From an uncultured virus (IMG/VR IMGVR_UViG_2654587972_000002) (lineage: Duplodnaviria; Heunggongvirae; Uroviricota; Caudoviricetes): DNA of 64,000 bases. Under the pieces are notes generated by a model. It made no database searches, was not told where the DNA came from, and was given only the letters and a program-made list of their open reading frames with translations. The DNA lies in the IMG/VR virus record IMGVR_UViG_2654587972_000002; one strand, given 5' to 3'. Numbering within the stretch: position 1 is the stretch's first letter; every line of letters begins with the position of its first letter. Both the position numbers and the translations under genes were made by a program. Below are positions 1 to 64,000 of the stretch, in pieces.

Positions 1-174
1 ATGACACTTGAAAAAAAGATAAAAGCAAAAATTAAAGAATTGGAGGAGATAAGAGAGAAATATTTAAAAGAATATCAAGAAAAATTAGCAAATGGAGAAG
101 ATGATGAGGCACTTTGGAGATATATGGGAAATAAAAATATTGAAATATATACACTAAAAAATATATTGAAATAA
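1..174 (+). CDS. small phage early protein (57 aa)
   Basis: ATG at 1, TAA 172-174; homologous to 44461..44637. Confidence 0.7.
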   Translation: MTLEKKIKAKIKELEEIREKYLKEYQEKLANGEDDEALWRYMGNKNIEIYTLKNILK

Positions 175-241
175 AGGGGGAATGCTTATAAAACGATTCT
201 AGCATCAAATGAAGATAATAAAAAGCAAAGGATAAGATAAG

Positions 242-634
242 ATGATTATAAAATTCATAATAACTTTTTTTGCATTAATTGGGATTTCTTTATTTTTGTA
301 TATAGTAATAATAGCAATTATAAGAAAAGTACTTTTTGATAAATATAGGGAGGAGCTTCTAGAAGAAACGAAAGAACTAAAAATAGACTTTAAAAGATTA
401 AATAAATTTAAAAAGAAGGAATATATTCCGATAGAAGAAATTATACCAGATTTTAATTGGCTTGATTTACAAATAGCAATAAAAAAACAAGCTCCAAATA
501 TAGAACTTTGTTATCTAGTAAGAGCTTATGGGAGTACAGACTTCAAAATAATGACTGCTAATGAGTTAAAAGAGTTAGATAATGCTGAAAAACTAGATAA
601 TTTATTCATTAGTCCATTATTTAAAATCTTATAG
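242..634 (+). CDS. hypothetical protein with N-terminal TM helix
   Basis: hydrophobic N-terminus, co-oriented in early operon. Confidence 0.6.
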   Translation: MIIKFIITFFALIGISLFLYIVIIAIIRKVLFDKYREELLEETKELKIDFKRLNKFKKKEYIPIEEIIPDFNWLDLQIAIKKQAPNIELCYLVRAYGSTDFKIMTANELKELDNAEKLDNLFISPLFKIL

Positions 635-655
635 AGGTTAAAAATCAAATAAAAG

Positions 656-1285
656 GTGGAGGAGATGAACGATAAAAATAATTTAGTAGTATTTGAAAAT
701 ACAGAACTTCAAGTGATGGTAAACAATAATCATGAAATTGAAATGGACATAGATGAATTAGCAAAAGCTTTAAATTTTAAAGAAAAAGATTATTTAAAAA
801 AATTAATTGCTAGAAATCCAGAGTTACAAAGTTCAGAGTTTTCAAAAATAAAAAAAGTTTTAAGCAATGAAGGAGGAGTGTTAAAAAAAAGAGATAAAAG
901 AGTATTTAATCAAGATGGAATCTTTGAGATTTCTTATTTAGCAAATACAGATAGAGCCAAAGACTTCAGAAGATTTATAAAAGCATTTTCAAAAGAAATG
1001 ATAACAAGAATTAAAAATAATCAAATAGCTTTAAATCAAGGAGTCCCAGTACTACAAACAAAGATAGAACCAAAAATAGATCAAATGCTGGAATTGGTAA
1101 CTCAGAGAGATGATGAAATAGCAAACATATTTGAATTTTTTGAAAAAGCAAAAACATATTTTGAAATGATTGGAGTGATGCAAGAAGATATAAAACTGAT
1201 AAAAAGTAAGATGGATGAAATTGTTGATGCTGTTAACGAACTAAGTGATGAAGTGTATGGAGATGAAGATGGAGGAAAACAATAA
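656..1285 (+). CDS. Bro-N-like DNA-binding/antirepressor protein with coiled-coil C-terminus
   Basis: VFNQDGIFEISYLANTDRAKDFRRFI resembles the end of a Bro-N domain. Confidence 0.6.
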   Translation: MEEMNDKNNLVVFENTELQVMVNNNHEIEMDIDELAKALNFKEKDYLKKLIARNPELQSSEFSKIKKVLSNEGGVLKKRDKRVFNQDGIFEISYLANTDRAKDFRRFIKAFSKEMITRIKNNQIALNQGVPVLQTKIEPKIDQMLELVTQRDDEIANIFEFFEKAKTYFEMIGVMQEDIKLIKSKMDEIVDAVNELSDEVYGDEDGGKQ

Positions 1286-2030
1286 ATTTTATTTTGATTT
1301 ATTAAGTCTTGAATCAGAAATGAACTACAGAGACTATTCAATTTCAACTCGAAGAACATACAAAAGAATAGTAAAAGAATTTTTAGAAGCAACTAATAAG
1401 GATGTGATAGATGTAAAAAAAGAAGATGTAACAAGATTTTTAGATAATAAATTAATGGAATTATCAGTAAATACCATACTTGTAGAACTTAATGCTTTGG
1501 AGTTTTTCTTTGAAGAAATACTAGGCTTGAATATAACTGAAAATATTAGAAAGTATAAAAGAGTCTTTAAAAGAAAAGACTTTATAACAATAGAGCAGTT
1601 TAATATATTGGTAGCTTCAGTACCTGAAAGGGAAAAACTTATGTACCTAGTTCTTAAAGAATTAGGCTTATTTTTCAAAGAGATTGTAGAAATAAAAGTT
1701 GAAGACATTGACTATCCAGCTTCAACAATATTAGGAAGGAAAGTAAGCAAGGATCTAATAAAAAATCTATTGCAATATGCTGAAAAGCATGAGCTTGAAA
1801 ATGAAATTTTTCCATTTGAGCTAACTACTTTATGGAAAAGTAATAAATTAAATACAAAGAAATATTTAGGAAGAGTATGTAGTCTTGATGATATGAAACA
1901 TTCAATAGCTTTAGAGCTATATATAAAACCAGGAAAAGAAGAGGAGGCAGTTGAGTATTTAAGATTGAAAGATAGATACAGTTTAAGACAATATTATAAG
2001 AGAGTAGGTTACCAATATTTTAATTATTAA
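1269..2030 (+). CDS. tyrosine-recombinase-like protein with degenerate catalytic motifs
   Basis: SAM-like N-domain (YSISTRRTY...NALEFFF); LGLFFKE, SLDDMKHS and YLRL in place of GLRxSE, HxLRHS and LGH. Confidence 0.7.
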   Translation: MEENNKFYFDLLSLESEMNYRDYSISTRRTYKRIVKEFLEATNKDVIDVKKEDVTRFLDNKLMELSVNTILVELNALEFFFEEILGLNITENIRKYKRVFKRKDFITIEQFNILVASVPEREKLMYLVLKELGLFFKEIVEIKVEDIDYPASTILGRKVSKDLIKNLLQYAEKHELENEIFPFELTTLWKSNKLNTKKYLGRVCSLDDMKHSIALELYIKPGKEEEAVEYLRLKDRYSLRQYYKRVGYQYFNY

Positions 2031-2096
2031 AAAAAAGGACATCATGCTCGGCAAAGCTATGGTGTCCCAAATAAAAAAAACAACACTTTGATTATA
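2029..2096 (-). ncRNA. candidate small antisense RNA with terminator hairpin
   Basis: minus-strand TATAAT at 2091-2096; stem GGACATCAT/ATGGTGTCC 2037-2067; A-run 2029-2036 gives a U tail. Confidence 0.4.
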
Positions 2097-2112
2097 TCAA
2101 AAAGGAGAAGAA

Positions 2113-2244
2113 ATGGAAAGAATAAATTTTTTAAAAGGAATGCTTGAACACTTAAGAAAGCATCCAAACACATATAAAAAGATGATTTTAAAGATAGAAA
2201 AGGAGCTTGAAAATGTGTATAGAACAGAAGGTAGAGCAATATAG
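2113..2244 (+). CDS. small hypothetical protein (43 aa)
   Basis: AAGGAG RBS, ATG 2113, TAG 2244. Confidence 0.55.
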   Translation: MERINFLKGMLEHLRKHPNTYKKMILKIEKELENVYRTEGRAI

Positions 2245-2617
2245 AGAAAAATTAATTAGAATAACAGAAATAAAAAAGAATTTAATTGATGCTGAGATAA
2301 GTCTACAGAAAGTAATGCAAGAACTTAATCTTACACAATATGAATTCAAAAAGCTTTTAAATGGTGAATTAGAAGAAAGAGAAGCTGAGGTACTAGCATT
2401 ATGTGATAAAGTTCCAGCTTATGTAAAGAATAGAGATAAAAGAGTAAAAACATTTCAAAAGTCACTGTTACAAAGAGATTTAACATTGAAAGATTTTTGT
2501 AAAAATGAAAGATTAGATGAAAAGAAGGTATATAGAGCATTAAGAGGGCTTAATGCAGAAAGAGATCTAGAGACTGAAAAGGGAATTGAAAGGGCTTTGA
2601 ATGTAAGGATCTTTTAG
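2207..2617 (+). CDS. putative HTH DNA-binding protein (Ner-like position)
   Basis: HTH-like segments; directly upstream of transposase. Confidence 0.5.
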   Translation: MKMCIEQKVEQYREKLIRITEIKKNLIDAEISLQKVMQELNLTQYEFKKLLNGELEEREAEVLALCDKVPAYVKNRDKRVKTFQKSLLQRDLTLKDFCKNERLDEKKVYRALRGLNAERDLETEKGIERALNVRIF

Positions 2618-2629
2618 AAAGGAGCTTTT

Positions 2630-4489
2630 ATGACAAAAGAATACTTATTAGAAGATTTACAAAGACTCTTTGAAAAAACTAGAACTCAGGCTTTAAGATT
2701 TGCACAAGTTCAAGGCTGGACTGTTGAAAAGAAAAAAATTGGGAAAGTTTATAAGAATGTTTATAAGGCTTCTGAAATTGATGCTTATATATCATCATTA
2801 GTAGAAGTTAAAGAAGAAAAAGAAAAGAAGGTAGCAACTAGAACTGTTGTAAAAAAAGAGGCAACAGCAATTGATGAACTGCCTAGTTGGAATCAACGAA
2901 TTGCAAATGCAAGATTTATCATTTGTATGAAGTTAGAAGAAAAATATGAGGAAGGTGGAGATAGTAAAGAAGAAATAATAAAAAAATTTGTAAATGATGT
3001 AAATAGGAATTATCCACAACAAATGGAGATTTTAAAGAAGTTGACAGTTCCTACACTTCGTAGATGGTGGGGAATATATCTAAAAAATAAGCATAATCCT
3101 TTGGCTTTAGCTTCAGGACATGGAACAACTAAAGGGATCAGAAGAGTAGAAAAAGAAGTTTTAGAGTTTGCTAAGATGCTATATTTTAGCAAAAATAAAC
3201 CAAAGATTTCTTTTGTTTTTGAAAGAGTTGTAGCAATGTTTGGAGTAAAAGCAATTAGTTATGGAACTCTAAGAAATTATCTTAATAAGGATATAAATCT
3301 TATTGAAAAAGATAAGGCAAGAATGGGGAACAAAGAGTTTAAAGACACTTACACACCATTTATCGAGAGAAGCTACGAAGACATTAAAGCTGGAGAAGTT
3401 TGGATGTCAGATGGACATGATTTGGAAATGATGTGTTATCAAGGTGATAAGAAAAAAGCAAATGGTGATAGATACTTTGGATCTCCAAAACTAATCGTTT
3501 GGATAGATGTAAAAAGTAGATTTATAGTTGGTTGGAGTTTAGCATGGAGTGAAACAACTGAAGCTATAGCTATAGCTTTAAAAAGAGGGATTGAAAAGTA
3601 TGGAGTACCTCAGCATTTATACACTGACAACGGGAAGGCATATAAATCTAAAGTTTTGAAAGGAACTGATGAACTAGATGGAATATATGCAAGTTTAGGA
3701 ATAAATGTAGATCATGCAAGAGCATATAATGCTCAAGCAAAGCACATAGAAAGATGGTTCGTTGATTTTAAAGAAAGCTTTACAAAGCAATTTGCAACTT
3801 ATAAAGGTGGAAATATTATAGAAAGACCTGAGCATCTTAGAAGTTTCGCAATGCAAAAATTAGATAAAGGTGAAATTTTAGAACAATGGGAGCTTGAAGA
3901 GTTGATAGAAAAGTTTATAGAAACTAAAAATCATAATTATTATGCTTTAAGAAGAGCAGCAGGACTGAAAGCTCACAGAGGTAGAGGAATGAATAATAGA
4001 ACACCACTGGAAGTGTTCCAGGAAGAAAATCCACTTGCAAATAGAAAAATGCTATCAGATCAAGAACTTAGATTATTGTTCTTATATGAAGAAATAAGAA
4101 CAATAAAACAAAATGGTATTGAATTTATGGGAAATACTTATGTAAATGAATACCTATATTATCACCAAACTGAGAAATGTAAGATTAAGTATGATCCTCA
4201 TGATTTAAGCTATATCTTTGTTTATCAGGAAACAGGGGAATTTTTATGTAAAGCTGAGCAATTAGGACTTGCTGGTTGGAAAGATGTTACTGCTATTAAA
4301 ACACATAAGAAAAGACTTCAAAAAATTAGTAAGTTAAGTAAAGAGATTATGGGAATAAGAGAAGACATAAGAGATAATTTAGATTTAATTGATGCAACAA
4401 TAGTTGAAGACACTAAGGCTATAGAAAACAAGAAAAAAAATGAAAAAGAAAGAATACTTATAGGCGAAGGAATATACTTAGAAGATTAG
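2630..4489 (+). CDS. Mu-type DDE transposase (MuA-like)
   Basis: WMSDGH, YTDNGKAY, AKHIERWF triad; YDPHDLS C-terminal motif. Confidence 0.93.
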   Translation: MTKEYLLEDLQRLFEKTRTQALRFAQVQGWTVEKKKIGKVYKNVYKASEIDAYISSLVEVKEEKEKKVATRTVVKKEATAIDELPSWNQRIANARFIICMKLEEKYEEGGDSKEEIIKKFVNDVNRNYPQQMEILKKLTVPTLRRWWGIYLKNKHNPLALASGHGTTKGIRRVEKEVLEFAKMLYFSKNKPKISFVFERVVAMFGVKAISYGTLRNYLNKDINLIEKDKARMGNKEFKDTYTPFIERSYEDIKAGEVWMSDGHDLEMMCYQGDKKKANGDRYFGSPKLIVWIDVKSRFIVGWSLAWSETTEAIAIALKRGIEKYGVPQHLYTDNGKAYKSKVLKGTDELDGIYASLGINVDHARAYNAQAKHIERWFVDFKESFTKQFATYKGGNIIERPEHLRSFAMQKLDKGEILEQWELEELIEKFIETKNHNYYALRRAAGLKAHRGRGMNNRTPLEVFQEENPLANRKMLSDQELRLLFLYEEIRTIKQNGIEFMGNTYVNEYLYYHQTEKCKIKYDPHDLSYIFVYQETGEFLCKAEQLGLAGWKDVTAIKTHKKRLQKISKLSKEIMGIREDIRDNLDLIDATIVEDTKAIENKKKNEKERILIGEGIYLED

Positions 4490-4497
4490 GAGGAATC

Positions 4498-5445
4498 ATG
4501 GACGATTTAAGAACTAGATTAGAAATATTTTCAGAAGATAATAACATGAGCTTTACAAAAATAGCAAAAGCTATGGGTGTAGGAGCTAGTACATTAAGTG
4601 AGTGGAGAAAAGGAACATACTCAGGAGATAATGAAGCATTTTCTGAAAAAGTAAGTGACTTTTTAGATAGACATAAGAGAAAAATAAAAAGAATAAATTT
4701 TTCAGTAAATACAGAAACTAAAAAGAGAGTTTTTCATGTGTTGAATACTATAAAGAAGTATGTATCTTCTAATATAACTGAAGGGATTATAGAAAGCTCT
4801 AAGATAGGTTATATATATGGAAGGGCAGGATTAGGAAAAACTCATGCTTTACAAGAATGGTTAAAAACTTATGGGGGTAGGGGAGTTTTAATAACAGCAG
4901 AAAATGGGATATCTAGTGTTGGACTTATTAAAAAAATAGCAAAAGAATTAAAACTTGATACAACAGGAAGTTCTGAAACTCTAAAAGACAGGATAAAAGA
5001 TGCTATAAAACTAACAGAAACCATCATCATAATTGATGAAGGTGAACATTTAAAAGCAAATGTAATTGATATTGTAAGAAGCATAGCTGATCAAACAGGA
5101 GTTGGTGTAGTTATTGCAGGAACTGAAGTTTTAAAAAGTAAAATTTTATCAAGAAAAAAAGAATATGAATACTTATATTCAAGAGCTGTTGTAAATATTT
5201 CCTTAAAAGATTTAGCAATAAATGATGTTTCAAATATTGTAAAAGAATTTTTAAAAAATGAAATAGAACTATATAAAGAAACTGAGCTTCAAACATTAAT
5301 CAGCTACATAAATATAGTTGTAAGAGGTTCAGCAAGAAACTTAGCAAATGTTTTAACTTCAAGCTATGAAATAGCTCTACAAAATAACTCATTAAAAATT
5401 GAAAAGAAATATATAGATGCTGCATTATCAACTCTAGCATTATAA
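4498..5445 (+). CDS. MuB-like transposition AAA+ ATPase with N-terminal HTH
   Basis: Walker A GRAGLGKT, Walker B IIIIDEGE; follows transposase. Confidence 0.92.
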   Translation: MDDLRTRLEIFSEDNNMSFTKIAKAMGVGASTLSEWRKGTYSGDNEAFSEKVSDFLDRHKRKIKRINFSVNTETKKRVFHVLNTIKKYVSSNITEGIIESSKIGYIYGRAGLGKTHALQEWLKTYGGRGVLITAENGISSVGLIKKIAKELKLDTTGSSETLKDRIKDAIKLTETIIIIDEGEHLKANVIDIVRSIADQTGVGVVIAGTEVLKSKILSRKKEYEYLYSRAVVNISLKDLAINDVSNIVKEFLKNEIELYKETELQTLISYINIVVRGSARNLANVLTSSYEIALQNNSLKIEKKYIDAALSTLAL

Positions 5446-5458
5446 AAAAGGGGGAACT

Positions 5459-5695
5459 ATGAAAGATAAGGTATTGACTGAAGAAGCTAAGAAAATTTTA
5501 AAACAAGAGTATGGGAAAGATGCTTTAAAAATTGATAAGGAATTAAATGAACTAGCTACTCTTTCAGTAAAGAGAAAGAACTACATTCAAGCAGCTAACA
5601 AAGGAAATTCAAAAGCTAGGGAAAACTATGTAAAAATTACTGAGGAAATAAAAAAAATTGTAGTACAAATAAACAAAAAACTTTCAAAAAATTAG
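5459..5695 (+). CDS. hypothetical phage protein
   Basis: RBS, operon position. Confidence 0.6.
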   Translation: MKDKVLTEEAKKILKQEYGKDALKIDKELNELATLSVKRKNYIQAANKGNSKARENYVKITEEIKKIVVQINKKLSKN

Positions 5696-5814
5696 TGTTG
5701 ATTTGAATTGTGTTAAATGGAATTAGCAAGGCAAGGGAGAGAATAATATGAGAAAAAGACTAGCAATTGTTGTAGCTTCTATATTAATTGTTGCTGATAA
5801 TCAAGGAGGTTCAA

Positions 5815-5997
5815 ATGTGGAAGTTAGAAAAAGGTGATATTGTAAATTGTATTGTTGCTGAAACTGGAGAACTTACAGAAGGAAAGAAATATAAAATATT
5901 AAATATAAATTCTAAGATTAGCCAAATTGAAGTTATCAATGATAAAAAAGAAAAAAAGAGTTATTTAAGTGTAAGGTTTGACAAGGAGGAATTATGA
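5815..5997 (+). CDS. small hypothetical protein
   Basis: GGAGG RBS before ATG 5815. Confidence 0.55.
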   Translation: MWKLEKGDIVNCIVAETGELTEGKKYKILNINSKISQIEVINDKKEKKSYLSVRFDKEEL

Positions 5998-6299
5998 GTA
6001 CATGGGCTTTAATAGGATTGTCAATAGCTTTATTAATAGCTGGTTTTAACATAGGTTATGACTGTAGACATAAAAAATTATTTTTTAATAGGAGTAAAAA
6101 ATATAGATACTGGATTAGTTGCTTCTATTCTGTAAATGGAGTTGGATCTGTTGGAGGTTGGGCATTTGATTTTGATTTAGAGATGAATAGTAGTCAATTA
6201 AAAGTTTTTAAAGAAAAACAGATTAAAAACTTAAAAAATCAATTTAAAACAACAGATGTAGAATTTGAGATTATTGACTTTAAAAGATTAAAGGATTAA
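5994..6299 (+). CDS. hypothetical membrane-anchored protein
   Basis: N-terminal TM helix; ATGA overlap with upstream gene. Confidence 0.6.
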   Translation: MSTWALIGLSIALLIAGFNIGYDCRHKKLFFNRSKKYRYWISCFYSVNGVGSVGGWAFDFDLEMNSSQLKVFKEKQIKNLKNQFKTTDVEFEIIDFKRLKD

Positions 6300-6301
6300 A
6301 T

Positions 6302-6457
6302 ATGGAATTTAAAGACTTATATATAATTGATGGAATAGTTTACTTATACAAATATAATAATGGAGTTTATGCAGTATTGGAGGATGTATTAACAGGCTAT
6401 GAAGAGTTTGTAAGATTGGAGGAATTAAAACAATATGAGTATAAAAATTTATTGTGA
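6302..6457 (+). CDS. small hypothetical protein (51 aa)
   Basis: ATG 6302, TGA 6457; fills operon gap. Confidence 0.5.
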   Translation: MEFKDLYIIDGIVYLYKYNNGVYAVLEDVLTGYEEFVRLEELKQYEYKNLL

Positions 6458-6773
6458 AAATTGTGGAACTGAGATAAAAGATGGAGAAAAATTTTATGAA
6501 GCTTGTCTTGGAGAGTTCTATTGTAAAGACTGTGTCAAAGAACAGACTTTAACTTATTTTACTGTTGATTCTGAACCTATAGGAACAAATGGAGACACAG
6601 GGATTTACTTTAATCATAAGCAATTAAAAGAAGAGATTGAGCAAAAAATTAAAGAGATCAATAAATGTATAGAAATTTACAAAAATGATAAGACAAGAGG
6701 TGGACAATTTACATTTAGCTTTTTCAAAGAAAGAAAAAGACTACTAGAAGAAAAACTACAGGAATTTGAATAG
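6435..6773 (+). CDS. zinc-ribbon protein
   Basis: CENC...CKDC motifs. Confidence 0.6.
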   Translation: MSIKIYCENCGTEIKDGEKFYEACLGEFYCKDCVKEQTLTYFTVDSEPIGTNGDTGIYFNHKQLKEEIEQKIKEINKCIEIYKNDKTRGGQFTFSFFKERKRLLEEKLQEFE

Positions 6774-6828
6774 GTGGATATATTGACAGGTTATGAAATT
6801 TTAATTAATTTGGAAAATTTATGGAGGT

Positions 6829-7011
6829 TTGAATATTAAGACTAAAAAACAAATTTTGAAAGAATTAGAAAGAGTAAATAAAGAAATTGAAAAAAATAAA
6901 GGATCTAGTTTTACATTATATCCTTTAATAAAGTATAAAGAAGCATTATTATGGGTTTTAGAAGATAAAAAAGAAGGAGATAATTATGGATTTAAAAAAT
7001 TTAACAGCTGA
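6829..7011 (+). CDS. small hypothetical protein
   Basis: GGAGG RBS, TTG start. Confidence 0.5.
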   Translation: MNIKTKKQILKELERVNKEIEKNKGSSFTLYPLIKYKEALLWVLEDKKEGDNYGFKKFNS

Positions 7012-7666
7012 AGAAAAAGAGGCACTAAGAAAGCAATTTTTAGAAGAAGAAAAAAGCAAAGAAGCTAAAAGAAAAGAAAAAATAGAAGCTTATAAAAAGC
7101 TTGTAGATGAAACAGTAATGAGTTCAATGAAGAAAGTGAAAGAAGTTTCAGCACAAATTGCAATGGCTAAGAAAGAAGTATTTGATGACTTTAAAAGTAT
7201 AACAGAATTAAAGGCTGAATTATATGGAGTAAATGATAAGCAACAGTCTCATACATTTACAAGTAGTGATGGAAAGTTCACTATAACACTAGGTCATAGA
7301 ATGCTTGACAGTTTTGACGATACAGTTCATTCAGGAATAGAGAAGGTTAAAAGCTATATTTATAAATCTGTTCAGGATGAAAATAATCATTTACTTGAAA
7401 TAGTAAACTTACTCTTAAAGAAAGATAAAAACGGCAACTTGAAGGCTTCAAGAGTTATGGAACTAGAAAAAATAGCTGGAAATATAGATGATGCTGAACT
7501 AACTGAAGGTGTTCAAATAATAAAAGAAGCTTGGAAACCTCAGAAGTCTAAGACATTTATTGAAGCATACTATAAAGATGAAAATGGGAACAAAGTCAAT
7601 ATTCCTCTTTCTATGACTACAGTAATGGAGGAGAAAAATGAAGGAAATAAAGAAACATCAAATTAA
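6986..7666 (+). CDS. DUF3164-family protein typical of Mu-like phages
   Basis: QQSHTFTSSDG and KDKNGNLKASRVMEL motifs. Confidence 0.8.
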   Translation: MDLKNLTAEEKEALRKQFLEEEKSKEAKRKEKIEAYKKLVDETVMSSMKKVKEVSAQIAMAKKEVFDDFKSITELKAELYGVNDKQQSHTFTSSDGKFTITLGHRMLDSFDDTVHSGIEKVKSYIYKSVQDENNHLLEIVNLLLKKDKNGNLKASRVMELEKIAGNIDDAELTEGVQIIKEAWKPQKSKTFIEAYYKDENGNKVNIPLSMTTVMEEKNEGNKETSN

Positions 7667-8024
7667 ATATATTCATACTTTAAAGCATAAAGCAGGCTTA
7701 AAAGATGAAGATTATAGACTACTTTTAAAAAGTAAATTTAATAAAAATTCTAGTAAGGATCTCAGCTATAACCAAGCTGAGATTCTTATAAAAATCTTAG
7801 ATAGATTAATTAATGACTATGCAACAGAAAAGCAAAAAAACAAGTTAAATTCACTATATAGTAAAGTTTATAAAGAAAAAGATAAAAAAGAATTTATTGA
7901 ACATTATCTTGGAAAAGATAAAACAATGGATAATATGACAGTAAAAGAATGTAGTAAATTAATTTATGTTCTTGAAGAAATAGTTGAATGGCAAGAAAAA
8001 AAATTTGGAGGGAATAATGAATAA
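7638..8024 (+). CDS. GemA/gp16-like (DUF1018) protein
   Basis: IKYIHTLKHKAGLKDEDYR...SSKDLS motif. Confidence 0.75.
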   Translation: MKEIKKHQIKYIHTLKHKAGLKDEDYRLLLKSKFNKNSSKDLSYNQAEILIKILDRLINDYATEKQKNKLNSLYSKVYKEKDKKEFIEHYLGKDKTMDNMTVKECSKLIYVLEEIVEWQEKKFGGNNE

Positions 8025-8313
8025 AAAAAATACTAAAAAATTTATAAAAAGAATGATAGATAATTATATAACAATTTTACCTTGTAAATTTACAGATGTA
8101 ACTTTTGATAATGGAGAATTAGCAATGCTGACATCTAAAAAACCTTTTAGTTTAGGAAAAAGTATAGTAGTTAAACAATTTATAAGAGGAAAAATAACTG
8201 GAAAAGTAAAATCTTTAAAAAGATTTAAAACCAATAAATATAGTGGTTGGACTATGCTTATTGCAGTTGAAAGTGTTGATAGAGATGATTGTTTAGAGTT
8301 AGGAGGAAGATAA
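8017..8313 (+). CDS. hypothetical protein
   Basis: GGAGG RBS before ATG 8017. Confidence 0.5.
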   Translation: MNKKNTKKFIKRMIDNYITILPCKFTDVTFDNGELAMLTSKKPFSLGKSIVVKQFIRGKITGKVKSLKRFKTNKYSGWTMLIAVESVDRDDCLELGGR

Positions 8314-8314
8314 A

Positions 8315-8521
8315 ATGTGGAAATGTAAAAATTGCGGAGGGACTGAATTTATAGCAACTATCATTGCAGAACAAGAAGGGGAATTTAATAAAAGTGGAGA
8401 ATTTGAAGCTGAATTTGATACAGATATAAGTCAAGTACTGGAAGTAAAACATTTTAATTGTTGTAAATGTGGTTCAGAATTTGATGATATTAAAGAAATA
8501 GCTGATTGGGAGGAAGATTAA
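8315..8521 (+). CDS. small zinc-ribbon protein
   Basis: CKNC...CCKC. Confidence 0.6.
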   Translation: MWKCKNCGGTEFIATIIAEQEGEFNKSGEFEAEFDTDISQVLEVKHFNCCKCGSEFDDIKEIADWEED

Positions 8522-9105
8522 TGAAAGAAATAAATATAACAAAACATGCTTTAATGAGATATGCTTCAAGGGTTCACAAAGTTAATATTGTAAGTGACAG
8601 AACTTGGGATATCTGGAAAAAAGCAAATGAAGAGAAAATTCAAGAATTAGAAACAAATTTAAAAATTGAATTAGGAAGACTCGAATATATCTGTACAGCT
8701 TCTTATGATAAACATAAAAAAGCTGAGTTTTATATAAATAAGGATAAAATGATGACTTATGTAATTGTTGAATCAAGTTTAGTCACTTGTTATCCTATAA
8801 ATTATGAATTGGATGCTGAAGGAAACAAGGCTATTTTAAATATCTTACTAGAAAACTTAAAAAGAGCTAAAATTGCTGAGGATAATTTTGAAGATAATTA
8901 CTTTAAAGAAAGAGATAATTTAAAACAAGAAAAAGAATTAATCCAAGCTGAGATAGAGTTTTTAAATTCTAAATTGAAAAAACTACAAGAAAAAAGAGCA
9001 GGAATTGAAAGTAGACAACTTGAAATAATTGGAGAACAACAAGAACTAAGAGATCTTATAAAAGTAGCTGAAGAAAAGATAGTGAGAAGTAAACTAGCCT
9101 TATAA
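8521..9105 (+). CDS. hypothetical protein with coiled-coil C-terminus
   Basis: ITKHALMRY N-terminus; heptad repeats. Confidence 0.6.
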   Translation: MKEINITKHALMRYASRVHKVNIVSDRTWDIWKKANEEKIQELETNLKIELGRLEYICTASYDKHKKAEFYINKDKMMTYVIVESSLVTCYPINYELDAEGNKAILNILLENLKRAKIAEDNFEDNYFKERDNLKQEKELIQAEIEFLNSKLKKLQEKRAGIESRQLEIIGEQQELRDLIKVAEEKIVRSKLAL

Positions 9106-9114
9106 GGAATAAGA

Positions 9115-9690
9115 ATGGAAAGTAAAGAAGTTTTAAAACTTATAAGAGAAGCAAAAAAGGGAAATAATGAAGCTATAGAAACATTAATTGAAAGGTACTT
9201 GAATACTGTTAGAAAGATTAATCATAAGTGGGGTAACACAGATGATGGATTTCAGGAAGGAATACTTGGAATCTATCAAGCAATTAAAACTTATGATGAA
9301 AATTACAATACTAAATTTATGACACATCTGTATTTTTATGTAGAAGCTAAAATAAGAAAATATATAGATAAAGAAAATTATAGGGTTTCATATAATGCTA
9401 TAAGTGAAATCAAGAAAGGAAGGAGGGATAAAATACAATTTCAAACTTATGAAGGTTTAGAAATTGAGGATAAAAATATAAATAATGTAGATTTAGAAGA
9501 GAAAACATTTGTGGTAAAATTGCTGGATTGCTGCACAAAGCAAGAAAAATATGTTATTAAAAAGTTATACTTCGATGGTTATTCTGGCGAAGAAGTTGCG
9601 AAGCAACTAGAAGTTAGTAGACAAAGGGTGCATATAGTGAAGCATAGTGCACTAACAAAGATGAGGAAGGTACTAAATGGCAGAAACTAA
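9115..9690 (+). CDS. phage-encoded sigma-70-family sigma factor
   Basis: region 2 DDGFQEGILGIYQAI; region 4 HTH EEVAKQLEVSRQRV. Confidence 0.85.
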   Translation: MESKEVLKLIREAKKGNNEAIETLIERYLNTVRKINHKWGNTDDGFQEGILGIYQAIKTYDENYNTKFMTHLYFYVEAKIRKYIDKENYRVSYNAISEIKKGRRDKIQFQTYEGLEIEDKNINNVDLEEKTFVVKLLDCCTKQEKYVIKKLYFDGYSGEEVAKQLEVSRQRVHIVKHSALTKMRKVLNGRN

Positions 9691-9823
9691 CATTGAAAGA
9701 AATGAGAAGTATATTTTAGAAGAAATAAAAAAGCATGAAGGCTGGTGTGAGGTGAAAATAAAAAATGGATACATTATAGAAGCAAATAAAAAAGTGCCAA
9801 TAAAAATAGTAAAAAAAGAATAA
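9677..9823 (+). CDS. small protein (48 aa)
   Basis: ATG 9677, TAA 9823, overlaps end of sigma gene. Confidence 0.5.
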   Translation: MAETNIERNEKYILEEIKKHEGWCEVKIKNGYIIEANKKVPIKIVKKE

Positions 9824-9844
9824 ATTAAAATACTTTGTAGCATT

Positions 9845-9896
9845 GAGCTCGGTATTTCAACAAGTTAAGTTGTTGGAATTACTGGGCTCTTTTTTA
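9845..9896 (+). terminator. long hairpin/terminator upstream of methylase
   Basis: GAGCTCGGTA...TACTGGGCTC followed by T-run. Confidence 0.6.
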
Positions 9897-9911
9897 TTTA
9901 AGGAGGAAAAA

Positions 9912-10745
9912 ATGAAAATACAAAAGCCTTATAGATATTTTGGGAGTAAAGGTAGATTTTATAATGAAATAAAAGAAATATTTATACAAAGTAAGAAAAA
10001 TACTTACATTGATTTATTTGCTGGTGGAATGGAAGTAGCAGTAAATCTCAAAGAAGACTTTAAAAATATTAAAGTAATAGCAAATGTAAAAGATGAGCAT
10101 ATTGAAAGTTTCTTGAAGTGCAATAAAATGACTATAAACAGATATAAAGAATTTGCTAGATTCTTATATAAAGATATAGAAAAAGTTTCAGTAAAAGACT
10201 TATATGTAGATAAAAAGCTATGGACAGAAGTTAAAAGAAAATATAAAAAGTTTAGAAAAGAAAATATTCTTAATTTTACAGATGATGAAATAAAAGTGGT
10301 TGAACTATTTGCAAGTTTAAATAATGGGGCTTCTTTATCTAATAGCTTTTATTCTTCAGCAAAAATAGAAAAAATGAAAATATACCAAGATAAATTAAAA
10401 AACATAGAAATAACACATAAATATTTTAATGAAAATTGGAGCTATAGAGATAGTTTCATACTACTAGATCCGCCTTACTTGTGTGGAACAGAAGTAGTAA
10501 AAAATAGTAAAAAAGGTTATAATTATAGTAATATCTGGACTGAAAAAGATGATGCCAGGCTTGTAGAATTTATAAGGAATAATCTAAAAAATCATAATGT
10601 ATTTATGGTATTTGGAAGTCTTGAAAATAATCTTTCAAAGCTAATTCAAAAGGCTTTCAATGTAGATTTTGTAGTAAAGAAATATAAAAAATCAATTTTT
10701 GGAATTTCTTCAGATAGAGCTGAGTGGTATTGTATTATAAAATAA
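9912..10745 (+). CDS. Dam-like DNA adenine methyltransferase, copy 1
   Basis: YFGSKG, DLFAGG, DPPY; AGGAGG RBS. Confidence 0.85.
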   Translation: MKIQKPYRYFGSKGRFYNEIKEIFIQSKKNTYIDLFAGGMEVAVNLKEDFKNIKVIANVKDEHIESFLKCNKMTINRYKEFARFLYKDIEKVSVKDLYVDKKLWTEVKRKYKKFRKENILNFTDDEIKVVELFASLNNGASLSNSFYSSAKIEKMKIYQDKLKNIEITHKYFNENWSYRDSFILLDPPYLCGTEVVKNSKKGYNYSNIWTEKDDARLVEFIRNNLKNHNVFMVFGSLENNLSKLIQKAFNVDFVVKKYKKSIFGISSDRAEWYCIIK

Positions 10746-10773
10746 AATGTTTTGATAGTATTTTAGTTATATA

Positions 10774-10802
10774 TTGAAACAAAAGGGCTATTATAGTATA
10801 AT
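10774..10802 (+). promoter_or_regulatory. sigma70 promoter
   Basis: TTGAAA-17-TATAAT. Confidence 0.7.
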
Positions 10803-10835
10803 AAGAATTATAAAGAATTATTGGGGAGTGATTTT

Positions 10836-11606
10836 ATGTTCGGAATATTTGGAGAAAAAGGAACATGTTCAATCTGTGGAAAAGAAAAAGCACATAAAAA
10901 GTTAAATGATGGATTTGTATGTGGTAAGTGTCTAGATTTATGTGGGAATAATAGAAATACCTTCAAAAAATTAGAGAATACAACAACAGCTGAAATTCTT
11001 GAAGAAATTGAAAAAGAAAAACAGGCAGACTTAGATATAGCAAATTTTGTTGGAACAAGAGGAGTTGGAAAACTGATAAAATTTGATGATAATGCTAAAA
11101 AGATACTATTTCCTAAAACATTATTAACAAAAGCTAGAATTTACAATTATTCTGACTTACTAGGATATGAAATTCTTGAAGATGGGAATACAGTAACAAA
11201 AGGTGGGCTTGGAAGTGCAGTAGTTGGGGGTGCTCTTTTTGGTGGTATAGGAGCAGTAGTTGGAGGACTTACTGGTGGAAAAAAATCAAAAGAAGTTGTT
11301 AGAAGTCTAAAAGTTAAAATTGTTTTAGATAATAAGATAGTTCCAGCGGAGTATATAGAATTATTGAAAACTGAGTTTAAAAAAGATGGGTTTGTATATA
11401 GAGGAGCAAAAAAGGAAGCTGAGGATATTGTTGCAATTTTAGCCTCTATTAGTGCTGAAAATGAAAAAAATAAAGAAAGTAATAATACTCCTATTGTAAA
11501 TAATGATCCAATTACAGAAATAAAAAGATATAAAGAACTTTTAGATGGTGGAATCATTACACAAGAAGAGTTTGATAAGAAAAAACAAGAATTATTAAAT
11601 TTATAA
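10836..11606 (+). CDS. zinc-ribbon/glycine-zipper/SHOCT-domain protein (moron)
   Basis: CSIC..CGKC, GGALFGGIGAVVGG, C-terminal LLDGGIITQEEFDKKKQELL. Confidence 0.8.
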   Translation: MFGIFGEKGTCSICGKEKAHKKLNDGFVCGKCLDLCGNNRNTFKKLENTTTAEILEEIEKEKQADLDIANFVGTRGVGKLIKFDDNAKKILFPKTLLTKARIYNYSDLLGYEILEDGNTVTKGGLGSAVVGGALFGGIGAVVGGLTGGKKSKEVVRSLKVKIVLDNKIVPAEYIELLKTEFKKDGFVYRGAKKEAEDIVAILASISAENEKNKESNNTPIVNNDPITEIKRYKELLDGGIITQEEFDKKKQELLNL

Positions 11607-11629
11607 TTATTAGATTTAAGGAGGGGAAA

Positions 11630-11857
11630 ATGCCTAAGAAATACATAAGTGTAGCTCAAGCAGCAAAAAGATTAAAAGTTTCAGTTGGAACAATATATAA
11701 TTATTGTAGAATTGGAACTTTGGGATATAGATGTATCCAAAATCAAAAAAAGAATACATGGCAAGTTGATTTAGAAAGTCTCGAACTGCTTGAAGAAAAT
11801 AGCACATATAAAAGTACCCTTCAAGTAAAAAAAGATAATCAATATAGCCTATTTTAG
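11630..11857 (+). CDS. excisionase-type HTH DNA-binding protein
   Basis: ISVAQAAKRLKVSVGTIYNY. Confidence 0.75.
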   Translation: MPKKYISVAQAAKRLKVSVGTIYNYCRIGTLGYRCIQNQKKNTWQVDLESLELLEENSTYKSTLQVKKDNQYSLF

Positions 11858-11881
11858 AGAGTTTAAAAACTCTCTTTTTTT
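11856..11881 (+). terminator. intrinsic terminator
   Basis: AGAGAGTTT/AAACTCTCT stem + T-run. Confidence 0.7.
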
Positions 11882-11900
11882 ATAAAAAAAAAATTAAAAA

Positions 11901-11944
11901 TATTTGAAAAAGTGGTTGACTTTTTCAAATAAAAGTAGTATAAT
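11901..11944 (+). promoter_or_regulatory. sigma70 promoter with overlapping 13-bp inverted-repeat operator
   Basis: TTGACT-17-TATAAT (11916-11944); TATTTGAAAAAGT-5-ACTTTTTCAAATA. Confidence 0.75.
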
Positions 11945-11966
11945 GAATACATAAGGAGGTGAGAAA

Positions 11967-12092
11967 GTGAAGAGGATAAAAAAATCCCGCCTAACCAGAC
12001 GGGAGAAGTTAGAAATGGTCAAATTGATATTGGAGCTTACGATTGCAGTCCTAACTCTAATAACAGTTATCCTGGAAATCTTAGGGCGTTAA
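11967..12092 (+). CDS. small basic/hydrophobic peptide (41 aa), type I toxin-like
   Basis: AAGGAGGTGA RBS, GTG start, MKRIKKSRLTRREKLEMVKLILELTIAVLTLITVILEILGR. Confidence 0.7.
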   Translation: MKRIKKSRLTRREKLEMVKLILELTIAVLTLITVILEILGR

Positions 12093-12121
12093 GCCCTAAG
12101 GTCTCTGACCTTTCTAACTTC

Positions 12122-12150
12122 ATTATATCCTTTTTAAAAAGCTATGTCAA
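12122..12150 (-). promoter_or_regulatory. perfect antisense sigma70 promoter (putative antitoxin RNA)
   Basis: TTGACA-17-TATAAT on minus strand pointing into the peptide gene. Confidence 0.75.
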
Positions 12151-12257
12151 ATTTAACACTTTTATTGGCAACATTTGTAGCTCTTAATAGTAAGAGCTTA
12201 GCTGTAAAATTTATAATTTTTATGGCGGTTTTATTAAAAATTTTAAAAATAGCATAG
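12144..12257 (+). CDS. small hydrophobic peptide (37 aa)
   Basis: MSNLTLLLATFVALNSKSLAVKFIIFMAVLLKILKIA; weak RBS. Confidence 0.45.
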   Translation: MSNLTLLLATFVALNSKSLAVKFIIFMAVLLKILKIA

Positions 12258-12266
12258 GAGGAAAAA

Positions 12267-12494
12267 ATGAAGTTTGAAGAAATGATTGGAAAGAAATGGT
12301 TAGAAGTAAAAGATGAAATGATAAGTTATATTATTGTAGATAAGGATAATATAGACAAAGAAACAGGAGCTTGTATTGTAGATTTTATTAATTGTGAATT
12401 TTTATCTGTCAATGGGACTTATAAAATAGGAAATGATGAAATTATAATAACAATAGCTGATGAAGCGACTATGTATAATAATGGAGCAAAATAA
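12267..12494 (+). CDS. small acidic hypothetical protein
   Basis: AGGAGG RBS; followed by hairpin AGAAAGGGG/CCCCTTTCT. Confidence 0.65.
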   Translation: MKFEEMIGKKWLEVKDEMISYIIVDKDNIDKETGACIVDFINCEFLSVNGTYKIGNDEIIITIADEATMYNNGAK

Positions 12495-12538
12495 AGAAAG
12501 GGGTTTATCCCCTTTCTAAAAAAGGAGGGGATAAACTT

Positions 12539-12724
12539 ATGATAAAAAATATAAGAGGAGGCAAAAGAGAAGGAGCAGGAAGAAAAGCACTAGGTAAAGA
12601 TAAAAGAATATCAAGATCTATTACAATAAAAAAAGAACTTTTAGATGAAATTAAAATTAAATATAATCAAAAAACTTTATCTTATGTGATAGAGGATGCT
12701 TTGATTGAATACTTAAAAAAATAG
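12539..12724 (+). CDS. ribbon-helix-helix-like regulator
   Basis: RGGKREGAGRK arm followed by SRSITIKKELL...LSYVIEDAL. Confidence 0.7.
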   Translation: MIKNIRGGKREGAGRKALGKDKRISRSITIKKELLDEIKIKYNQKTLSYVIEDALIEYLKK

Positions 12725-12873
12725 TAATTTAAAAAAATATTTGTTAAGCACATCATAAATGGTGTGTTTTTTTTATTTTTACAATTTTTATAATCTTTGC
12801 AAATTTTGTAACATTTGCTGACTAAAGAAGTTATAAGGAATGTAGAAAGAAAAAATAAAAAGGAGTAGTAAAA

Positions 12874-13758
12874 ATGGCAAGAATAAAACCTCCATTCGCA
12901 TATTTTGGGAGTAAAGGGAGATTCTATAAAGAAATTAAGGAAATTTTTGAAAAAAATTATAGACCTAATTTTATTGACTTATTTGCTGGAGCTATGGAGA
13001 TTCCATTGAGCTTCAAGAATGAGTTTGATAATTTAAAAGTTTTGGCTAATGTTAAAGATGAAAAGATTGAATGTCTTTTAAAAGAAAACGCTTTAAAAGT
13101 CTATAAAAAGGGGCTTGAATACATTAAGCATGATTTGAGAGAAAATGCTAGAGATATATACAGTAATAACAAAGATAAATTTGAAGAGGAAAATAGAATA
13201 TTTAAAAATATCTTTTCTGAATGCTGTCCATGCTGTGGAAAAAGATTAAAAAATAAAAAAAATCATGAAATTTTTAATGATAATGAAAAGATGGTTTTAA
13301 AGATTTTGATGGCTTTTGGAGGATGTAGTACAAGTTTATCAAATTCTTTTTACTCTCCTCAAAAACTAGAAACTTTAGAAATTTATCTAAAATCATTGAA
13401 AACAATTGAAATTACAAATAATTTATTTGATGAAAATATGGAGTTTAAAGATAGCTTTATATTTTTAGATCCTCCATATATTCAAAAAATAAATAAAGAA
13501 GAAGAACAATTCATTGGCTATAACTATGCTAGTGATAAAGGAATTCATTGGTCAGTTAAAGATGACAATAGATTGATTGAATTTATAAAAAGAAATCAAA
13601 ATAAAAATAATGTGTTTCTTGTTTTTGGAAGTGTAAATAATAATTTATCAAGGTTATTAAAAAATAATTTTGAATGTGAATTTATTGTAAAGGAATATAA
13701 AAGGGTAACATTTGGAAAACTAGCAGAAAAAGCTGAGTATTTCTGCTTAATAAAATAA
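12874..13758 (+). CDS. Dam-like DNA adenine methyltransferase, copy 2
   Basis: YFGSKG, DLFAGA, DPPY; paralog of 9912..10745. Confidence 0.85.
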   Translation: MARIKPPFAYFGSKGRFYKEIKEIFEKNYRPNFIDLFAGAMEIPLSFKNEFDNLKVLANVKDEKIECLLKENALKVYKKGLEYIKHDLRENARDIYSNNKDKFEEENRIFKNIFSECCPCCGKRLKNKKNHEIFNDNEKMVLKILMAFGGCSTSLSNSFYSPQKLETLEIYLKSLKTIEITNNLFDENMEFKDSFIFLDPPYIQKINKEEEQFIGYNYASDKGIHWSVKDDNRLIEFIKRNQNKNNVFLVFGSVNNNLSRLLKNNFECEFIVKEYKRVTFGKLAEKAEYFCLIK

Positions 13759-13775
13759 AAATATGGAGGTGCTTT

Positions 13776-14180
13776 ATGGATTTAGAGTTATTAAAAGCTA
13801 AAAAGCTATATGCACAAGGTAATACAGCAAAAGAAATAGCTAGTGCTTTAAACAAATCACAAGGCACTATCTATCGTTGGATAAAAGAAAATAAGGAAGA
13901 TTTTGAAGAAGCTAGAAAGCTAGCTGGGATGACTTTAGATGATGTGGTTGATCTACTTGATGAAACACATAAAAAAATATTAATAGAAATTTCTAAAAAT
14001 CCTGAGCAATTCAAAGATCCAAAAACAGCAGATGCTTTAGTTAAAGTTGCAAGTGTTGTAGAAAAAGTAACAGCAAGAAGTGAAAAGAAAAAAGAACAAG
14101 CTAAAAAAGAAATTGAAGAAGAAAGAGGGGTGTTGATAGTTGATGACATCAAAGAAAAGAAGAGAACTCAAGATATCTGA
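13776..14180 (+). CDS. terminase small subunit-like HTH protein
   Basis: N-terminal HTH; precedes large terminase. Confidence 0.7.
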   Translation: MDLELLKAKKLYAQGNTAKEIASALNKSQGTIYRWIKENKEDFEEARKLAGMTLDDVVDLLDETHKKILIEISKNPEQFKDPKTADALVKVASVVEKVTARSEKKKEQAKKEIEEERGVLIVDDIKEKKRTQDI

Positions 14181-15411
14181 TTTATTAACACCTAAATTTC
14201 ACTCACTTTATTCAGCATGGAAAACTAATAAATACACTCGTTTAGTTTGTAAGGGTGGAAGAGGTTCAGCTAAATCTACAAATATAGCTTTAATTTTAGT
14301 TATTGACTTAATGCAGTATCCAGTCAACACTATTTGTTTTAGAAAAGTAGGGGAAACACTTAGAAAATCAGTATATGAACAAATAAAATGGGCTATTAAA
14401 TTTTTAGGAGTAGAGGAATACTTTGAATATAAACTTAGTCCTCTCGAAATTATCTACAAAGAAAGAGGTAATAAATTTATATTTATGGGAGTAGATGACC
14501 CTCAAAAAAGTAAATCTATAAAAGAGGCTCAATTTCCTGTCGCTCGCTACTGGTTTGAAGAACTTGCAGAGTTTAAGAATGAAGATGAAGTTGAAACAGT
14601 TTTAAATTCAATATTTAGAGGTAAGTTAGAAAAAGGGCTTATATATAAAGGCTTCTTTTCATACAACCCCCCTAAAATGAAGCATAACTGGGTAAACAAA
14701 AAGTATAACTATTCTTTTATAGAAAATAATGTATTTGTACATCATTCAGTATACTTAGATAATCCTCATATATCTGAAGAGTTTATAAAAGAAGCTGAAG
14801 CAGTTAAAGCAAAAGATGAAACAAAGTATAAACTTGTGTATATGGGCGAACCAATAGGCAATGGACTTGTACCATTTCCTAATTTAGAAATAAGAGAAAT
14901 AGAAGCTTCAGAGATTGCAGGACTTGAAAAATTTAGAAATGGAGTTGACTGGGGTTATGGAGTTGATCCACTAGCTTTTGTAAGATGGGGATATGATAAA
15001 AAGAAAGGTATTATTTATGCACTAGATGAGTATTATGGAGTAGGTTTAAAAAATAGAAATCTAGCAAACTATATTCTTTCAAAAGGTTATGATGAGTTGG
15101 TTATGTGTGATAGTGCTGAACCCAAATCTATTGATGAATTAAAGGAATATGACATAAGTGCATGGGGAGCAAAAAAAGGTGCTGGAAGTGTTGAGTATGG
15201 AGAAAAATGGCTTTCTGATTTGGAAGCAATAGTAATAGATCCAAAAAGAACTCCAAACATATCAAGAGAATTTGAAATGATTGATTATGACACTGACCGT
15301 GAAGGAAATCCATTACCACGCTTATGTGATTCAAATAATCATACAATAGATGCTACAAGATACGCATTTTCTAATGATATGAAAAAAGGGAAGTGGGTAT
15401 ATGAGTATTAG
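14140..15411 (+). CDS. terminase large subunit, PBSX family
   Basis: KGGRGSAKS, WFEE, YNPP, GVDWGY, NHTIDATRY. Confidence 0.92.
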   Translation: MMTSKKRRELKISDLLTPKFHSLYSAWKTNKYTRLVCKGGRGSAKSTNIALILVIDLMQYPVNTICFRKVGETLRKSVYEQIKWAIKFLGVEEYFEYKLSPLEIIYKERGNKFIFMGVDDPQKSKSIKEAQFPVARYWFEELAEFKNEDEVETVLNSIFRGKLEKGLIYKGFFSYNPPKMKHNWVNKKYNYSFIENNVFVHHSVYLDNPHISEEFIKEAEAVKAKDETKYKLVYMGEPIGNGLVPFPNLEIREIEASEIAGLEKFRNGVDWGYGVDPLAFVRWGYDKKKGIIYALDEYYGVGLKNRNLANYILSKGYDELVMCDSAEPKSIDELKEYDISAWGAKKGAGSVEYGEKWLSDLEAIVIDPKRTPNISREFEMIDYDTDREGNPLPRLCDSNNHTIDATRYAFSNDMKKGKWVYEY

Positions 15412-16651
15412 AGAATTTTTTAAAAATTGGTTTTTCAAGGATTGTTCTGTAATGACTGGAGATGGGAAGAATTTTGAATCATCTGAATATATGTCAACAA
15501 TATGGGAACAGCCAGGCTTTATGCTGCCAATTAAAAAAAAGATTAAGGCTTGTCAAAATATAGAAATGGGCATTTATACAGGAAAAGAAGATGGTAAGAA
15601 AAAAGTTGATAACCATATTTTAAATAAAATTTTTAGAATGATTAATCCAAATACATCATTCCAGGACTTTATAGATTATTTAATAGTTTGGTTAGAAGGT
15701 TCAAATAATGGAGTTTTATTAGAGCTTATAAAAGGATTGCCCTCATTTGCTCCTGATTTATATATACACTCACCAAGTAATTTTACAGTGTATTTCGAAG
15801 GTAGAAGGATAAAAGAAATAAGAATACATAATCCAGCTAAAACAATAACTGGGGACGAATTAAAGAATTATATGTGGCTTAGTTCTCCAAACTATGACAA
15901 CATAATAGATGGAGTTAGTGGAAATGGAATAGGTCAAGGAAGAAGCAAACAGAACGCATTAGCAATATTTGGAGCTTATTTATTCAAGGCTTGGAAATGG
16001 AACTGGAGCTTGGCAAATAATTTAGGAAAACCAGGGGGAATACTTCAAACAGAAGGTGCAGTAGATAAGGAAGATAGAGAAGAAATAAGGAGCAAATATT
16101 CAGCTCATTATGCAGGAGCTGAGAATGCTGGAAGTCCTTTGGTACTTGGTTCTGGATTAAAGTACCAAGACACTTCAAAAGCACCAATAGATGCTGACTG
16201 GAGTACAGCAGAACAAAAAGCACATGAAAGAGCTGCTATTGCTGCTGATGTTCCAGTTGAATTAGTTGGTGGAGGAGATTCAACTTATCAAAATAGAAAA
16301 CAAGCTAAAAAAGAACTATATAGAGAAGCAGTAATTCCGTTTTTTAACAATTTAAAGAATTGGCTTAATTATTTATTAGCTGACTATCTGAAAAATGGAG
16401 AATATATAGACTATGATCTTTCTGGTGCTGATGAACTGAAAGATGATATAGGAGATATTATTCAAAAATTAGAACCTTTAAAAAATAGGGTAACAATAAA
16501 TGAATATAGAAGAATTATATCATCACTTACAGATTTAAGCTTGGAACAATTAAAAGGTGGGGATGTCTTACTTGTTGGTGGTGGAGATATGACATTGGAA
16601 GAAATTACTGAACCAGCTACAACTGAAGGAGAAAAAGAAGAAGATGTATGA
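15401..16651 (+). CDS. portal protein (HK97-like)
   Basis: PGGIL...GAENAGSPLVLGSGLKY...VPVELVG...TINEYR. Confidence 0.88.
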   Translation: MSIREFFKNWFFKDCSVMTGDGKNFESSEYMSTIWEQPGFMLPIKKKIKACQNIEMGIYTGKEDGKKKVDNHILNKIFRMINPNTSFQDFIDYLIVWLEGSNNGVLLELIKGLPSFAPDLYIHSPSNFTVYFEGRRIKEIRIHNPAKTITGDELKNYMWLSSPNYDNIIDGVSGNGIGQGRSKQNALAIFGAYLFKAWKWNWSLANNLGKPGGILQTEGAVDKEDREEIRSKYSAHYAGAENAGSPLVLGSGLKYQDTSKAPIDADWSTAEQKAHERAAIAADVPVELVGGGDSTYQNRKQAKKELYREAVIPFFNNLKNWLNYLLADYLKNGEYIDYDLSGADELKDDIGDIIQKLEPLKNRVTINEYRRIISSLTDLSLEQLKGGDVLLVGGGDMTLEEITEPATTEGEKEEDV

Positions 16652-17385
16652 AAAGGGAAGTTCAAAAAATAAAAGCAATTAAAGCACTAGAAAGAAGACT
16701 CAGTACAAGGAATAAGAAAATTATAGAAAAAATATTCATTGAACTAAGAGATAAAGTAATTGCAGATAATTCAAAATCTTATGATGTAAAAATGATAATA
16801 AATATTGATTATGAGTGGCTTTTGAAAAAGTTTAAAAGTGGGCTTGAAGTAATTTATCTATATACATTCGAGGAGACTTTTAAGGGCTTTCAAAACATCT
16901 ACAAAAAAGTAATAAAACCTAAAACTATAAAAGGTATTAGAGATTATTTTTTAAAAAATTGGAATACAAAAAATGCTGGAAAACAAGCAACTAAAATGAC
17001 AGCAACAACAAAAAATATTTTAAATAAGATAATTACAACAGGACAAGAAGAAGGCTTGTCACATAATGATATGGTAAAAGAACTGGTAAAAAATATCAAT
17101 GGAATGACAGAACAAAGAGCCAGCACAATAGCAAGAACTGAAACAAGTAAGAGCATTAATACAACAAGTTATGAAACTGCTAAGAATGTGATGAAAGAAA
17201 AATGCTGGATACATGTTGGTGGAAAAAAAACATACAGACCACACCATAAAGCTATAAGTAATAAATGGGTTGATATAGATTATAAATGGAAGTTAAAAGA
17301 TGGTGTAGAAGCTGAGTATCCACATCAAGATAGTTTGCCAGTTTCTGAGGTTGTTAGATGTAGTTGTTTAATTATTTTTAGATAA
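16648..17385 (+). CDS. minor head morphogenesis protein (SPP1 gp7/Mu F-like)
   Basis: RASTIARTET, RPHH, RCSC. Confidence 0.8.
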   Translation: MKREVQKIKAIKALERRLSTRNKKIIEKIFIELRDKVIADNSKSYDVKMIINIDYEWLLKKFKSGLEVIYLYTFEETFKGFQNIYKKVIKPKTIKGIRDYFLKNWNTKNAGKQATKMTATTKNILNKIITTGQEEGLSHNDMVKELVKNINGMTEQRASTIARTETSKSINTTSYETAKNVMKEKCWIHVGGKKTYRPHHKAISNKWVDIDYKWKLKDGVEAEYPHQDSLPVSEVVRCSCLIIFR

Positions 17386-17396
17386 AAGGAGTAGGT

Positions 17397-19181
17397 ATGT
17401 CAAAGAAAAAGATAAAAAAAAGAATTACTTTTTCTGATGAAACTTTAAATTTTACTTGTGAAATTGAAAAGTTTAAAGAAGAAGAGGAACCAGGGAAATT
17501 TACAGGAATTCTTGTAAACATGCAAAATGATAGTCTTGCAAAGGGTGTTTACAGATTTAAAAAGGGAAGTATGCAAGGAAATAATGGGAAGACTTTACTC
17601 CTTTTATACAATCATTATGGTGAACTTTTACCAGTTGGGAAATTGGTAGGAGAAGAAACAGAAAAAGGGTTTGAAGTTATGGGAGAATTCCATTTATCAA
17701 AAGATGATAATGGTAATTATATAAATCCTGAAGCTGTAAAATTATATTCACTTATGAAAGAAATGAAACTACCTTTTGAAATGTCAGTAGGTGGAAATAT
17801 TGTAGATTATAAAGAATATAGTGAAAATGGCAAATATTATATAGATATAAATAAATTTGAAGCTCATGAAGGAAGTTTGACTCCTAAAGGTGCTGTAAAA
17901 GGAAGTAAAGTAATAAGAGTTTTTAATAAAGAAAATGGAGGAATAGGACAAATGGATAAGGAACAATTAAAATTATTGATGGCTGAATTATTGGCAAACT
18001 TTAAAACTGAATTATTAGAAGCAGGAACACCTGAAGAAATTAAAAATTTACCTATTAAATTCAATGAAATTAATTCAAAATTTGAAGAAATAAAAACTGA
18101 ATTAAATGGTGAATTCAAAGCAGAAATTGAAAAACAAATGAATGAATTCAATGAAGTCATAAAAAGTTTAAAAGCTGATTTTAAGCCGACAAAAAAAGAA
18201 GTGTCAGTTGCTGAACAATTTAGTGCAATGATTCAAGAAGTAGAAAAGAATGGAAAAGCAGTAGAAACTGTTTTTAATTCAGAGAGTGAAATAAAGTTTG
18301 CAGCAGATCCAGCTACTACAAGTAACTCGGAACATACTATTAAAACACAATATGTAAATACATTACTTGAAAGATTAGTTGCACAAAATTCAGCACTTGG
18401 AGATATAAAGTTTATTCCGATAGTAGATGGAAGCCTTACAATTCCGAGAGAAGTTGCTGGACTACCTGAAGTTGGATGGATAGGAGAAGAAGGGAACAGG
18501 GAAGAGACTTCTGCTCCAAAAACAGATCATGTAGTTATTACATTACATTCATTATATGCAATGCCGAAAGTAACTAATAAGCTATTAGCTACTAATTTTG
18601 TGGGGTATGCTAACTTCTTAGTTAAAAGAGTTGAATATGCTTTATCTTTAAAATTAGCAGATGCTTTATTTTATGGAACAGGGACAAATATGCCTACTGG
18701 AATTTTACAAGACAGCAGTGTAACACAAGAAGTTGAAATTGATTCAACTGACGACACTACATTTGTAGATTCTTTAATAGATGCTTACTATGCTTTAGAT
18801 GAAGATGTAGCAAGAAATGCTAAATGGTATATGACTTCTGAAACTTGGGCAGCTATTGCAAAATTGAAAAATAAACAAAAAGATTTCTATATAACTGACT
18901 TAAATAATGGAAATACAAGAACTTTAATGACTAGACCTGTTATTCTAATCACTTCAAAAAATGCAGGATTAAAATCAATAGCTACAGCAACAGCTAACGA
19001 AATGATTGGGGTTTTTGCAGATTTAAGTACAGCAGTATTAGGGATTCAAAATAATGCTATGACAATGAGATTAGAGGATAAAGTGACTTCTAAAGGATAT
19101 ACAAAATACTACATGGAAAAAGGGGTAGGTTTAGGGGTTCAATTACCTGAAAACATTTTAAAATTAAAGAAAAAAGCATAA
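17397..19181 (+). CDS. HK97-type prohead protease fused to major capsid protein
   Basis: LLYNH, MSVGG, EGSL protease motifs, then capsid motifs (WIGEE, GTGTNMPTGIL); internal RBS/ATG at 17952. Confidence 0.88.
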   Translation: MSKKKIKKRITFSDETLNFTCEIEKFKEEEEPGKFTGILVNMQNDSLAKGVYRFKKGSMQGNNGKTLLLLYNHYGELLPVGKLVGEETEKGFEVMGEFHLSKDDNGNYINPEAVKLYSLMKEMKLPFEMSVGGNIVDYKEYSENGKYYIDINKFEAHEGSLTPKGAVKGSKVIRVFNKENGGIGQMDKEQLKLLMAELLANFKTELLEAGTPEEIKNLPIKFNEINSKFEEIKTELNGEFKAEIEKQMNEFNEVIKSLKADFKPTKKEVSVAEQFSAMIQEVEKNGKAVETVFNSESEIKFAADPATTSNSEHTIKTQYVNTLLERLVAQNSALGDIKFIPIVDGSLTIPREVAGLPEVGWIGEEGNREETSAPKTDHVVITLHSLYAMPKVTNKLLATNFVGYANFLVKRVEYALSLKLADALFYGTGTNMPTGILQDSSVTQEVEIDSTDDTTFVDSLIDAYYALDEDVARNAKWYMTSETWAAIAKLKNKQKDFYITDLNNGNTRTLMTRPVILITSKNAGLKSIATATANEMIGVFADLSTAVLGIQNNAMTMRLEDKVTSKGYTKYYMEKGVGLGVQLPENILKLKKKA

Positions 19182-19226
19182 TTTAAGAGGGTTTATTCCC
19201 TCTTAAGGTTCTAGCAAGGAGAAAAA

Positions 19227-19730
19227 ATGAGTATTAAATATGATTTAGAAATTGCTAAAATGCTCACAAACATTGAAGATGAAAAGCTTCTAAATTTTTA
19301 TATCAATGCAACAATAAAAAAAATAGAAGTAATTTTAGGTTATGAGCTTGTAAAAGGGCAAATAACAAGTTTAGTTAGTGGACTTAATAAAAAGTATGTA
19401 TTCTTACCTAGAAAGAAAATTGAAAGGGTATTGAACGCTAAAAGTGGGTGTAAAAAGCTCCCTTTTAGTTTTGTAAATAGAAAAGTAATATTTGATGAAA
19501 TTATAACAACAGATTCTTATGTAGAAATAGAATATATAGCTGGCTATGATGAATTATCTGAAAATCTATTAATGTTCATCTGCTCAACAATAAAGGAAGA
19601 ACTTTCTAATGCTGAAGGATTAAAGAGCTATGGAATAAGAGGAATAAATTATACTTTTTTAAATAAAATAGAACAATCTGACAACTTTATAAGAGGAGTA
19701 AGGGACTTATTTGGAGTTATAGAAATATGA
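19227..19730 (+). CDS. head-tail connector
   Basis: position; VEIEYIAGY motif. Confidence 0.6.
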   Translation: MSIKYDLEIAKMLTNIEDEKLLNFYINATIKKIEVILGYELVKGQITSLVSGLNKKYVFLPRKKIERVLNAKSGCKKLPFSFVNRKVIFDEIITTDSYVEIEYIAGYDELSENLLMFICSTIKEELSNAEGLKSYGIRGINYTFLNKIEQSDNFIRGVRDLFGVIEI

Positions 19731-20227
19731 CAATTGTAGAAATTTGCCAAGAAATGGGATATTTAAGTAAACATACTGTAGAAATTGGAATATTAGCTAT
19801 TGATAAAAGCTTAACAGGAGAAGATGGAAAAACAAGTATCCTTGAATATGCAATATATAATGAGTTTGGGACTTCTAGCATACCTGCTCGTCCATTCATG
19901 AGAAATGCTTTGGATAGTAATAAAGAATATATAGGCAACTTAATAAAAACAGCTGTTGCTGATGTTGCAAAAGGAAGTATAAAAGGCAAACCTGCACTTA
20001 TGAGAGTAGGGGAAACTATAAGAGGTTTAGTAATTCAAAGTATTGCTACAGCTCAGACTTGGGCAACTCCAAATAATCCAAAAACTTTAAAAATAAAAAC
20101 TAAAAATGGACAGGCTAATAATACCAAACCACTTATAGATAACAGATTTTTAATAAAATCAATTCGGTATCAAATAGTAAATGAAAATGGGACAATAGAA
20201 TATTTGTCAGACTTTAAGGATGTATAA
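19727..20227 (+). CDS. neck/virion morphogenesis protein
   Basis: NEFGTSSIPARPFMR, KPLID motifs. Confidence 0.7.
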   Translation: MTIVEICQEMGYLSKHTVEIGILAIDKSLTGEDGKTSILEYAIYNEFGTSSIPARPFMRNALDSNKEYIGNLIKTAVADVAKGSIKGKPALMRVGETIRGLVIQSIATAQTWATPNNPKTLKIKTKNGQANNTKPLIDNRFLIKSIRYQIVNENGTIEYLSDFKDV

Positions 20228-20228
20228 G

Positions 20229-20564
20229 ATGGATAAAGTTATTTTATTAAGTAAGCACAAAACAAATATAAAAATTATTTCAAGTGTTGAAGGAAGATGG
20301 GAAAAAGGGAAATATATAGCTAATGAAGAGAAAGAAAAGATTATAAAAGGGGTATATATACCTGTTTCATCTGATACTTTGAAATATTATCCTCAAGGTG
20401 AAATTACTTTAAAAGATATGGAATTGTTTACAAAAGAGAAACTAAAAGAAGGGGATATTGCTATTTTAAGAGATGAAAAATTTAAGATAATTGAAATAAC
20501 TGACTTTGATTATCTAGCTGATATAAAAAGCTATATTTTAAAGAGGAGTACAAAAGATGATTAA
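20229..20564 (+). CDS. head closure protein (putative)
   Basis: position and size. Confidence 0.5.
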   Translation: MDKVILLSKHKTNIKIISSVEGRWEKGKYIANEEKEKIIKGVYIPVSSDTLKYYPQGEITLKDMELFTKEKLKEGDIAILRDEKFKIIEITDFDYLADIKSYILKRSTKDD

Positions 20565-21069
20565 AATTATAATTGAATTACTCAATAAAATGAGTAACAT
20601 TCAAATTATACCAGCTTTTACTACTACAAAGGTTCCTAAAAAGCCTTATGCTACTTACCAAGTGCTAAATATAAATAGTGCTGATTTTAGAGGATACACA
20701 GAAAGAGAATACATAAAAAAAGATGAAAAATATCTTGAAATAACAGAATACAGAATAATGGCAAGACTTCAATTTGATGTATATTCAGAAACTCAAGAAG
20801 CAACATTAGAAAATGCAATTGAACTGAGAGAATTAATCCTTTTTAATGCAAGAAGAGAAATCAACAGGCTTGATGCTGGAGTTGTAAAAAGTAGTGAAAT
20901 AAAATCATTAAATGAATTAATTAATTCAAAATATGAGTATCGTTGTACTTTTGATATAGTTTTTGAATATATGAAAGTAACAAAAGAAAGAGAACTTGAA
21001 TTAATAAAAGAAATAGAATTATTGGTAAATAATAAAAATAAAAGCAGGATAGCAAGGAGGAAAGAATAA
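20557..21069 (+). CDS. tail terminator/neck protein (putative)
   Basis: PKKPYATY motif; precedes sheath. Confidence 0.55.
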   Translation: MIKIIIELLNKMSNIQIIPAFTTTKVPKKPYATYQVLNINSADFRGYTEREYIKKDEKYLEITEYRIMARLQFDVYSETQEATLENAIELRELILFNARREINRLDAGVVKSSEIKSLNELINSKYEYRCTFDIVFEYMKVTKERELELIKEIELLVNNKNKSRIARRKE

Positions 21070-22106
21070 TGGGAGTATATAGAGAACCGATAAAAGTAGT
21101 ATTAGAACAAGAATTGAATTTGACAATTGCTTCATTAAATAAAACTCTTATAGTTACAAATGATAAGAATGCAGATTTTAAATATTATATGAACTCAAAA
21201 GATGTTGCTAATGATTTTGGGAATAATTCAAAAGTATATAAATTAGTGGAGAAGTTTCTAGGACAAAGAGATGGAGATGGCAATATTTTAAAACCTGATT
21301 TCTTTGGAGTTGTTGGAATTACTGCGAGTGGGCAAGAAAAGATAGAAGATAAGTTGAAAGAAGTGCTAAATGAAAATTTAGATAAAGAATGGTACGCTCT
21401 TATAACAACATTTGATAGTGTTGAGACAATGAAAGCTGTAAGTTCTTTTTTAACTGAAAATAGAAGAATTTATATAACAGAAGTCAAAGCTTACCCATTA
21501 GCAGATACATTAAAGTCTGATAGAATTGCACCTATTTGGAATTTAAAAATGGATGAAGCTGATAAGGAATATAAAGCAGCCGCTTATGCTGGGGTAGTTG
21601 TAACAAAAGGAGCAGGTTACAGAAGCTCAATGATAGAGTTGCAAGGAGTAACAGCTGACACTGAATTAGCTAAGAAGCCTGAACTTACAAAGAATAATAT
21701 TACATTTGTAGAAAAAAGAACATCAGAAGGTTATATAACAGCCAATGGTGGAAAATCAACAGATGGAACTTATTTAGATGAAACTACTGCAATAGACTGT
21801 ATTATTGTAAATCTTAATGAAAATCTAGAAAAAGCAATGATTAAAAAAGGGTTCCCACAAGATGAAGAAGGATATGCTTTTATAGAGGAGACATTGACTA
21901 ATGTTATGGAAGAAATGGGAGCTAATAAATTACTTGCAAAGTTAAATGGTAAATATCAATATGCAGTTTACCCAGTTAATCAAACTGCAACAGAAAGAGG
22001 GCTTAGAATTATAAGACCAAGAGTACTTTTTAGAATTAGAAACTGGGGATATTATATGGATTTAACATTAGTAAAAACTAATAAGGATATTGGAGGTAAT
22101 AAATAA
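21069..22106 (+). CDS. contractile tail sheath protein
   Basis: position; GKSTDGTYLD and PQDEEG C-terminal motifs. Confidence 0.7.
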   Translation: MGVYREPIKVVLEQELNLTIASLNKTLIVTNDKNADFKYYMNSKDVANDFGNNSKVYKLVEKFLGQRDGDGNILKPDFFGVVGITASGQEKIEDKLKEVLNENLDKEWYALITTFDSVETMKAVSSFLTENRRIYITEVKAYPLADTLKSDRIAPIWNLKMDEADKEYKAAAYAGVVVTKGAGYRSSMIELQGVTADTELAKKPELTKNNITFVEKRTSEGYITANGGKSTDGTYLDETTAIDCIIVNLNENLEKAMIKKGFPQDEEGYAFIEETLTNVMEEMGANKLLAKLNGKYQYAVYPVNQTATERGLRIIRPRVLFRIRNWGYYMDLTLVKTNKDIGGNK

Positions 22107-22495
22107 TGGTTGATTTAAGTAAAAAAACTTTTATTTTTAATGGCTATACTTTTAAGGAATGGAGAAGTTTGACTGTTGGAGCACCTGAGGATCCATATAA
22201 ACAATCTGATAAAAGCATTTATGGGGAAAGAAGAATAATATACTCACCTGACTCAAATATAGAAATAACAATAACTGTACCAACTGGAACAGAAGATGAA
22301 AAAATACTTTTAAATGCTTCTGAGAACGCCATAATAGGCTCAGGATATTTTAAAGATAGTTCTAATCCAAAATATAATAGAGGAGTAAGTATAAAAGAAA
22401 TCGGTGTTAATAAAGGCGAATTACCTAATGATGGAGAATCTGATTCAAGAGAATTTAAACTTGTATGTGTAGGTGTTAAGGAGGCAATGAACTAA
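22106..22495 (+). CDS. tail tube protein
   Basis: 129 aa, follows sheath. Confidence 0.65.
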   Translation: MVDLSKKTFIFNGYTFKEWRSLTVGAPEDPYKQSDKSIYGERRIIYSPDSNIEITITVPTGTEDEKILLNASENAIIGSGYFKDSSNPKYNRGVSIKEIGVNKGELPNDGESDSREFKLVCVGVKEAMN

Positions 22496-22902
22496 TGGAA
22501 AATAAAATAAATAAAATAGAGCAAGAAGAGTTAAAAAATAAAGAATTTCTAAAAAAAATAGAGGATAAGAATATATCAAATATAACTTTTAAAGCTGATG
22601 GTCTAGGAGCTTTAGAATTTAATTTGATGATGACAGGGAAAGATTTTAAAACAATAGAGAGACCTTTTAGAATTGAAAGAGTTTCAACAGATACATTTTT
22701 TAAGCTTTCATCTGAAAAAGATGAGTTAGCAATAGGTAAAAAAATATTAAAAACTTTTATAGCTCAGCCTGCGGAAGCTAGAGACATAGAATTTTTTAAT
22801 ATGGATCAAGAAGCTTTAGAAACTATTACAATAATTATAACTGAATTTCAACAAACACCCTTTTTATTCATTAAAAACTTTGGAGAAAATAAGGAAGATT
22901 AA
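22495..22902 (+). CDS. tail assembly chaperone (G)
   Basis: between tube and tape measure. Confidence 0.65.
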   Translation: MENKINKIEQEELKNKEFLKKIEDKNISNITFKADGLGALEFNLMMTGKDFKTIERPFRIERVSTDTFFKLSSEKDELAIGKKILKTFIAQPAEARDIEFFNMDQEALETITIIITEFQQTPFLFIKNFGENKED

Positions 22903-23038
22903 ACAAGGAAGATTTGATGTTTGTTTTGAATCTAAAATTCCATATTATAAAAAGCCTGTTGAAGATCTATGTTATGAAGAATATATGCTTTTACAATTAG
23001 CTTGGGCTGATTATGCAAAAAGAAAAAATAAAAATTAG
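22841..23038 (+). CDS. overlapping +1-frame ORF, putative frameshift extension of chaperone (GT)
   Basis: open +1 frame without a strong RBS; CCC TTT TT at 22858-22865. Confidence 0.55.
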   Translation: MNFNKHPFYSLKTLEKIRKIKQGRFDVCFESKIPYYKKPVEDLCYEEYMLLQLAWADYAKRKNKN

Positions 23039-23053
23039 AAAGGAGGGTTAGCA

Positions 23054-25273
23054 ATGTTAGAACAGTTATCATTGGTTTTTAAAGTTGTAGGTAATGGACA
23101 AGTTACTTTAAATCAAATTAGTTCTCAAATTGGAAATTTAAAGAATAATATGTCAAATTTTAAAAATAGTGTCAGTTCAACATTTGGGAATCTAAAAAGC
23201 ACTATTGGTTCAGTAAAACAAAGTTTAGTTGCTTTTAAAAATAAGATTAGTACAACTTTTAATGCCTTGAAAGCTAAAATAACAGCTAACTTTCCAGCTA
23301 TTTCAAAATTAAGAAATGGTTTTATTTCACTTCGGAGAGGACTAGGAAATTTTGGTAATTATGCCCAGCAACAATTTCAGAAAAGCAAAGAAAAAGCAAG
23401 TACACTTCTAAGTGTCTTAAAAAGGATAGCTACAACATTAGCAGCAGGTTTTACATTAAAAACTGCTATTGAAGGTGCTGGAAATATTGAACAGTATAGA
23501 AATACACTTGAAACTGTATTGAAAGATCCTAATATGGCAAGAAAGAAACTGGCATGGGCTAGCAGATTTGCTAATAAAACTCCATTTGAAACAGATGAAG
23601 TAGTTGGTGGAATGACAAAATTACAATCCTACGGAATTGAAGGAGATAGAGTTTTAAAAACTACTAACAGAACATATCTTGAAATGATTGGAGACATGGC
23701 TTCAGGAATGGGTAAAAGTTTTGACCAAGCAATTGAAGCTATTGCTGATGCAAGAACTGGAGAACTTGAAAGATTAAAAGAATTCGGAATTACTAAGAAT
23801 ATGATCGCTGAGTTTGGTAAAAGTAAAGGCTTAGAGATTTTTAATAATAAAGGGCAAATTAATGACTTGGAGTTATTTAATAAGACTTTATTTGAAATGA
23901 TGGACTCTCGTTTTGGTGGAGCTATGGAAAAGCAAGCTAAAACATTTAAGGGAGGATTATCAACTATATCAGGAGCTACTAAATCAGCATTAGCAACATT
24001 GGCAGGAGTAAATGAATTTGGAGATATAGTTGAAAACTCTCCATTTCAAATTCTTAGAGATAGAGTTATCATACCGTTAGCTAATACACTAGTAAAATTT
24101 CAAGAAGATGGAACATTTACAAGATGGGCAGAAAATTTGTCTAATGTCTTTGGAGAATTAATTTCTTGGGGAGAAAAAATAATTAATTTTATTGTTAAGT
24201 GGAAAGAAATTTTAATTCCATTAGCAAGTGCAATAGCTGGTCTTTTTGTAATTAATAAAGTAATAGTTTTAATAGGAGCTTTAAAAACTGCATTAGCAGC
24301 TCTTTCTTTTAATCCAATTATGCTTGCAATTGGAGCTGTAATAGCGATTGGGGTTTTATTATATAGAAACTGGGATCTTATAAAAGAAAAATTAATTTCA
24401 CTTTGGGATAAGATAAAAGGTTTTGTAAAAGTATTTTTATTTTTCTCAGGGATAGGTTTAATAATAAAACTAGGACAACTCTTAATAGAAAATTGGGAAA
24501 AAATTAAGGCTAAATTATCTTCATTATGGGATAAAATTAAGGCTTTTGCTAAAGCATTATGGGATATTGGTAAAAAAATATTTATGTGGCTTAGTCCAAT
24601 AGGTTTAATTATTACTGTTGGAAAACTGATAATAGAAAACTGGGATCTTATAAAAGCAAAATTTGCAGAGTTAGGAAGCTATTTATATAACAAAATAATT
24701 GATATAGGGAATTTTTTTATAGGACTAAAAGACAAAGTAGTTGATGTATTTTTTAACTTAATAGATAAATTAAAAGAAGTGTGGGAGACAATGAAGTCAA
24801 CTGCAGCATCAGCTTTTGATTTTATTTTAGACTATGTTGCTAAAATTTGGGAAAGCATTAAAGGTTTTTTCTCAGGTTTAGGTGAAAAAATAAAATCATT
24901 ACCAGGAATATCTTGGTTTTTTAGTGATAGTGAGAAAAAAAATACAAATAGCCCTATGATAGATGGGACTCATAAAACAGGACTTAACTATGTCCCTTTT
25001 GATGGATATATCGCTGAGCTTCACAAAGGTGAAAGAGTTCTAACAGCTGAAGAAAATAATGCATATTCAAGTAGTGAAACTAATGAGTTTTCTAATACAA
25101 GTAATTCAGCAAATACGAAAAACTCTAATAAGTCTGATAAAAAAATCATATTAAATCTTACTGTAAATATGTCTGGAACAAAAGAAATGGATTGGAATAG
25201 AATTGGAGAAATGATAGTAGAAAAATTAGAGGATTTGATGTTACAAAATGACATAGCTAAAGGGGAAATATAG
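23054..25273 (+). CDS. tail tape measure protein
   Basis: FANKTPF motif, ENWDLIK repeats, YIAELHKGERVLTAEE. Confidence 0.9.
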   Translation: MLEQLSLVFKVVGNGQVTLNQISSQIGNLKNNMSNFKNSVSSTFGNLKSTIGSVKQSLVAFKNKISTTFNALKAKITANFPAISKLRNGFISLRRGLGNFGNYAQQQFQKSKEKASTLLSVLKRIATTLAAGFTLKTAIEGAGNIEQYRNTLETVLKDPNMARKKLAWASRFANKTPFETDEVVGGMTKLQSYGIEGDRVLKTTNRTYLEMIGDMASGMGKSFDQAIEAIADARTGELERLKEFGITKNMIAEFGKSKGLEIFNNKGQINDLELFNKTLFEMMDSRFGGAMEKQAKTFKGGLSTISGATKSALATLAGVNEFGDIVENSPFQILRDRVIIPLANTLVKFQEDGTFTRWAENLSNVFGELISWGEKIINFIVKWKEILIPLASAIAGLFVINKVIVLIGALKTALAALSFNPIMLAIGAVIAIGVLLYRNWDLIKEKLISLWDKIKGFVKVFLFFSGIGLIIKLGQLLIENWEKIKAKLSSLWDKIKAFAKALWDIGKKIFMWLSPIGLIITVGKLIIENWDLIKAKFAELGSYLYNKIIDIGNFFIGLKDKVVDVFFNLIDKLKEVWETMKSTAASAFDFILDYVAKIWESIKGFFSGLGEKIKSLPGISWFFSDSEKKNTNSPMIDGTHKTGLNYVPFDGYIAELHKGERVLTAEENNAYSSSETNEFSNTSNSANTKNSNKSDKKIILNLTVNMSGTKEMDWNRIGEMIVEKLEDLMLQNDIAKGEI

Positions 25274-25894
25274 ATGTTTTCAATAACAAATATTATGAGT
25301 AAAGTAAGTAGTTTTCTAAATAATGTAAATTCAATTTCTAACCGAATTGATAGTTATCTAAGAAAAACTCCACCAATTTTATTGGGAAATATAAAACTTC
25401 AATTAGTTTCTGGAATATCTGAAAGCTATTCTAATGATGTTCCAACAATTCCAATTGATGATGGAACTCAAATAGCTGATAACATAACACAAAATCCGTT
25501 AGAGTTATCATTTAAAGTTCAAATTGTAGGTTCTAATCACAAAGAAATTTTTGAAAAAGTTCTTGAACTTAGAAATAAAAGAGAACTTGTAGACTTGTAT
25601 ATGATTAAGTTATATAAGAATATGGCTATAACAAATATAGAAAATACTATAACTTCATTATATTATACAGAATTTACTATTTCATTGGTAGAAGTAAAGA
25701 TTGCTCATGTTTCTATGATTCCTTCACCTAGTCCAAAAGCTAAAGCAAGTGTTAGAAATACAACAAAAATAAAAACAATAGCAAAAGCTAAAAAAAATAC
25801 AAAAAGTATTACAAAAGCTGTTACTAAAAATAAAAGCTCAGGAGTAAAGGATTGGGAAGGAGATCTACAAAGTGAGCATATAAAACTGCCATAG
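25274..25894 (+). CDS. baseplate/tail-tube initiator protein
   Basis: PIDDGTQIADNI motif; follows tape measure. Confidence 0.6.
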   Translation: MFSITNIMSKVSSFLNNVNSISNRIDSYLRKTPPILLGNIKLQLVSGISESYSNDVPTIPIDDGTQIADNITQNPLELSFKVQIVGSNHKEIFEKVLELRNKRELVDLYMIKLYKNMAITNIENTITSLYYTEFTISLVEVKIAHVSMIPSPSPKAKASVRNTTKIKTIAKAKKNTKSITKAVTKNKSSGVKDWEGDLQSEHIKLP

Positions 25895-25911
25895 ATAATA
25901 GGAGCATAGAA

Positions 25912-26235
25912 ATGAAAATAAATATAATGAAAGAATCTATTCCATATATAACTGATGTAACTATTGCAAGGACAACCTTTCAATTTGAATTTACATATAA
26001 TTCTTATGATAAAAGAGTATACATAACACTTTATGATATTGATGGTAATTTAATATATCCAAATGAACCAATTCTATTTGGGATCCCACTTTGGTTTAAT
26101 AAATTAGTTGATGAAAAAGGAAACTTTAATAAAAAATATCCTCAAAAATATATCATTCCTAATACTTTAGATAGAAAAGCTATAAAAATTGATTATGAAA
26201 ATATTGATAAAATTGAACTTTTAGTGGAGGACTAA
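25912..26235 (+). CDS. baseplate protein
   Basis: position and size. Confidence 0.55.
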   Translation: MKINIMKESIPYITDVTIARTTFQFEFTYNSYDKRVYITLYDIDGNLIYPNEPILFGIPLWFNKLVDEKGNFNKKYPQKYIIPNTLDRKAIKIDYENIDKIELLVED

Positions 26236-27191
26236 TGGATTTTATAGCAAATAGACCTATTTTTCCGCGAAATTCTTATCTTATTATAAATGGTGTAAAA
26301 CTAGATGATCATAATAATGATGGTTTAAAATTTGATGTTGATGTAAAAACAGGAGAAGAAGGAAAAGTAGGAGTAGGAACATTCAAAATATATAATTTAA
26401 GTCAAGATATAGAAATAGGAAGTGAGATAGAACTTTGGTTTGGTTATGCTGAAGATATTGGCTATTATTCAAAATATGAAGTTATAAAAAAGAAAAGAAT
26501 AAAAGAAAGCTCTTCATTTATTCAAGAGTTGACTTGTTCAGAGAGAACTAAAAATAGTAGTAAGATAGTTTCAATTAGTTTAGATGGGAATACTAGGATA
26601 TCTGAAGCAATAAAAGAAGTTACTAAAGAAATGGGAATAAATCTTATTTCTATGGAACTTAATAAAGATAAAATTTACACTAATGGTTTTACTTGCTATA
26701 GTCAAGGATTTCAAGAGTTAAGAGAATTAGTTCAAGACTCAGAGAGTAAAATGACTTTAAAAGGTGATGATCTTTATATCTATACAGATAAACAAAAAGA
26801 TCAAGCGATTTATTTAAGCTTCGAAAGTGGATTGATTCATAATCCTGAAGCTGTTGAACAGCAAGAAAAAGAAGTGAAAGTAAATAAAAAATCTGATAAT
26901 AAAAAAGCAAAGAGTAAAAAAGATGATAAATGGGAAAATGAGCAAAAAAAGAAAACTATAAAAGAGAGTAATAAATATGACTATACTATTGAATGTTTCC
27001 CAATTCACTACATAAAAAAAGGAGATGTAATATACGTTGAAAGTGATGATGTAAGTGGATTTATGCAAGTGGAAGAGGTAAGCATTAGTCTAAGTGATAG
27101 CTGGAATATGAAATTAGGAGTTAAAGTGATGAAAGATGATGGAAAACATAAGGATAATTCTAGTAAAAATACAAAAAATAAGAAAGGGTAG
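26235..27191 (+). CDS. baseplate hub protein
   Basis: FKIYNLS and ESGLIHNP motifs. Confidence 0.65.
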   Translation: MDFIANRPIFPRNSYLIINGVKLDDHNNDGLKFDVDVKTGEEGKVGVGTFKIYNLSQDIEIGSEIELWFGYAEDIGYYSKYEVIKKKRIKESSSFIQELTCSERTKNSSKIVSISLDGNTRISEAIKEVTKEMGINLISMELNKDKIYTNGFTCYSQGFQELRELVQDSESKMTLKGDDLYIYTDKQKDQAIYLSFESGLIHNPEAVEQQEKEVKVNKKSDNKKAKSKKDDKWENEQKKKTIKESNKYDYTIECFPIHYIKKGDVIYVESDDVSGFMQVEEVSISLSDSWNMKLGVKVMKDDGKHKDNSSKNTKNKKG

Positions 27192-27720
27192 ATTTGTAGA
27201 TGCTGAGCCTTTGTTTAGTCCAAATGGGGTTGCTCTACCTGTACTTCGTAATGTTCCAGTGGCATTATTTGGAGATAATAAAGATCATATTGATTGGAAT
27301 ATTAAAGAAGGGGATATAATGCCATATTTTGTTTTAACCTTTGATATTTCTTCATATATAAGTCAAGGATCCCATGATGTTATGGATTCAAATAGAAGAA
27401 ATAACTTAAACAATGGTTTTATTCTACCTTTCACAATTCCAAATGCTACAGAAAGCTTGGAATTTCCTTCGGATATTAGAATTATTGGAGATAGATTAGA
27501 AGAAGGGAACATTGATTTGAAAGGAGATTCTAAGCAAGAAGGTAATGTTGAGATAAATGGAAATACTACTCAGAAAGGAAATACAACACAAACTGGGAAT
27601 ATATCTACAAAAGGTTCTGTTGCAGCATCTGAAGATGTTACTGCTGGAGATAAGAGTTTGAAAAAACATAAACATTCAGGAGTAGCAAAAGGAACTGAGA
27701 TGAGTGGAGGAGTAGCATAA
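27136..27720 (+). CDS. baseplate central spike
   Basis: C-terminal beta repeats and HxH motif (KHKHSGV). Confidence 0.8.
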   Translation: MMENIRIILVKIQKIRKGRFVDAEPLFSPNGVALPVLRNVPVALFGDNKDHIDWNIKEGDIMPYFVLTFDISSYISQGSHDVMDSNRRNNLNNGFILPFTIPNATESLEFPSDIRIIGDRLEEGNIDLKGDSKQEGNVEINGNTTQKGNTTQTGNISTKGSVAASEDVTAGDKSLKKHKHSGVAKGTEMSGGVA

Positions 27721-28058
27721 TGGAAGCTATAAAAATGGATGATGGAGATATAAAATTTTCAACTATTTCAGGAATAGATGAGTTCTGGCAGAGAGTAGTA
27801 AATTCTTTAAAAATATATTCAATTGAGTGCTTTTATGATGAAAATTTAGGGCTTGATATAAGAATAATAAATGAACAAGATGTAGCTGAATACAAACTTG
27901 AACATATTTGTAGAAAGTTACAGGAATGGTATAGAGCTGAAATAGAAACAGTCAGTTATCAAATAATTTCTGAAGCAGAAAGAACTTTAAAGGCAAAAAT
28001 ATATATAACACATAAGAAACATAACAATATAGAGAAAGAGGTGATTATCAGTGGATAA
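27720..28058 (+). CDS. baseplate wedge/sheath initiator
   Basis: ECFYDENLGLD; position. Confidence 0.6.
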   Translation: MEAIKMDDGDIKFSTISGIDEFWQRVVNSLKIYSIECFYDENLGLDIRIINEQDVAEYKLEHICRKLQEWYRAEIETVSYQIISEAERTLKAKIYITHKKHNNIEKEVIISG

Positions 28059-29160
28059 ATTTGAAACAAAAGGCTTTCAAGGACTTATGGAATTAGCACA
28101 AAAAGAGGCACAGAAAAAGGAAAACTTTGGGAGTGATTTCAATGTTGAGTCAACTGGTGATTATTACAAACTAGCAGCACCTTTTATATATCTTTGCTCT
28201 TACCTGGAAGACAAAATTATTTCAATAGCAAGGGGTTTAAATATATACAATGCACAAAATGAGGAATTAGACAATTTGTTATATTTTTTTCCTAGAAGAT
28301 TTGGAACAAAAGCTCAAGTACATTGTAAAGTTACAGCAACTAATTTTGTAGATGTGTTACAAGGAGACATTATCATACAAGCTGAAAATGGAGTGAAATA
28401 TGAAAATATAGAAAGATTTGAAGTGGACTCTTCAAGAACTAAAACAATACTATTTCAAAGCTTGTTCGATGGCGAAGATGGGAATATTCAAATCAATAAA
28501 GTTGAAAAGGTTATAAAAGCTCCAGCTTCAATAGTAGATGTACAAAATATAGAGATTGGAGAAGGTGGTCTTTCTTCTGAAACTGACTATGAATATCTAA
28601 AAAGATATTTGGCTGGAAATAGCAAAGGTGAATGGAGTTTATTACCTATTTTAAATGCTATAAGAAAATTACCAGGAGTAAAAAGTGCTAATGGAATAAG
28701 AAACAATACAATGAATATAGACAGCTTTGGACTTTCTCCAAAAAGCATTTGGATAGTAGTAGATGGTGGAATAAAGGAAGAAATAGCACATGCTATTTAT
28801 ATGCACATTCATACTCCAGATACTAAAGGAAATGTTGTCGTAAATGTTCCAACATCTGTGCCTAATCATTTTGAAACTATAAGATTTGATAGACCTGCTC
28901 AAGCAGATATTGAGTATAAATTAGATATAAAAAGTGCTGATGAATTAAAAATAAAAAATTTAATTGATGACTATATTAATGAAGCTGGAATAGGAGCTTT
29001 ACTATCAAATGGGACATTCTTATATGAATATCTTTATAATAAAAACTATAAATATACCGATTTTGACTTGAAGTTTAGAAAAAAAAGTACTCTTATTTGG
29101 AGTAATTCAATTCAATTAAACTTTAATGAAATACCAAAGAGTGCTGGGAGAATATCATGA
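28051..29160 (+). CDS. baseplate J-like protein
   Basis: GGLSSETDYEY, IWIVVDGG motifs. Confidence 0.85.
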   Translation: MDKFETKGFQGLMELAQKEAQKKENFGSDFNVESTGDYYKLAAPFIYLCSYLEDKIISIARGLNIYNAQNEELDNLLYFFPRRFGTKAQVHCKVTATNFVDVLQGDIIIQAENGVKYENIERFEVDSSRTKTILFQSLFDGEDGNIQINKVEKVIKAPASIVDVQNIEIGEGGLSSETDYEYLKRYLAGNSKGEWSLLPILNAIRKLPGVKSANGIRNNTMNIDSFGLSPKSIWIVVDGGIKEEIAHAIYMHIHTPDTKGNVVVNVPTSVPNHFETIRFDRPAQADIEYKLDIKSADELKIKNLIDDYINEAGIGALLSNGTFLYEYLYNKNYKYTDFDLKFRKKSTLIWSNSIQLNFNEIPKSAGRIS

Positions 29161-29783
29161 TAGATGAGGTTATAAAGGGTTTACCTTTACATTTTCAAAA
29201 GGAAAATACAATTAAATTTTATAAGACCTTGAAGCCTGTTATTGAATATATAGATAGCTTAATAGAAAATTTAAAAAATCAAACATCATTATTAAAATGT
29301 TCAGGGATATTCTTAGATTTTATGGGTGAAAGATATGATGAAAAGAGAAGTGGTCGAGATGATGAGACTTATAGACAAGCATTGATTATAAAAAAAATGG
29401 CACTTGATGGATTACCTAATACAGAATTTTTACTTTCACTTACTAGGGAACTTACTAATAAAGAAGTTACTAAATTAAAAACAAGACCATTGCAAGAAGT
29501 AGCTAGTCAACTATTTAAGGTAAATATGATTGATGATTTAAAAGTTATTAATAAAATGCCTGACTTAAATAAAGTTTGTGAAGTTGGAGCAAGGATGTAT
29601 TGGGAGCTTGAAATTATCAATAATAAAAGCAATAAATATTATTCATCAGTAGTTGAGAATATAAAAAAAATAGAAATAAAAGCTGATTTTAAACTAGATC
29701 AAACAATGAGAATAAATTCAAAGTTAAATACTGCTCAAGGGATAGGATTTACTAAAATAATCGAGATAGGGGGAATTAAATAA
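29157..29783 (+). CDS. baseplate wedge protein
   Basis: LDFMGE...RDDETYR motif. Confidence 0.65.
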   Translation: MIDEVIKGLPLHFQKENTIKFYKTLKPVIEYIDSLIENLKNQTSLLKCSGIFLDFMGERYDEKRSGRDDETYRQALIIKKMALDGLPNTEFLLSLTRELTNKEVTKLKTRPLQEVASQLFKVNMIDDLKVINKMPDLNKVCEVGARMYWELEIINNKSNKYYSSVVENIKKIEIKADFKLDQTMRINSKLNTAQGIGFTKIIEIGGIK

Positions 29784-30892
29784 TGAGTTATTTTGAAGGC
29801 TTAAAGCTAACAAAAAAAGGTGAACAACTTCAAGCTAAGATAAATGGAAATTTATCTGAAACTCTAACTTTTACAAAAGCAAAGTTAGGAAGTGGTTCAA
29901 TAACTTCAAATGATGAGATTAGATTCTTAACAGATGTAAAAGAAGTATGGGGGACAGCTAATGTAACTAGTTGTAAGATACAGGGAGATGAAAAAAATAT
30001 AGTAGCTATAGAACTTCAATTTTCTAATGCTGAGCTAAGAGAAGATAAAATCTTCAGAGAAATTGGACTTTATGCACAAGGAAATGAAGGTGAAGAAATT
30101 CTTTATGCTTATGCCAATGCTGGAGATAAATATGATTATATTCCACTAATGAAAGATAGCCCACATTCTTTTATAATAGTAATTTATTTCAATATAACAA
30201 GTGGTTCAAAAGTTGATGCCAAAATTGATTTACATAGCTACATAACACTTCAAGAATTTAACGAGGGAATGAGTAAAAAAGTAAATAAAACAGACTATGC
30301 TTCAGCTGAGCAGTATGGAATTGTTAAGTATGGAACAGAAGAAGGGACAGTACTAGAAGGAAATAAGTTTACTCAGATAATGGGAAAAGATTATGGTGGG
30401 ATATTAAATGAACCAGGAACAAAAGAAGTAGGAAAAACTTACTTTGATAAAAATACAAAGAAATTATACCTGTGTAAGAATACAAATACAGATATTTCAG
30501 CAAATATAAATAATTATATAGCTATGGACAGTCATTCAATTCTTGAGAGATTGGAAAATTTATCTAGTTCTGGTGCAAAAAGGATAGATTTAAATATTCC
30601 TAACTCTAGTCATTCTTATGCTTATAGAATAGGAGACATTTGTATTCTAAATATTGACTCTGGTGGTGCTTTTATTGGGAAAAAAGCAGATGACATATTA
30701 TTTAAGTTACCATCTAATTTATTACCAAAAAGTAGAACGATTGCTACTTTAGGTTCTTTTGTACCAAGCCTAAGTAGAGAAATTGTGGTATATATAGAAC
30801 CAAATGGAAATTGTATTCTAAAATCTCAAAATGTTACATGCCAAACAGCATATTATGGCAATATTAGCTATATAATTCAAAATTTATTTTAA
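29783..30892 (+). CDS. tail fibre protein (constant part + currently attached tip A)
   Basis: LTKKG...FREIGLYA...LYAY N-terminus; crossover repeat encodes RLENLS. Confidence 0.85.
   Translation: MSYFEGLKLTKKGEQLQAKINGNLSETLTFTKAKLGSGSITSNDEIRFLTDVKEVWGTANVTSCKIQGDEKNIVAIELQFSNAELREDKIFREIGLYAQGNEGEEILYAYANAGDKYDYIPLMKDSPHSFIIVIYFNITSGSKVDAKIDLHSYITLQEFNEGMSKKVNKTDYASAEQYGIVKYGTEEGTVLEGNKFTQIMGKDYGGILNEPGTKEVGKTYFDKNTKKLYLCKNTNTDISANINNYIAMDSHSILERLENLSSSGAKRIDLNIPNSSHSYAYRIGDICILNIDSGGAFIGKKADDILFKLPSNLLPKSRTIATLGSFVPSLSREIVVYIEPNGNCILKSQNVTCQTAYYGNISYIIQNLF
30548..30564 (+). repeat. left inversion site AGATTGGAAAATTTATC
   Basis: exact reverse complement of 31185..31201. Confidence 0.92.
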
Positions 30893-31201
30893 AAAAGTTG
30901 TTAACTGTCCCATAAATGTATTTGTAAGAGGATTTCTAACATCTGTAGAAGAAACCATTAAAACATTATTAACTAAAGATAAATGTCCACAAGTTCCATT
31001 ATTTCCTGTGATTGCTGCTGCAGTATTATGACATCTGTAAGGTAAATTACATTTATATGTGATTCCATAATTTACTTTTTCTATACTATATGTGTAAGCA
31101 GCTACAAGAATTAAATTACCGCACTGAAATATAGTAAATTTTATCCCACTTGGAGTTGAATATAATTCTTGAACTTTAAATCTTGATAAATTTTCCAATC
31201 T
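30884..31201 (-). other. silent alternative tail-fibre C-terminal cassette (tip B, 105 aa)
   Basis: open frame starting RLENLS in the repeat, same phase as the fibre gene; TAA at 30884-30886. Confidence 0.88.
31185..31201 (-). repeat. right inversion site
   Basis: GATAAATTTTCCAATCT on + strand. Confidence 0.92.
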
Positions 31202-31251
31202 ATTTACTTTTATATAAAATGTACCTAACAAATTTGAAGGAGGTACAAAGT

Positions 31252-32226
31252 ATGGAACTAAAAGGATGGGAAAAGTTAAAAAAGGAAAATGTGGAGATTT
31301 ATAAGCAGTATTTGAATAGCTGCAAAAGCAGTAACTACGAAACATGGGAAACAACTTATTCTACTTACATCAGTAATTTCAAGTTGTTCCTTATATGGTT
31401 TCAAGAAAATTATAAAAATAGGTATTTATTGAGTAAAGACACACTGATGGAAATGCCTCAAATTATGGAAGAGTACAGAAACCATTGCAGGAGTTTAGGA
31501 AATAGTAAAAGGACTCTAATGAATAAAACAACATCAGTTAGTAGTTTTTATTTATGGTGTGTTAGAAGAAATAAATGCAGGTTTCACCCGTTTGATAAAA
31601 AACTAGACAGATTGAAATTTGCTGAAAAAGATAAGATTAGAAAGAACTATTTTTTAAATACTGAACAAATTCTTACTGTTAGACTTTTTATGAAATTTCA
31701 AAATAAAAAGTATGATATTCAAGATAGGATTTTATGGGAATTATTTTTAGACAGTGCTTGTAGAATTTCAGCGGTTCAAAATTTAAAGTTGGAGCAATTA
31801 AGACTAGAAGAGGGATACTTTGAAGGAGTTAAAGAAAAAGAAGGTTATATAGTGAATGCCTTTTTCTTTGAGAAATGTAAAATTCTTTTAAAAGAATGGA
31901 TTAAATTCAGAGAAGAGTCAGGAATACATAGTGAATGGCTGTTTATAACAAAATATGGAGATGAATATAGAAAGATGAGTCAGGGGACTATAAGAAACAG
32001 AGTAAAAAAAATGGGCTTAATTCTAGATATTCCAGACTTATACCCGCACTCTTTAAGAAAAACATCAATAAATCTTATAAACAATCTAGCGGGGTTAGGT
32101 GTTGCTAGTAGCTATGCAAATCATACAAGTAGCAATGTAACAAGTAAACACTATTTGCAAAAAGCTAACCCTATGGAAGTAAGAAATAATATTATTCAGC
32201 TTCGTAAAAAGCTAGGAATATTTTAG
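31252..32226 (+). CDS. tyrosine recombinase, probable tail-fibre invertase
   Basis: SACRISA, PHSLRKT, ANH...KHY catalytic motifs; GGAGG RBS; 50 bp from right repeat. Confidence 0.88.
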   Translation: MELKGWEKLKKENVEIYKQYLNSCKSSNYETWETTYSTYISNFKLFLIWFQENYKNRYLLSKDTLMEMPQIMEEYRNHCRSLGNSKRTLMNKTTSVSSFYLWCVRRNKCRFHPFDKKLDRLKFAEKDKIRKNYFLNTEQILTVRLFMKFQNKKYDIQDRILWELFLDSACRISAVQNLKLEQLRLEEGYFEGVKEKEGYIVNAFFFEKCKILLKEWIKFREESGIHSEWLFITKYGDEYRKMSQGTIRNRVKKMGLILDIPDLYPHSLRKTSINLINNLAGLGVASSYANHTSSNVTSKHYLQKANPMEVRNNIIQLRKKLGIF

Positions 32227-32239
32227 AAAGGAGCAATAA

Positions 32240-33028
32240 ATGAGCAATGTAATAAACTTTTATAAAGGCATAGAATTAAAATATTCAGTATATTCCAACA
32301 GTTTAGAAGATGTTAAAAATAATCCACTTAATTATTTTCAGGAATATACTGATGATATGTTCATAACAGATAAGAATTTTCAATATCCAATAATCAAAAA
32401 TAATGAACTAATGGAAATGACAAGAGAAGAAAGAATAGAACAAGGGATAGAAACTCAACTAGAACCTGGTGAATTTATAAAAAATAAAAAACTTGTCAAA
32501 GCCCCTCAGCCGAGTAAATACCATTTTTGGAATAAAGAGACTAATAAATGGGATTTAGACCTGGAAGGTTTAAAGCATATTACAAGAAGAAAATTTAGAC
32601 AAGTTTTACTGGATAAAATTTATGCTGATTTTGATTATAACGGGAAAATTTTTCAAATGGGAGAAGCTGATGAAAAAAACTTTTTAAGAGTAAAATCAGC
32701 GATAGACATAGCTACAACAAGTAATGATCCAAAAGCAATAATTGATGCTGTTAAGTTCTTAAAAGGTGATGTCCCAGAAGGTTTTGAAGAGAAAATAAAA
32801 GCAATTATAAAAGATAAGACAACATTATCAGAAGTAATTCAAAATTTAAAAATAAATTGGAGATTGAAGGACAATTCTGTTGATTCCTTTACTTTTGGAG
32901 AGATTAATCATATCTATCTTTTATGGATACTACGTGGGACAGCTGCACAAGAGGAATATACGGCAGTGGCAACCAAAACAATGGAAGCTAAATCTTTAAA
33001 AGAATTGGAATCTATCGAATGGAAATAA
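32240..33028 (+). CDS. tail fibre assembly-type protein
   Basis: PQPSKYHFWN, WRLKDNS, LESIEW motifs; position. Confidence 0.65.
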   Translation: MSNVINFYKGIELKYSVYSNSLEDVKNNPLNYFQEYTDDMFITDKNFQYPIIKNNELMEMTREERIEQGIETQLEPGEFIKNKKLVKAPQPSKYHFWNKETNKWDLDLEGLKHITRRKFRQVLLDKIYADFDYNGKIFQMGEADEKNFLRVKSAIDIATTSNDPKAIIDAVKFLKGDVPEGFEEKIKAIIKDKTTLSEVIQNLKINWRLKDNSVDSFTFGEINHIYLLWILRGTAAQEEYTAVATKTMEAKSLKELESIEWK

Positions 33029-33042
33029 AAGGAGTGATGCAA

Positions 33043-33561
33043 ATGTTTAGTTTGTCACAAGCAAGCCAAAAAATGATGATAGGAGTTCATCCTGATCTAG
33101 TGAGATTTATGGAAGAACTGATAGGATTAAGTCCTCATGATTTCAAAATAACTTGTGGAATGAGAACAGCAGAGGAGCAAAACAAACTATATCAATATGG
33201 TAGAACTATTCCAGGAGCATGGAGAACAAATTGCGATGGATATAAAGTTCAATCAAATCATCAAGAGAAGATTGATGGACTTGGTTATGCTATTGATATT
33301 GGTGTATTAGTTAAAGAAAAAACTAAAAAAATAGTGGTAGAAAATGGTAAAAAAGTGGAAAAAGAAGTGGAAGTAACAGTTTACAAAGCAGGTCCACAAG
33401 ACTTTCATTATTATAAAGATATCTATGAAACTGCCAAAAAACATGGGTTAATAGATAAATATAATATTGAATGGGGTGGAGAATGGAAAAAAGTAGATGC
33501 TGTACATTTCCAAATCAGAGGAGCAGGAAAAATACCTTATAAGGTAGTTTATAAAAAATAG
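33043..33561 (+). CDS. endolysin, M15-family peptidase
   Basis: GMRTAEEQ, SNH...AID, WGGEW..DAVHFQ. Confidence 0.88.
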   Translation: MFSLSQASQKMMIGVHPDLVRFMEELIGLSPHDFKITCGMRTAEEQNKLYQYGRTIPGAWRTNCDGYKVQSNHQEKIDGLGYAIDIGVLVKEKTKKIVVENGKKVEKEVEVTVYKAGPQDFHYYKDIYETAKKHGLIDKYNIEWGGEWKKVDAVHFQIRGAGKIPYKVVYKK

Positions 33562-33573
33562 GAGGATTAGAAA

Positions 33574-33945
33574 ATGATAAATCAAGTAATTACATATTTA
33601 AAAGGTTTTAGCCAAGAACAATGGCTATGGATAGCATTGGCAGGATTAATTTTAGGATATATTATTTATAATAGAAAGCAATATGTTAATTTGTTTGATG
33701 CTGCAGTTATTGCCTCAGAGGAGAGCTTTAAACATGGGGACAATAAAAGAAAACTTAATGCAGCAGTTAAGTTTATAACATATAGAACTGATAAATTACC
33801 ATATCCAGCGAGAATATTAATTAGAAAATTTTTTAGTAGAGAAAGAATAAGAAAAGGAATAGAAAAAGCTCTTCAAAAATTTTCTGATGTGTTTGGGACT
33901 GGAAGAAAAATTGACATAGAGGAAGCAGAAAATGTTGAAGAATAG
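33574..33945 (+). CDS. membrane protein in lysis cassette (holin-like)
   Basis: single N-terminal TM helix. Confidence 0.5.
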   Translation: MINQVITYLKGFSQEQWLWIALAGLILGYIIYNRKQYVNLFDAAVIASEESFKHGDNKRKLNAAVKFITYRTDKLPYPARILIRKFFSRERIRKGIEKALQKFSDVFGTGRKIDIEEAENVEE

Positions 33946-34384
33946 CATAAAATTAAAAAGAGAAAATAATTTATTTAGTGTAGTTGTTGAAGACTACACT
34001 AAATATATAAAAGATTTTCCAATATTAATTCCAGCAGGTTTCAGAACAGATGGTGCTAGTATTCCACTTATACTTAGACCATTTTTTGAGAGATATGGGA
34101 AAAATACAGAAGCAGCAGTTGTTCATGATTTTTTATACTCGAAGTTCAATGATACGGGTATAAATAGGGAATTAGCTGATAAAATATTTTTATTCATCTT
34201 GAAAGAAAATGGAGTATCTTACAGAGTTAGAAAGGTAATGTATAAGGCTGTGAGGATGTTTGGAGAAGTCTTTTGGGAGAAAAAACTTAGAAATGAAGGA
34301 TATAAGAATCAAGCTATAATTGATAGAACAGAAGAGGCAAAGCTATATTATAGTGAATGGGAGAAAAAATTAGGAAAACTTTAG
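33932..34384 (+). CDS. DUF1353-family protein
   Basis: IPAGFRTDGASIP, AAVVHDFLY. Confidence 0.8.
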   Translation: MLKNSIKLKRENNLFSVVVEDYTKYIKDFPILIPAGFRTDGASIPLILRPFFERYGKNTEAAVVHDFLYSKFNDTGINRELADKIFLFILKENGVSYRVRKVMYKAVRMFGEVFWEKKLRNEGYKNQAIIDRTEEAKLYYSEWEKKLGKL

Positions 34385-34393
34385 GAGATTAAA

Positions 34394-34849
34394 ATGGGGA
34401 AGATGAATGGGTTATTTGAACACTGGTTTATAAGAGGGACAATTGGCTTTATATTATATTTATTAGGTGGTTGGAGCAAATCACTTGAAATAATGATGAC
34501 ATTTATAATAGTTGATTATATAAGTGGATATTTAAAGAGCATCTATAAGAAAGAAATATCATCTAAAAAAGCTTTTAGAGGGATTATAAAGAAAGCCTCT
34601 TGTATTTTGGCTGTTATAATAGGTGCTTCACTTGATAAATTAATAGAAGGGACTCCTATAAATATTCCAATTAGCTTATTCAATATTCCCCTGTCTTTTA
34701 AAGAATTAATAATATTTTCAGTAATAGGGAATGAAGGAATAAGTATAATTGAAAATTTGGGAGAAATGAATTTCCCCTTTCCTTTATTTATTAAGAAGTT
34801 CTTCAAGCAGTTAAAACAGCAAGATGAGCAAGATAAAGAGAATAGATAA
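34394..34849 (+). CDS. phage holin (toxin-secretion/holin_4 type)
   Basis: VDYISG, GIIKK, NEGISIIENL. Confidence 0.85.
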   Translation: MGKMNGLFEHWFIRGTIGFILYLLGGWSKSLEIMMTFIIVDYISGYLKSIYKKEISSKKAFRGIIKKASCILAVIIGASLDKLIEGTPINIPISLFNIPLSFKELIIFSVIGNEGISIIENLGEMNFPFPLFIKKFFKQLKQQDEQDKENR

Positions 34850-34858
34850 TAAAAAATT

Positions 34859-34884
34859 AAAAGGAGTATTTAAACTCCTTTTTT
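34859..34884 (+). terminator. terminator of late operon
   Basis: AAAAGGAGT/ACTCCTTTT stem + T-run. Confidence 0.7.
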
Positions 34885-34899
34885 GTTTAGTATAGAAAT

Positions 34900-34977
34900 T
34901 TTATTTTTATCATTTTGTTTTTAAATAAAATTATCATTTTAAATTGAAATTTTTATCAAATCGTTTTGCGTCTTACA
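34900..34977. repeat. Mu-like right end with three transposase-site-like repeats and terminal CA
   Basis: TTATCA at 34907, 34931, 34953; CA at 34976-34977. Confidence 0.7.
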
Positions 34978-35988
34978 TATGTAAAAGAAAATGCAGATAA
35001 AATAGGGCAAAAACCTATGGGAACAGGACCATATAAATTTGTTTCATGGGAAAGTGGAGATAGAGTTGTTTTAGAAGCTTTTCCTGATTATTGGAGAGGA
35101 GAAGCTCCTATAAAAAATGTAATATTTAGAAATGTAGTTGAAGAAACAAATAGAACTATAGGTCTTGAAACTGGTGAAATCGACATAATATATGATGTTG
35201 GTTCTATGGATAAAAATAAGATAAAAGAAGATGGTAGATTTAAGCTTATAGAAGCTCCACAAGCAAGAGTAGAATACTTAGGTTTTAATGTTAAGAAAAA
35301 ACCTTATGATAATCCAAAAGTAAGAGAAGCTATTTCTTATGCATTAGATCAAAAACCTATAATAGATACTGTATATCTTGGAGCAGCAGAACCAGCAACA
35401 TCTATAATAGGACCAAAAATATTATATAGTATTGAAGTTGAAAAATTTACTCAAGATATAGAAAAAGCAAAAGAATTATTAAAAGAAGCGGGTTTTCCAA
35501 ATGGATTTAAAACAAAACTTTGGACTAGTGATAACCCAGCAAGAAGAGATATGGCAGTTATTATTCAAGATCAATTAAAACAAATAGGAATAGATGTTAC
35601 TATTGAAACTCTTGAATGGGGAGCTTACTTAGATGGTACAGGTAGAGGAGAACAAGAGATGTATTTACTAGGTTGGACTACAGTAACAAGAGATCCTGAC
35701 TATGGTATTGCAGAATTAACTAGTACTGAAACACAGGGAAATGCTGGAAATAGAAGTTTTTATTCAAATCCTGAACTTGATAAGCTACTAAAAGCTGGTA
35801 AAGTTGAAATGGATCCTGAAAAGAGAAAAGAAATTTATAAAAAAGCACAAGAAATTATTAGACATGATATACCAATGTATATGATACTTTATCCAACTCA
35901 AGCTGTTGCAACACAAAAAAATATAAAAGGATTTAAATTAGGAACTATGAATTCATATGAAATTTATGAAGTTTCTATTGAAAAGTAA
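34978..35988 (+). pseudogene. 3' portion of host peptide ABC transporter substrate-binding protein (DppA/OppA family) interrupted by prophage 1
   Basis: begins mid-protein just before PMGTGPYKF; no RBS or signal peptide. Confidence 0.85.
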
Positions 35989-36000
35989 ATAAAAACCATA

Positions 36001-36037
36001 AAAAAACTATTGTAATTAATACTTACAATAGTTTTTT
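36001..36037. terminator. bidirectional terminator
   Basis: AAAAAACTATTGTAA/TTACAATAGTTTTTT. Confidence 0.75.
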
Positions 36038-36147
36038 TAGATTACGTAAAAATGTTTTAAATTAAAAAATAAAGATAAAATTAAGTATAAAAATACATAG
36101 AAATTTGATAAAATAAAAATATAAATTTAATACTAGGAGGTAAATTT

Positions 36148-36245
36148 ATGGATGTTAAAAGAGATGAAAAAATTTTAGAATTAGTTAATATATTAAAAAA
36201 TACAAAGTATTTAGTTTTCTTTGGAGGAGCAGGGACTTCAACTGA
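36148..36245 (+). pseudogene. cobB: 5' fragment of host sirtuin gene interrupted by prophage 2
   Basis: AGGAGG RBS; MDVKRDEKILELVNILKNTKYLVFFGGAGTST then homology is lost; stop at 36285. Confidence 0.85.
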
Positions 36246-36281
36246 AATTACTTCAATAAACTACCAAAATAAAAAGAGAGC

Positions 36282-37004
36282 CTAAGCTCCCATTTTAATA
36301 ATGTTTATAACTTTATCCATAGTATCAGCAAAGTTACTATTTAAAACCAATGATGCCTCATTATCATATTGAGTATTTTCATTGTTAATAATAACTAAAT
36401 TTTTACCTTTAAAATATCTTAAATAATAAGCAGCAGGATACACTGTTAAACTTGTTCCTGCAACGATTAAAGTGTCTGCTTGTTCTAATTGATAAATAGC
36501 TTCATTAACCACAGCTTGATTTAAATTTTCACCATATAGAGTAACATCAGGTCTAACTATACCACCACATCCACAAGAAAAATTATTGCTTGCTGTTTTT
36601 CCACAATCTAAACAATACCATCTTTTTAGACTTCCATGTAATTCTAAAACATTTTTATTTCCTGCCATTTGATGTAAATCATCTATATTTTGAGTAATAA
36701 CAGCTTTTAAAACTCCAATTCTTTCTAACTCAGCCAAAGCTAAATGTCCCTTGTTAGGTTTTATTCCATTAATATTTAATTCATTTTCGACATACTCCAT
36801 AAAAATATTTCTATGAGAATAAAAGAAGTCTGAACTTAATACTTCTTCTGGTCTGTATTTTCCCTTGTATAAAGTGCTATATAAACCATCTTTCCCCCTG
36901 AAACTTTTTAATCCACTATCTGTTGAAACTCCTGCTCCTGTGAAGAAAATAAGATATTTAGAATTTTTTATAATATCAGCTAATTTTTGAATTTTATCTT
37001 CCAT
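36282..37004 (-). CDS. cobB: NAD-dependent protein deacylase (Sir2/CobB), phage-borne full-length copy
   Basis: TGAGVSTDSG, TQNIDDLH, LHGS, RPDVTLYGE, GTSL. Confidence 0.92.
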   Translation of the reverse strand: MEDKIQKLADIIKNSKYLIFFTGAGVSTDSGLKSFRGKDGLYSTLYKGKYRPEEVLSSDFFYSHRNIFMEYVENELNINGIKPNKGHLALAELERIGVLKAVITQNIDDLHQMAGNKNVLELHGSLKRWYCLDCGKTASNNFSCGCGGIVRPDVTLYGENLNQAVVNEAIYQLEQADTLIVAGTSLTVYPAAYYLRYFKGKNLVIINNENTQYDNEASLVLNSNFADTMDKVINIIKMGA

Positions 37005-37024
37005 TTACATCACCTCTTTTTTAG

Positions 37025-37072
37025 AGTATAACACAGTAACAAAAAAAAGCAACTTATATAGAGTTGCTTTTT
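37025..37072 (-). promoter_or_regulatory. terminator after integrase plus extended -10 promoter for phage cobB
   Basis: AAAAAGCAACT/AGTTGCTTTTT hairpin; TGtTATACT on minus strand. Confidence 0.6.
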
Positions 37073-38489
37073 AATAGAATAAAATTGAAATTTTCAATGG
37101 ATAAAAGGATATTACTCTAATTTCTTTTATCAACATTTTTAAAATTTTTCTTGTTTCTATAACATCTTCTTCATCATAGTTTTCAATAATAAATTTTAAC
37201 TTTTCTAAAAGTTTTATATCATTATTTTTTGGAATATTTAAATTCTTTTCAAATTCAAGTTTTTTTTCTTTTGCAATTTTAATTCTAGCATTAAGATCTT
37301 TAAATCTATTTTCAAGTTCATCTTCGCTGATATAACTCTTTTGAAATAGATTTATTATTCTTTCTCTCTCATTTTCTAATACTTTTAAATTATTTTCAAG
37401 TTTTAATAATTTTTTTTCATTTTTCTCAATATCATTAGAATTATAATTATTCAAATCTTCTAATTCTTTTGAATTTAGAATCATTTCTTTAATAGTTTTA
37501 TCCATAATTTTAGCAGAGAAGGATTTTTTATGTTTTCTATTTTTACATGAATAAGAGTAATAAGCGTATTTAGTATTGTCTTTATAACTCCTATTCCTCT
37601 TTTGCTGATACATCTTATCTCCACATTCACAATAAATCATAGATGAAAACAGTAAATAAGGTTTATAATCCCCATAAAAAGCTCTTGATTTTATATTTTT
37701 TTCTCTAATAGACTGACAAAATTCAAATAATTCAAGAGGAACAATTGGTTCATGAAGTCCTTTATACCACTTTATGTCTTTTTTACTTACTTGAGTTCTA
37801 TTTTTTTGATTTAATTCTTTTACATATTTTCTTAAAGGAACATAACCAATATAAATTTTATTATCAATAATATCAACTATATCCATTCTTGTTTTATTAA
37901 ATATTCTAGCAGTTTCAGTTAGATTAAAATTTTTAGCATATGTTTCAAAAATACTAAGTATATAAGGAGCCTTTTCAGGATCAGGAACAATCATTTTATT
38001 TTCTCCTCTAATGTATCCTGTTGCTGGTCTACCATGAACAAAATATCCTGCTTTTGTTTTTTCTTCCAAATTACTTTTTATTCTTAAAGACATCTGCTTT
38101 AAATCTTCAGTACCCCAAGCTAAGAATATAGAAAGTGTCATAAAATCTTTTAAATATGGTTGTGAGATACTATCAAAAGTAATTTTATATAATTCTAATT
38201 CTTCAAAAAACTTCATTCCTGTTGAAATTTTTCTTGCTATTCTTGAAATTTCCCAGAAAACTATTTTAGTATATATTTTCTTACTAATAGCTCCAAAAAG
38301 TTCGTTAAACTCTTTTCTGTCATCTATTCTTCCACTTTCAATATCTTGGTAAACTTTTAAGACTTCATAACCTTTTTCTTTGCAGTAGTCTAAACATTTT
38401 TTTAATTGAAGATTAAGGGAGCTATCACTCCCTTTGTCTCTAGTTTGTTCTTTTTTTGATACTCTAATATAAATGGCAACTTTTTCCAT
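37071..38489 (-). CDS. large serine recombinase (integrase)
   Basis: YIRVS catalytic motif, SRIAR, HEPIV, CECG zinc ribbon, coiled coil. Confidence 0.93.
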   Translation of the reverse strand: MEKVAIYIRVSKKEQTRDKGSDSSLNLQLKKCLDYCKEKGYEVLKVYQDIESGRIDDRKEFNELFGAISKKIYTKIVFWEISRIARKISTGMKFFEELELYKITFDSISQPYLKDFMTLSIFLAWGTEDLKQMSLRIKSNLEEKTKAGYFVHGRPATGYIRGENKMIVPDPEKAPYILSIFETYAKNFNLTETARIFNKTRMDIVDIIDNKIYIGYVPLRKYVKELNQKNRTQVSKKDIKWYKGLHEPIVPLELFEFCQSIREKNIKSRAFYGDYKPYLLFSSMIYCECGDKMYQQKRNRSYKDNTKYAYYSYSCKNRKHKKSFSAKIMDKTIKEMILNSKELEDLNNYNSNDIEKNEKKLLKLENNLKVLENERERIINLFQKSYISEDELENRFKDLNARIKIAKEKKLEFEKNLNIPKNNDIKLLEKLKFIIENYDEEDVIETRKILKMLIKEIRVISFYPLKISILFY

Positions 38490-38603
38490 TTATGAAGCCT
38501 TTTTCTTTAAAATTAATTTATTGTAAAGTTCTTCAATTTGCTCTACTACTGCTCTTTTTATTATATTTATTTCTTCGTTTTTTACTGGTTTATTAGTTTC
38601 CAT
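38490..38603 (-). CDS. small protein (37 aa) coupled to integrase
   Basis: AAGGAG RBS; TAA directly followed by integrase ATG. Confidence 0.5.
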   Translation of the reverse strand: METNKPVKNEEINIIKRAVVEQIEELYNKLILKKKAS

Positions 38604-38625
38604 ATTATACTTAGCTCCTTTCCTT

Positions 38626-38913
38626 TTATCTCCAATATTTGCAAGAAAAATCTTCTTGTTGTTCATAACCAAGCTCTATGGTTGTAGCTTCTGATTTTTT
38701 AATAACAAATTCATTTATTTCATCTGAAAGCTCATCTGCTAAATCATATAAATCATTAGGATCTAAAAACCTTCTGAAATGATTATCAAAAAAATTTGTA
38801 ATAATATCCAAAGTTCCCCAGTAAGAAGAGGGAACATCTGGATAAAGTTTTTCATTTAAAATAGTACATTTTCCTTTGTTATAGTTAGAACACCATTTAC
38901 AAATTTTTTCCAT
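38626..38913 (-). CDS. hypothetical Cys-containing protein
   Basis: CKWC..C...FSC. Confidence 0.6.
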   Translation of the reverse strand: MEKICKWCSNYNKGKCTILNEKLYPDVPSSYWGTLDIITNFFDNHFRRFLDPNDLYDLADELSDEINEFVIKKSEATTIELGYEQQEDFSCKYWR

Positions 38914-38922
38914 TTAACTCAC

Positions 38923-39315
38923 CTAGTATCCTAGTTGTTCATTTAGGTCTGGGTTTTCAAAAATATTACCAACAATTTCAAAGTCTCCTTCTAGGTCTGA
39001 AAGATGTTCTGTAATATTTTCATAAGAAACACGATAAGTCGCATCTTCATCATCATAGGAAATTAATCCATAAATATCATCTATACCATCATTGAATTTA
39101 ATTACATCTGCTTCATAAAGCTCTTGACCTGCTTTGTCTTTTGCTCCTGAAAATTGTAGAAGCTCTATATCTTTAAATGCAACAGTTTTATAATTTTCAT
39201 TAAATAAATTACCATCTTCTGTATATCTTATATATTCATAGTTAAAATCTATTCCAATAATAGCAACCATTTTCTTTTCTTTCTTCAACCAGGCTTTCAT
39301 TTTAAATTCTTTCAT
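38923..39315 (-). CDS. YopX-family protein
   Basis: LLQFSGAKDKAGQELYEAD, EIVGNIFENPDL. Confidence 0.85.
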   Translation of the reverse strand: MKEFKMKAWLKKEKKMVAIIGIDFNYEYIRYTEDGNLFNENYKTVAFKDIELLQFSGAKDKAGQELYEADVIKFNDGIDDIYGLISYDDEDATYRVSYENITEHLSDLEGDFEIVGNIFENPDLNEQLGY

Positions 39316-39324
39316 TTTATCCCC

Positions 39325-39900
39325 CTAAGCAGTTTTAATTTTAATAATTTCTCTATCAACCATATTTAAGTATTTTTCAGATGATTTTATTAGTTCTTGA
39401 ACTTCTTCTTTAATATTAAGTTCATTGACTAATTTTTTTATTCTATCTAATTTAAAATTTTTAATAAGTTTATTCCAGGAATGAATAGTATCTGTAAACC
39501 CAGCTGGAAGCTTTTGTAATTTATCTTCCAAGGTCATTGGTGCTTTTTCCCAAATAGAATTTGCACAGTCTTTAACATGTGCTTTCATTACTTGTCTAGT
39601 GTAGAAATTATCTTCATATTCTATGTCCTGTTCTTTGACATCGTCATAGCATTTGTCATAAATTTCAGATGTTAAATTTTTACATCTACCAATCAGTATT
39701 TTGTAATAAGTATTTAAATAACCATCTTCTTCATTCTTCCAAACTTTTTGATGATTACCAATTACAATTTCTAGTGAAAGTAAAAGAGTCTTTAAACTAA
39801 GAGCATCAAGCTCACTTTCAGTAGGTTTTTCTATAAATTTAATTTCTTTCTTTTCATTTATCTTGATTTGTCTTTTCACAGTCTTTTGAGCTTTTCTCAT
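39325..39900 (-). CDS. hypothetical protein
   Basis: RBS, operon position. Confidence 0.6.
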   Translation of the reverse strand: MRKAQKTVKRQIKINEKKEIKFIEKPTESELDALSLKTLLLSLEIVIGNHQKVWKNEEDGYLNTYYKILIGRCKNLTSEIYDKCYDDVKEQDIEYEDNFYTRQVMKAHVKDCANSIWEKAPMTLEDKLQKLPAGFTDTIHSWNKLIKNFKLDRIKKLVNELNIKEEVQELIKSSEKYLNMVDREIIKIKTA

Positions 39901-39965
39901 TTTTACTCCTTTCTGCTAGAAGAGCAGTTAAAGCTAATTTTAAAATATCCATTTTCTTATTCTCC

Positions 39966-40529
39966 TTATAAAAAGCCATCTTTTTTTAATTGTGCATATT
40001 CTTTAAGTTGTTCACTTAGTTCTTCTTTTTTTACTTGAAAATCTTCAAATCTATCGGTCTTTTCAGTTACAGTCATGTGACCTTTTTCAGATATAAATTG
40101 AGTGGGGAAAATGATAATATAAGGAGCTTTTAAACCACTCCCTTCTTCACTTTCTAAAAAACCAACATAAATATCTGCTTTATTGTTGCATTCAAAACCC
40201 CAAGATTTTTTACCACTTCTCATTCTTATAGATGAGTACTTTACATCTATATATAATCCATCTAAGCAAAAATCAAAGATTGGATTATTTTTTTGCCAAT
40301 ATTTATTAGCATTAACTGCATCAGGAACTAACTTTTGAAAATATTGTTCAGCTTCTCCACCTAATCTTGTAGCTTTTCCACCATATTTTATTTTGTCTTG
40401 AATTTTTAAAAGACCACTTGTTAATAAAATTTTATGTGCAGCCAATATTGGTAAACCACTTCTCTTAACAGCTTCATAAAAATTTCCACATTCCATATAT
40501 ATTTCAACCACTTTATGCAATATCCTCAT
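39966..40529 (-). CDS. HTH + PD-(D/E)xK nuclease-like protein
   Basis: GGEAE...FDF...IDVKYS. Confidence 0.5.
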   Translation of the reverse strand: MRILHKVVEIYMECGNFYEAVKRSGLPILAAHKILLTSGLLKIQDKIKYGGKATRLGGEAEQYFQKLVPDAVNANKYWQKNNPIFDFCLDGLYIDVKYSSIRMRSGKKSWGFECNNKADIYVGFLESEEGSGLKAPYIIIFPTQFISEKGHMTVTEKTDRFEDFQVKKEELSEQLKEYAQLKKDGFL

Positions 40530-40755
40530 CTCCTAATAAATAAGTTTCTGTACCTTTTTTTACAAACCAAAATTTAGAAACTGTGAAATATAATATATTT
40601 TTTCTAGTAACTTCTATTCTTTTTATAAAATAAGTACCTAATTTTATTGAAAAAAGTTCATATTTAGCTATACCTAATTTTGATTTGTGTAAAATAATAT
40701 CTCCTGGTTTTAATTCAACATTCAATTTATTATTTACAAGTTCAATCTTTTTCAT
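40513..40755 (-). CDS. hypothetical protein
   Basis: operon position. Confidence 0.55.
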   Translation of the reverse strand: MKKIELVNNKLNVELKPGDIILHKSKLGIAKYELFSIKLGTYFIKRIEVTRKNILYFTVSKFWFVKKGTETYLLGDEDIA

Positions 40756-40759
40756 TATT

Positions 40760-40969
40760 TCACATCCAACTCTCTAATAGAAGAAATGGAAAATTAAGTT
40801 TATATTTTAAGTTTTTCCAAAAACTTGCTTTTTTACTTTTATTTATGGTAAAACCATTAATTTTTTTACCTTTATTTGCAATAACTACAGCTTTGCTATA
40901 ATCATTTGTAAGGTATTCACCATTTACAAGCCATAAATTTTCTCCAATTTTTCTTATTTCTAGCATCAT
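40760..40969 (-). CDS. hypothetical protein
   Basis: AGGAGG RBS before ATG. Confidence 0.55.
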   Translation of the reverse strand: MMLEIRKIGENLWLVNGEYLTNDYSKAVVIANKGKKINGFTINKSKKASFWKNLKYKLNFPFLLLESWM

Positions 40970-40983
40970 GTCCTCCTGTTTTC

Positions 40984-41080
40984 TTGACACCACAAATAAC
41001 TTACTGTAAAATAAAACTGTCTGAGGGCTTTATCAACACAAGCAAGTTACTTGCAGTGCAAAATTGATAAAGTTCTTTTT
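40984..41080 (+). ncRNA. candidate small antisense RNA with own promoter
   Basis: TTGACA-17-TAAAAT; 13-bp stem with G-U pairs (41024-41076) + T-run. Confidence 0.6.
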
Positions 41081-41255
41081 ATTCTGTAAGTCTTTTAAAA
41101 ACTTTTATAAAAATTTCAAGTTCTTCATTTTCTTTCTTCATTGCAATAATTCTTGCAATACCTAACATTGCAACTGCAACATCATCATCTATTAAGGATT
41201 TATTGCTTTTTATAGTAGTTTCTGCTTTTTTAATTAAATCATCTTTAAAAATCAT
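41079..41255 (-). CDS. small hypothetical protein (58 aa)
   Basis: GGAGG RBS; ATGA overlap with upstream gene. Confidence 0.6.
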   Translation of the reverse strand: MIFKDDLIKKAETTIKSNKSLIDDDVAVAMLGIARIIAMKKENEELEIFIKVFKRLTE

Positions 41256-41878
41256 ATTTCCTCCACTAGTTGTTGTAATTTTTTTATATATTCTGTAAGC
41301 TCTTTTTTATATTCCTGCTTATCTTCATCTTTTAACTTCAATGTTCTTTTCTTCATTTTTTCAACTTTTTTAAAGTTAAAAAACTTTTGTCCAGCTGGAA
41401 GAAATTCCATTTTATTTTTTTCAATAGCAGGAAGTAGTTGTTTTCTAATTTCTTTAACTTTATAGATATTATTTTCTAAAATTCCTAAAACTTCTTCATA
41501 TTGAAGATCCTTATTTGTTAGAATTTTTATTGCTTGATCTGAATAAGCAAATATTTTTTCTTTGTAATCTTGGAACTCTAGATATAAATTCCATCTTTTT
41601 AAGTAAACTGAAACAGCATCTTTTGTAAGTCCCTTAGACTCATACCAAGCCATAAATGAATTAGTAGGTTTTAAAGTTTTTTCAATCAATGCTAGTGATG
41701 AACACATGTCAAATAGATTATTTTTCATTTTTTTATATGTATTCATAAATATTTTTTCTTGCTCAGACACAGTAGCAATTTCAACATCATTTAATTCGTA
41801 ACTGGCGAAGTCAAATTCTTTTATTTCTGTTTTGGAAGATAAAACAACATCAAAATCATTTTCTAAATTTTTATTCAT
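41252..41878 (-). CDS. putative ParA partner/DNA-binding protein
   Basis: overlaps parA-like gene; FMAWYES..LTKDAVSVY helical motif. Confidence 0.5.
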   Translation of the reverse strand: MNKNLENDFDVVLSSKTEIKEFDFASYELNDVEIATVSEQEKIFMNTYKKMKNNLFDMCSSLALIEKTLKPTNSFMAWYESKGLTKDAVSVYLKRWNLYLEFQDYKEKIFAYSDQAIKILTNKDLQYEEVLGILENNIYKVKEIRKQLLPAIEKNKMEFLPAGQKFFNFKKVEKMKKRTLKLKDEDKQEYKKELTEYIKKLQQLVEEI

Positions 41879-42578
41879 TGTCTATCTCCTTCCAGATATT
41901 TATAAAAATACCTTTAACATAATCTAATTTTTGAGATTTACTTTCCCATATTAAAGTTTCTTTATCAACTAATTTAGAAATAAGGCTAATTTGTGGAATA
42001 GGAAAACTTAAATATATTCCTTGTACTCCTAATTTTTGGTTTAAGAAATCATAATATTCCTTTTCTAGCTTTGTTCTTCCAGTTCTATTTGGAACAACAG
42101 CCTTAACCTTGTTTAAATCAACTTTTTTTAACATACTTAATACTGAATGTGTTGTAATATTATCAAGAAAAGTTGGAATAACTATATAGTCAGATACCTG
42201 AATAAATAAATTATCTAATCCCATTACTGGAGAACCATCAATAACAATATAGTCATATTCTTCTTTTAAAAGTTTTATAGCTTTTTTAAAAGCCTCATCA
42301 AAAGAATTTTTTATCTTATATCCTTGCAGATGCAAGAAGAAAAGATTTTCTCTTAATTTTTTAATTTTATAGCTTTTACCTTCAATGAAATCTTCAAGTC
42401 CAAATTTGCTTGTATCATCAATTTTTATCCCTGAAAATTTTAAAATATCATTTTGGGAATCGCTGGTAAGAATCAATGTCTTTTTATTTTTTATTAATGC
42501 TTTGTGTGCTGCTAATTGTAGAGTTATATAAGTTTTTCCAACTCCACCTTTATTATTTTTAACTAAAATAATTCCCAT
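41871..42578 (-). CDS. ParA-family ATPase
   Basis: KGGVGKT deviant Walker A, YDYIVIDGSP. Confidence 0.88.
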   Translation of the reverse strand: MGIILVKNNKGGVGKTYITLQLAAHKALIKNKKTLILTSDSQNDILKFSGIKIDDTSKFGLEDFIEGKSYKIKKLRENLFFLHLQGYKIKNSFDEAFKKAIKLLKEEYDYIVIDGSPVMGLDNLFIQVSDYIVIPTFLDNITTHSVLSMLKKVDLNKVKAVVPNRTGRTKLEKEYYDFLNQKLGVQGIYLSFPIPQISLISKLVDKETLIWESKSQKLDYVKGIFINIWKEIDNE

Positions 42579-42594
42579 AAAATCCTCCTATTTT

Positions 42595-42969
42595 TTATTT
42601 TTTTTCTAGCTTATTTTTAAAATAAGTTTTAGAATTTTTTAAATTCACAAATGTGTATCCAGATTCTTTAAGAGTTCTTAAAGACTTACTAAGTCCTCTT
42701 TTTTTGTTACATAAGTGCCAAGCTCCAAATTTTTTTATAACAATTCCTGATAAAACTTCATCATCTTTAGTTGCAAGAATAAAGTCTTGCCTATAAATCA
42801 TTGAGGTTCCAGCAGTATATCCAGTTGCTTCAAGCCATTCAACTTCTTTAAAATCAAATTCCTTTTTCTGACCATTTGAAATAGCTATCATTTTTTTATT
42901 TCTGTAATCAATGAAGCTAACACTATATGTTTTTTTATCTGTACAGCTATAAATTTTTCCTCTTAGCAT
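42595..42969 (-). CDS. hypothetical protein (YopX-like)
   Basis: WLEATG..IYRQD. Confidence 0.45.
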   Translation of the reverse strand: MLRGKIYSCTDKKTYSVSFIDYRNKKMIAISNGQKKEFDFKEVEWLEATGYTAGTSMIYRQDFILATKDDEVLSGIVIKKFGAWHLCNKKRGLSKSLRTLKESGYTFVNLKNSKTYFKNKLEKK

Positions 42970-42980
42970 TATTGCTCCTT

Positions 42981-43190
42981 TCAGTTATAAAATTCAGGGT
43001 CTTTTAGACTTTTAAATGCTCCAATTTTTATAGCACATAAATGCCATAATAACTTTCCATAACTAGAGCAATATTTATATTTTTCAAAATCAAGTTTTTC
43101 TTCATCAGGAAGTATTTTATTGACTTCTTCAAATTGTTTTTGGACTTCACACCATTTTGCAAATGGCATGTTGATTTTTATTGTTGACAT
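42981..43190 (-). CDS. hypothetical protein
   Basis: GAGGAGG RBS. Confidence 0.55.
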   Translation of the reverse strand: MSTIKINMPFAKWCEVQKQFEEVNKILPDEEKLDFEKYKYCSSYGKLLWHLCAIKIGAFKSLKDPEFYN

Positions 43191-43201
43191 AAACCTCCTC
43201 T

Positions 43202-44176
43202 CTAAATTAAACTTTTTTCTTGAAGCTCTTCCAAAATAAAAGGACTAATCAATCTATAATACATAGTTTCACTTTTATTTTTTAATTTAGAAAAATGCTT
43301 AATATTATGTTTTTTTAATATATTTAGTTCAATATTTTCTTGCTGCTCTAGAGGGAGACTTTTAAAAATTTCAAGATATTTTTCATTCTTTTCACACTCC
43401 TTTCTCTCATTTTCTTTAATTTTTTGATGTTCATTCTCTTTCTTTTCAAGCTCCTGAGAGTTTACTTCACAAGTTCCTTTGAAAAGGTGGTTAGAGAAAA
43501 CAGCAGCAATGCTTTTAATATCAGATTTATTTTTTAATATATCCAGTTGTTCCTGGAATATTTTTAAAATAAATTCTAGTGAATTATTTTCTAATAACTC
43601 TAAAACTTTAACTTCATGTTTCTTAGAAAAAGTAATTTCATTTTCTATGAACCATTGTTTTACAGTTTTTAATTTTTTATCAAGCTCATATGATTTATTT
43701 TCTTTATGATTTATTTCTTTATTTAAGTTATTTATATTATGTTCTTTATTGTTGCTAATTTTTAACAAACTAGTTTGTGAAATTTTTACAGAATAGTTTG
43801 TAAATTTTTTACAATCCAGTTTGTCAATTTTTAACAAACTAGTTTCCGTTTTTTTAAAAACTAGATTTTCAATTTCTTGAAAACTGATTTTAAAAAATCT
43901 ACGGCAGGGTGTTCCTCTATTTTCTTGGATTAGTATATTAGTTTCTATTAAATCTTGAATTATTTTATTTTGTTTATGTCTACTTAACCCTGTTAATTCT
44001 TCTAAGGTTTCAATAGTCTGATAGAACCAACCCTCATCATCAGCTAGTCCATCACTAGCTTCAATAAGAATTGTTAGCAAGAAAGCTGGTTCTATTCCTA
44101 ATGCTTTTACTATTTGTTTATTTAATGTGTAGTAATTGCTACTCATTAATAACTGTTTAAATGTTCTTTCTTGCAT
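43202..44176 (-). CDS. phage replication initiator protein
   Basis: winged-HTH N-terminus (GWFYQTIETLEELTGLSRHKQ); internal iterons. Confidence 0.8.
   Translation of the reverse strand: MQERTFKQLLMSSNYYTLNKQIVKALGIEPAFLLTILIEASDGLADDEGWFYQTIETLEELTGLSRHKQNKIIQDLIETNILIQENRGTPCRRFFKISFQEIENLVFKKTETSLLKIDKLDCKKFTNYSVKISQTSLLKISNNKEHNINNLNKEINHKENKSYELDKKLKTVKQWFIENEITFSKKHEVKVLELLENNSLEFILKIFQEQLDILKNKSDIKSIAAVFSNHLFKGTCEVNSQELEKKENEHQKIKENERKECEKNEKYLEIFKSLPLEQQENIELNILKKHNIKHFSKLKNKSETMYYRLISPFILEELQEKSLI
43757..43848. repeat. four 23-bp tandem iterons (putative origin)
   Basis: units at 43757, 43780, 43803, 43826; units 1 and 4 share AATTTTTAACAAACTAGTTT. Confidence 0.75.
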
Positions 44177-44193
44177 TTATTAAGCTCCTTTAA

Positions 44194-44451
44194 TTATTTT
44201 AAATTTTTTAAAATTTCTATTATTTCATCCAACTCTTTTAATTTTTCTTTTATTAATAAATCAGTGAAATATAAGTTTTTTCTATAATCAGGCTCTTTAT
44301 TATTTTTCCAGCCATCATAATGAATACTTATACAAAAACTTGAACAATGTCCCATAAAGTTAAAAAATATTGTATTTTTTTCTTCATTATTCTTTTCTAA
44401 TGATAAGTTTATTATTTCCAATATTTTTAATCTTATTCTTATATCCAGCAT
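44194..44451 (-). CDS. hypothetical protein
   Basis: AGGTGA RBS before ATG. Confidence 0.55.
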   Translation of the reverse strand: MLDIRIRLKILEIINLSLEKNNEEKNTIFFNFMGHCSSFCISIHYDGWKNNKEPDYRKNLYFTDLLIKEKLKELDEIIEILKNLK

Positions 44452-44460
44452 AACTTTCAC

Positions 44461-44637
44461 CTAGTCTTTTAAAATATCTTTCAAAGTATGGATTTCAACT
44501 TTTTTAGTACTGATATATTTCCATAATTCTTCATCATCAATGCCATTATCAAGTTTTATTTGGTATTCTTTTAGAGCTTCTTTTCTTAATTTATCTAATG
44601 CTACTATTCTAGATTCTATATATTGTTTAGTTTTCAT
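44461..44637 (-). CDS. small phage protein (58 aa), homolog of 1..174
   Basis: AAGGAG RBS; LKEYQIKLDNGIDDEELWKY. Confidence 0.7.
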   Translation of the reverse strand: MKTKQYIESRIVALDKLRKEALKEYQIKLDNGIDDEELWKYISTKKVEIHTLKDILKD

Positions 44638-44646
44638 TATTACTCC

Positions 44647-44883
44647 TTATTTTGCCATTCCTTTGTATAGTTTTTCCAATGAAACCATTGCTTCATCAAC
44701 TTTTGAATGTCCAGATTTTTCAATTATCTTTTTAATTTTGTTATACCAATTTTTAGCTTTCTCTTTATTGCTATAATGTCCAGGATCTATTCCTAGAAAA
44801 TCAAGTTGAGGTTTTCCTCCTAGCTCAACTAAGAAAAATATGTATTTAGAAGTTTCATCTTTGAAATATAAATTATTTTCCAT
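44647..44883 (-). CDS. hypothetical protein (J-domain-like fold without HPD?)
   Basis: LGI...AKNWYNKIKKII...EAMVSLEKLY. Confidence 0.45.
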   Translation of the reverse strand: MENNLYFKDETSKYIFFLVELGGKPQLDFLGIDPGHYSNKEKAKNWYNKIKKIIEKSGHSKVDEAMVSLEKLYKGMAK

Positions 44884-45076
44884 TTTCAACCCCCATTTCT
44901 TTCTTAATTTCATTAATAAATCTAGCATCAATATTCAATGCACAAGGTTCAATGTTAAAATTTTCTGGAAACTCTGAATAATTTAATTCAATTTCATTTT
45001 TAGCAGCTTGCAAAGTAGTGAAAGCTGAAAGAATTATTTTATCTTCATTTGTGATAATATAGATTGTTCTAATCAT
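44873..45076 (-). CDS. hypothetical protein
   Basis: GGTGA RBS; operon position. Confidence 0.5.
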   Translation of the reverse strand: MIRTIYIITNEDKIILSAFTTLQAAKNEIELNYSEFPENFNIEPCALNIDARFINEIKKEMGVENGK

Positions 45077-45191
45077 TTTTATCACCAGCAATCTTACAAG
45101 CATATCCCATTTTTTGTAGCTCTTCCTTGATTTCTAAAAGTTGGACATCTCCAAATCTTTCAATTAGATCATTCAATTCTTTTAAATTCAT
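45069..45191 (-). CDS. small hypothetical protein (40 aa)
   Basis: GAGGAGG RBS before ATG 45191. Confidence 0.55.
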   Translation of the reverse strand: MNLKELNDLIERFGDVQLLEIKEELQKMGYACKIAGDKND

Positions 45192-45222
45192 AAATTTTTC
45201 CTCCTCTTTGAGAGAAAAAAAC

Positions 45223-45342
45223 TTGTAAAATATAAGAAAACATGTTATAATTAGGCATAAGTTAAATAGGTGTTTGTAGAAGTTATTTGCTTTTCCATTC
45301 ACTATTCAATTAAAAGGGCTTCTGGCAGGTTGTCCTTTTTTT
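45223..45342 (+). ncRNA. candidate small antisense RNA with own promoter
   Basis: TTGTAA-17-TATAAT with extended TG; terminator AAAAGGGC/GTCCTTTT + T-run. Confidence 0.55.
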
Positions 45343-45350
45343 CTTTGCTA

Positions 45351-45587
45351 TTATTCATCTTGCATTACTTTTCCTGCTATCATTCCTAATTCAAAGTATT
45401 CATCTTTTATATTTTCAATTACTATAAAAAATAATTTTTGAAGTTCTTCAAATTCTTCATCAGTTAATTTTTCTTCCAGATAACTGATTTTTTTTACAGC
45501 CTTTTCAATACTAGTATTAGAATTTGTATTTATATAGCCTTTTTCCTTTAATGCTTCAATAAATTTTAATATTTTCTTATTCTCCGT
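45351..45587 (-). CDS. 78-aa ORF with ACG start, paralog of 48481..48702
   Basis: AGGAGG RBS then ACG; open to TAA; sequence similarity. Confidence 0.55.
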   Translation of the reverse strand, partial: TENKKILKFIEALKEKGYINTNSNTSIEKAVKKISYLEEKLTDEEFEELQKLFFIVIENIKDEYFELGMIAGKVMQDE

Positions 45588-45638
45588 ATTTTTTCTCCTC
45601 CTAAAATAATTTTTAAAAATTTTTAAAATATTTAAGTT

Positions 45639-45775
45639 AGTTGTTTTATATAACTTATATATTTTTTTATATTACTAGTTGGCTAAATAATAACACTAAT
45701 CATATAAGATGTCAAATGATTTTTTTAATTAGTTATATGTTTTAACTTGTTATATAGCTTTTACAATGGTATAAT
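45639..45775. promoter_or_regulatory. divergent promoters with two 17-bp palindromic operators
   Basis: minus TTGACA-17-TATTAT (45715-45687); plus TTGTTA-17-TATAAT (45747-45775); AGTT(A/G)-N7-TAACT at 45639 and 45731. Confidence 0.65.
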
Positions 45776-45810
45776 TATACAAAAGTTAAAATATTAAAGG
45801 TGGTGATGTA

Positions 45811-46026
45811 ATGTTAAAAAATCATTTATCAAAATTAATGGGAGAAAAAAGATACACAATTATTGAAGTTTCAAGAAAAACAGGTTTAACAACTTCAACA
45901 ATTTCTAATCTTTATAATGATAAAGTAAAAAGATTAGATTTTGATACCCTTGAAAAATTATGTAAATTATTTAACTGTCAACCAAATGATTTATTTGAGT
46001 ATATTCCAGATGAAACCCAAGAATAG
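45811..46026 (+). CDS. Cro/C1-type HTH regulator
   Basis: EVSRKTGLTTSTISNL...LEKLCKLFNCQPNDLF. Confidence 0.88.
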   Translation: MLKNHLSKLMGEKRYTIIEVSRKTGLTTSTISNLYNDKVKRLDFDTLEKLCKLFNCQPNDLFEYIPDETQE

Positions 46027-46027
46027 T

Positions 46028-46108
46028 TTAATCTTTCAGTAGTACAGTCCATAAGTTTTTGTGAACTTTGGGGAAAGTTGCTTATGAACCATACTACTTA
46101 AAGATTAA
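46028..46108 (-). repeat. conserved long hairpin element, copy 1
   Basis: ~27-bp stem with three G-U pairs on minus strand; inner AACUUU-CCCC-AAAGUU hairpin. Confidence 0.8.
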
Positions 46109-46149
46109 TTATTTTAATTTAAAAATTATTTGTGAAAGGAGATTCCACT

Positions 46150-46872
46150 ATGGGAGAAAAGAAACAAAAAACATGTTTTATCGTTTGTCCAATTTCAAGT
46201 GAAGGCAGTGATATTAGAAAAAATTCAGATAAACTTCTAAAACATCTTATACAACCTGTTTGCAACAAGTTAGGCTTTGAAGCAATTAGAATTGATAAAC
46301 ATTTTCATAATGAACAAATTACAGACGAAATAATAAAATATCTTGAAGAAGCAGAATTGGTTATTGCTGATACAACAACTAATAATCCAAATTGTTTCTA
46401 TGAAATTGGATATAGAAAAGCTATTTCAAAACCTCTAATACTAATAAGAAGTGTTGGTGAAGATCTTCCTTTTGATATTTCTGGAATAAACTCTCTATCT
46501 TACAACCTTCAAGATTTGGATAATGTTGAGGAGTTTAAAAAGAAATTAGAAGGAAATATATCTATTTTAGATTTTGAAAATTCTTATCCTAAAAATAAAA
46601 CAGATAAAAACTCTGATGAAATCTTAAATAAAATATTTCAATTGTTACTTAGCTTAGAAAATAAATTAGATTTAATTAATACAGAAAATAAAGGTTATAA
46701 TAAGAATATAGCTTCTTTTACTGCTATAATTTCTTCACTTATCCAAAAAGCCAATAATAGCCATCCTAAAACAGAGGAAGAATATGTGTTATCTGTATTC
46801 AAAGAAGCTATTAAGAATCCAGATAACTTTTCTAAAATAATGGCAATGGTAGATGCACCAAACAAGAAATAA
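46150..46872 (+). CDS. nucleoside 2-deoxyribosyltransferase-like domain protein
   Basis: CFIVCPI, LVIADTT.NNPNCFYEIGY, LPFDI. Confidence 0.7.
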   Translation: MGEKKQKTCFIVCPISSEGSDIRKNSDKLLKHLIQPVCNKLGFEAIRIDKHFHNEQITDEIIKYLEEAELVIADTTTNNPNCFYEIGYRKAISKPLILIRSVGEDLPFDISGINSLSYNLQDLDNVEEFKKKLEGNISILDFENSYPKNKTDKNSDEILNKIFQLLLSLENKLDLINTENKGYNKNIASFTAIISSLIQKANNSHPKTEEEYVLSVFKEAIKNPDNFSKIMAMVDAPNKK

Positions 46873-47025
46873 TTATTTCTTGTTTGTACTATCATAAAAG
46901 CCTTTATAGAAAGCTAATTTAATTTCTTTTTCTTGCAACTTATTTTTAAGTTTTTCTATGTCTTTATCGTAGTTTAATCCTTTAACAATTATTGTCCACA
47001 TATATATTTTTTCTTGTATACTCAT
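46873..47025 (-). CDS. small hypothetical protein (50 aa)
   Basis: GAGGT RBS, ATG 47025; MSIQEKIY...KLAFYKGFYDSTNKK. Confidence 0.6.
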   Translation of the reverse strand: MSIQEKIYMWTIIVKGLNYDKDIEKLKNKLQEKEIKLAFYKGFYDSTNKK

Positions 47026-47045
47026 ATTTTTACCTCACTTTGTTA

Positions 47046-47123
47046 TAATCTTTCAACAGTATAGTCCATAAGTTTAATGAACTTTTAGGAAAGTTGCTTA
47101 TGAACTATATTATTCAAAGATTA
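47046..47123 (-). repeat. conserved long hairpin element, copy 2
   Basis: about 85% identical to copy 1 by eye, with stem-preserving changes. Confidence 0.8.
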
Positions 47124-47192
47124 ATTATTATTTTATTTACTTAATCCTTAAGCTCTCCTAAATATAAATAGTTAGTTACGAAAGGAGAATAA

Positions 47193-47639
47193 ATGGAGTT
47201 CCATAATTATTTGATTAATGAAAAATTTTTAAGAGATAAAGAAAAGGAATTATTCTATATAGAATTCCTTAATAATGATGAATACTCTAAATTGGGTATT
47301 GATTATGGTATCAATACTAAAAAAATTTACTTTGTAATAGGTTCTTCAAAAGAGCAATTCTATGAAAATGATAAAACATTACTGACTTTATATCTTCCTC
47401 TAAATGTAAAAGAAGATGGTAAAGATTTAAATATTGAATTAAATTTAATGAACTTCTTAAAAAGATGGTATTATGAAAAAAATGATATAATACCTAGATT
47501 AGAGTTAACTAATACTAAAATTAATTATAAAAATAATATTTTCAATTCACTATTTCCTTTAACAAAAGAAAACTTTTTCTATGAAGGAATAGAAGATAAC
47601 TCGGCTATATTCAGAATTTTAATAAATCATAAATTTTAG
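47193..47639 (+). CDS. hypothetical cargo protein flanked by 14-bp inverted repeats
   Basis: AAGGAG RBS; AAATAGTTAGTTAC at 47166 and its reverse complement at 47656. Confidence 0.65.
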   Translation: MEFHNYLINEKFLRDKEKELFYIEFLNNDEYSKLGIDYGINTKKIYFVIGSSKEQFYENDKTLLTLYLPLNVKEDGKDLNIELNLMNFLKRWYYEKNDIIPRLELTNTKINYKNNIFNSLFPLTKENFFYEGIEDNSAIFRILINHKF

Positions 47640-47709
47640 TATAAAAAATTTAATTGTAACTAACTATTTTTTCAATAAACAATAAAAATATTTAAAGAAG
47701 GTGTTTTTT

Positions 47710-48120
47710 ATGAAAATGGATCCTGATTGCATTAGAGATATACTACTTCAAACAGAAGAAAGATTTGTTATTATTCCTTTGCCTCGTTTAAATTTTGATA
47801 CCTGTAAAATGGAAGATCCAGAACCTTTACCAAAAGAGAAGTATCCATATATTTATCAATATGATATGAAAAAAATAATTTATCATGTTGAACTAGCTGC
47901 TGAAATGGATTTTATAAAACTTAATGATCTAAAAGATATTTATAAAATTGAGGATTTAACAGCACAAGGACATTTACTTCTTGCTGACATCAGAAATGAA
48001 GATGTTTGGAGTAAAACCAAAGATATTGCTAAAAAAACTGGAATATCTTCACTTGATGCTTTAAAACAAATAGCAGTTAATGTTGTTTCATCAATGATTA
48101 CTAATTATTTTCAAAGATGA
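47710..48120 (+). CDS. DUF2513-like protein
   Basis: MKMDPDCIRDILL...LTAQGHLLLADIR..VWSKTK. Confidence 0.75.
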   Translation: MKMDPDCIRDILLQTEERFVIIPLPRLNFDTCKMEDPEPLPKEKYPYIYQYDMKKIIYHVELAAEMDFIKLNDLKDIYKIEDLTAQGHLLLADIRNEDVWSKTKDIAKKTGISSLDALKQIAVNVVSSMITNYFQR

Positions 48121-48330
48121 GATACGACCAATATCTAAAATTAAATGTTCTTCTATTTTTCCATTTTCATTTAATTGATAGTCTATTTTAAAACTTTGAA
48201 TTCCCACTATCTTTTGTCCATTAATCTCAATAGAAGGAACTGAATGTGTTCTTTCCACTGAGATTTTTATATCATTAGTAGGAATTTCATTGTTCTTTTT
48301 TAGCTTTAAAAATTTATTTTTTTTCTTCAT
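48091..48330 (-). CDS. hypothetical protein
   Basis: GAGGTGA RBS. Confidence 0.6.
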   Translation of the reverse strand: MKKKNKFLKLKKNNEIPTNDIKISVERTHSVPSIEINGQKIVGIQSFKIDYQLNENGKIEEHLILDIGRISSLKIISNH

Positions 48331-48349
48331 TTTCTCACCTCATTTATTT

Positions 48350-48437
48350 TTAATTTCTCAATAGTATAGTTCATAAACTTCAAAAAAATGAGGGGTAGGG
48401 AAAAATAAATCTATGAACTATACAATTCAAAAATTAA
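48350..48437 (-). repeat. conserved long hairpin element, copy 3 (different loop)
   Basis: same outer stem GTATAGTTCATA/TATGAACTATAC; C-rich loop on minus strand. Confidence 0.75.
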
Positions 48438-48450
48438 TTACTTATTTTTA

Positions 48451-48475
48451 ATGGCTCGTAGAATTTACGAGCCAT
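48451..48475. terminator. perfect 10-bp hairpin
   Basis: ATGGCTCGTA-GAATT-TACGAGCCAT. Confidence 0.5.
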
Positions 48476-48480
48476 ATTTC

Positions 48481-48702
48481 TTATTTTTTTTCTTTGCAAT
48501 AGAGGAAACCTATTTCTAAAAATTCATTCTTTGAAACTTCAACTGCTTTGTTAAAAAGAGTTTCTAATTCCTGTTTTTCTTCAATAGAAATATTTAGACT
48601 ATCTACTAATTTTTTAAATTTTTCATCAAATTCCCCTACTTTTGATTTAAATAGTCCTTTTGTTTCCAGCTCTTCCAAAAAATTAATAAGATTAACATTC
48701 AT
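48481..48702 (-). CDS. first gene of leftward operon, hypothetical
   Basis: GGGAGG RBS; divergent from repressor. Confidence 0.65.
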   Translation of the reverse strand: MNVNLINFLEELETKGLFKSKVGEFDEKFKKLVDSLNISIEEKQELETLFNKAVEVSKNEFLEIGFLYCKEKK

Positions 48703-48925
48703 ACAGTTTCCTCCCTTATAATAAAATAAATATAGTTAGTAATTTTAATTAATTTTATTAATTTTTTAAAACAAATAAATTAAAATATTAAATTTTATAA
48801 ACTATTTACTTAATACTATAATATAAAATTAAAAGTTGTCAAGTATTTTTTTTAGTGATATACTAAGTTATTAAAATAAAGTTATTAGTTAATTATTTAA
48901 TCCAACTAAAAAGAAAGGAGTTAGG

Positions 48926-49390
48926 ATGAGAACAACTAGTGAAATTTTAAAAGAATTTAGAAAAAGTAGAGAAATGACTGCTGCAATGATGGCTGAAAAA
49001 TTAGGAATATCGGCTGTAACTATGTCTGCTATAGATGTTGGTAGGAAAAAGCTCTCTGAACAAATGCTTGATAAACTTGAAACTATGTTACCTAAAGATG
49101 ACTTTATAGATTTATTGAAATCTGAAAGAGAAATGAACCTACCTTCTTTTTTACAAAAAAAATTTGAAAAATATGGTATTCAATCAGAAGCAATAACAGA
49201 TACTACAAACATTTCAGAGGTATCAGAAGAGGGGAAAAGAAAGATCTATGATTTTATAGAGCTTGTAAAAACTGCTGAAAGAGCAAGAAATAATAGAGAA
49301 ACTGTTAATATCACAAACCTATCTACTGAAAATAAAGAAAAAGCAAGAGAATATATAGAATTATTAGAAATTAAACAAGAACAAAAATAA
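48926..49390 (+). CDS. XRE-family HTH repressor
   Basis: LKEFRKSREMTAAMMAEKLGISAVTMSAIDVGRKK. Confidence 0.8.
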   Translation: MRTTSEILKEFRKSREMTAAMMAEKLGISAVTMSAIDVGRKKLSEQMLDKLETMLPKDDFIDLLKSEREMNLPSFLQKKFEKYGIQSEAITDTTNISEVSEEGKRKIYDFIELVKTAERARNNRETVNITNLSTENKEKAREYIELLEIKQEQK

Positions 49391-49496
49391 ATTTTTCAGA
49401 AGTACTTGGAGCAGCTCTTAGTGGTCTAGATAAATTATTTGAAGATGAAGAAACTGAAAATAATTCTAATTAATTTTTAAAATATTTATACTTGTA

Positions 49497-49530
49497 TAAA
49501 ATAGGACTTTTTAAAGAGGTCCTATTTTTT
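49497..49530 (+). terminator. terminator after repressor
   Basis: AAAATAGGACTT/AGGTCCTATTTT. Confidence 0.7.
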
Positions 49531-49634
49531 ATTTAAAAAATTTTCTTGACTTTTAAAAAAAATAAGTTATCATTATAAATGAATTAGTTTAATAAATTTA
49601 AGTAATAAATTTAATTTTTAAAAGGAGCTTTTTT

Positions 49635-49859
49635 ATGAATGCTTATGATCCTTACAGGTATTACATAAAAATAAGAGATGGAACTATAATTATAGATGGG
49701 AAAGAATGTCCTAATATTATTGGAAAGTACTGTTTCTATAATAAAAATACTTTTAAAAAAAGTCTCAAAGAACTTTCTGAAAAATATAGAGAAGATCAAA
49801 TAACTACATACCAAAATATTAGAGGCAGGTGGTATGAATGTCCAAAACCAAATATTTAA
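49635..49859 (+). CDS. hypothetical protein
   Basis: AAGGAG RBS; upstream TTGACT promoter candidate. Confidence 0.6.
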   Translation: MNAYDPYRYYIKIRDGTIIIDGKECPNIIGKYCFYNKNTFKKSLKELSEKYREDQITTYQNIRGRWYECPKPNI

Positions 49860-50029
49860 ACAATAAAGAAATTGGTCGTAGTTATTGTAGCTGTGGAAAT
49901 TATTTATATTCAGATACTGAAAAAAGAATAAAAGTTGCTAGTAGAAATCAAGTTACTTATTATTTTGAAGAAAAGTGTTTAGAAATAAATTGCTCACATT
50001 GCAATAAAAGTACCAAAGTGAAGTTGTAA
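49838..50029 (+). CDS. small zinc-finger protein (Com-like)
   Basis: CSCG...INCSHC. Confidence 0.55.
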   Translation: MSKTKYLNNKEIGRSYCSCGNYLYSDTEKRIKVASRNQVTYYFEEKCLEINCSHCNKSTKVKL

Positions 50030-50030
50030 A

Positions 50031-51119
50031 ATGTATGGATTAGATAGAGCTTGTATCTCTGTTGATGTTGAAACTGATATTTTGTATGTAAGGGAAAAGA
50101 TAAAAAAAATTTTTCCACATTCTTTTTCAGAGAGTCTTTCTAATAGTATGAATAGTTATAAAATTGATAAGAAAAATATTAATTTTATAAAATTAGAAGA
50201 AAAAAAACTTAAAAAAATAACAACTATTAAAATTGACTTTTCCTATCCTAGGTTTTTTGAAGAAGATAATATTTATCCACTAGATAATGAAATTCAAAAA
50301 ATTATGGTGGAGACAGACTTATTATTATTAATTAATAAACTAACAGATTATGAAATTAAAATAAGTGAATTGAAATATGATTATTTTGAATTTACAACAC
50401 AAGAAGCTATAGGAAATTTTCATAAGTTTCATAACATTATAAGTCACTTTTATCGTGGACTTACTAGAAAATTTGAAGATTTAGATAAAACACAATATTA
50501 TAATTTTAATCCAACTGATAACAAATTCTTTACAACAGGATTTATTTTTCAACCATTTCCTGGGTGGAAAATAAGACTTTACAGTAAAGGACATGAAAAC
50601 AATAAAAAAAAGAACACTAGAAAAGTAAGGGGAGCAATTCTCCGAGTAGAACACAGACTGAGTAAAAAGATTATAAAAGATTTTTTTAAATTAAATTCAA
50701 TAGAATACATATCAATACAAGAAATTAAAGATTGTATACAAAAAACAATATCAAAAACTCTTGCTGATATAATTATTGCAGAGTTAGAAAATTCTATAAA
50801 TATTTTAAAAAATAATTTTAAAAATTTTAAATGTAGAGAATTAGATTCCATTGTAAGGGATAATCTCGAATGGATATTTGATTATAAAATACTAGATGAT
50901 ATTGTTACCCAATTTTCTGACAAATCCTATCGTAGGGTTGTCTTTTATCGAAAAAAGATAAAAGATATATTAATTACTTCACAAGGCAGAGCATCTCCAA
51001 AGAGAGATTATTTTTCTAATATAGAAAGGCTCGAACTTTTCTTCAACAATCTTATTCTTTTCAATTGCAAAGTTAAATGTAACACAAAAAAGCATTTAAA
51101 AATTTTTTGCACTAATTAG
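50031..51119 (+). CDS. hypothetical protein with Rep_trans/CRI-like motifs
   Basis: GLD near N-terminus; IRLYSKGHE...ILRVEHRL. Confidence 0.45.
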   Translation: MYGLDRACISVDVETDILYVREKIKKIFPHSFSESLSNSMNSYKIDKKNINFIKLEEKKLKKITTIKIDFSYPRFFEEDNIYPLDNEIQKIMVETDLLLLINKLTDYEIKISELKYDYFEFTTQEAIGNFHKFHNIISHFYRGLTRKFEDLDKTQYYNFNPTDNKFFTTGFIFQPFPGWKIRLYSKGHENNKKKNTRKVRGAILRVEHRLSKKIIKDFFKLNSIEYISIQEIKDCIQKTISKTLADIIIAELENSINILKNNFKNFKCRELDSIVRDNLEWIFDYKILDDIVTQFSDKSYRRVVFYRKKIKDILITSQGRASPKRDYFSNIERLELFFNNLILFNCKVKCNTKKHLKIFCTN

Positions 51120-51296
51120 GATGAAAAAACGTCCTATTTTCACTCTTAAAAAAAATATTTTCCTTTTGTTTTCAATGCTTTTATAACTTTTTCTCGCGTG
51201 ATAACAATGTGTAGCACTGCATTCCTAAAACTGAAAATATTACTATTTGCTTTTAATATGCAGTAAGAAAAAACAAAAAAGAACCAGGAGAGAGCT

Positions 51297-52613
51297 ATGA
51301 ATGAAATAATTGAATTAAGTTTACTTAAAGAAGTAGCAAATAATCCAAGAGTTATAACTACTGAACAAGTAGAAATATATAAAAATATTCTTCAAAGATT
51401 TGGAAACATTATTCCAGTTATTATTGATGAGGATAACTATGTTGTAAGTGATTATGCAAAGATAAAAGCTGCAACAGAACTAGGAATAAAAGAAATTAAT
51501 TGTATCAGAATTAACAATCTTTCAGAAAATGAAGTTCAAACAATAAGAATAGCAGAAACAAGAGCAATAGAACTTGGGAAATGGGATTACCAAAAATTAT
51601 TTGATGAACTTTCAAAAATTGGAGAAGATTTTAAACTGACAGGTTTTGATTTAGATGAAATACTAGAGCAATTGCCAGCAGAAGCACTTGATATTAATGG
51701 AATTGATGAAATAGATGTTCCTGGACTTCAAGAAGAAACTTTTACAAAACAACAAGATATTTGGTTACTTGGAAATCATCGTTTAATGTGTGGAGATTCT
51801 ACAAAATTGGAAGATGTTAAAAAATTAGTAAACAATGAAGTTATTGATTTATTAGTAACTGACCCACCATACAATGTTGATTATCAAGCAGCAAATGGAC
51901 AAAAAATAAAAAATGACAATATGAATAGTGAAAACTTTTATAGCTTTTTATTAGCTTTTTACAAAAATGCTTATGAAGTGATGAGAGCAGGAGCAGGATT
52001 TTATATATTTCATGCAGACTCTGAAACAAAAGCATTTCGTGGAGCATTAGCAGATGCTGGTTTTAAAATTTCTCAATGTCTGATTTGGGTTAAAAATCAG
52101 TTTATACTTTCTAGGCAAGATTACAATTGGAAGCATGAGCCTTGTCTTTATGGTTGGAAAGAGGGAGTAAAACACTTTTTTATAAGAAATTTTACTCAGG
52201 ATACAATCCAAGAAATTTACTCAAAAACCGAAAATATGTCAAAGAAAGAATTACAGGAAACTTTAAAAAATATTTTAGAAGAGTATACAACAATTATTAG
52301 AGAGAACAAGCCTTTAAAAAATGATATTCATCCAACAATGAAACCAATAAGGCTTATATCAAAACTAATACATAATTCAAGCAAAGAAAATTGGAATGTT
52401 TTAGATTTATTTGGTGGCTCTGGAAGTACACTAATAGCTGCTGAACAGCTAAAAAGAAAAGCGTTTTTAATGGAATTTGATGAAAAGTATGCTGATGTAA
52501 TTGTTAAAAGATATTCTGAAATGGGCAAAGAAGATATAAAACTTTTAAGAAATGGAAAAACTTATAACTGGAATCAAATTAAAAGTGAACTCTATGCTGG
52601 TGATGTAACATGA
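51297..52613 (+). CDS. ParB-N-domain DNA methyltransferase (N6/N4)
   Basis: TDPPYNV, HPTMKP, VLDLFGGSGSTL. Confidence 0.9.
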   Translation: MNEIIELSLLKEVANNPRVITTEQVEIYKNILQRFGNIIPVIIDEDNYVVSDYAKIKAATELGIKEINCIRINNLSENEVQTIRIAETRAIELGKWDYQKLFDELSKIGEDFKLTGFDLDEILEQLPAEALDINGIDEIDVPGLQEETFTKQQDIWLLGNHRLMCGDSTKLEDVKKLVNNEVIDLLVTDPPYNVDYQAANGQKIKNDNMNSENFYSFLLAFYKNAYEVMRAGAGFYIFHADSETKAFRGALADAGFKISQCLIWVKNQFILSRQDYNWKHEPCLYGWKEGVKHFFIRNFTQDTIQEIYSKTENMSKKELQETLKNILEEYTTIIRENKPLKNDIHPTMKPIRLISKLIHNSSKENWNVLDLFGGSGSTLIAAEQLKRKAFLMEFDEKYADVIVKRYSEMGKEDIKLLRNGKTYNWNQIKSELYAGDVT

Positions 52614-53281
52614 AAAAAGAAACATTTTCAAATGAACAACTAACTGTATTGGAGATTTATATTGAACTTGAATTAACTAAGTTTAGCAACAAAAAGAAAG
52701 ATTTATATTCTGAAATTCAAAAAAGAACCAAACATAATCTAAATACAATTACAAGTTGGATTAGAAGATATTTAGAAAAATATAAGAAAATCAGAGAAGA
52801 ACTTCAAGAAGAAAAAAATGCAAGGATATGCAACTTTGAGGGGTTGACAGAAAAGCAATCAAAATACATTATGTTTAGAATGTGTGGATTTGGGAAAAAA
52901 GAAGCAAAAACAAAAGCAGGATATAGTGAGAAGACAAAAGTTGCTAATATTGAAAAAAATCCAAAAGTTGCTAACAAATTAATAGAATTAAGAGAAGATT
53001 TATTCAGTGATGTAAGATACGGAGTAATGGCTAATCTTAATGCTTTAGCAACAATCAGAGAAAGAGGAATTAATGGAGTTGATGTTGTAGAGTACACAGA
53101 TGCCTCAACACCTGATGGACACGAGATAACTAAGACTGTTACTAAGCAGTATCAATATGTAGCAGCAGTAGCTGCAGCCAAGACTATCAATGACATACTT
53201 GGCTATAAGGTTAGCGATGAGTTGAAGATAGAAGAAGCAAAGAAAAAAGAAAAAGAAGGTCAGCTTGTTCTTATAGAATAA
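52610..53281 (+). CDS. terminase-small-subunit-like HTH protein
   Basis: GLTEKQ...EAKTKAGYSEKT...NPKV motif. Confidence 0.6.
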   Translation: MKKETFSNEQLTVLEIYIELELTKFSNKKKDLYSEIQKRTKHNLNTITSWIRRYLEKYKKIREELQEEKNARICNFEGLTEKQSKYIMFRMCGFGKKEAKTKAGYSEKTKVANIEKNPKVANKLIELREDLFSDVRYGVMANLNALATIRERGINGVDVVEYTDASTPDGHEITKTVTKQYQYVAAVAAAKTINDILGYKVSDELKIEEAKKKEKEGQLVLIE

Positions 53282-53394
53282 GGTACTGTCAGAGAAAAAG
53301 TTAGTTAGAGGGTCCAAGAGGCTCAAACTCTGTCAAATTTTGAAAAATTTTCAACCTTGCCAAAAATATTTTGACATACATGAAAGGAGAAAAA

Positions 53395-53838
53395 ATGCAG
53401 GAGATATTAGCAACTGAAAATAGATTGGCTAAAATCTTTCAATTTTCAGAAAGAAAAGTTAGAGAGTATTTTAAAGCTGCAAGAGTATCACCTGGAAAAT
53501 ATAATTTTATCCAAGCAGTTGAAATATTTGTTGAGAAAAATTCTGGAAAAGATGAAGCAGCTGAATTAAAAAGAGCTGAAAAAGATTTAAAGGAATTTAA
53601 GTTAAAAATCTTAAAAAAAGAGTATCACTCTGAAAAAGATGTAGTAAGAATTGTGTCTGATATGAATTATAGGATTAAATCTAAATTGATAACAATTCCT
53701 AAAAAAGTAAGTATTTTAATTTTAAATAAAAGCAATCAACTAGAAATTGAAAAAATTTTGAAAGATGAAATAAATAGTGCTTTGGAAGAATTAACTGAAT
53801 ATAGTTATCAAGAAGAGATAGGAGAAGTAGATGGTTAG
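53395..53838 (+). CDS. terminase small subunit (Nu1-like)
   Basis: LAKIFQFSERKV wHTH; overlaps large terminase. Confidence 0.75.
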   Translation: MQEILATENRLAKIFQFSERKVREYFKAARVSPGKYNFIQAVEIFVEKNSGKDEAAELKRAEKDLKEFKLKILKKEYHSEKDVVRIVSDMNYRIKSKLITIPKKVSILILNKSNQLEIEKILKDEINSALEELTEYSYQEEIGEVDG

Positions 53839-55600
53839 TTCTCACACTAAAAAGTTAATAGAAAATATTGTAAAAGAAGTTCTAGCACCAGCAGAAGATT
53901 TAACAGTTGCTGAATGGGCTGATAAATATAGAATTTTATCAAGAGAAAGTGCAGCAGAAGCTGGTAAATGGGATACAAATAGAACTCCATATATGAAAGA
54001 AATTTTGATGTGTATTACAGACATAGAAACAAAAAAAATAACTATGATGTGTTCTGCACAAATAGGAAAAACAGAAATGTTGCTTAATGTATTAGGAAGA
54101 TATATGCATCTTGATCCTTGTCCTATTTTGTTTGTTCAACCAACAGTAGATGATGCAAAATCATTTTCTAAAGAAAGAGTTGAACCAATGATTAGAGATA
54201 CTACAATCTTAAAAAAATTAATAAGTAAAACGAATAGAAGAGAAGAAGGTACTGTCCAGGAAAAAATGTTTCCAGGTGGTTATGTAAGATTTGTTGGAGC
54301 TAATTCACCATCAGGATTAGCAAGTAGACCAATACGAATAACTTTACTTGATGAAATAGATAGATTTCCACTTTCAGCAAGAAAAGAAGGAGATCCTGTA
54401 AAACTTGCAGAACGGAGAACAAATAACTTTTATGACAGTAAAAATATAAGAGTATCCACTCCAACAGATGATGCAACTTCTAAAATTCAATTATTATATT
54501 TAGCAAGTTCGCAAGAAGAATGGTGTTTACCTTGTCCATTTTGTGGAGAATATCAACCATTAGATTTTGAACAAATGAAATATTTGGATTTGGAAGAGCC
54601 TGAACTTGAATGTAAATTCTGTGGACATAGCTCACAAGAAAAAGAATGGAAAAGTAAAAGACAACTTAATGGAAAATGGATAGCAAAATTTCCAGTTGAA
54701 AAAGAACATAGAGGATTTCATTTAAATGCTTTAGCTTCTCCTTGGGTAACTTGGAAAGAAATTGTTAAAGAATTTCTTGAAGTAAAAGATGATGATTTTC
54801 AATACAGAACTTTTATGAATACTGTATTGGGAAAAACATTCTCAGTTAATTTGGAAGCTGCAATGGATTATGAGGCTATCTATGAAACAAGAGAAGATTA
54901 TGGAGCTGAACTACATGATGATGTGGTTATATTAACAGCAGGTGTCGATGTTCAAGATAACAGACTTGAAGTTGAAGTAGTTGGTTGGGGTTATGAATAT
55001 GAAAGTTATGGAATAATGTACAGGGATTTTCCAGGAGATCCTGGTAAAGAAGAAGTATGGCAACAATTAGATACATTTTTAAAAAAGAAATTTTATTTTA
55101 AAAATAAGAAATATCTAATGATTGCTGCAACTCTTATAGACTCTGGTGGACACCATACAGGAAGTGTTTATAAATATGTTTATAAAAAAGAAAAAAGAGG
55201 AATTTATGCAATTAAAGGTCAAGGAGCTTGGGGAGTTAATATTCTGAATGGATTTAGAAAAACTACTAAAAAAGGAGCTCCACAAATTAATTTGCTTAGT
55301 TTAGGAGTTAATGCTTTAAAAGATTTGACATATTCCAGACTTTCAATTTTAGAGGGAGCAGGAAAGTGTCATTTTCCAAAAGCAAGTACACAAGGTTATG
55401 GAATAGATTATTTCAAAGGCTTAACTGCTGAAGTAAAAGTAAAAAAATCTACTCCAAAAGGTATGAAAATAGCTTGGGAAATACTTGATGGAAGAAGAAA
55501 TGAACCACTAGATTTAAGAAATTACAATACAGCTGCAATTGAGTTAATTCCAATAGATTTACATGATAAAAAATACAATAGAAAAGGAGTAAGAAAATGA
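53831..55600 (+). CDS. terminase large subunit, lambda GpA family
   Basis: RTPY, SAQIGKT, LDEIDR, STPT, AGVDVQ, RNEPLDL. Confidence 0.93.
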   Translation: MVSSHTKKLIENIVKEVLAPAEDLTVAEWADKYRILSRESAAEAGKWDTNRTPYMKEILMCITDIETKKITMMCSAQIGKTEMLLNVLGRYMHLDPCPILFVQPTVDDAKSFSKERVEPMIRDTTILKKLISKTNRREEGTVQEKMFPGGYVRFVGANSPSGLASRPIRITLLDEIDRFPLSARKEGDPVKLAERRTNNFYDSKNIRVSTPTDDATSKIQLLYLASSQEEWCLPCPFCGEYQPLDFEQMKYLDLEEPELECKFCGHSSQEKEWKSKRQLNGKWIAKFPVEKEHRGFHLNALASPWVTWKEIVKEFLEVKDDDFQYRTFMNTVLGKTFSVNLEAAMDYEAIYETREDYGAELHDDVVILTAGVDVQDNRLEVEVVGWGYEYESYGIMYRDFPGDPGKEEVWQQLDTFLKKKFYFKNKKYLMIAATLIDSGGHHTGSVYKYVYKKEKRGIYAIKGQGAWGVNILNGFRKTTKKGAPQINLLSLGVNALKDLTYSRLSILEGAGKCHFPKASTQGYGIDYFKGLTAEVKVKKSTPKGMKIAWEILDGRRNEPLDLRNYNTAAIELIPIDLHDKKYNRKGVRK

Positions 55601-55815
55601 GTTTTACAGTAGAACAATGTCAAGCACATTTAGATGCTTGGTTAGAAGCTGACTTAGCTGTTTCAAAAGGACAAAGTTATACAATTGGGAAAAGGGTACT
55701 TACAAGAGTTAATGCAACAGAAATTGCAAAAAATATAAGAATTTGGGAAGACAGATTACAACAAGCAAAAAGAAGAAGTTCAGGACCTAGGACAATTCAA
55801 ATAATTCCAAGATAG
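55597..55815 (+). CDS. head completion protein (gpW-like)
   Basis: GQSYTIGKRVLTR; between terminase and portal. Confidence 0.75.
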   Translation: MSFTVEQCQAHLDAWLEADLAVSKGQSYTIGKRVLTRVNATEIAKNIRIWEDRLQQAKRRSSGPRTIQIIPR

Positions 55816-55823
55816 GAGGAAAT

Positions 55824-57377
55824 ATGAATATTTTAGATAAACTAATTGGTTATATTAGTCCTAGAAATGGTATTAATAGGCTAAAAGATAGAAAAATATA
55901 CAATCTTGCAAAAATAGAGCAAGGTTATTCAAATAAAGATGATCCTATTTTAGAAAATTGGAGAGTTTCCCCAAATAGTCCTGATGAAGATATTTTATAT
56001 AGTCTTGATGATTTGAGAGCAAAATCAAGAAATTTGTATATGAACAATGATCTCGCTGGAGCTGCTCTAAAAAAGATGAGAACAAAAACTGTTGGAAGTG
56101 GATTACTTCCTAAACCAACAATAAATTATACATATCTAGGTATAGATAGAGAAAAAGCAAAAGAATTAGAAAGAATTATAAAAAATAAGTTTAATGCCTG
56201 GGCTTTATCACCAAATTCAGATGCAAGTAGAATGTTTAGTTTTTATGGATTACAATCTTTACTTCAATTAAGTTGGGTAATGAATGGAGATGCCTTTGCA
56301 ATTCCATTAAGAAAAAAAAGAAAAGGTGTTGACATAGAATTATGTGTGCAATTACTTGAGGCTGATAGAGTTATGAATCCTCCTGGTGCAAATCTTCAAA
56401 CAAGAGCTGGAGTAGAATTTGATGAAAATGGAGAACTAAAAAATTATTATATAGCTACTTCTCATCCAGCAGATACTTTAAATTATTCTATAAAGGCTTA
56501 TCCAGCATTTAATAGCTTAGGAAGAAAAAATATTTTACATATTTTTGAGCCTGAAAGAATTGGACAAAGAAGAGGAGTTCCTATATTAGGACCAATTATA
56601 TTTTCATTAAAACAATTAGGTAGATATAAAAGTTCAGAGCTTACAGCAGCTGTAATTAATGCAATGATAGGTCTTATAGTGGAAAGTGAAAGTGCAGATG
56701 ATGAAGGATTTGCTGGAAATTTTGGAACACCTATGGATGAAGAAGATGAAAGAACAATTGAAAGCAGAAAAAGAAAAGAAGAAAAGATAACTTTAGATCA
56801 TGGAACTTTAGTTGTAGGGAAACCAGGAGAAAAAATAAAGGAATTTGCAACTAATAGACCAAACAAGCACTTTAAAGATTTTGTTGAAGCAATATGTGAA
56901 GAGATAGGTGCAAATTTAGAAATAAGTAAAGAAGTTCTAATGTCAAGTTTTAAAAATTCTTATAGTGCTGCAAAAGCATCACTAGAAGAAGCACATCAAA
57001 GATTCCAAGTTTCAAGAAAAATTTTAGAGAGAACTTTTTGTCAACCAATTTATGAAGAGTTCGTTTTAGAACTTATAAGAAACGGAGAAATAGATTGTCC
57101 TGGATTTTTTGAAGATGAGTCTATTCGTTATGCTTTTACTCGTTGTATTTGGGTTGGTGCAGGGAAATCATCATTAGACCCTTTAAAAGATGCAAATGCT
57201 AACTCAAAAGAATTAGAAAATTATACAACAAGTAGAAGTATTATATCTGCTACAAGTGGATATGATTATGAAGAAATCTTTAGAGAAAGAGCTGAAGAAG
57301 AAAAGGAATTAGCTCTTCTTGAAAGAGAATTAAAAATCATTCGTAAGGGGGTGAAAGAAAATGGAAAGAACTCATAA
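55824..57377 (+). CDS. portal protein, lambda family
   Basis: LRAKSRNL, GQRRGVP, SYSAAK, LDPLKD. Confidence 0.92.
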   Translation: MNILDKLIGYISPRNGINRLKDRKIYNLAKIEQGYSNKDDPILENWRVSPNSPDEDILYSLDDLRAKSRNLYMNNDLAGAALKKMRTKTVGSGLLPKPTINYTYLGIDREKAKELERIIKNKFNAWALSPNSDASRMFSFYGLQSLLQLSWVMNGDAFAIPLRKKRKGVDIELCVQLLEADRVMNPPGANLQTRAGVEFDENGELKNYYIATSHPADTLNYSIKAYPAFNSLGRKNILHIFEPERIGQRRGVPILGPIIFSLKQLGRYKSSELTAAVINAMIGLIVESESADDEGFAGNFGTPMDEEDERTIESRKRKEEKITLDHGTLVVGKPGEKIKEFATNRPNKHFKDFVEAICEEIGANLEISKEVLMSSFKNSYSAAKASLEEAHQRFQVSRKILERTFCQPIYEEFVLELIRNGEIDCPGFFEDESIRYAFTRCIWVGAGKSSLDPLKDANANSKELENYTTSRSIISATSGYDYEEIFRERAEEEKELALLERELKIIRKGVKENGKNS

Positions 57378-58473
57378 AAATAATTTCTTTGAAATAAAAA
57401 ATCTGAATGAAAATACTGCTGAAATTAGAATATATGGAACTATTACAAAATGGGCTTGGGAAGAATATGGAGAAGTTAGTTCAGCTAATTTTGCCAAAGA
57501 GTTACAAAAATTAAAAAATGTTTCTCATATAAATTTAAGAGTTAATTCTCCTGGTGGAGATGTCTTTGAAGCTAGTGCAATTTATAATCTTTTAAAAGAT
57601 TATGCAAAAGTAAATAATATTGAAATTACAGGATATATAGATGGTTTAGCTGCAAGTGCAGCAAGTTTTTTAGTTTTATGTGCTACTAAGGTAATTATGG
57701 GAACTGGAGCATTGTATATGATACATAATCCTTTGACCTCTGCCTATGGAAATGCTGAAAAATTAAAAAAACAAATAGAACTATTAGATACAGTAAAGGA
57801 AGCTATTCTAGATATCTATTGTAGTAAATCAAAATTAAGTAGAGAAGAAATATCTGAAAAGATGAATGGTGAAAAGTGGTATCGTGCTAGCGAAGCACTT
57901 GAAGCTGGTTTCGTTGATGAAATTACTGAAAATGATAATTCATTAGAAAATATTAAGAATATCTCAAATGAATTACACATTGAAAACTTTATAAATCAAG
58001 ATTTATTAAAAGAAAAATTAAGAGAAATTGAAAATATAAAAAAAATAGGAGGAAAAAATATGGAAAAAACTATACAAGAATTAATTAATGAACATCCAAA
58101 ATTAATGAATGATTATAAAAATCAAATCATTAATGAAATTGGAAATAGTGAAAAGGAGAAGATAGAAGCTGCAATAAAATCTGAAAGAGAGAGAATAAAG
58201 GAACTTGATAAAATCCCAACTTTAAATGATAAGCAAAAAGAAATTATCAATAAGGCAAAATTTGAAGATCCAAGAGAACCAAAAGATATTATGGCAGAAT
58301 TTTTTATCTCAAATGCAAATAAAGCAGATCAAGAAATCCAGGCAGCTAAAGATGACATATTAAAAGCAGGATTAGATAGAATAATTCCTTCTAATTCAGA
58401 TATGGGTGATAATTCGGTAGAAGATGAAATATATAAAGCAGCATTAAATGCATACAATGATGAAGAAAAATAG
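57361..58473 (+). CDS. ClpP-like head maturation protease with C-terminal scaffold region
   Basis: NSPGGDV, GLAASAAS, MIHNP; internal RBS/ATG 58060. Confidence 0.9.
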   Translation: MERTHKNNFFEIKNLNENTAEIRIYGTITKWAWEEYGEVSSANFAKELQKLKNVSHINLRVNSPGGDVFEASAIYNLLKDYAKVNNIEITGYIDGLAASAASFLVLCATKVIMGTGALYMIHNPLTSAYGNAEKLKKQIELLDTVKEAILDIYCSKSKLSREEISEKMNGEKWYRASEALEAGFVDEITENDNSLENIKNISNELHIENFINQDLLKEKLREIENIKKIGGKNMEKTIQELINEHPKLMNDYKNQIINEIGNSEKEKIEAAIKSERERIKELDKIPTLNDKQKEIINKAKFEDPREPKDIMAEFFISNANKADQEIQAAKDDILKAGLDRIIPSNSDMGDNSVEDEIYKAALNAYNDEEK

Positions 58474-58482
58474 GAGGTAAAA

Positions 58483-58797
58483 ATGAAAAATAAAATTTAT
58501 TCAGCAACTGATGTAAGAATATTTCAAGGAAGTTTTCCTGTTGAAACTATAAATCAAACATTAAAGACAAAAGTAGAAGCTGGTGATGTTATTGCATTAG
58601 ACAATTCAAAGAATTTTGGGAAATATGATGGAACAACATACACGAGTGTTTATGGAGTTTCTTATGAAACTATAGAACAACCTGGTGATGTTACTGTAAT
58701 TTTAACAGGTGGTCTTGTAAAAGACTTTGTTAAATTTAATAACAAAGAAAAAGAATTAACAATTGAACTTAGAAAATTAGGAATATTTGTAAAATAG
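58483..58797 (+). CDS. head decoration protein
   Basis: position; C-terminal LRKLGIF. Confidence 0.7.
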   Translation: MKNKIYSATDVRIFQGSFPVETINQTLKTKVEAGDVIALDNSKNFGKYDGTTYTSVYGVSYETIEQPGDVTVILTGGLVKDFVKFNNKEKELTIELRKLGIFVK

Positions 58798-58808
58798 GGG
58801 GAATGTAA

Positions 58809-59816
58809 ATGTTAGGATTATATACACCAAAAACAATAAGAAAAGTTAGAGAAAATGTAGAAGTAAAAAGAAATTTTTTAACAGAATTATTTTTTAAAAA
58901 AGGTTCAACAGTTCCAACTGAAGAAATAATTTTAGAATATACAAAAGCTGGGGAAGCAGTCGCACCATATTTGACACCTTTAGAAGCAGGTAGACCTGTA
59001 TATTCAAGAAGTAAAAAGTCAAATGTAATTATAGCTCCTTCAATAGGACCTGAATACTCATTAACACCAAAAGATATGTTTATAAGAGAAGCTGGTCAAC
59101 CTATTGAAAATTACAACCCAGCAAAAATGGTTGGTGAAAAAATTGGAAGAGTTTTATTAGACCAAGAAAATTATATTACTAACAAAATTGAATTAATGGT
59201 TTCACAATTTTTAACAACTGGAATTGTTAAATCAGGAGATAAAGAAGCAGAGTATGAAGTCAACTATGAACTTGGAAATAAAATCACATTAGATAGCACA
59301 CATAAATGGGGTGCTGCTGGAGTAGAACCTTTATTCAGTTTAGAAGAAATGATTAAAAAGGGTGAAGAAAATGGTTTAAAAACTGAAAATATAATTTTAG
59401 GTTCAAAAGCAGCTCAACTACTAAGAAAATCAGAAGAATTTAAAAAAGCTATTTCAAAGGATTTACAAAATGAATTTGTAAAAAAAGTTTTAAGAATTCA
59501 TCCTGGTGTCATTTGGTTAGGAACATATACAACATATGGTGTAGAGCTATTTTCTTACAGTAGAAAAGTAATAGGTGCTGATGGAAAACCAATACAATTA
59601 ATGCCAACAAATATGGTTGTAGGTGGAGCTTCACAAGGAGAAATTTTATATGCTCCTATTGTCTTTATGTCTGAAGGAATTATTCATATGGCAAAAAGAT
59701 ATTCAAATTTAGATACAACAAATCCAAAAGTTGCAAAAATTACTACAGAGTCGAGACCAGTATTACAACCTTGTGATGTGGATACTTACTTTTCTTATGT
59801 GGTATGTGATGAATAA
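58809..59816 (+). CDS. major capsid protein (lambda E family)
   Basis: 335 aa; TESRPVLQP C-terminus; position. Confidence 0.85.
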   Translation: MLGLYTPKTIRKVRENVEVKRNFLTELFFKKGSTVPTEEIILEYTKAGEAVAPYLTPLEAGRPVYSRSKKSNVIIAPSIGPEYSLTPKDMFIREAGQPIENYNPAKMVGEKIGRVLLDQENYITNKIELMVSQFLTTGIVKSGDKEAEYEVNYELGNKITLDSTHKWGAAGVEPLFSLEEMIKKGEENGLKTENIILGSKAAQLLRKSEEFKKAISKDLQNEFVKKVLRIHPGVIWLGTYTTYGVELFSYSRKVIGADGKPIQLMPTNMVVGGASQGEILYAPIVFMSEGIIHMAKRYSNLDTTNPKVAKITTESRPVLQPCDVDTYFSYVVCDE

Positions 59817-59817
59817 T

Positions 59818-59841
59818 AGATAGAGAGCTTATGCTCTCTAT
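59818..59841 (+). terminator. hairpin after capsid gene
   Basis: GATAGAGAGC-TTAT-GCTCTCTATC. Confidence 0.55.
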
Positions 59842-59862
59842 CAAACAAAATTAGGAGAATAT

Positions 59863-60099
59863 ATGAAAATAAAATTTGAAAGAATGTATGGAGAACATAA
59901 AATAGGGGATATTGCTGAATTTGAAAAAGGTGAAGAATTAAATTATATTCTAGCAACAAAAACAGCATTAGTTATGGAAGATGATGATTTCGGGAATACC
60001 GAAATAGAAAATAATAAAAATGAAGAAACAGAAGAAATGGAAGATAATTTAGAAGAAGCTAATGAAATAGGAAAAAATGGAAAAAATAAGAAGAAATAA
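59863..60099 (+). CDS. small acidic protein (gpFI-like position)
   Basis: follows capsid. Confidence 0.5.
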   Translation: MKIKFERMYGEHKIGDIAEFEKGEELNYILATKTALVMEDDDFGNTEIENNKNEETEEMEDNLEEANEIGKNGKNKKK

Positions 60100-60110
60100 A
60101 GGATCTAAAA

Positions 60111-60425
60111 ATGAACTTTAAAGAGCAACTAAAAGAAGATATAAAAATTTTTCTAAATTTAGATGAATTTGGAGAAGAAATAACTATTCAAAATAAAAAA
60201 TATATTGGAGTTATGGAAAGACCTGATAATGAAAGCAATAAAAAAGAATATGAAGGAATTTCTAAAGAAATAGACTATATACTTTACTTAGAATATGAGG
60301 AAGAGTTAGAAAAATATATATCTGGAAAACAAATAGATGTAAATAATGGAACATTTGAAGTTTATAGATCGTATAAAGAAGAAAGCTTATTTATTATAGA
60401 ACTTCAAGAAAGGATAGGAATTTAA
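60111..60425 (+). CDS. head-tail joining protein
   Basis: IFLNLDEFGE motif. Confidence 0.6.
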   Translation: MNFKEQLKEDIKIFLNLDEFGEEITIQNKKYIGVMERPDNESNKKEYEGISKEIDYILYLEYEEELEKYISGKQIDVNNGTFEVYRSYKEESLFIIELQERIGI

Positions 60426-60991
60426 TGCAACATTTTTTGGAAGTAAAAAATTTGGAATTGGCTCAAAATATGTTGAAAACTATTCCTAATGGAATTGAAA
60501 GAGCTATCACTGGAACTATTAATAGAACTCTTAGTAAAGTAAAAACTGAAATAAAAAATAAAGCAACTTCTGAATACAACATAAAAAAGAGTGATATTGA
60601 AAGTAAATTAAATTTAACAAAAGCTACTTTTTCTATATTGAGAGGAACAATAAGTGCTAAAACACCAAGATTAGCACTATCTAAATTTTTAACTTCTCAA
60701 TCTAAAAATAAAATAAAAGTAAAAGTAAAAAAGAGTGAGAGTTCTAAAATAGTAAAAGGAAAGAATGAATATGCTGGGAAGCCTTTTATTGCCACTATGA
60801 AAAACGGACATAAAGGGATATTTCAAAGAAAAAATAGTGAAAAATTTCCAATTAAACAATTATATACAATAGGAATTTCTGAAATGTTAGGATCTGAAAA
60901 TGTTTCAAGTTATGCAGTTGAGAAAGGTGAAAAATATTTGGATGAACTTTTATTAAAGGAAGTTGAAAGAATATTGAAAGGATATATTTAA
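60425..60991 (+). CDS. minor tail protein Z-like
   Basis: basic; FIATMKNGHKGIFQR. Confidence 0.75.
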   Translation: MQHFLEVKNLELAQNMLKTIPNGIERAITGTINRTLSKVKTEIKNKATSEYNIKKSDIESKLNLTKATFSILRGTISAKTPRLALSKFLTSQSKNKIKVKVKKSESSKIVKGKNEYAGKPFIATMKNGHKGIFQRKNSEKFPIKQLYTIGISEMLGSENVSSYAVEKGEKYLDELLLKEVERILKGYI

Positions 60992-61461
60992 TGATAAATA
61001 TTAAGAATTTAGAAGAGAGTATAAAAAAGTTAATACTTCCAATTGTAAGCGAAAAGAAATACAAAGCATATAAAAGTGAGGAGTTAAAAGAATTAAAAAT
61101 ATATACTGGTTTACTTCCACCCGATCCAGAAGAAACCATACTTCCAGCAATAACGATAAGAACAAAAAAAATTAAGAATTCGTTAGAGAAAAAGGTATTA
61201 ACTATAATAATATCTACAGGTATTTTTGACAAAGATGTTGAAAAAGGATATGAAGAAATCTCCGAATTAACTCAAAAGATATTTGATGAAATTCAAAAAA
61301 TTGGAATAATTGATGATAAATTTGAAATTCTTCCTGAAGCTGAATGGGAATTTCCAGAGGAACAACCAATTCCATTTTATGTAAGTTTTATTTATATAAA
61401 TATTGTATATGAAAAAGATTATAGAACAGATTGTGATAATTGGATTAATGGAGGTGATTGA
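60991..61461 (+). CDS. tail terminator-like protein
   Basis: position; GLLPP..PAITIR. Confidence 0.5.
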   Translation: MINIKNLEESIKKLILPIVSEKKYKAYKSEELKELKIYTGLLPPDPEETILPAITIRTKKIKNSLEKKVLTIIISTGIFDKDVEKGYEEISELTQKIFDEIQKIGIIDDKFEILPEAEWEFPEEQPIPFYVSFIYINIVYEKDYRTDCDNWINGGD

Positions 61462-61462
61462 A

Positions 61463-61813
61463 TTGGCTAAGCCTGTTCAAAAAAATGAAGAAGATATAAA
61501 AAATGAAATAACTGAGGAAGTAAATAATGAAATAATAGAAGAAGGAAATAATGAAATAAAGGAAGAAAAGAAAGTAGAAGAAAATTTACAAAAAATATAT
61601 ATTGGTCCAACAATAGCTGCTTTCTCTTTACAAGAAAATTCAATTTTTGTAAATGAATATCCATTTAATGTGCAAGAAGCAATTAAAAAATATCCACTTA
61701 CAGAAAAATTATTTATAAATGTAGAAGATTTAAAATCAAGAAATAATGAGTATTATAGAACACTTTATAATACTTTAAATAATGAATTAAGGGGGAATAT
61801 AAATGGCATTTAA
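61463..61813 (+). CDS. hypothetical protein
   Basis: GGAGGTGA RBS, TTG start; IYIGPT motif. Confidence 0.55.
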   Translation: MAKPVQKNEEDIKNEITEEVNNEIIEEGNNEIKEEKKVEENLQKIYIGPTIAAFSLQENSIFVNEYPFNVQEAIKKYPLTEKLFINVEDLKSRNNEYYRTLYNTLNNELRGNINGI

Positions 61814-63203
61814 TCATGGTATTACAGCAACTGAAACTCCTACAAAACTAATTGCAGCAGTTAGTGATAGTATAACTCCAGTATATGTAGGAACTGCTCC
61901 AATAAACTTATGTAAAACAAGAAACATAAATGAACCTATTTTATGTAGTTCTTATGCAGAAGCAGTAGAAAATTTTGGATTTTCAGAAGATTTTGAAAAA
62001 TATACATTATGTGAAGCAATTGATGTTCATTTCTCAAAATTTAACATAGGTCCAATTATTTTAATAAATGTTGTAGATACAACAAAGCATACAAAAGAAG
62101 TAGCAAATAAAACAATCAATTTTGTAGATGGAAAATACTTGATAGAAGATATTGGAGTTTTACCTGAAACTGTTGTTATAACTACATCATTTGAACATAC
62201 AAAAAATTTTAATGACAAAGGGCAACTAGTTTTAATTCCAAATGAAACAAAGACAGACCCTATTGAAGTAAAATACACCATGCTTGATTTAGAAAAAGTA
62301 AAAGAAACAGATATTATTGGTGGAATAGATGGAGCAACTGGAAAGAAAAAGGGGTTAGAAGCAATTGCTGAAGTTTTTCCTAAATATAGAAAGGTTCCTA
62401 GCTTAATTTTAGCTCCAAAATATTCTGCTAGTTCAACTGTTGCAGCTGTAATTGAAGCAAAAGCAAGAAAGATAAATGGTCATTTTCAAGGTCTTGGACT
62501 TGTAGATTTAGACACATCAAAAATTAAGAAATATGGAGATACTGTTGCAAATAAAAATACAAATAATATCTCATCTACTTTTTTAGATGTAAGTTGGCCA
62601 AAAATTTCTTTAGGAAAACAACAATATCATATTTCTACTCAAAAAGCAGCACTAATTCAAATGCTAGCTAAAGATAATGAAGATATTCCATATAAATCAC
62701 CTTCAAACAAAAATATAAAAGGGGATGGAGCAATTCTTCTTGATGGGACTCCTATAAGATTAGGACTTGATGAAGCTAACTACTTAAATAGTCAAGGAAT
62801 TTCTACTATTATAAATTGGATTGGTGGTTGGAGATTTTGGGGAAATAGAACATCTTGTTATCCAGCAATATCAGATCCTAAAGATTCATTTATAGTAAGT
62901 AGAATGATGTTTAACTGGGTTATTAATTCTCTTGTATTAACATATTGGCAAAAAATTGATGAACCAACAAACAAAGTATTAATAGAAACAGTTACAGATA
63001 GCATCAATATTTGGTTAAATGGTCTTGTATCAGCTGGGAAATTAATAGGTGCTAGAGTTGAATTTAGAAGAGAAGACAACCCACAAACTAGTTTAATTGA
63101 TGGAAAAATCAAATTTAAGTTATATTATACACCAGCTCTTCCAGCTGAAGAAATTAAATTTGATTTAGAAATTGATGTTAAATATTATGAAAAATTATTT
63201 TAG
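61803..63203 (+). CDS. tail sheath protein
   Basis: HGI..E, SPSNK, ANYLNSQGI, GWRFWGNRT. Confidence 0.9.
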   Translation: MAFNHGITATETPTKLIAAVSDSITPVYVGTAPINLCKTRNINEPILCSSYAEAVENFGFSEDFEKYTLCEAIDVHFSKFNIGPIILINVVDTTKHTKEVANKTINFVDGKYLIEDIGVLPETVVITTSFEHTKNFNDKGQLVLIPNETKTDPIEVKYTMLDLEKVKETDIIGGIDGATGKKKGLEAIAEVFPKYRKVPSLILAPKYSASSTVAAVIEAKARKINGHFQGLGLVDLDTSKIKKYGDTVANKNTNNISSTFLDVSWPKISLGKQQYHISTQKAALIQMLAKDNEDIPYKSPSNKNIKGDGAILLDGTPIRLGLDEANYLNSQGISTIINWIGGWRFWGNRTSCYPAISDPKDSFIVSRMMFNWVINSLVLTYWQKIDEPTNKVLIETVTDSINIWLNGLVSAGKLIGARVEFRREDNPQTSLIDGKIKFKLYYTPALPAEEIKFDLEIDVKYYEKLF

Positions 63204-63212
63204 GAGGTAAAA

Positions 63213-63746
63213 ATGGCTAAAACAATAGGAATAATCCCTGAAAAGATAATAAATTATAAATGTTTTATAGATGGGGAAATGTCGCCAACAGCTTTAGTTG
63301 ATGTTGACTTACCAGATATACAATTTATGTCTGAAACAATTAGTGGAGCTGGGATAGCAGGAGAAATAGATTCACCAACATTAGGACATTTTTCAGCATT
63401 TGAAATTGGGATGAACTTTAGAACATTAATAAAAGAGAATTTTAAAACATTTTCTCAAAAAGTGTATGCTTTAGAGTTTAGAGCAGCAACTCAATCTACT
63501 GACATGAGTGGTGGTCAAATAAATAAAGGTAAATTAAAAATTTCTACAAGAGTAGTTCCAAAAAGTTTAGGATTAGGAAAATTAGAAGTTGGGAAACCTT
63601 CTGGTTCTAACCAAAAATTTGCATGTAACTACTTGAAAGTTGAAGTAGACAATGAAACAGTATTAGAAATAGACAAAATTAATATGATTTTCAATGTGAA
63701 TGGTGAAGATTTATTGGCAGAAGTTAGAGATGCAATAGGAATGTAG
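63213..63746 (+). CDS. tail tube protein (P2 FII-like)
   Basis: VDLPDI..ETISGAGIAGEID, EIDKINMI..VNGED. Confidence 0.88.
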   Translation: MAKTIGIIPEKIINYKCFIDGEMSPTALVDVDLPDIQFMSETISGAGIAGEIDSPTLGHFSAFEIGMNFRTLIKENFKTFSQKVYALEFRAATQSTDMSGGQINKGKLKISTRVVPKSLGLGKLEVGKPSGSNQKFACNYLKVEVDNETVLEIDKINMIFNVNGEDLLAEVRDAIGM

Positions 63747-63754
63747 GGGGGAAA

Positions 63755-64000
63755 ATGACAAAAATAAAGAATAAAATAAGATGTAAAAAGGATGATCAAG
63801 ATATTGAAATATCTGAAATAAATATAACAAGAGATATGCTTTGTCCAAAACATCTTTTAGAAGCAGAAAAAGAGTTTTTATTGATGGGTGGAATTTTTCC
63901 ACAAGGTGGAATGGAAGAATCAAAACATTATCTAACAATATTAGCAAGCAAAATATTAAATTGTTCTTATGATGATTTAGTTGAAAAACTCTCTGGAAAT
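63755..64000 (+). CDS. tail assembly chaperone (partial)
   Basis: ATG 63755, open to window end; follows tube. Confidence 0.6.
   Translation, partial: MTKIKNKIRCKKDDQDIEISEINITRDMLCPKHLLEAEKEFLLMGGIFPQGGMEESKHYLTILASKILNCSYDDLVEKLSGN

Follow-up and report, generated by a model that had tools for sequence, protein, structure and literature searches.

Does the tail-fibre gene of this Fusobacterium prophage carry, directly behind its end, a second tip that can be exchanged for the first one by DNA inversion, and which enzyme would turn the segment? The gene lies in a window of 64,000 nucleotides, i.e., the whole stretch of viral DNA that was analysed. The fibre reading frame (29783-30892) encodes 369 amino acids, and its assignment as a tail fibre was supported by two PHROG tail fiber families that match its N-terminal part, phrog_7037 (8.9e-33) and phrog_19961 (1.3e-32). 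A further family, phrog_23632 (function unknown), matches residues 1-363 (2.3e-33), and the Pfam model Phage_tail_fib reached 0.0016 with the fibre frame, which is under the cut-off. Residues 1-255 form the constant part (29783..30547, plus strand), which would be kept in either orientation of the segment that follows. It is fused to tip A, a C-terminal tip of 114 amino acids plus stop codon (30548..30892, plus strand; tip family 42), which begins with the motif RLENLS (fibre residues 256-261). On the minus strand a silent alternative tip of 105 amino acids was found, tip B (30884..31201, stop codon at 30884-30886), which has no fibre N-terminus of its own and the frame of which runs from 31201 and likewise opens with RLENLS. 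Beyond these six shared residues the two tips are unrelated according to BLASTP, and for tip B a beta-sandwich fold resembling the heads of phage receptor-binding proteins is predicted. The initial annotation had described two tips that start with RLENLS, overlap by 9 bp and end head-to-head. The shared start, the two lengths and the overlap (30884-30892) are present in the reading frames, while the frames are convergent and thus arranged tail-to-tail.

The starts of both tips coincide with the arms of an inverted repeat. A repeat search of the window confirmed that the arms (30548-30567 and 31182-31201) are 20 nt long and 19/20 (95%) complementary, including 17 perfect positions, as had been noted initially. 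They are separated by 614 nt and enclose a putative invertible segment of 654 bp (30548-31201), the contents of which are the two tips only. The arms are the sole matches to the 17-mer AGATTGGAAAATTTATC in the 64 kb, even if up to two mismatches are allowed; in shuffled sequences 0.12 matches were expected, and two matches were reached in 3 of 100 shuffles. The left putative recombination site (30548..30567, plus strand) is situated inside the fibre gene and contains the 8-bp core TGGAAAAT at 30552-30559, which is read as (L)-E-N. In the right site (31182..31201, minus strand) the core appears as ATTTTCCA on the plus strand at 31190-31197, 62 bp before the start codon of a recombinase gene.

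This gene (31252..32226, plus strand) encodes a tyrosine recombinase of 324 amino acids, the proposed invertase, which is Xer-like and devoid of an extra arm-binding domain according to Pfam, PHROG and NCBIfam. Its ATG at 31252 is located 50 bp past the right arm. That a tyrosine recombinase with intact motifs is encoded at this distance was borne out by the match to PF00589 (Phage_integrase; 4.5e-18, 66.1 bits at a cut-off of 27.1, residues 145-305) and to a PHROG integrase family (3e-26). The residues R171, H266, R269, H291, and Y301 were invariant across three clades (alignment A1) and correspond to R..H-x-x-R..H..Y, which we take to be the catalytic residue motif of tyrosine recombinases. 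The NCBIfam models XerA, XerC, and XerD match residues 20-282 with values from 7e-18 to 3e-10, all far under their cut-offs, and among the NCBIfam models listed for the protein only Xer-type models and no Rci model were found. The earlier designation as a shufflon-type enzyme is therefore apt for the proposed way of working but is not supported for the family, for which the best NCBIfam matches are Xer models below their cut-offs. The leader (31202..31251, plus strand) contains a TATAAA motif 15 nt past the core and a GGAGG ribosome-binding site, and a TATAAT or TATAAA about 15 nt past the core was read by eye in the leaders of relatives. A promoter-like match at 31192-31220 scored 9/12. Promoter-like sites around the switch showed no excess over shuffles (21 versus 20.7), and a -10 box 16-18 nt past TTTCCA was present in only 13 of 86 leaders; the TATAAA might conceivably serve as a promoter. 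Scanning of genome contigs with the single recombinase protein yielded 71 pattern matches, none of which was confirmed, and an alignment-based scan of genome contigs yielded two loci. Recombinase homologues were present in 32 of 131 species genomes of the Fusobacteriaceae. Distant homologues were also observed in Lysinibacillus phage LC76P1 and Brevibacillus phage Sundance, where the neighbouring genes are unannotated or structural.

The genomic context agrees with the earlier view that the phage is Mu-like. A Mu-type transposase gene (2630-4489, plus strand) gave, together with the next gene, matches to phrog_310 transposase (8.9e-99) and to Pfam Mu-transpos_C (4e-18), DDE_2 (1.7e-8), and rve (1.4e-12), and it is followed by the gene of a MuB-like ATPase (4498-5445, plus strand; phrog_296 DNA transposition protein, 1.2e-51). 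As Mu-type transposition genes are present, the phage needs no integrase. Two baseplate genes directly precede the fibre gene, a J-like one (28051-29160, plus strand; Pfam Baseplate_J, 1.3e-8) and a second one for a baseplate protein (29157-29783, plus strand). The region 28051..29783 matches phrog_6 baseplate wedge (1.3e-25) and phrog_4056 baseplate protein (2.8e-8), and its positional counterpart in the phage Funu1 is annotated as "tail protein I". Beyond the recombinase gene and outside the segment, a 262-amino-acid protein with a DUF4376 fold is encoded (32240..33028, plus strand), a candidate Tfa-type fibre chaperone. By sequence it did not reach Pfam DUF4376, which was reached by 5 of 21 aligned family members (best 1.2e-10). 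Its structure model (pLDDT 92.7) had 23 matches at E <= 0.001 in a viral structure library, the best being a DUF4376 protein (1.7e-12, TM 0.64/0.75), and a search of the PDB with the same model gave no informative match. The available parts of two publications tie the DUF4376 domain to Tfa-type fibre chaperones (PMC7882524, PMC7289586). Thus, the initially reported location of a chaperone outside the segment is correct as to position, and its function as a fibre chaperone is plausible, judged from the modelled fold.

Taken together, the locus is very probably a two-tip tail-fibre shufflon that is flipped by the neighbouring Xer-like tyrosine recombinase. The recombinase (31252-32226) would pair the inverted sites at 30552-30559 and 31190-31197, and strand exchange would presumably take place within the 8-bp core TGGAAAAT. 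The exchange would flip the 654-bp segment, and the window's copy presumably still does so today. Thereby the last 114 amino acids of the fibre, tip A, would be replaced by the 105 amino acids of tip B, and tip A would become silent. Because the core has the same codon phase (L-E-N) at both tip starts, the flip would swap the tips in frame. A population of lysogens would then release particles with either tip, and as the two tips probably differ in receptor specificity, the host range may change.

As had been suggested in the initial annotation, L-E-N cassettes were surveyed in relatives, i.e., in 92 non-identical loci with a recombinase that is at least 70% identical. The 8-bp core TGGAAAAT (L-E-N) was invariant and present at the cassette starts of these loci, and in 86 of them, the window included, an inverted core is found 55-62 bp before the recombinase start. 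Internal cassette junctions are 19-bp palindromes, ATTTTCCAC(A/T)GTGGAAAAT. At least 80 open codons followed 271 of 339 core sites with the stop in view, versus 9.6% of random starts. The arrays comprise 2-10 cassettes, and the 261 cassettes of at least 70 amino acids fall into 57 tip families, 26 of which include fused as well as silent members (8 of 28 in the window's own clade). The description of the system as minimal holds for that clade, which has the smallest arrays, with two cassettes only in 21 of 23 listed members, and not for the relatives with up to 10 cassettes. In 18 of 23 close relatives compared, the match through the fibre gene stops at 30559-30566. In each of the related loci, among them those of the deposited phages Funu1 and phiRTG5, the array is found together with a tyrosine recombinase gene; in deposited records the recombinase is annotated as "integrase", and most silent tips are annotated as "hypothetical protein". 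The switch design is thus widespread in this phage group. Across clades the core DNA varies (TGGAAAAT, TAGAAAAT, TTAGAGAAT, TTACAGAAT, TTGAATAAT) and the encoded peptide is L-(E/Q/N)-N throughout, which suggests that enzyme and site co-evolve under protein constraint.

The comparison of the loci also supported the inversion reading, with the same tips found fused and silent and in both orientations across the 92 loci. The family of tip B is fused to the fibre in two loci (L042 and L056). The other member of family 42, to which tip A belongs, is silent and inverted beside the recombinase in a third locus (L095; 92.5% identity over 321 nt). A whole flip was revealed by the loci L042 and L048, in which families 4 and 18 occupy exchanged positions and the entire 632-bp segment aligns in reverse with 76% identity between collinear flanks. 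L037 and L040 are a further flipped pair of the window's clade. Flipped pairs in this clade are 76-94% identical inside the segment, and these values thus document inversion over evolutionary time and not its rate. In total, 30 locus pairs have a block in inverted orientation next to one or more collinear blocks, a count that includes pairs with duplicate records (L008=L003, L066=L010). Furthermore, one cassette was found joined to different left-hand sequences, and the sequence change falls right at the 8-bp core. Of 46 contigs that end upstream of the recombinase, 17 break off within 47 nt of a core, and mixed strains with different cassettes could explain such breaks as well.

The alternative that survives best, albeit as an improbable one, is a locked or fossil switch, i.e., a two-cassette copy that descends from an active shufflon and has no meaningful flip rate, so that the tips would be exchanged only rarely in evolution. 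This would fit the small arrays of the window's clade and the divergence of 6-24% inside the segment of relatives with the flipped arrangement. It would also fit the public runs, all 23 of which are assembled contigs with a best share of 0.44 of the window's sampled words, none reaching half, and in which orientation heterogeneity of the window's copy was not seen. The contigs of four of these runs cover the flanks, leave the window sequence at 30559 or 30563 and rejoin it at 31190, and they carry other cassettes (576 or 654 letters) in place of the window's own segment, which was present in none of the contigs and was not seen flipped; they are thus uninformative as to flipping of this copy. 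The arms of the window, however, are perfect across 17 nt, the recombinase is intact and 91-100% conserved in the clade, and both tips are open. Moreover, the median dN/dS of family 4 was 0.27 (55 pairs), and it was 0.29 in the 28 pairs in which both members are silent. Such ratios indicate purifying selection on silent tips, and it would be difficult to account for this in tips that are not expressed at any time.

A second alternative separates the enzyme from the repeat: the recombinase would perform dimer resolution or integration, and the inverted repeat would be the DNA trace of an L-E-N-L hinge at which tips are swapped by homologous recombination. In its favour, the peptide motif encoded by the core is conserved, the similarity of relatives ends precisely at the core, as it would at a modular exchange point, and the family models that match the enzyme best are of Xer type. 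Nevertheless, we consider this explanation very improbable. Homologous recombination needs far more than 8 bp of identity, Mu-type genes serve the phage for transposition, and the hinge leaves unexplained why cassettes without a fibre N-terminus are kept open on the opposite strand and why an inverted core has a fixed place 55-62 bp before the recombinase. It also does not account for the 19-bp palindromic junctions or for the junctions of one isolate assembly (G001), which represents a distant clade with a recombinase of 59% identity and the different core ATTGAATAATCT. In this assembly three left-hand contexts and three cassettes are combined to seven junction types, while a fixed order would give three; five of the seven junctions are on contigs of 239-242 bp with the core in the centre. 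Several prophage copies with different fixed orders could also produce these junctions. The last alternative, flipping in trans by another enzyme such as the large serine recombinase of a neighbouring prophage (37071-38489), which is encoded 6 kb away and the N-terminal part of which matches a DNA invertase family (7.4e-23), has a negligible probability, because it belongs to a different prophage, its best match is an integrase family (2e-72), and the companion of the array in all related loci, Funu1 and phiRTG5 included, is a tyrosine and not a serine recombinase. Thus, the shufflon remains the preferred reading, and the neighbouring recombinase is presumably the flipping enzyme.

In relatives, a second and non-coding inverton of 121-159 bp was found between the recombinase stop codon and the DUF4376 and lysis genes. 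Direct reading and a k-mer orientation count showed that both orientations are common, with ratios of 14:21 and 5:3 for two allele groups, and a single isolate assembly contained both. A BLAST screen for this inverton (collinear flanks, inverted middle) recovered 0 of 3170 pairs with thresholds that are too strict for a 121-bp segment, and promoter-like sites around it were not in excess over shuffles. The cores of inverton and shufflon have the outer bases in common and differ in the central three, i.e., AGATT-GGA-AAATTT versus AGATT-TT(C/T)-AAATTT in one set and AGATT-GAA-TAATCT versus AGATT-TTC-TAATCT in the other. Because of this difference the two switches would not recombine with each other. 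It is tempting to speculate that a single Xer-like recombinase serves two insulated switches throughout the Fusobacteriaceae and that the window's switch is a trimmed version of this system, but we regard this as rather doubtful. If the same enzyme flips both, the choice of the tip and, perhaps, whether or when the downstream chaperone and lysis genes are read would vary independently.

Phage-based control of Fusobacterium nucleatum and F. necrophorum is under study, and to our knowledge few of their phages have been characterised. Built-in tip switching in a common group of Fusobacterium Mu-like prophages, with 57 counted tip families and as many as 10 tips in one phage, would make the host range a property of a mixed phage population rather than something that a single genome sequence defines. 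At the tip-switch locus, assemblies can be expected to be broken or misleading in many cases. The tip catalogue is a ready natural set of receptor-binding domains for study.

The system can be compared with several known switches, some of them from other gut phages. In the R64 shufflon the tyrosine recombinase Rci acts on four segments, and the target is the PilV adhesin (pilV) of the conjugative pilus. As in R64, the tyrosine recombinase gene is at the far end of the array, segments have two convergent C-terminal cassettes each, a single constant gene continues into the cassette that happens to face it, and conservation at the sites is limited to a short core and one flank. The R64/IncI plasmid shufflon with Rci is mentioned in PMC9881135. 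In contrast to R64, the target here is a phage tail fibre in a baseplate gene cluster and not pilV, the window has one segment instead of four, and the NCBIfam models listed for the enzyme are of Xer type only, all below their cut-offs. The systems Gin, Cin, and Min use serine invertases and kilobase-sized segments with the matching chaperone gene inside. They share with the present locus that a temperate phage, here even a Mu-like one, exchanges the C-terminal part of its tail fibre by inversion. They differ in that the adjoining enzyme here is a tyrosine recombinase (PF00589), that the segment has only 654 bp, and that it holds just two tips, with the candidate chaperone outside. The G segment of Mu, the C segment of P1, and Min of p15B are described in the accessible sections of PMC6109161.

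A tail-fibre shufflon, all configurations of which were seen in reads, is also reported for BV01-like Phocaeicola phages in excerpts of a preprint (PMC13596623). There, too, a multi-cassette array overlaps the distal end of the fibre gene, a recombinase is flanking, and 10-bp directional motifs lie between the cassettes; the host phylum and the motif, TGGGAGAACT, are different. The class of that recombinase is not given in these excerpts, which contain neither the word "tyrosine" nor "invertase". The closest counterpart is the Rin shufflon of Bifidobacterium breve and B. longum prophages, in which a phage-encoded tyrosine-family invertase swaps receptor-binding tips (Mavrich et al., 2018; PMC6109161, available sections). 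According to an extract of another study, Rin-type shufflons are known also from Eggerthella lenta prophages (PMC8778435). As far as the available sections of PMC6109161 describe Rin, the two systems agree in organisation: the N-terminal part of a receptor-binding gene is constant, the C-terminal cassettes behind it are dissimilar, lack a start of their own and encode about 100 amino acids each, short cores stand at the cassette starts (11 bp and 8 bp in Rin, 8 bp in the window), and the neighbouring tyrosine recombinase is Xer-like in organisation, has no arm-binding domain and is distinct from the integration enzyme. The type of evidence, inversions between related prophages, is also the same. 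Measured against the same sections, the host phylum is Fusobacteriota instead of Actinobacteria, and a Mu-like transposable myovirus with a baseplate fibre takes the place of a siphovirus with an integrase. The core sequence is different as well, and the Fusobacterium loci have convergent cassette pairs joined by 19-bp palindromes. The novelty that had been attributed to a tip switch driven by a tyrosine recombinase was thus overrated, since these sections of PMC6109161 already report one. What the Fusobacterium system adds to this known kind of switch is a new host phylum and a new phage type, and not a new principle.

The organization of the switch was re-read from the window sequence and the ORF listing, and the figures given for it in the initial annotation all proved correct. 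The tail-fibre ORF (29783-30892, plus strand) encodes 369 aa, and direct reading of the window showed that fibre residues 256-261, RLENLS, are encoded from 30548 onward. The minus strand has an open frame that extends from above 31201 to a stop codon at 30884-30886; read from 31201, it encodes RLENLS and 99 further residues. A repeat finder placed the inverted-repeat arms at 30548-30567 and 31182-31201 (20 nt, 95% complementary, 614 nt in between). Even with up to two mismatches allowed, the perfect 17-nt part of the arms is found at just these two positions in the 64-kb window (0.12 occurrences expected from shuffles); the reported perfect repeats are a unique pair. It was also verified with BLASTP and the ORFs that RLENLS is in frame at both copies and that the tips are dissimilar: similarity between the attached 114-aa C-terminal tip (tip A) and the silent 105-aa alternative (tip B) is limited to this peptide. 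The two tips are convergent with the reported 9-bp overlap, and their arrangement is tail-to-tail rather than head-to-head. The ATG of the recombinase gene is at 31252, which fits the claimed distance of 50 bp beyond the right arm.

The fibre matched PHROG tail fiber families (8.9e-33 and 1.3e-32), and a baseplate J-like gene and a baseplate protein gene lie upstream of its gene. The recombinase (31252-32226, plus strand, 324 aa) matched Pfam Phage_integrase (4.5e-18, 66 bits versus a cut-off of 27) and a PHROG integrase family. Its best NCBIfam matches were the XerA, XerC, XerS and XerD models, every one far under its cut-off, and a sequence comparison with solved structures yielded a XerC-like protein as the sole match (5e-4). 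Residues R171, H266, R269, H291 and Y301, which we take to be the catalytic motif of tyrosine recombinases, are invariant in an alignment with the recombinases of the deposited Fusobacterium phages Funu1 (74% identical) and phiRTG5 (59%). The Pfam match and the five residues confirmed that it is a tyrosine recombinase with intact motifs. The proposed Mu-like nature of the phage was likewise borne out by a Mu-type transposase (2630-4489, plus strand; phrog_310, 8.9e-99; Pfam Mu-transpos_C, DDE_2 and rve) and an adjoining MuB-like ATPase (4498-5445, plus strand). Because Mu-type transposition genes are present, the phage does not need an integrase, and the tyrosine recombinase is free for another role. 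In a protein of 261 aa from the early region of the Mu-like prophage (1245-2030), family profile searches detected the N-terminal SAM-like domain of integrases (Pfam Phage_int_SAM_4, 7e-13) but no catalytic domain.

The first frame past the Mu-like prophage (34966-35988) has a TTG start and matches only positions 196-520 of the 530-position profile phrog_18374 (function unknown; 2e-67). It looks like a 5′-truncated gene, perhaps disrupted when the transposable phage inserted. Another prophage, unrelated to the Mu-like one, lies 2 kb beyond it (37071-64000). It has a large serine recombinase (37071-38489, minus strand), ParA-like and replication genes and then, up to the end of the window, terminase, portal, protease, major head, tail sheath and head-closure protein genes.

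Funu1 and phiRTG5 were the only deposited phages with a DNA match, and they share the gene order fibre, small start-less frames, 'integrase', DUF4376-like gene and endolysin. A search with an alignment of the three recombinases retrieved two genomic loci, 27 loci on viral contigs and 80 on metagenome contigs. After removal of two duplicate records, 92 non-identical loci, including the window, with recombinases at least 70% identical to that of the window were compared. The match through the fibre gene stopped at 30559-30566 in 18 of 23 close relatives, and the match covering the recombinase started at 31157-31190 in 21 of them. In the other two, the loci L048 and L029, it started at 30871-30873, because they have the tip B cassette in common with the window. 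The same breakpoints were present in contigs of four public runs, with 576 or 654 other letters in the gap. The shared breakpoints in relatives and public runs indicate that the arms form the boundaries of a cassette slot.

Cassette starts are marked by the 8-mer TGGAAAAT, which lies within both arms and is read x-TG GAA AAT, i.e., (L/V/M)-E-N. A forward copy of this core is located inside the fibre gene, and an inverted copy 55-62 bp 5′ of the recombinase ATG was found in 86 loci including the window. In larger arrays, adjacent segments are separated by core pairs 11 bp apart, which form the palindrome ATTTTCCAC(A/T)GTGGAAAAT. As the 8-mer has a background of 0.29 per kb downstream of the recombinase start, some isolated matches must be due to chance, and only structured ones were counted. 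A single cassette was found behind differing left-hand sequences (fibre, internal, terminal), with the sequence changing directly 5′ of the 8-mer and cassette-specific sequence beginning directly 3′ of it. We infer from this position of the change that strand exchange takes place inside the core or at its borders, in line with the 6-8-bp overlap region of tyrosine recombinases. At the cassette starts of all loci, the left-hand context determines whether the codon that includes the first two bases of the core is TTG, GTG or ATG, and thus every silent cassette has a possible start codon at its head.

Behind 271 of 339 core sites with a stop codon in view, the L-E-N frame remains open for 80-129 codons; only 9.6% of random starts (n = 1641) reach 80 open codons. 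From 261 cassettes of at least 70 aa, 57 families were formed (60% identity, 70% coverage, single linkage), 26 of which are represented both by silent copies and by copies that continue a long fibre frame from upstream. The complete arrays (n = 41) contain two (22 arrays), four (9), five (3), six (4), eight (2) or ten cassettes (1). Tip A belongs to family 42, whose only other member is the silent cassette at the terminal position of L095 (92.5% identity, 321 nt). Family 4, with 12 members, includes tip B; its members are joined to the fibre in L042 and L056, are inverted silent copies in the window, L003, L010, L029, L048 and L054, and lie on the strand of the fibre in L064, L068, L070 and L076. 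The median dN/dS of family 4 is 0.27 (55 pairs) and 0.29 for the 28 silent-silent pairs; for the window copy of tip B, values of 0.21-0.47 versus ten relatives were obtained. These low values, including those between silent copies, argue that silent cassettes are maintained as coding sequence.

Inverted blocks next to one or more collinear blocks, at identities of at least 90%, were detected in 30 locus pairs, some of which involve the duplicate records L008 and L066. Within the clade of the window, defined by recombinase identities of at least 90%, 8 of the 28 tip families occur both fused and silent-inverted. L042 carries family 4 fused and family 18 in the terminal position, and L048 the converse. 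Between collinear flanks (82% and 95% identity), the full 632-bp segment matches in reverse-complement orientation, with 76% identity over 638 columns. A similar flip involving family 21 was found between L037 and L040 (94% identity). The L042/L048 flip and the fused and silent tip families support the earlier reading of the locus as invertible.

Further evidence came from G001, an isolate assembly of the F. necrophorum clade reached through L004, whose recombinase is 59% identical to that of the window and whose core is ATTGAATAATCT (L-N-N-L). Ten of the 12 copies of this core are in shufflon contigs: five are central in junction contigs of 239-242 bp, three are in one contig of 1021 bp, and two are at the ends of the contigs with the constant part of the fibre and the recombinase. 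Three left-hand contexts and three cassettes form seven distinct junctions, where one fixed order would give three, and all three cassettes were seen fused to the fibre. Either the culture contained mixed arrangements or the genome harbors several copies differing in arrangement alone; both readings require recent recombination at the core. Contigs ended upstream of the recombinase within 47 nt of the core in 17 of 46 cases, and at exactly 47 nt in eight. Such ends are characteristic of a branch of the assembly graph at the core; mixed strains could also yield them. Taken together, the element in the window, known here from assembled sequence, is very probably a functional switch between two tips that belongs to the Rin/shufflon kind.

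One assembly has three prophages of the family (L056, L070 and L079) on a single 1.5-Mb contig; a fourth (L090) sits on a different contig that shares the accession prefix, and the core TGGAAAAT is common to all of them. Recombination between such copies could lead to inversions or deletions in the chromosome. Of 131 species genomes from the same bacterial family, 32 contain recombinase homologues (E <= 1e-40). Homologues with 43-48% identity (among L128-L156, genomes G008-G117) have upstream inverted repeats with other cores, e.g., AATTACAGAAT and ATTAGAGAATT, and one relative with a 75% identical recombinase has the core ATTAGAAAATT. The peptide L-(E/Q/N)-N is constant among the homologue loci, while the DNA core varies. 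Several of the homologue genes (L128-L156) lie at contig starts.

In relatives, a second, non-coding inverton is located between the recombinase stop codon and the DUF4376 gene (L001:5057-5222, L002:4590-4776). The window is devoid of it, with only 13 bp (32227-32239) from the recombinase stop to the next gene. In 44 of 47 Funu1-type loci, the cores AGATTTT(C/T)AAATTTAT and its complement surround about 121 bp, and the two orientations occur at 14:21 and 5:3 in two allele groups. In the F. necrophorum clade, the cores TTTCTAATCT/AGATTAGAAA surround 159 bp, with five loci in one orientation and two in the other. Both orientations are present within G001 (contig C92 versus the junction contigs C5 and C6). 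The cores of the second inverton resemble the shufflon core with three altered bases at its centre. This inverton is the most novel lead of the locus family.

The gene beyond the recombinase (32240-33028, plus strand) had been annotated as a fibre chaperone outside the invertible segment. Searches of Pfam and NCBIfam yielded no significant family match for its protein; Pfam DUF4376 was matched by 5 of 21 aligned relatives (best 1.2e-10). The predicted model (pLDDT 92.7) had 23 matches with E <= 0.001 in a viral structure library, the top one being a DUF4376 protein (1.7e-12), and no informative match in the PDB. In the available excerpts, DUF4376 is described as the conserved C-terminus of the Mu fibre-assembly protein (PMC7882524), and the sole BLASTp relatives of the fibre chaperone gp27 of Alteromonas phage V22 bear a C-terminal DUF4376 (PMC7289586). 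The structure match and these links make it plausible that a candidate chaperone gene sits outside the segment; the position itself was verified, and the identity as chaperone is only plausible. The first ~45 residues of the protein (32240-32377) have two unrelated forms among relatives, and the middle part has several (alignment A2). In contigs of three public runs, 136 bp at the gene start are swapped for 141 other letters. The N-terminal part of Tfa proteins is described in an excerpt as binding the fibre tip (PMC7882524).

The R64 shufflon has convergent cassette pairs and the recombinase at the far end, and the layout of the window's switch is alike. The initial annotation had proposed a shufflon-type enzyme; the R64-like layout agrees with this, but the NCBIfam matches listed included no Rci-type model. 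The Mu G segment has the same role and differs in enzyme class, size and place of the chaperone. According to the excerpt of PMC6109161, the Rin shufflon of Bifidobacterium prophages combines a constant RBP gene with variable C-terminal genes of 95-100 aa; its sites are 11 bp long, and its tyrosine invertase is XerD-like. Excerpts of PMC8778435 and of the preprint PMC13596623 report a Rin-type shufflon in Eggerthella prophages and an active tail-fibre shufflon in BV01-like phages, respectively. Targets of programmed inversion are enriched in tail fibre genes (PMC9881135), in the text of which 'Fusobacter' does not occur. No Fusobacterium shufflon was found in a literature search, the original Funu1 description lying outside its reach. 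The kind of mechanism is thus already known, the host phylum and phage type are new for it, and the surrounding locus family is unusually rich, with some members carrying a second, non-coding inverton.

Follow-up and report, generated by a model that had tools for sequence, protein, structure and literature searches.

A Funu1-like Fusobacterium prophage splits host cobB and carries a complete cobB copy, which probably complements it

At one phage end in the 64,000-nt stretch of DNA analysed here (the window; IMG/VR record IMGVR_UViG_2654587972_000002), a truncated sirtuin reading frame on the plus strand meets a complete sirtuin gene on the minus strand, raising the question of whether a phage has broken a host gene and what the second copy is for. 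An earlier note had proposed that a prophage integrates into cobB and brings along its own full-length replacement, and this is borne out by an empty attB, by the far-end cobB remainder in relatives, by natural attP sites and by the linkage of the copy to the integrase gene: cobB, the only sirtuin gene of the host, is split by a Fusobacterium prophage.

The promoter-proximal host fragment of cobB (36148-36242, +) comprises codons 1-31 plus 2 nt and reads onward into phage DNA, forming a 45-aa ORF (36148-36285, +) in which the final 13 codons are phage-derived (attL). The ORF is identical at 16/28 positions to residues 2-29 of the 240-aa protein encoded by the minus-strand gene (pairwise E 4e-10), and tblastn places the match within the window at 36163-36246 (E 5e-6); since the next best match has an E of only 0.26, no cobB 3′ half is found by tblastn within the window, which stops inside the prophage (prophage B). 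Because of this early stop, the attR and the 3′ half of this genome are placed from its relatives, and would lie at the far prophage end. The junction had been put at about 36245, a few bases too far to the right. The crossover core, TCAAC (36238-36242), is the only stretch common to attL, attR, attP and attB, and the first base specific to the phage is 36243; the last three letters (TGA) of the 20-mer previously quoted as host sequence are phage DNA, while the empty site reads ...TCAACAGATAG.

This empty site comes from the phage-free L018/G001, which is 98.2% identical to the window over 34977-36245, after which cobB continues intact. It has a single cobB, with no second copy and, at the site, none of the minus-strand cobB whose presence in phage-free strains would have spoken against a phage origin, and the window stub repeats the start of the G001 gene letter for letter. 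The attB of the window-type phage covers the codons of the NAD-binding GAGxSTxSG motif. As for the cobB 3′ remainder that the earlier note predicted at the far prophage end, it is present in related lysogens: in G004 and G013 a complete phage cobB and a host remainder interrupted by a stop lie about 43 kb from each other, and in IMGVR_UViG_2654587559_000001 the integrase gene (97%) and cobB residues 26-237 occupy opposite ends of the contig. At attR the cobB frame reads ATG GAG TGA, with the stop two codons ahead of the core, and the target is rebuilt by an in-frame fusion at neither attR nor attL.

Unintegrated attP was found in two metagenome contigs, L093, with the order holin, attP, cobB, integrase, and L168, with the same layout in a G013-type phage, so that attB and attP could be rebuilt from the site in L018 and from natural attP sequences. 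The P′ arm, which forms the left end of the phage in the window (36243-36269, TGAAATTACTTCAATAAACTACCAAAA), recurs in the attP of L093. Around the symmetry centre AC (36241-36242) the attP arms pair at 21/27 positions in L093 and at 18/27 in L168, while a shifted centre yields 11 at most. The site is a stretch of about 50 bp whose inverted arms match imperfectly on either side of a non-palindromic dinucleotide, and its identity to attB is limited to TCAAC. Both attP and attB are defined for the window-type and G013-type phages; the arms of the G086-type attP are seen in attL and attR only, in a lineage with no observed unintegrated attP or empty attB.

The adjacent integrase gene (37071-38489, -) encodes 472 aa with Resolvase (PF00239, 1.7e-19), Recombinase (PF07508, 8.6e-10) and Zn_ribbon_recom (PF13408, 2.5e-6) domains in this order, which is the architecture of a large serine recombinase, and has near its N-terminus the sequence YIRVS, which we take to be the catalytic-serine motif. 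Natural sequences display both the substrates (attP, attB) and the products (attL, attR), and the enzyme presumably recombines attP with attB. The rest of prophage B (38490-64000) runs off the window and is collinear with the prophages in G004 and G013. Over 69% of 36246-44000 (a 7.7-kb query) it is 91.4% identical to phage Funu1 (KR131710.1), with which it also agrees in gene order; we regard prophage B as a temperate Fusobacterium myovirus of the Funu1 type.

The full-length phage cobB (36282-37004, -) ends 40 bp inside the phage end and codes for a predicted sirtuin-type NAD-dependent protein deacylase of 240 aa. The protein matches Pfam SIR2 (PF02146, E 2.7e-44), scores 303.6 bits against the NCBIfam equivalog for NAD-dependent protein deacylase (NF001752, cut-off 221) and aligns from end to end with Sir2Af2 (1ma3, E 1.5e-47). 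The GAGxS, QNID and HG motifs and four cysteines, aligned against 1ma3, are invariant among phage alleles; GAGxS and QNID, the catalytic His and the four-Cys zinc module presumably keep their roles in the phage CobB. The protein would thus be a CobB, or class U-III sirtuin, with a deacylase activity that is supported indirectly by purifying selection, dN/dS being 0.15 between the window and G004 alleles and 0.069 between the window and G013 alleles (dS 1.1). A defence-type SIR2 was considered and ruled out by the NF001752 score and by 78-88% identity to host cobB.

The gene has its own surroundings, much as the earlier note had described them: the reading frames and the terminator between integrase gene and cobB were found again, and the -10 and RBS are visible in the sequence. 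The promoter and RBS region (37005-37043, -) contains an AAGAGG RBS and an extended -10, TGTTATACT, at 37032-37024, read from the sequence and not among the promoters listed by a consensus scan; this upstream region shares homology with the one that precedes type-P host cobB genes. One terminator-like hairpin (37044-37072, -) follows the integrase gene and separates it from cobB, and another (36276-36291, -) overlaps the cobB stop, the terminator scan giving 2 sites against 0.5 in shuffles. RNA-seq library contigs from two studies (4/4 runs) cover the phage cobB and bridge attL, extending from 36147/36161 to 37005-37022, which is consistent with transcription of the gene, with the reservation that the contigs carry no strand information and that they may stem from DNA carry-over. 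Two further readings of these data were rejected: contig absence over the integrase gene is unusable as evidence of its silence, and the shared contig ends at 37019-37022 cannot be taken as a transcript start, there being no DNA run for comparison.

The co-occurrence of this integrase with cobB, another of the checks proposed earlier, holds in all informative instances. Every IMG/VR contig reaching past the integrase stop carries cobB (6/6), the remaining 4/10 ending at the integrase gene; in metagenomes the integrase gene lies immediately upstream of cobB at 25/80 loci; and among 20 integrase-like loci in 131 family genomes, cobB is found within 1.5 kb only at the three with at least 63% integrase identity. 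Identity to the window integrase is 99% in G004, 78% in G013 and 63% in G086, and at least three diverged integrase lineages target the same cobB codons, each with a full-length cobB. Next to the integrase gene, phage cobB is 96-99% conserved in IMG/VR and metagenome contigs. The G086 lineage uses the same core, and its full-length phage cobB sits across attP, 34 bp behind the host stub and thus immediately preceded by the promoter and 5′ fragment of host cobB, with phage lysis genes beyond it and host genes on the opposite side. No other intact cobB was found in the lysogens, and cobB is present in 22/22 Fusobacterium species genomes.

Some related elements (L143, L121 and L122) have no integrase gene beside cobB. 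L121 and L122 agree with the G008 chromosome on both flanks (99%), and precisely the host cobB 3′ remainder has given way there to a phage-type cobB in inverted orientation, which comes with the P′ arm and lacks an integrase gene. Reciprocal phage/host cobB hybrids were seen in L106 and L125, contigs of a type for which a real inversion and an assembly chimera are both conceivable. Human faecal “Bacteriophage sp.” records (MT83xxxx) with 44-49% CobB matches were dropped as candidates for a wider phage-cobB phenomenon: the three that were inspected are pieces of bacterial chromosome that lack a recombinase and encode MFS, EF-G-like, QPRTase and RtcB proteins.

The integration site, the position of the copy inside the phage, its conservation and its linkage to the integrase gene are shown by these sequences, and we consider it probable that the copy is a whole-gene spare complementing the split cobB. 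The large serine integrase would recombine an imperfectly palindromic attP of about 56 bp with attB inside cobB, cutting the gene after about codon 32 and leaving a 45-codon stub, and the remainder at the far end would have no start codon and an in-frame stop ahead of it; host cobB would therefore stay inactive throughout lysogeny and be regained if the prophage excised precisely. In the meantime the cobB beside attP, a putative self-contained cassette with a host-type promoter, its own RBS and terminators on both sides, would supply the sole intact CobB of the lysogen. The phage CobB may well be active, complement the broken host gene and be retained for that reason, the most likely benefit being that the cost of landing in a highly conserved housekeeping motif is removed.

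A different purpose, which we regard as unlikely, is that of a selfish moron, the phage eliminating the host sirtuin and putting in its own allele so as to rewire lysine deacylation to its advantage, for instance in the lysogeny/induction decision, counter-defence or NAD handling. The window-type allele does form its own clade (support 98/93) and is 78-80% identical, at the protein level, to the type-N host CobB that it replaces (dN 0.12-0.14); cobB is, moreover, kept in every lineage, and sirtuin-like genes occur in many unrelated phages (147 records by tblastn, all below 60% identity). However, the promoter region is homologous to native host cobB promoters, the terminators shield the gene from phage transcription, and the G086 copy has been placed behind the host promoter, all of which leaves this reading, and with it the earlier suggestion that host deacylation comes under phage control, without support. 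Near-host alleles are tolerated as well, the G086 phage allele being 87.7% identical to its host remainder and that of G013 nesting among type-P host genes, in the clade of its host, and hybrid phage/host cobB genes exist. Phage alleles do not make up one clade (phage rows are monophyletic in 0% of bootstrap trees), and the copy was therefore either picked up on several occasions or replaced by sequence from the host, a history that fits complementation but not the simple picture of a single inherited phage gene. It is of Fusobacterium origin and seems to be exchanged with host copies by recombination.

Considerably less probable still is a neutral hitch-hiker, host DNA caught once by aberrant excision or duplication near attP and having no role. 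The copy adjoins attP, where captured DNA tends to sit, and its Fusobacterium origin is clear; against this, at least three integrase lineages, with identities as low as 63%, have kept it intact, and it evolves at dN/dS of 0.07-0.15, has its own promoter and two terminators, persists in decayed elements that lost the integrase gene, and is an inverted whole gene, which simple aberrant excision at this site is not expected to yield. Finally, the bare ORF layout alone would also allow the minus-strand cobB to be the host's own gene and the plus-strand stub an old relic, with nothing disrupted by the phage, but this reading is refuted by the phage-free genome, with its intact plus-strand gene and no minus-strand copy, and by the attP contigs, which put the minus-strand gene inside the phage, the stub moreover being identical to the start of the G001 gene.

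If the copy complements cobB, it may have a further consequence, which we offer tentatively and do not yet favour: the spare might make cobB a one-way street for allele replacement, in that the split host gene would become dispensable and recombination or prophage decay would leave a phage or hybrid allele as the permanent cobB. Hints in this direction come from L121 and L122, remnants in which the phage-type allele has taken the place of the host gene, from the reciprocal hybrids L106 and L125, and from the host-like middle of the G013 phage allele. As a corollary, the integrase would have to be unable to recognise the copy carried by its own phage, which would explain both the cluster of changes at the G013 core and the mismatches between phage copy and targeted attB, at 11-17/44 positions in all lineages (host alleles differ at 0-9 among themselves). 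An integration-resistant allele is plausible from these alignments, although the window-type phage copy retains the TCAAC core. None of the attL/attR junctions listed used a phage-type cobB as attB, an absence that does not by itself show resistance. The G013 phage copy has 10/42 private changes in its att footprint against 41/669 elsewhere (hypergeometric p 3.8e-4), yet as many are found in 82/670 equally large windows, all located at the gene ends. The middle of this allele is host-like, alignment columns ~105 to 540 containing 1 private change, whereas both ends and the att core are divergent, mostly synonymous changes clustering over the core; the case for an erased att site is thus no more than suggestive, a mosaic origin accounting for the pattern equally well. 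The host cobB of G016 also has the TGSGVSTD motif.

The locus would exemplify a strategy by which a temperate phage uses the best-conserved coding motif of a housekeeping gene as its landing site, which offers a dependable attB across species, and pays for it with a whole gene copy. If true, this has implications for the way in which lysogeny costs are kept in check and suggests a route for phage-driven horizontal replacement of core genes; in Fusobacterium, which attracts study because of its association with colorectal cancer, lysogens would also run on a different sirtuin allele from non-lysogens. The natural sets of serine integrases and their sites might, in addition, be developed into genetic tools for bacteria in which engineering is difficult.

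Full-text searches of the openly accessible literature returned nothing on cobB as a phage target or integration site or on whole-gene spares. The closest known phage, Funu1 (host F. nucleatum 7_1), has the same recombinase, ParA, replisome organizer and P2-like tail gene order, but its public record (KR131710.1) begins inside the recombinase (misc_feature <1..1197) and contains neither cobB nor att sites. Many phages encode sirtuins, according to a passage of PMC9503650. With these, and with the defence SIR2 NADases, the phage CobB has the SIR2 fold in common; it differs in being a near-orthologue of the housekeeping CobB of its host (78-88% to Fusobacterium cobB), and it is no defence NADase and is free of fused effector and sensor domains.

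Large serine integrases that insert into genes reportedly include those of A118 and phi10403S in comK, SPbeta in spsM, Bxb1 in groEL1 and skin in sigK. They resemble prophage B in integrase architecture, in a palindromic attP of about 50 bp around a non-palindromic dinucleotide and in a split gene restorable by excision; their hosts, however, are not known to retain the gene while the element is integrated, whereas prophage B brings a complete gene copy as well. Restoration of the target by partial duplication, said to occur with phage 21 and e14 in icd, SXT in prfC and tRNA-targeting integrases, likewise compensates for damage to the target gene. Elements of that type bring along just the end of the gene that they displace, located in attP or next to it, and yield a fusion gene, while the attR of prophage B has an in-frame stop and forms no fusion, and the compensating sequence is a separate whole gene with its own promoter, inverted in the window type and in tandem in the G086 type.

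The stretch is AT-rich (GC 22-33%) and contains two prophages in succession. The first, prophage A (window 1-34976), has genes from 242 to 34849 on the plus strand, the last of which encode an M15 endolysin, a DUF1353 protein and a holin. It disrupts a gene for a family-5 solute-binding protein; its left end and integrase lie beyond the window, and its tail-fibre region (31183-32225) is about 74% identical to the counterpart in the cobB prophage of the Fusobacterium genome G004. After the holin comes a 1.3-kb host island with the solute-binding protein gene (34966-35988), the match of which begins at Pfam position 105 of 368, and a 45-codon ORF (36148-36285, plus strand), the 5′ stub of host cobB. 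The minus strand then carries a 240-aa cobB gene coding for a sirtuin (36282-37004) and a 472-aa gene, int (37071-38489), followed by phage early genes, and the replication, terminase, portal and tail genes of this second prophage, prophage B, occupy the plus strand from about 46 kb to the window end.

The 240-aa protein matches Pfam SIR2 (E 2.7e-44), scores 303.6 bits against NCBIfam NF001752, “NAD-dependent protein deacylase” (cut-off 221), and can be aligned over its whole length to Sir2Af2 (1ma3; E 1.5e-47), with GAGxS, QNID, HG and four cysteines present. The 45-aa stub product agrees with its residues 2-29 at 16 of 28 positions (E 4e-10), and no further piece of cobB was found in the window. 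The Resolvase, Recombinase and Zn_ribbon_recom domains of Int identify it as a large serine recombinase. Terminator-like hairpins lie 3′ of int (37072-37044) and across the cobB stop codon (36291-36276). The ORFs, domain matches and hairpins thus bear out the earlier note, which had described a stub, a complete cobB, an integrase and a terminator. Upstream of the phage cobB ATG, the sequence shows an extended -10, TGTTATACT, together with AAGAGG as a ribosome-binding site; this promoter is absent from the listing of a consensus promoter scanner.

A scan of species-representative genomes yielded the empty site in an uncultured Fusobacterium MAG (G001), where locus L018 is 98.2% identical to window 34977-36245 and continues into an intact cobB, the first 32 residues being those of the stub. 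The similarity begins within the solute-binding protein gene, at the prophage A junction (~34977). G001 contains a single cobB. Where no phage is present (host-side identity 98%), the plus-strand gene is therefore whole, and the minus-strand copy that, by the earlier note, would have refuted its reading is missing. The empty attB reads CTTTGGAGGAGCAGGGACTTCAACAGATAGTGGAGTAAAGGATTTT.

The window ends before the far junction of prophage B, and the cobB 3′ half expected there was found in three relatives. On IMG/VR contig 2654587559_000001 (42,280 bp), the integrase (97%) occupies one end; the opposite end bears, on the other strand, cobB residues 26-237 after ...TTTTGGTAATTAATGGAGTGAACATCAAC and an in-frame stop. 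Among 22 Fusobacterium species genomes, two were lysogens in which both prophage ends could be seen: in G004 the phage cobB is 97% identical and the stop-containing host remainder lies about 43 kb away, and G013 carries a diverged phage (integrase 78%, cobB 86% identical). Since prophage B is collinear with both of these prophages, its own far junction should lie about 15 kb past the window end.

We surveyed for attP 80 metagenome loci coding for relatives of phage CobB. Locus L093 has the order holin, attP, cobB, int, its attP being TTTTGGTAGTTAATGGAGTGAATATCAACTGAAATTACTGCCATAAACTACCAAAA, and L168 is the counterpart from a G013-type phage. The attP arms pair around AC at 21 of 27 positions in L093 and 18 of 27 in L168, and at 11 at most with a shifted centre. 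TCAAC (window 36238-36242) is the only stretch common to attP, attB, attL and attR; the first phage base is 36243, and the junction initially placed at ~36245 was slightly too far right. By this mapping, cobB belongs to the phage genome, its distance to the crossover being 40 bp.

cobB adjoins int in all six IMG/VR contigs that reach past the int stop codon (the other four of ten end at int), and int is immediately upstream of cobB at 25 of the 80 metagenome loci. Int-like matches occur in 25 of 131 genomes of the family; among 20 such loci examined, cobB lies within 1.5 kb in just the three that reach 63% identity or more. Host arms are always type N (FFGGAGTSTDSGV...) at window-type junctions and always type P (FFTGAGVSTESGL...) at G013-type junctions, these being two groups of Fusobacterium host cobB alleles. 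In the genome G086, the integrase (63% identical) lies directly against the host cobB 3′ remainder, and another contig has a full-length cobB 34 bp past the stop codon of the stub and in the same direction; this gene is followed by phage genes for tail fibre and endolysin, and the opposite flank holds host genes. Relative to the phage backbone, this cobB keeps its place, with the lysis genes on one side and int on the other; just attP has changed sides, and the spare is placed behind the host's own cobB promoter. Taken together, the empty attB, the far-end remainder, the attP contigs and the linkage to int support integration into cobB by a phage carrying a whole-gene spare.

A fourth att/integrase variant was seen on a 2513-nt contig, L117, in which the integrase has 77.7% protein identity, a different P′ arm (one half of attP) adjoins a type-N host arm, and cobB is a G013-like 240-aa gene. 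In a window-type element, L143 (448-2433), three unrelated ORFs (358, 116 and 208 aa) occupy the int position upstream of cobB, and int similarity is confined to the last 54 nt before the terminator.

Several loci carry rearranged elements. L125 (2481-3194) shows, in order, a P arm, a cobB piece that changes from host-like to phage-like after about 490 nt, a terminator, a P′ arm and the host stub; in L106 (2501-3282), int is followed by a cobB that is phage-like over two thirds and type-N host-like at the end. By their sequences, they look like the two products of a whole-prophage inversion, in which phage cobB would have recombined with the host 3′ remainder; metagenome assembly chimeras formed at shared sequence are an equally possible cause. 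L121 and L122, with flanks 99% identical to the G008 chromosome on both sides, have a 2.8-kb segment (450-3270) with an inverted phage-type cobB, a P′ arm and two ORFs in the exact place of the host cobB 3′ remainder, and no integrase within it. The ORFs, named from sequence, are presumably HicB-like and ToxN/AbiQ-like. The segment is a prophage remnant, the phage allele now being the resident cobB. On a 7.8-kb scaffold of G002 (C93; L021), a frameshifted type-P host-like cobB faces the 3′ end of a second cobB that leaves the scaffold, on which no integrase was found; the arrangement could be an artefact of draft assembly or a further rearranged element.

The dN/dS of the window allele is 0.15 against that of G004 and 0.069 against that of G013 (dS 1.1), and the upstream region of phage cobB is homologous to that of type-P host genes. 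A maximum-likelihood tree (28 rows) groups the window-type phage alleles in a separate clade (98/93), joins this with the host clades of type P and type N (98/97) and places the G013 phage allele inside the type-P host clade (100/99); no bootstrap tree unites the phage rows as one group. The G086 phage allele is 87.7% identical to its own host remainder, which, along with the tree, shows the phage copies to be of Fusobacterium origin; they have been either captured repeatedly or overwritten by host genes through recombination. In the RNA-seq libraries of two studies (4/4 runs), contigs cover phage cobB and bridge attL, which is compatible with its expression and does not prove it. The suggestion that deacylation comes under phage control found no support: the promoter region is of host type, terminators are present, and the G086 spare sits behind a host promoter.

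It is plausible that the phage copy resists its own integrase; such resistance would be logical, as a genome with attP alongside a functional attB would undergo rearrangement. Over the 44 positions that flank the central AC (22 nt on each side), the phage copy differs from its attB at 11 (window against G001), 15 (G004), 12 (G013) and 17 (G086) positions, and type-N host alleles differ among themselves at 0-9. Nine consecutive codons across the core differ between the G013 phage copy and its host, seven of them synonymously, the core becoming TCGAC. Private changes of this copy occupy 10 of 42 footprint positions and 41 of 669 elsewhere, a footprint count also reached by 82 of 670 equal windows, all at gene ends. 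In the window-type copy, TCAAC and the 9 bases after it are the same as in the target.

Among known phages, prophage B is related to Funu1 (91.4% identity), the record of which begins within the recombinase and is without cobB. According to a paper that cites the Funu1 work (PMC9670143), strain 7-1 yielded two lysogenic phages on induction. Near the lysis end of these serine-integrase phages lies a gene of about 306-325 aa (L015, 4828-5748; KR131710.1, 36774-37748), annotated in Funu1 as “integrase”. The C-terminus of its product resembles that of tyrosine recombinases. Three faecal contigs labelled “UNVERIFIED Bacteriophage sp.” with CobB matches (MT835563.1, MT835522.1 and MT836245.1) look like bacterial chromosome fragments rather than phages. 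Full-text searches gave no mention of a phage that targets cobB or of spares consisting of a whole gene. Gene-splitting serine integrases are of a known kind, as is target repair via partial duplication, exemplified by phage 21 and e14 in icd and SXT in prfC. A variation on that kind is found here, the repair probably coming from a separate whole gene that is conserved across lineages and occurs in two architectures.
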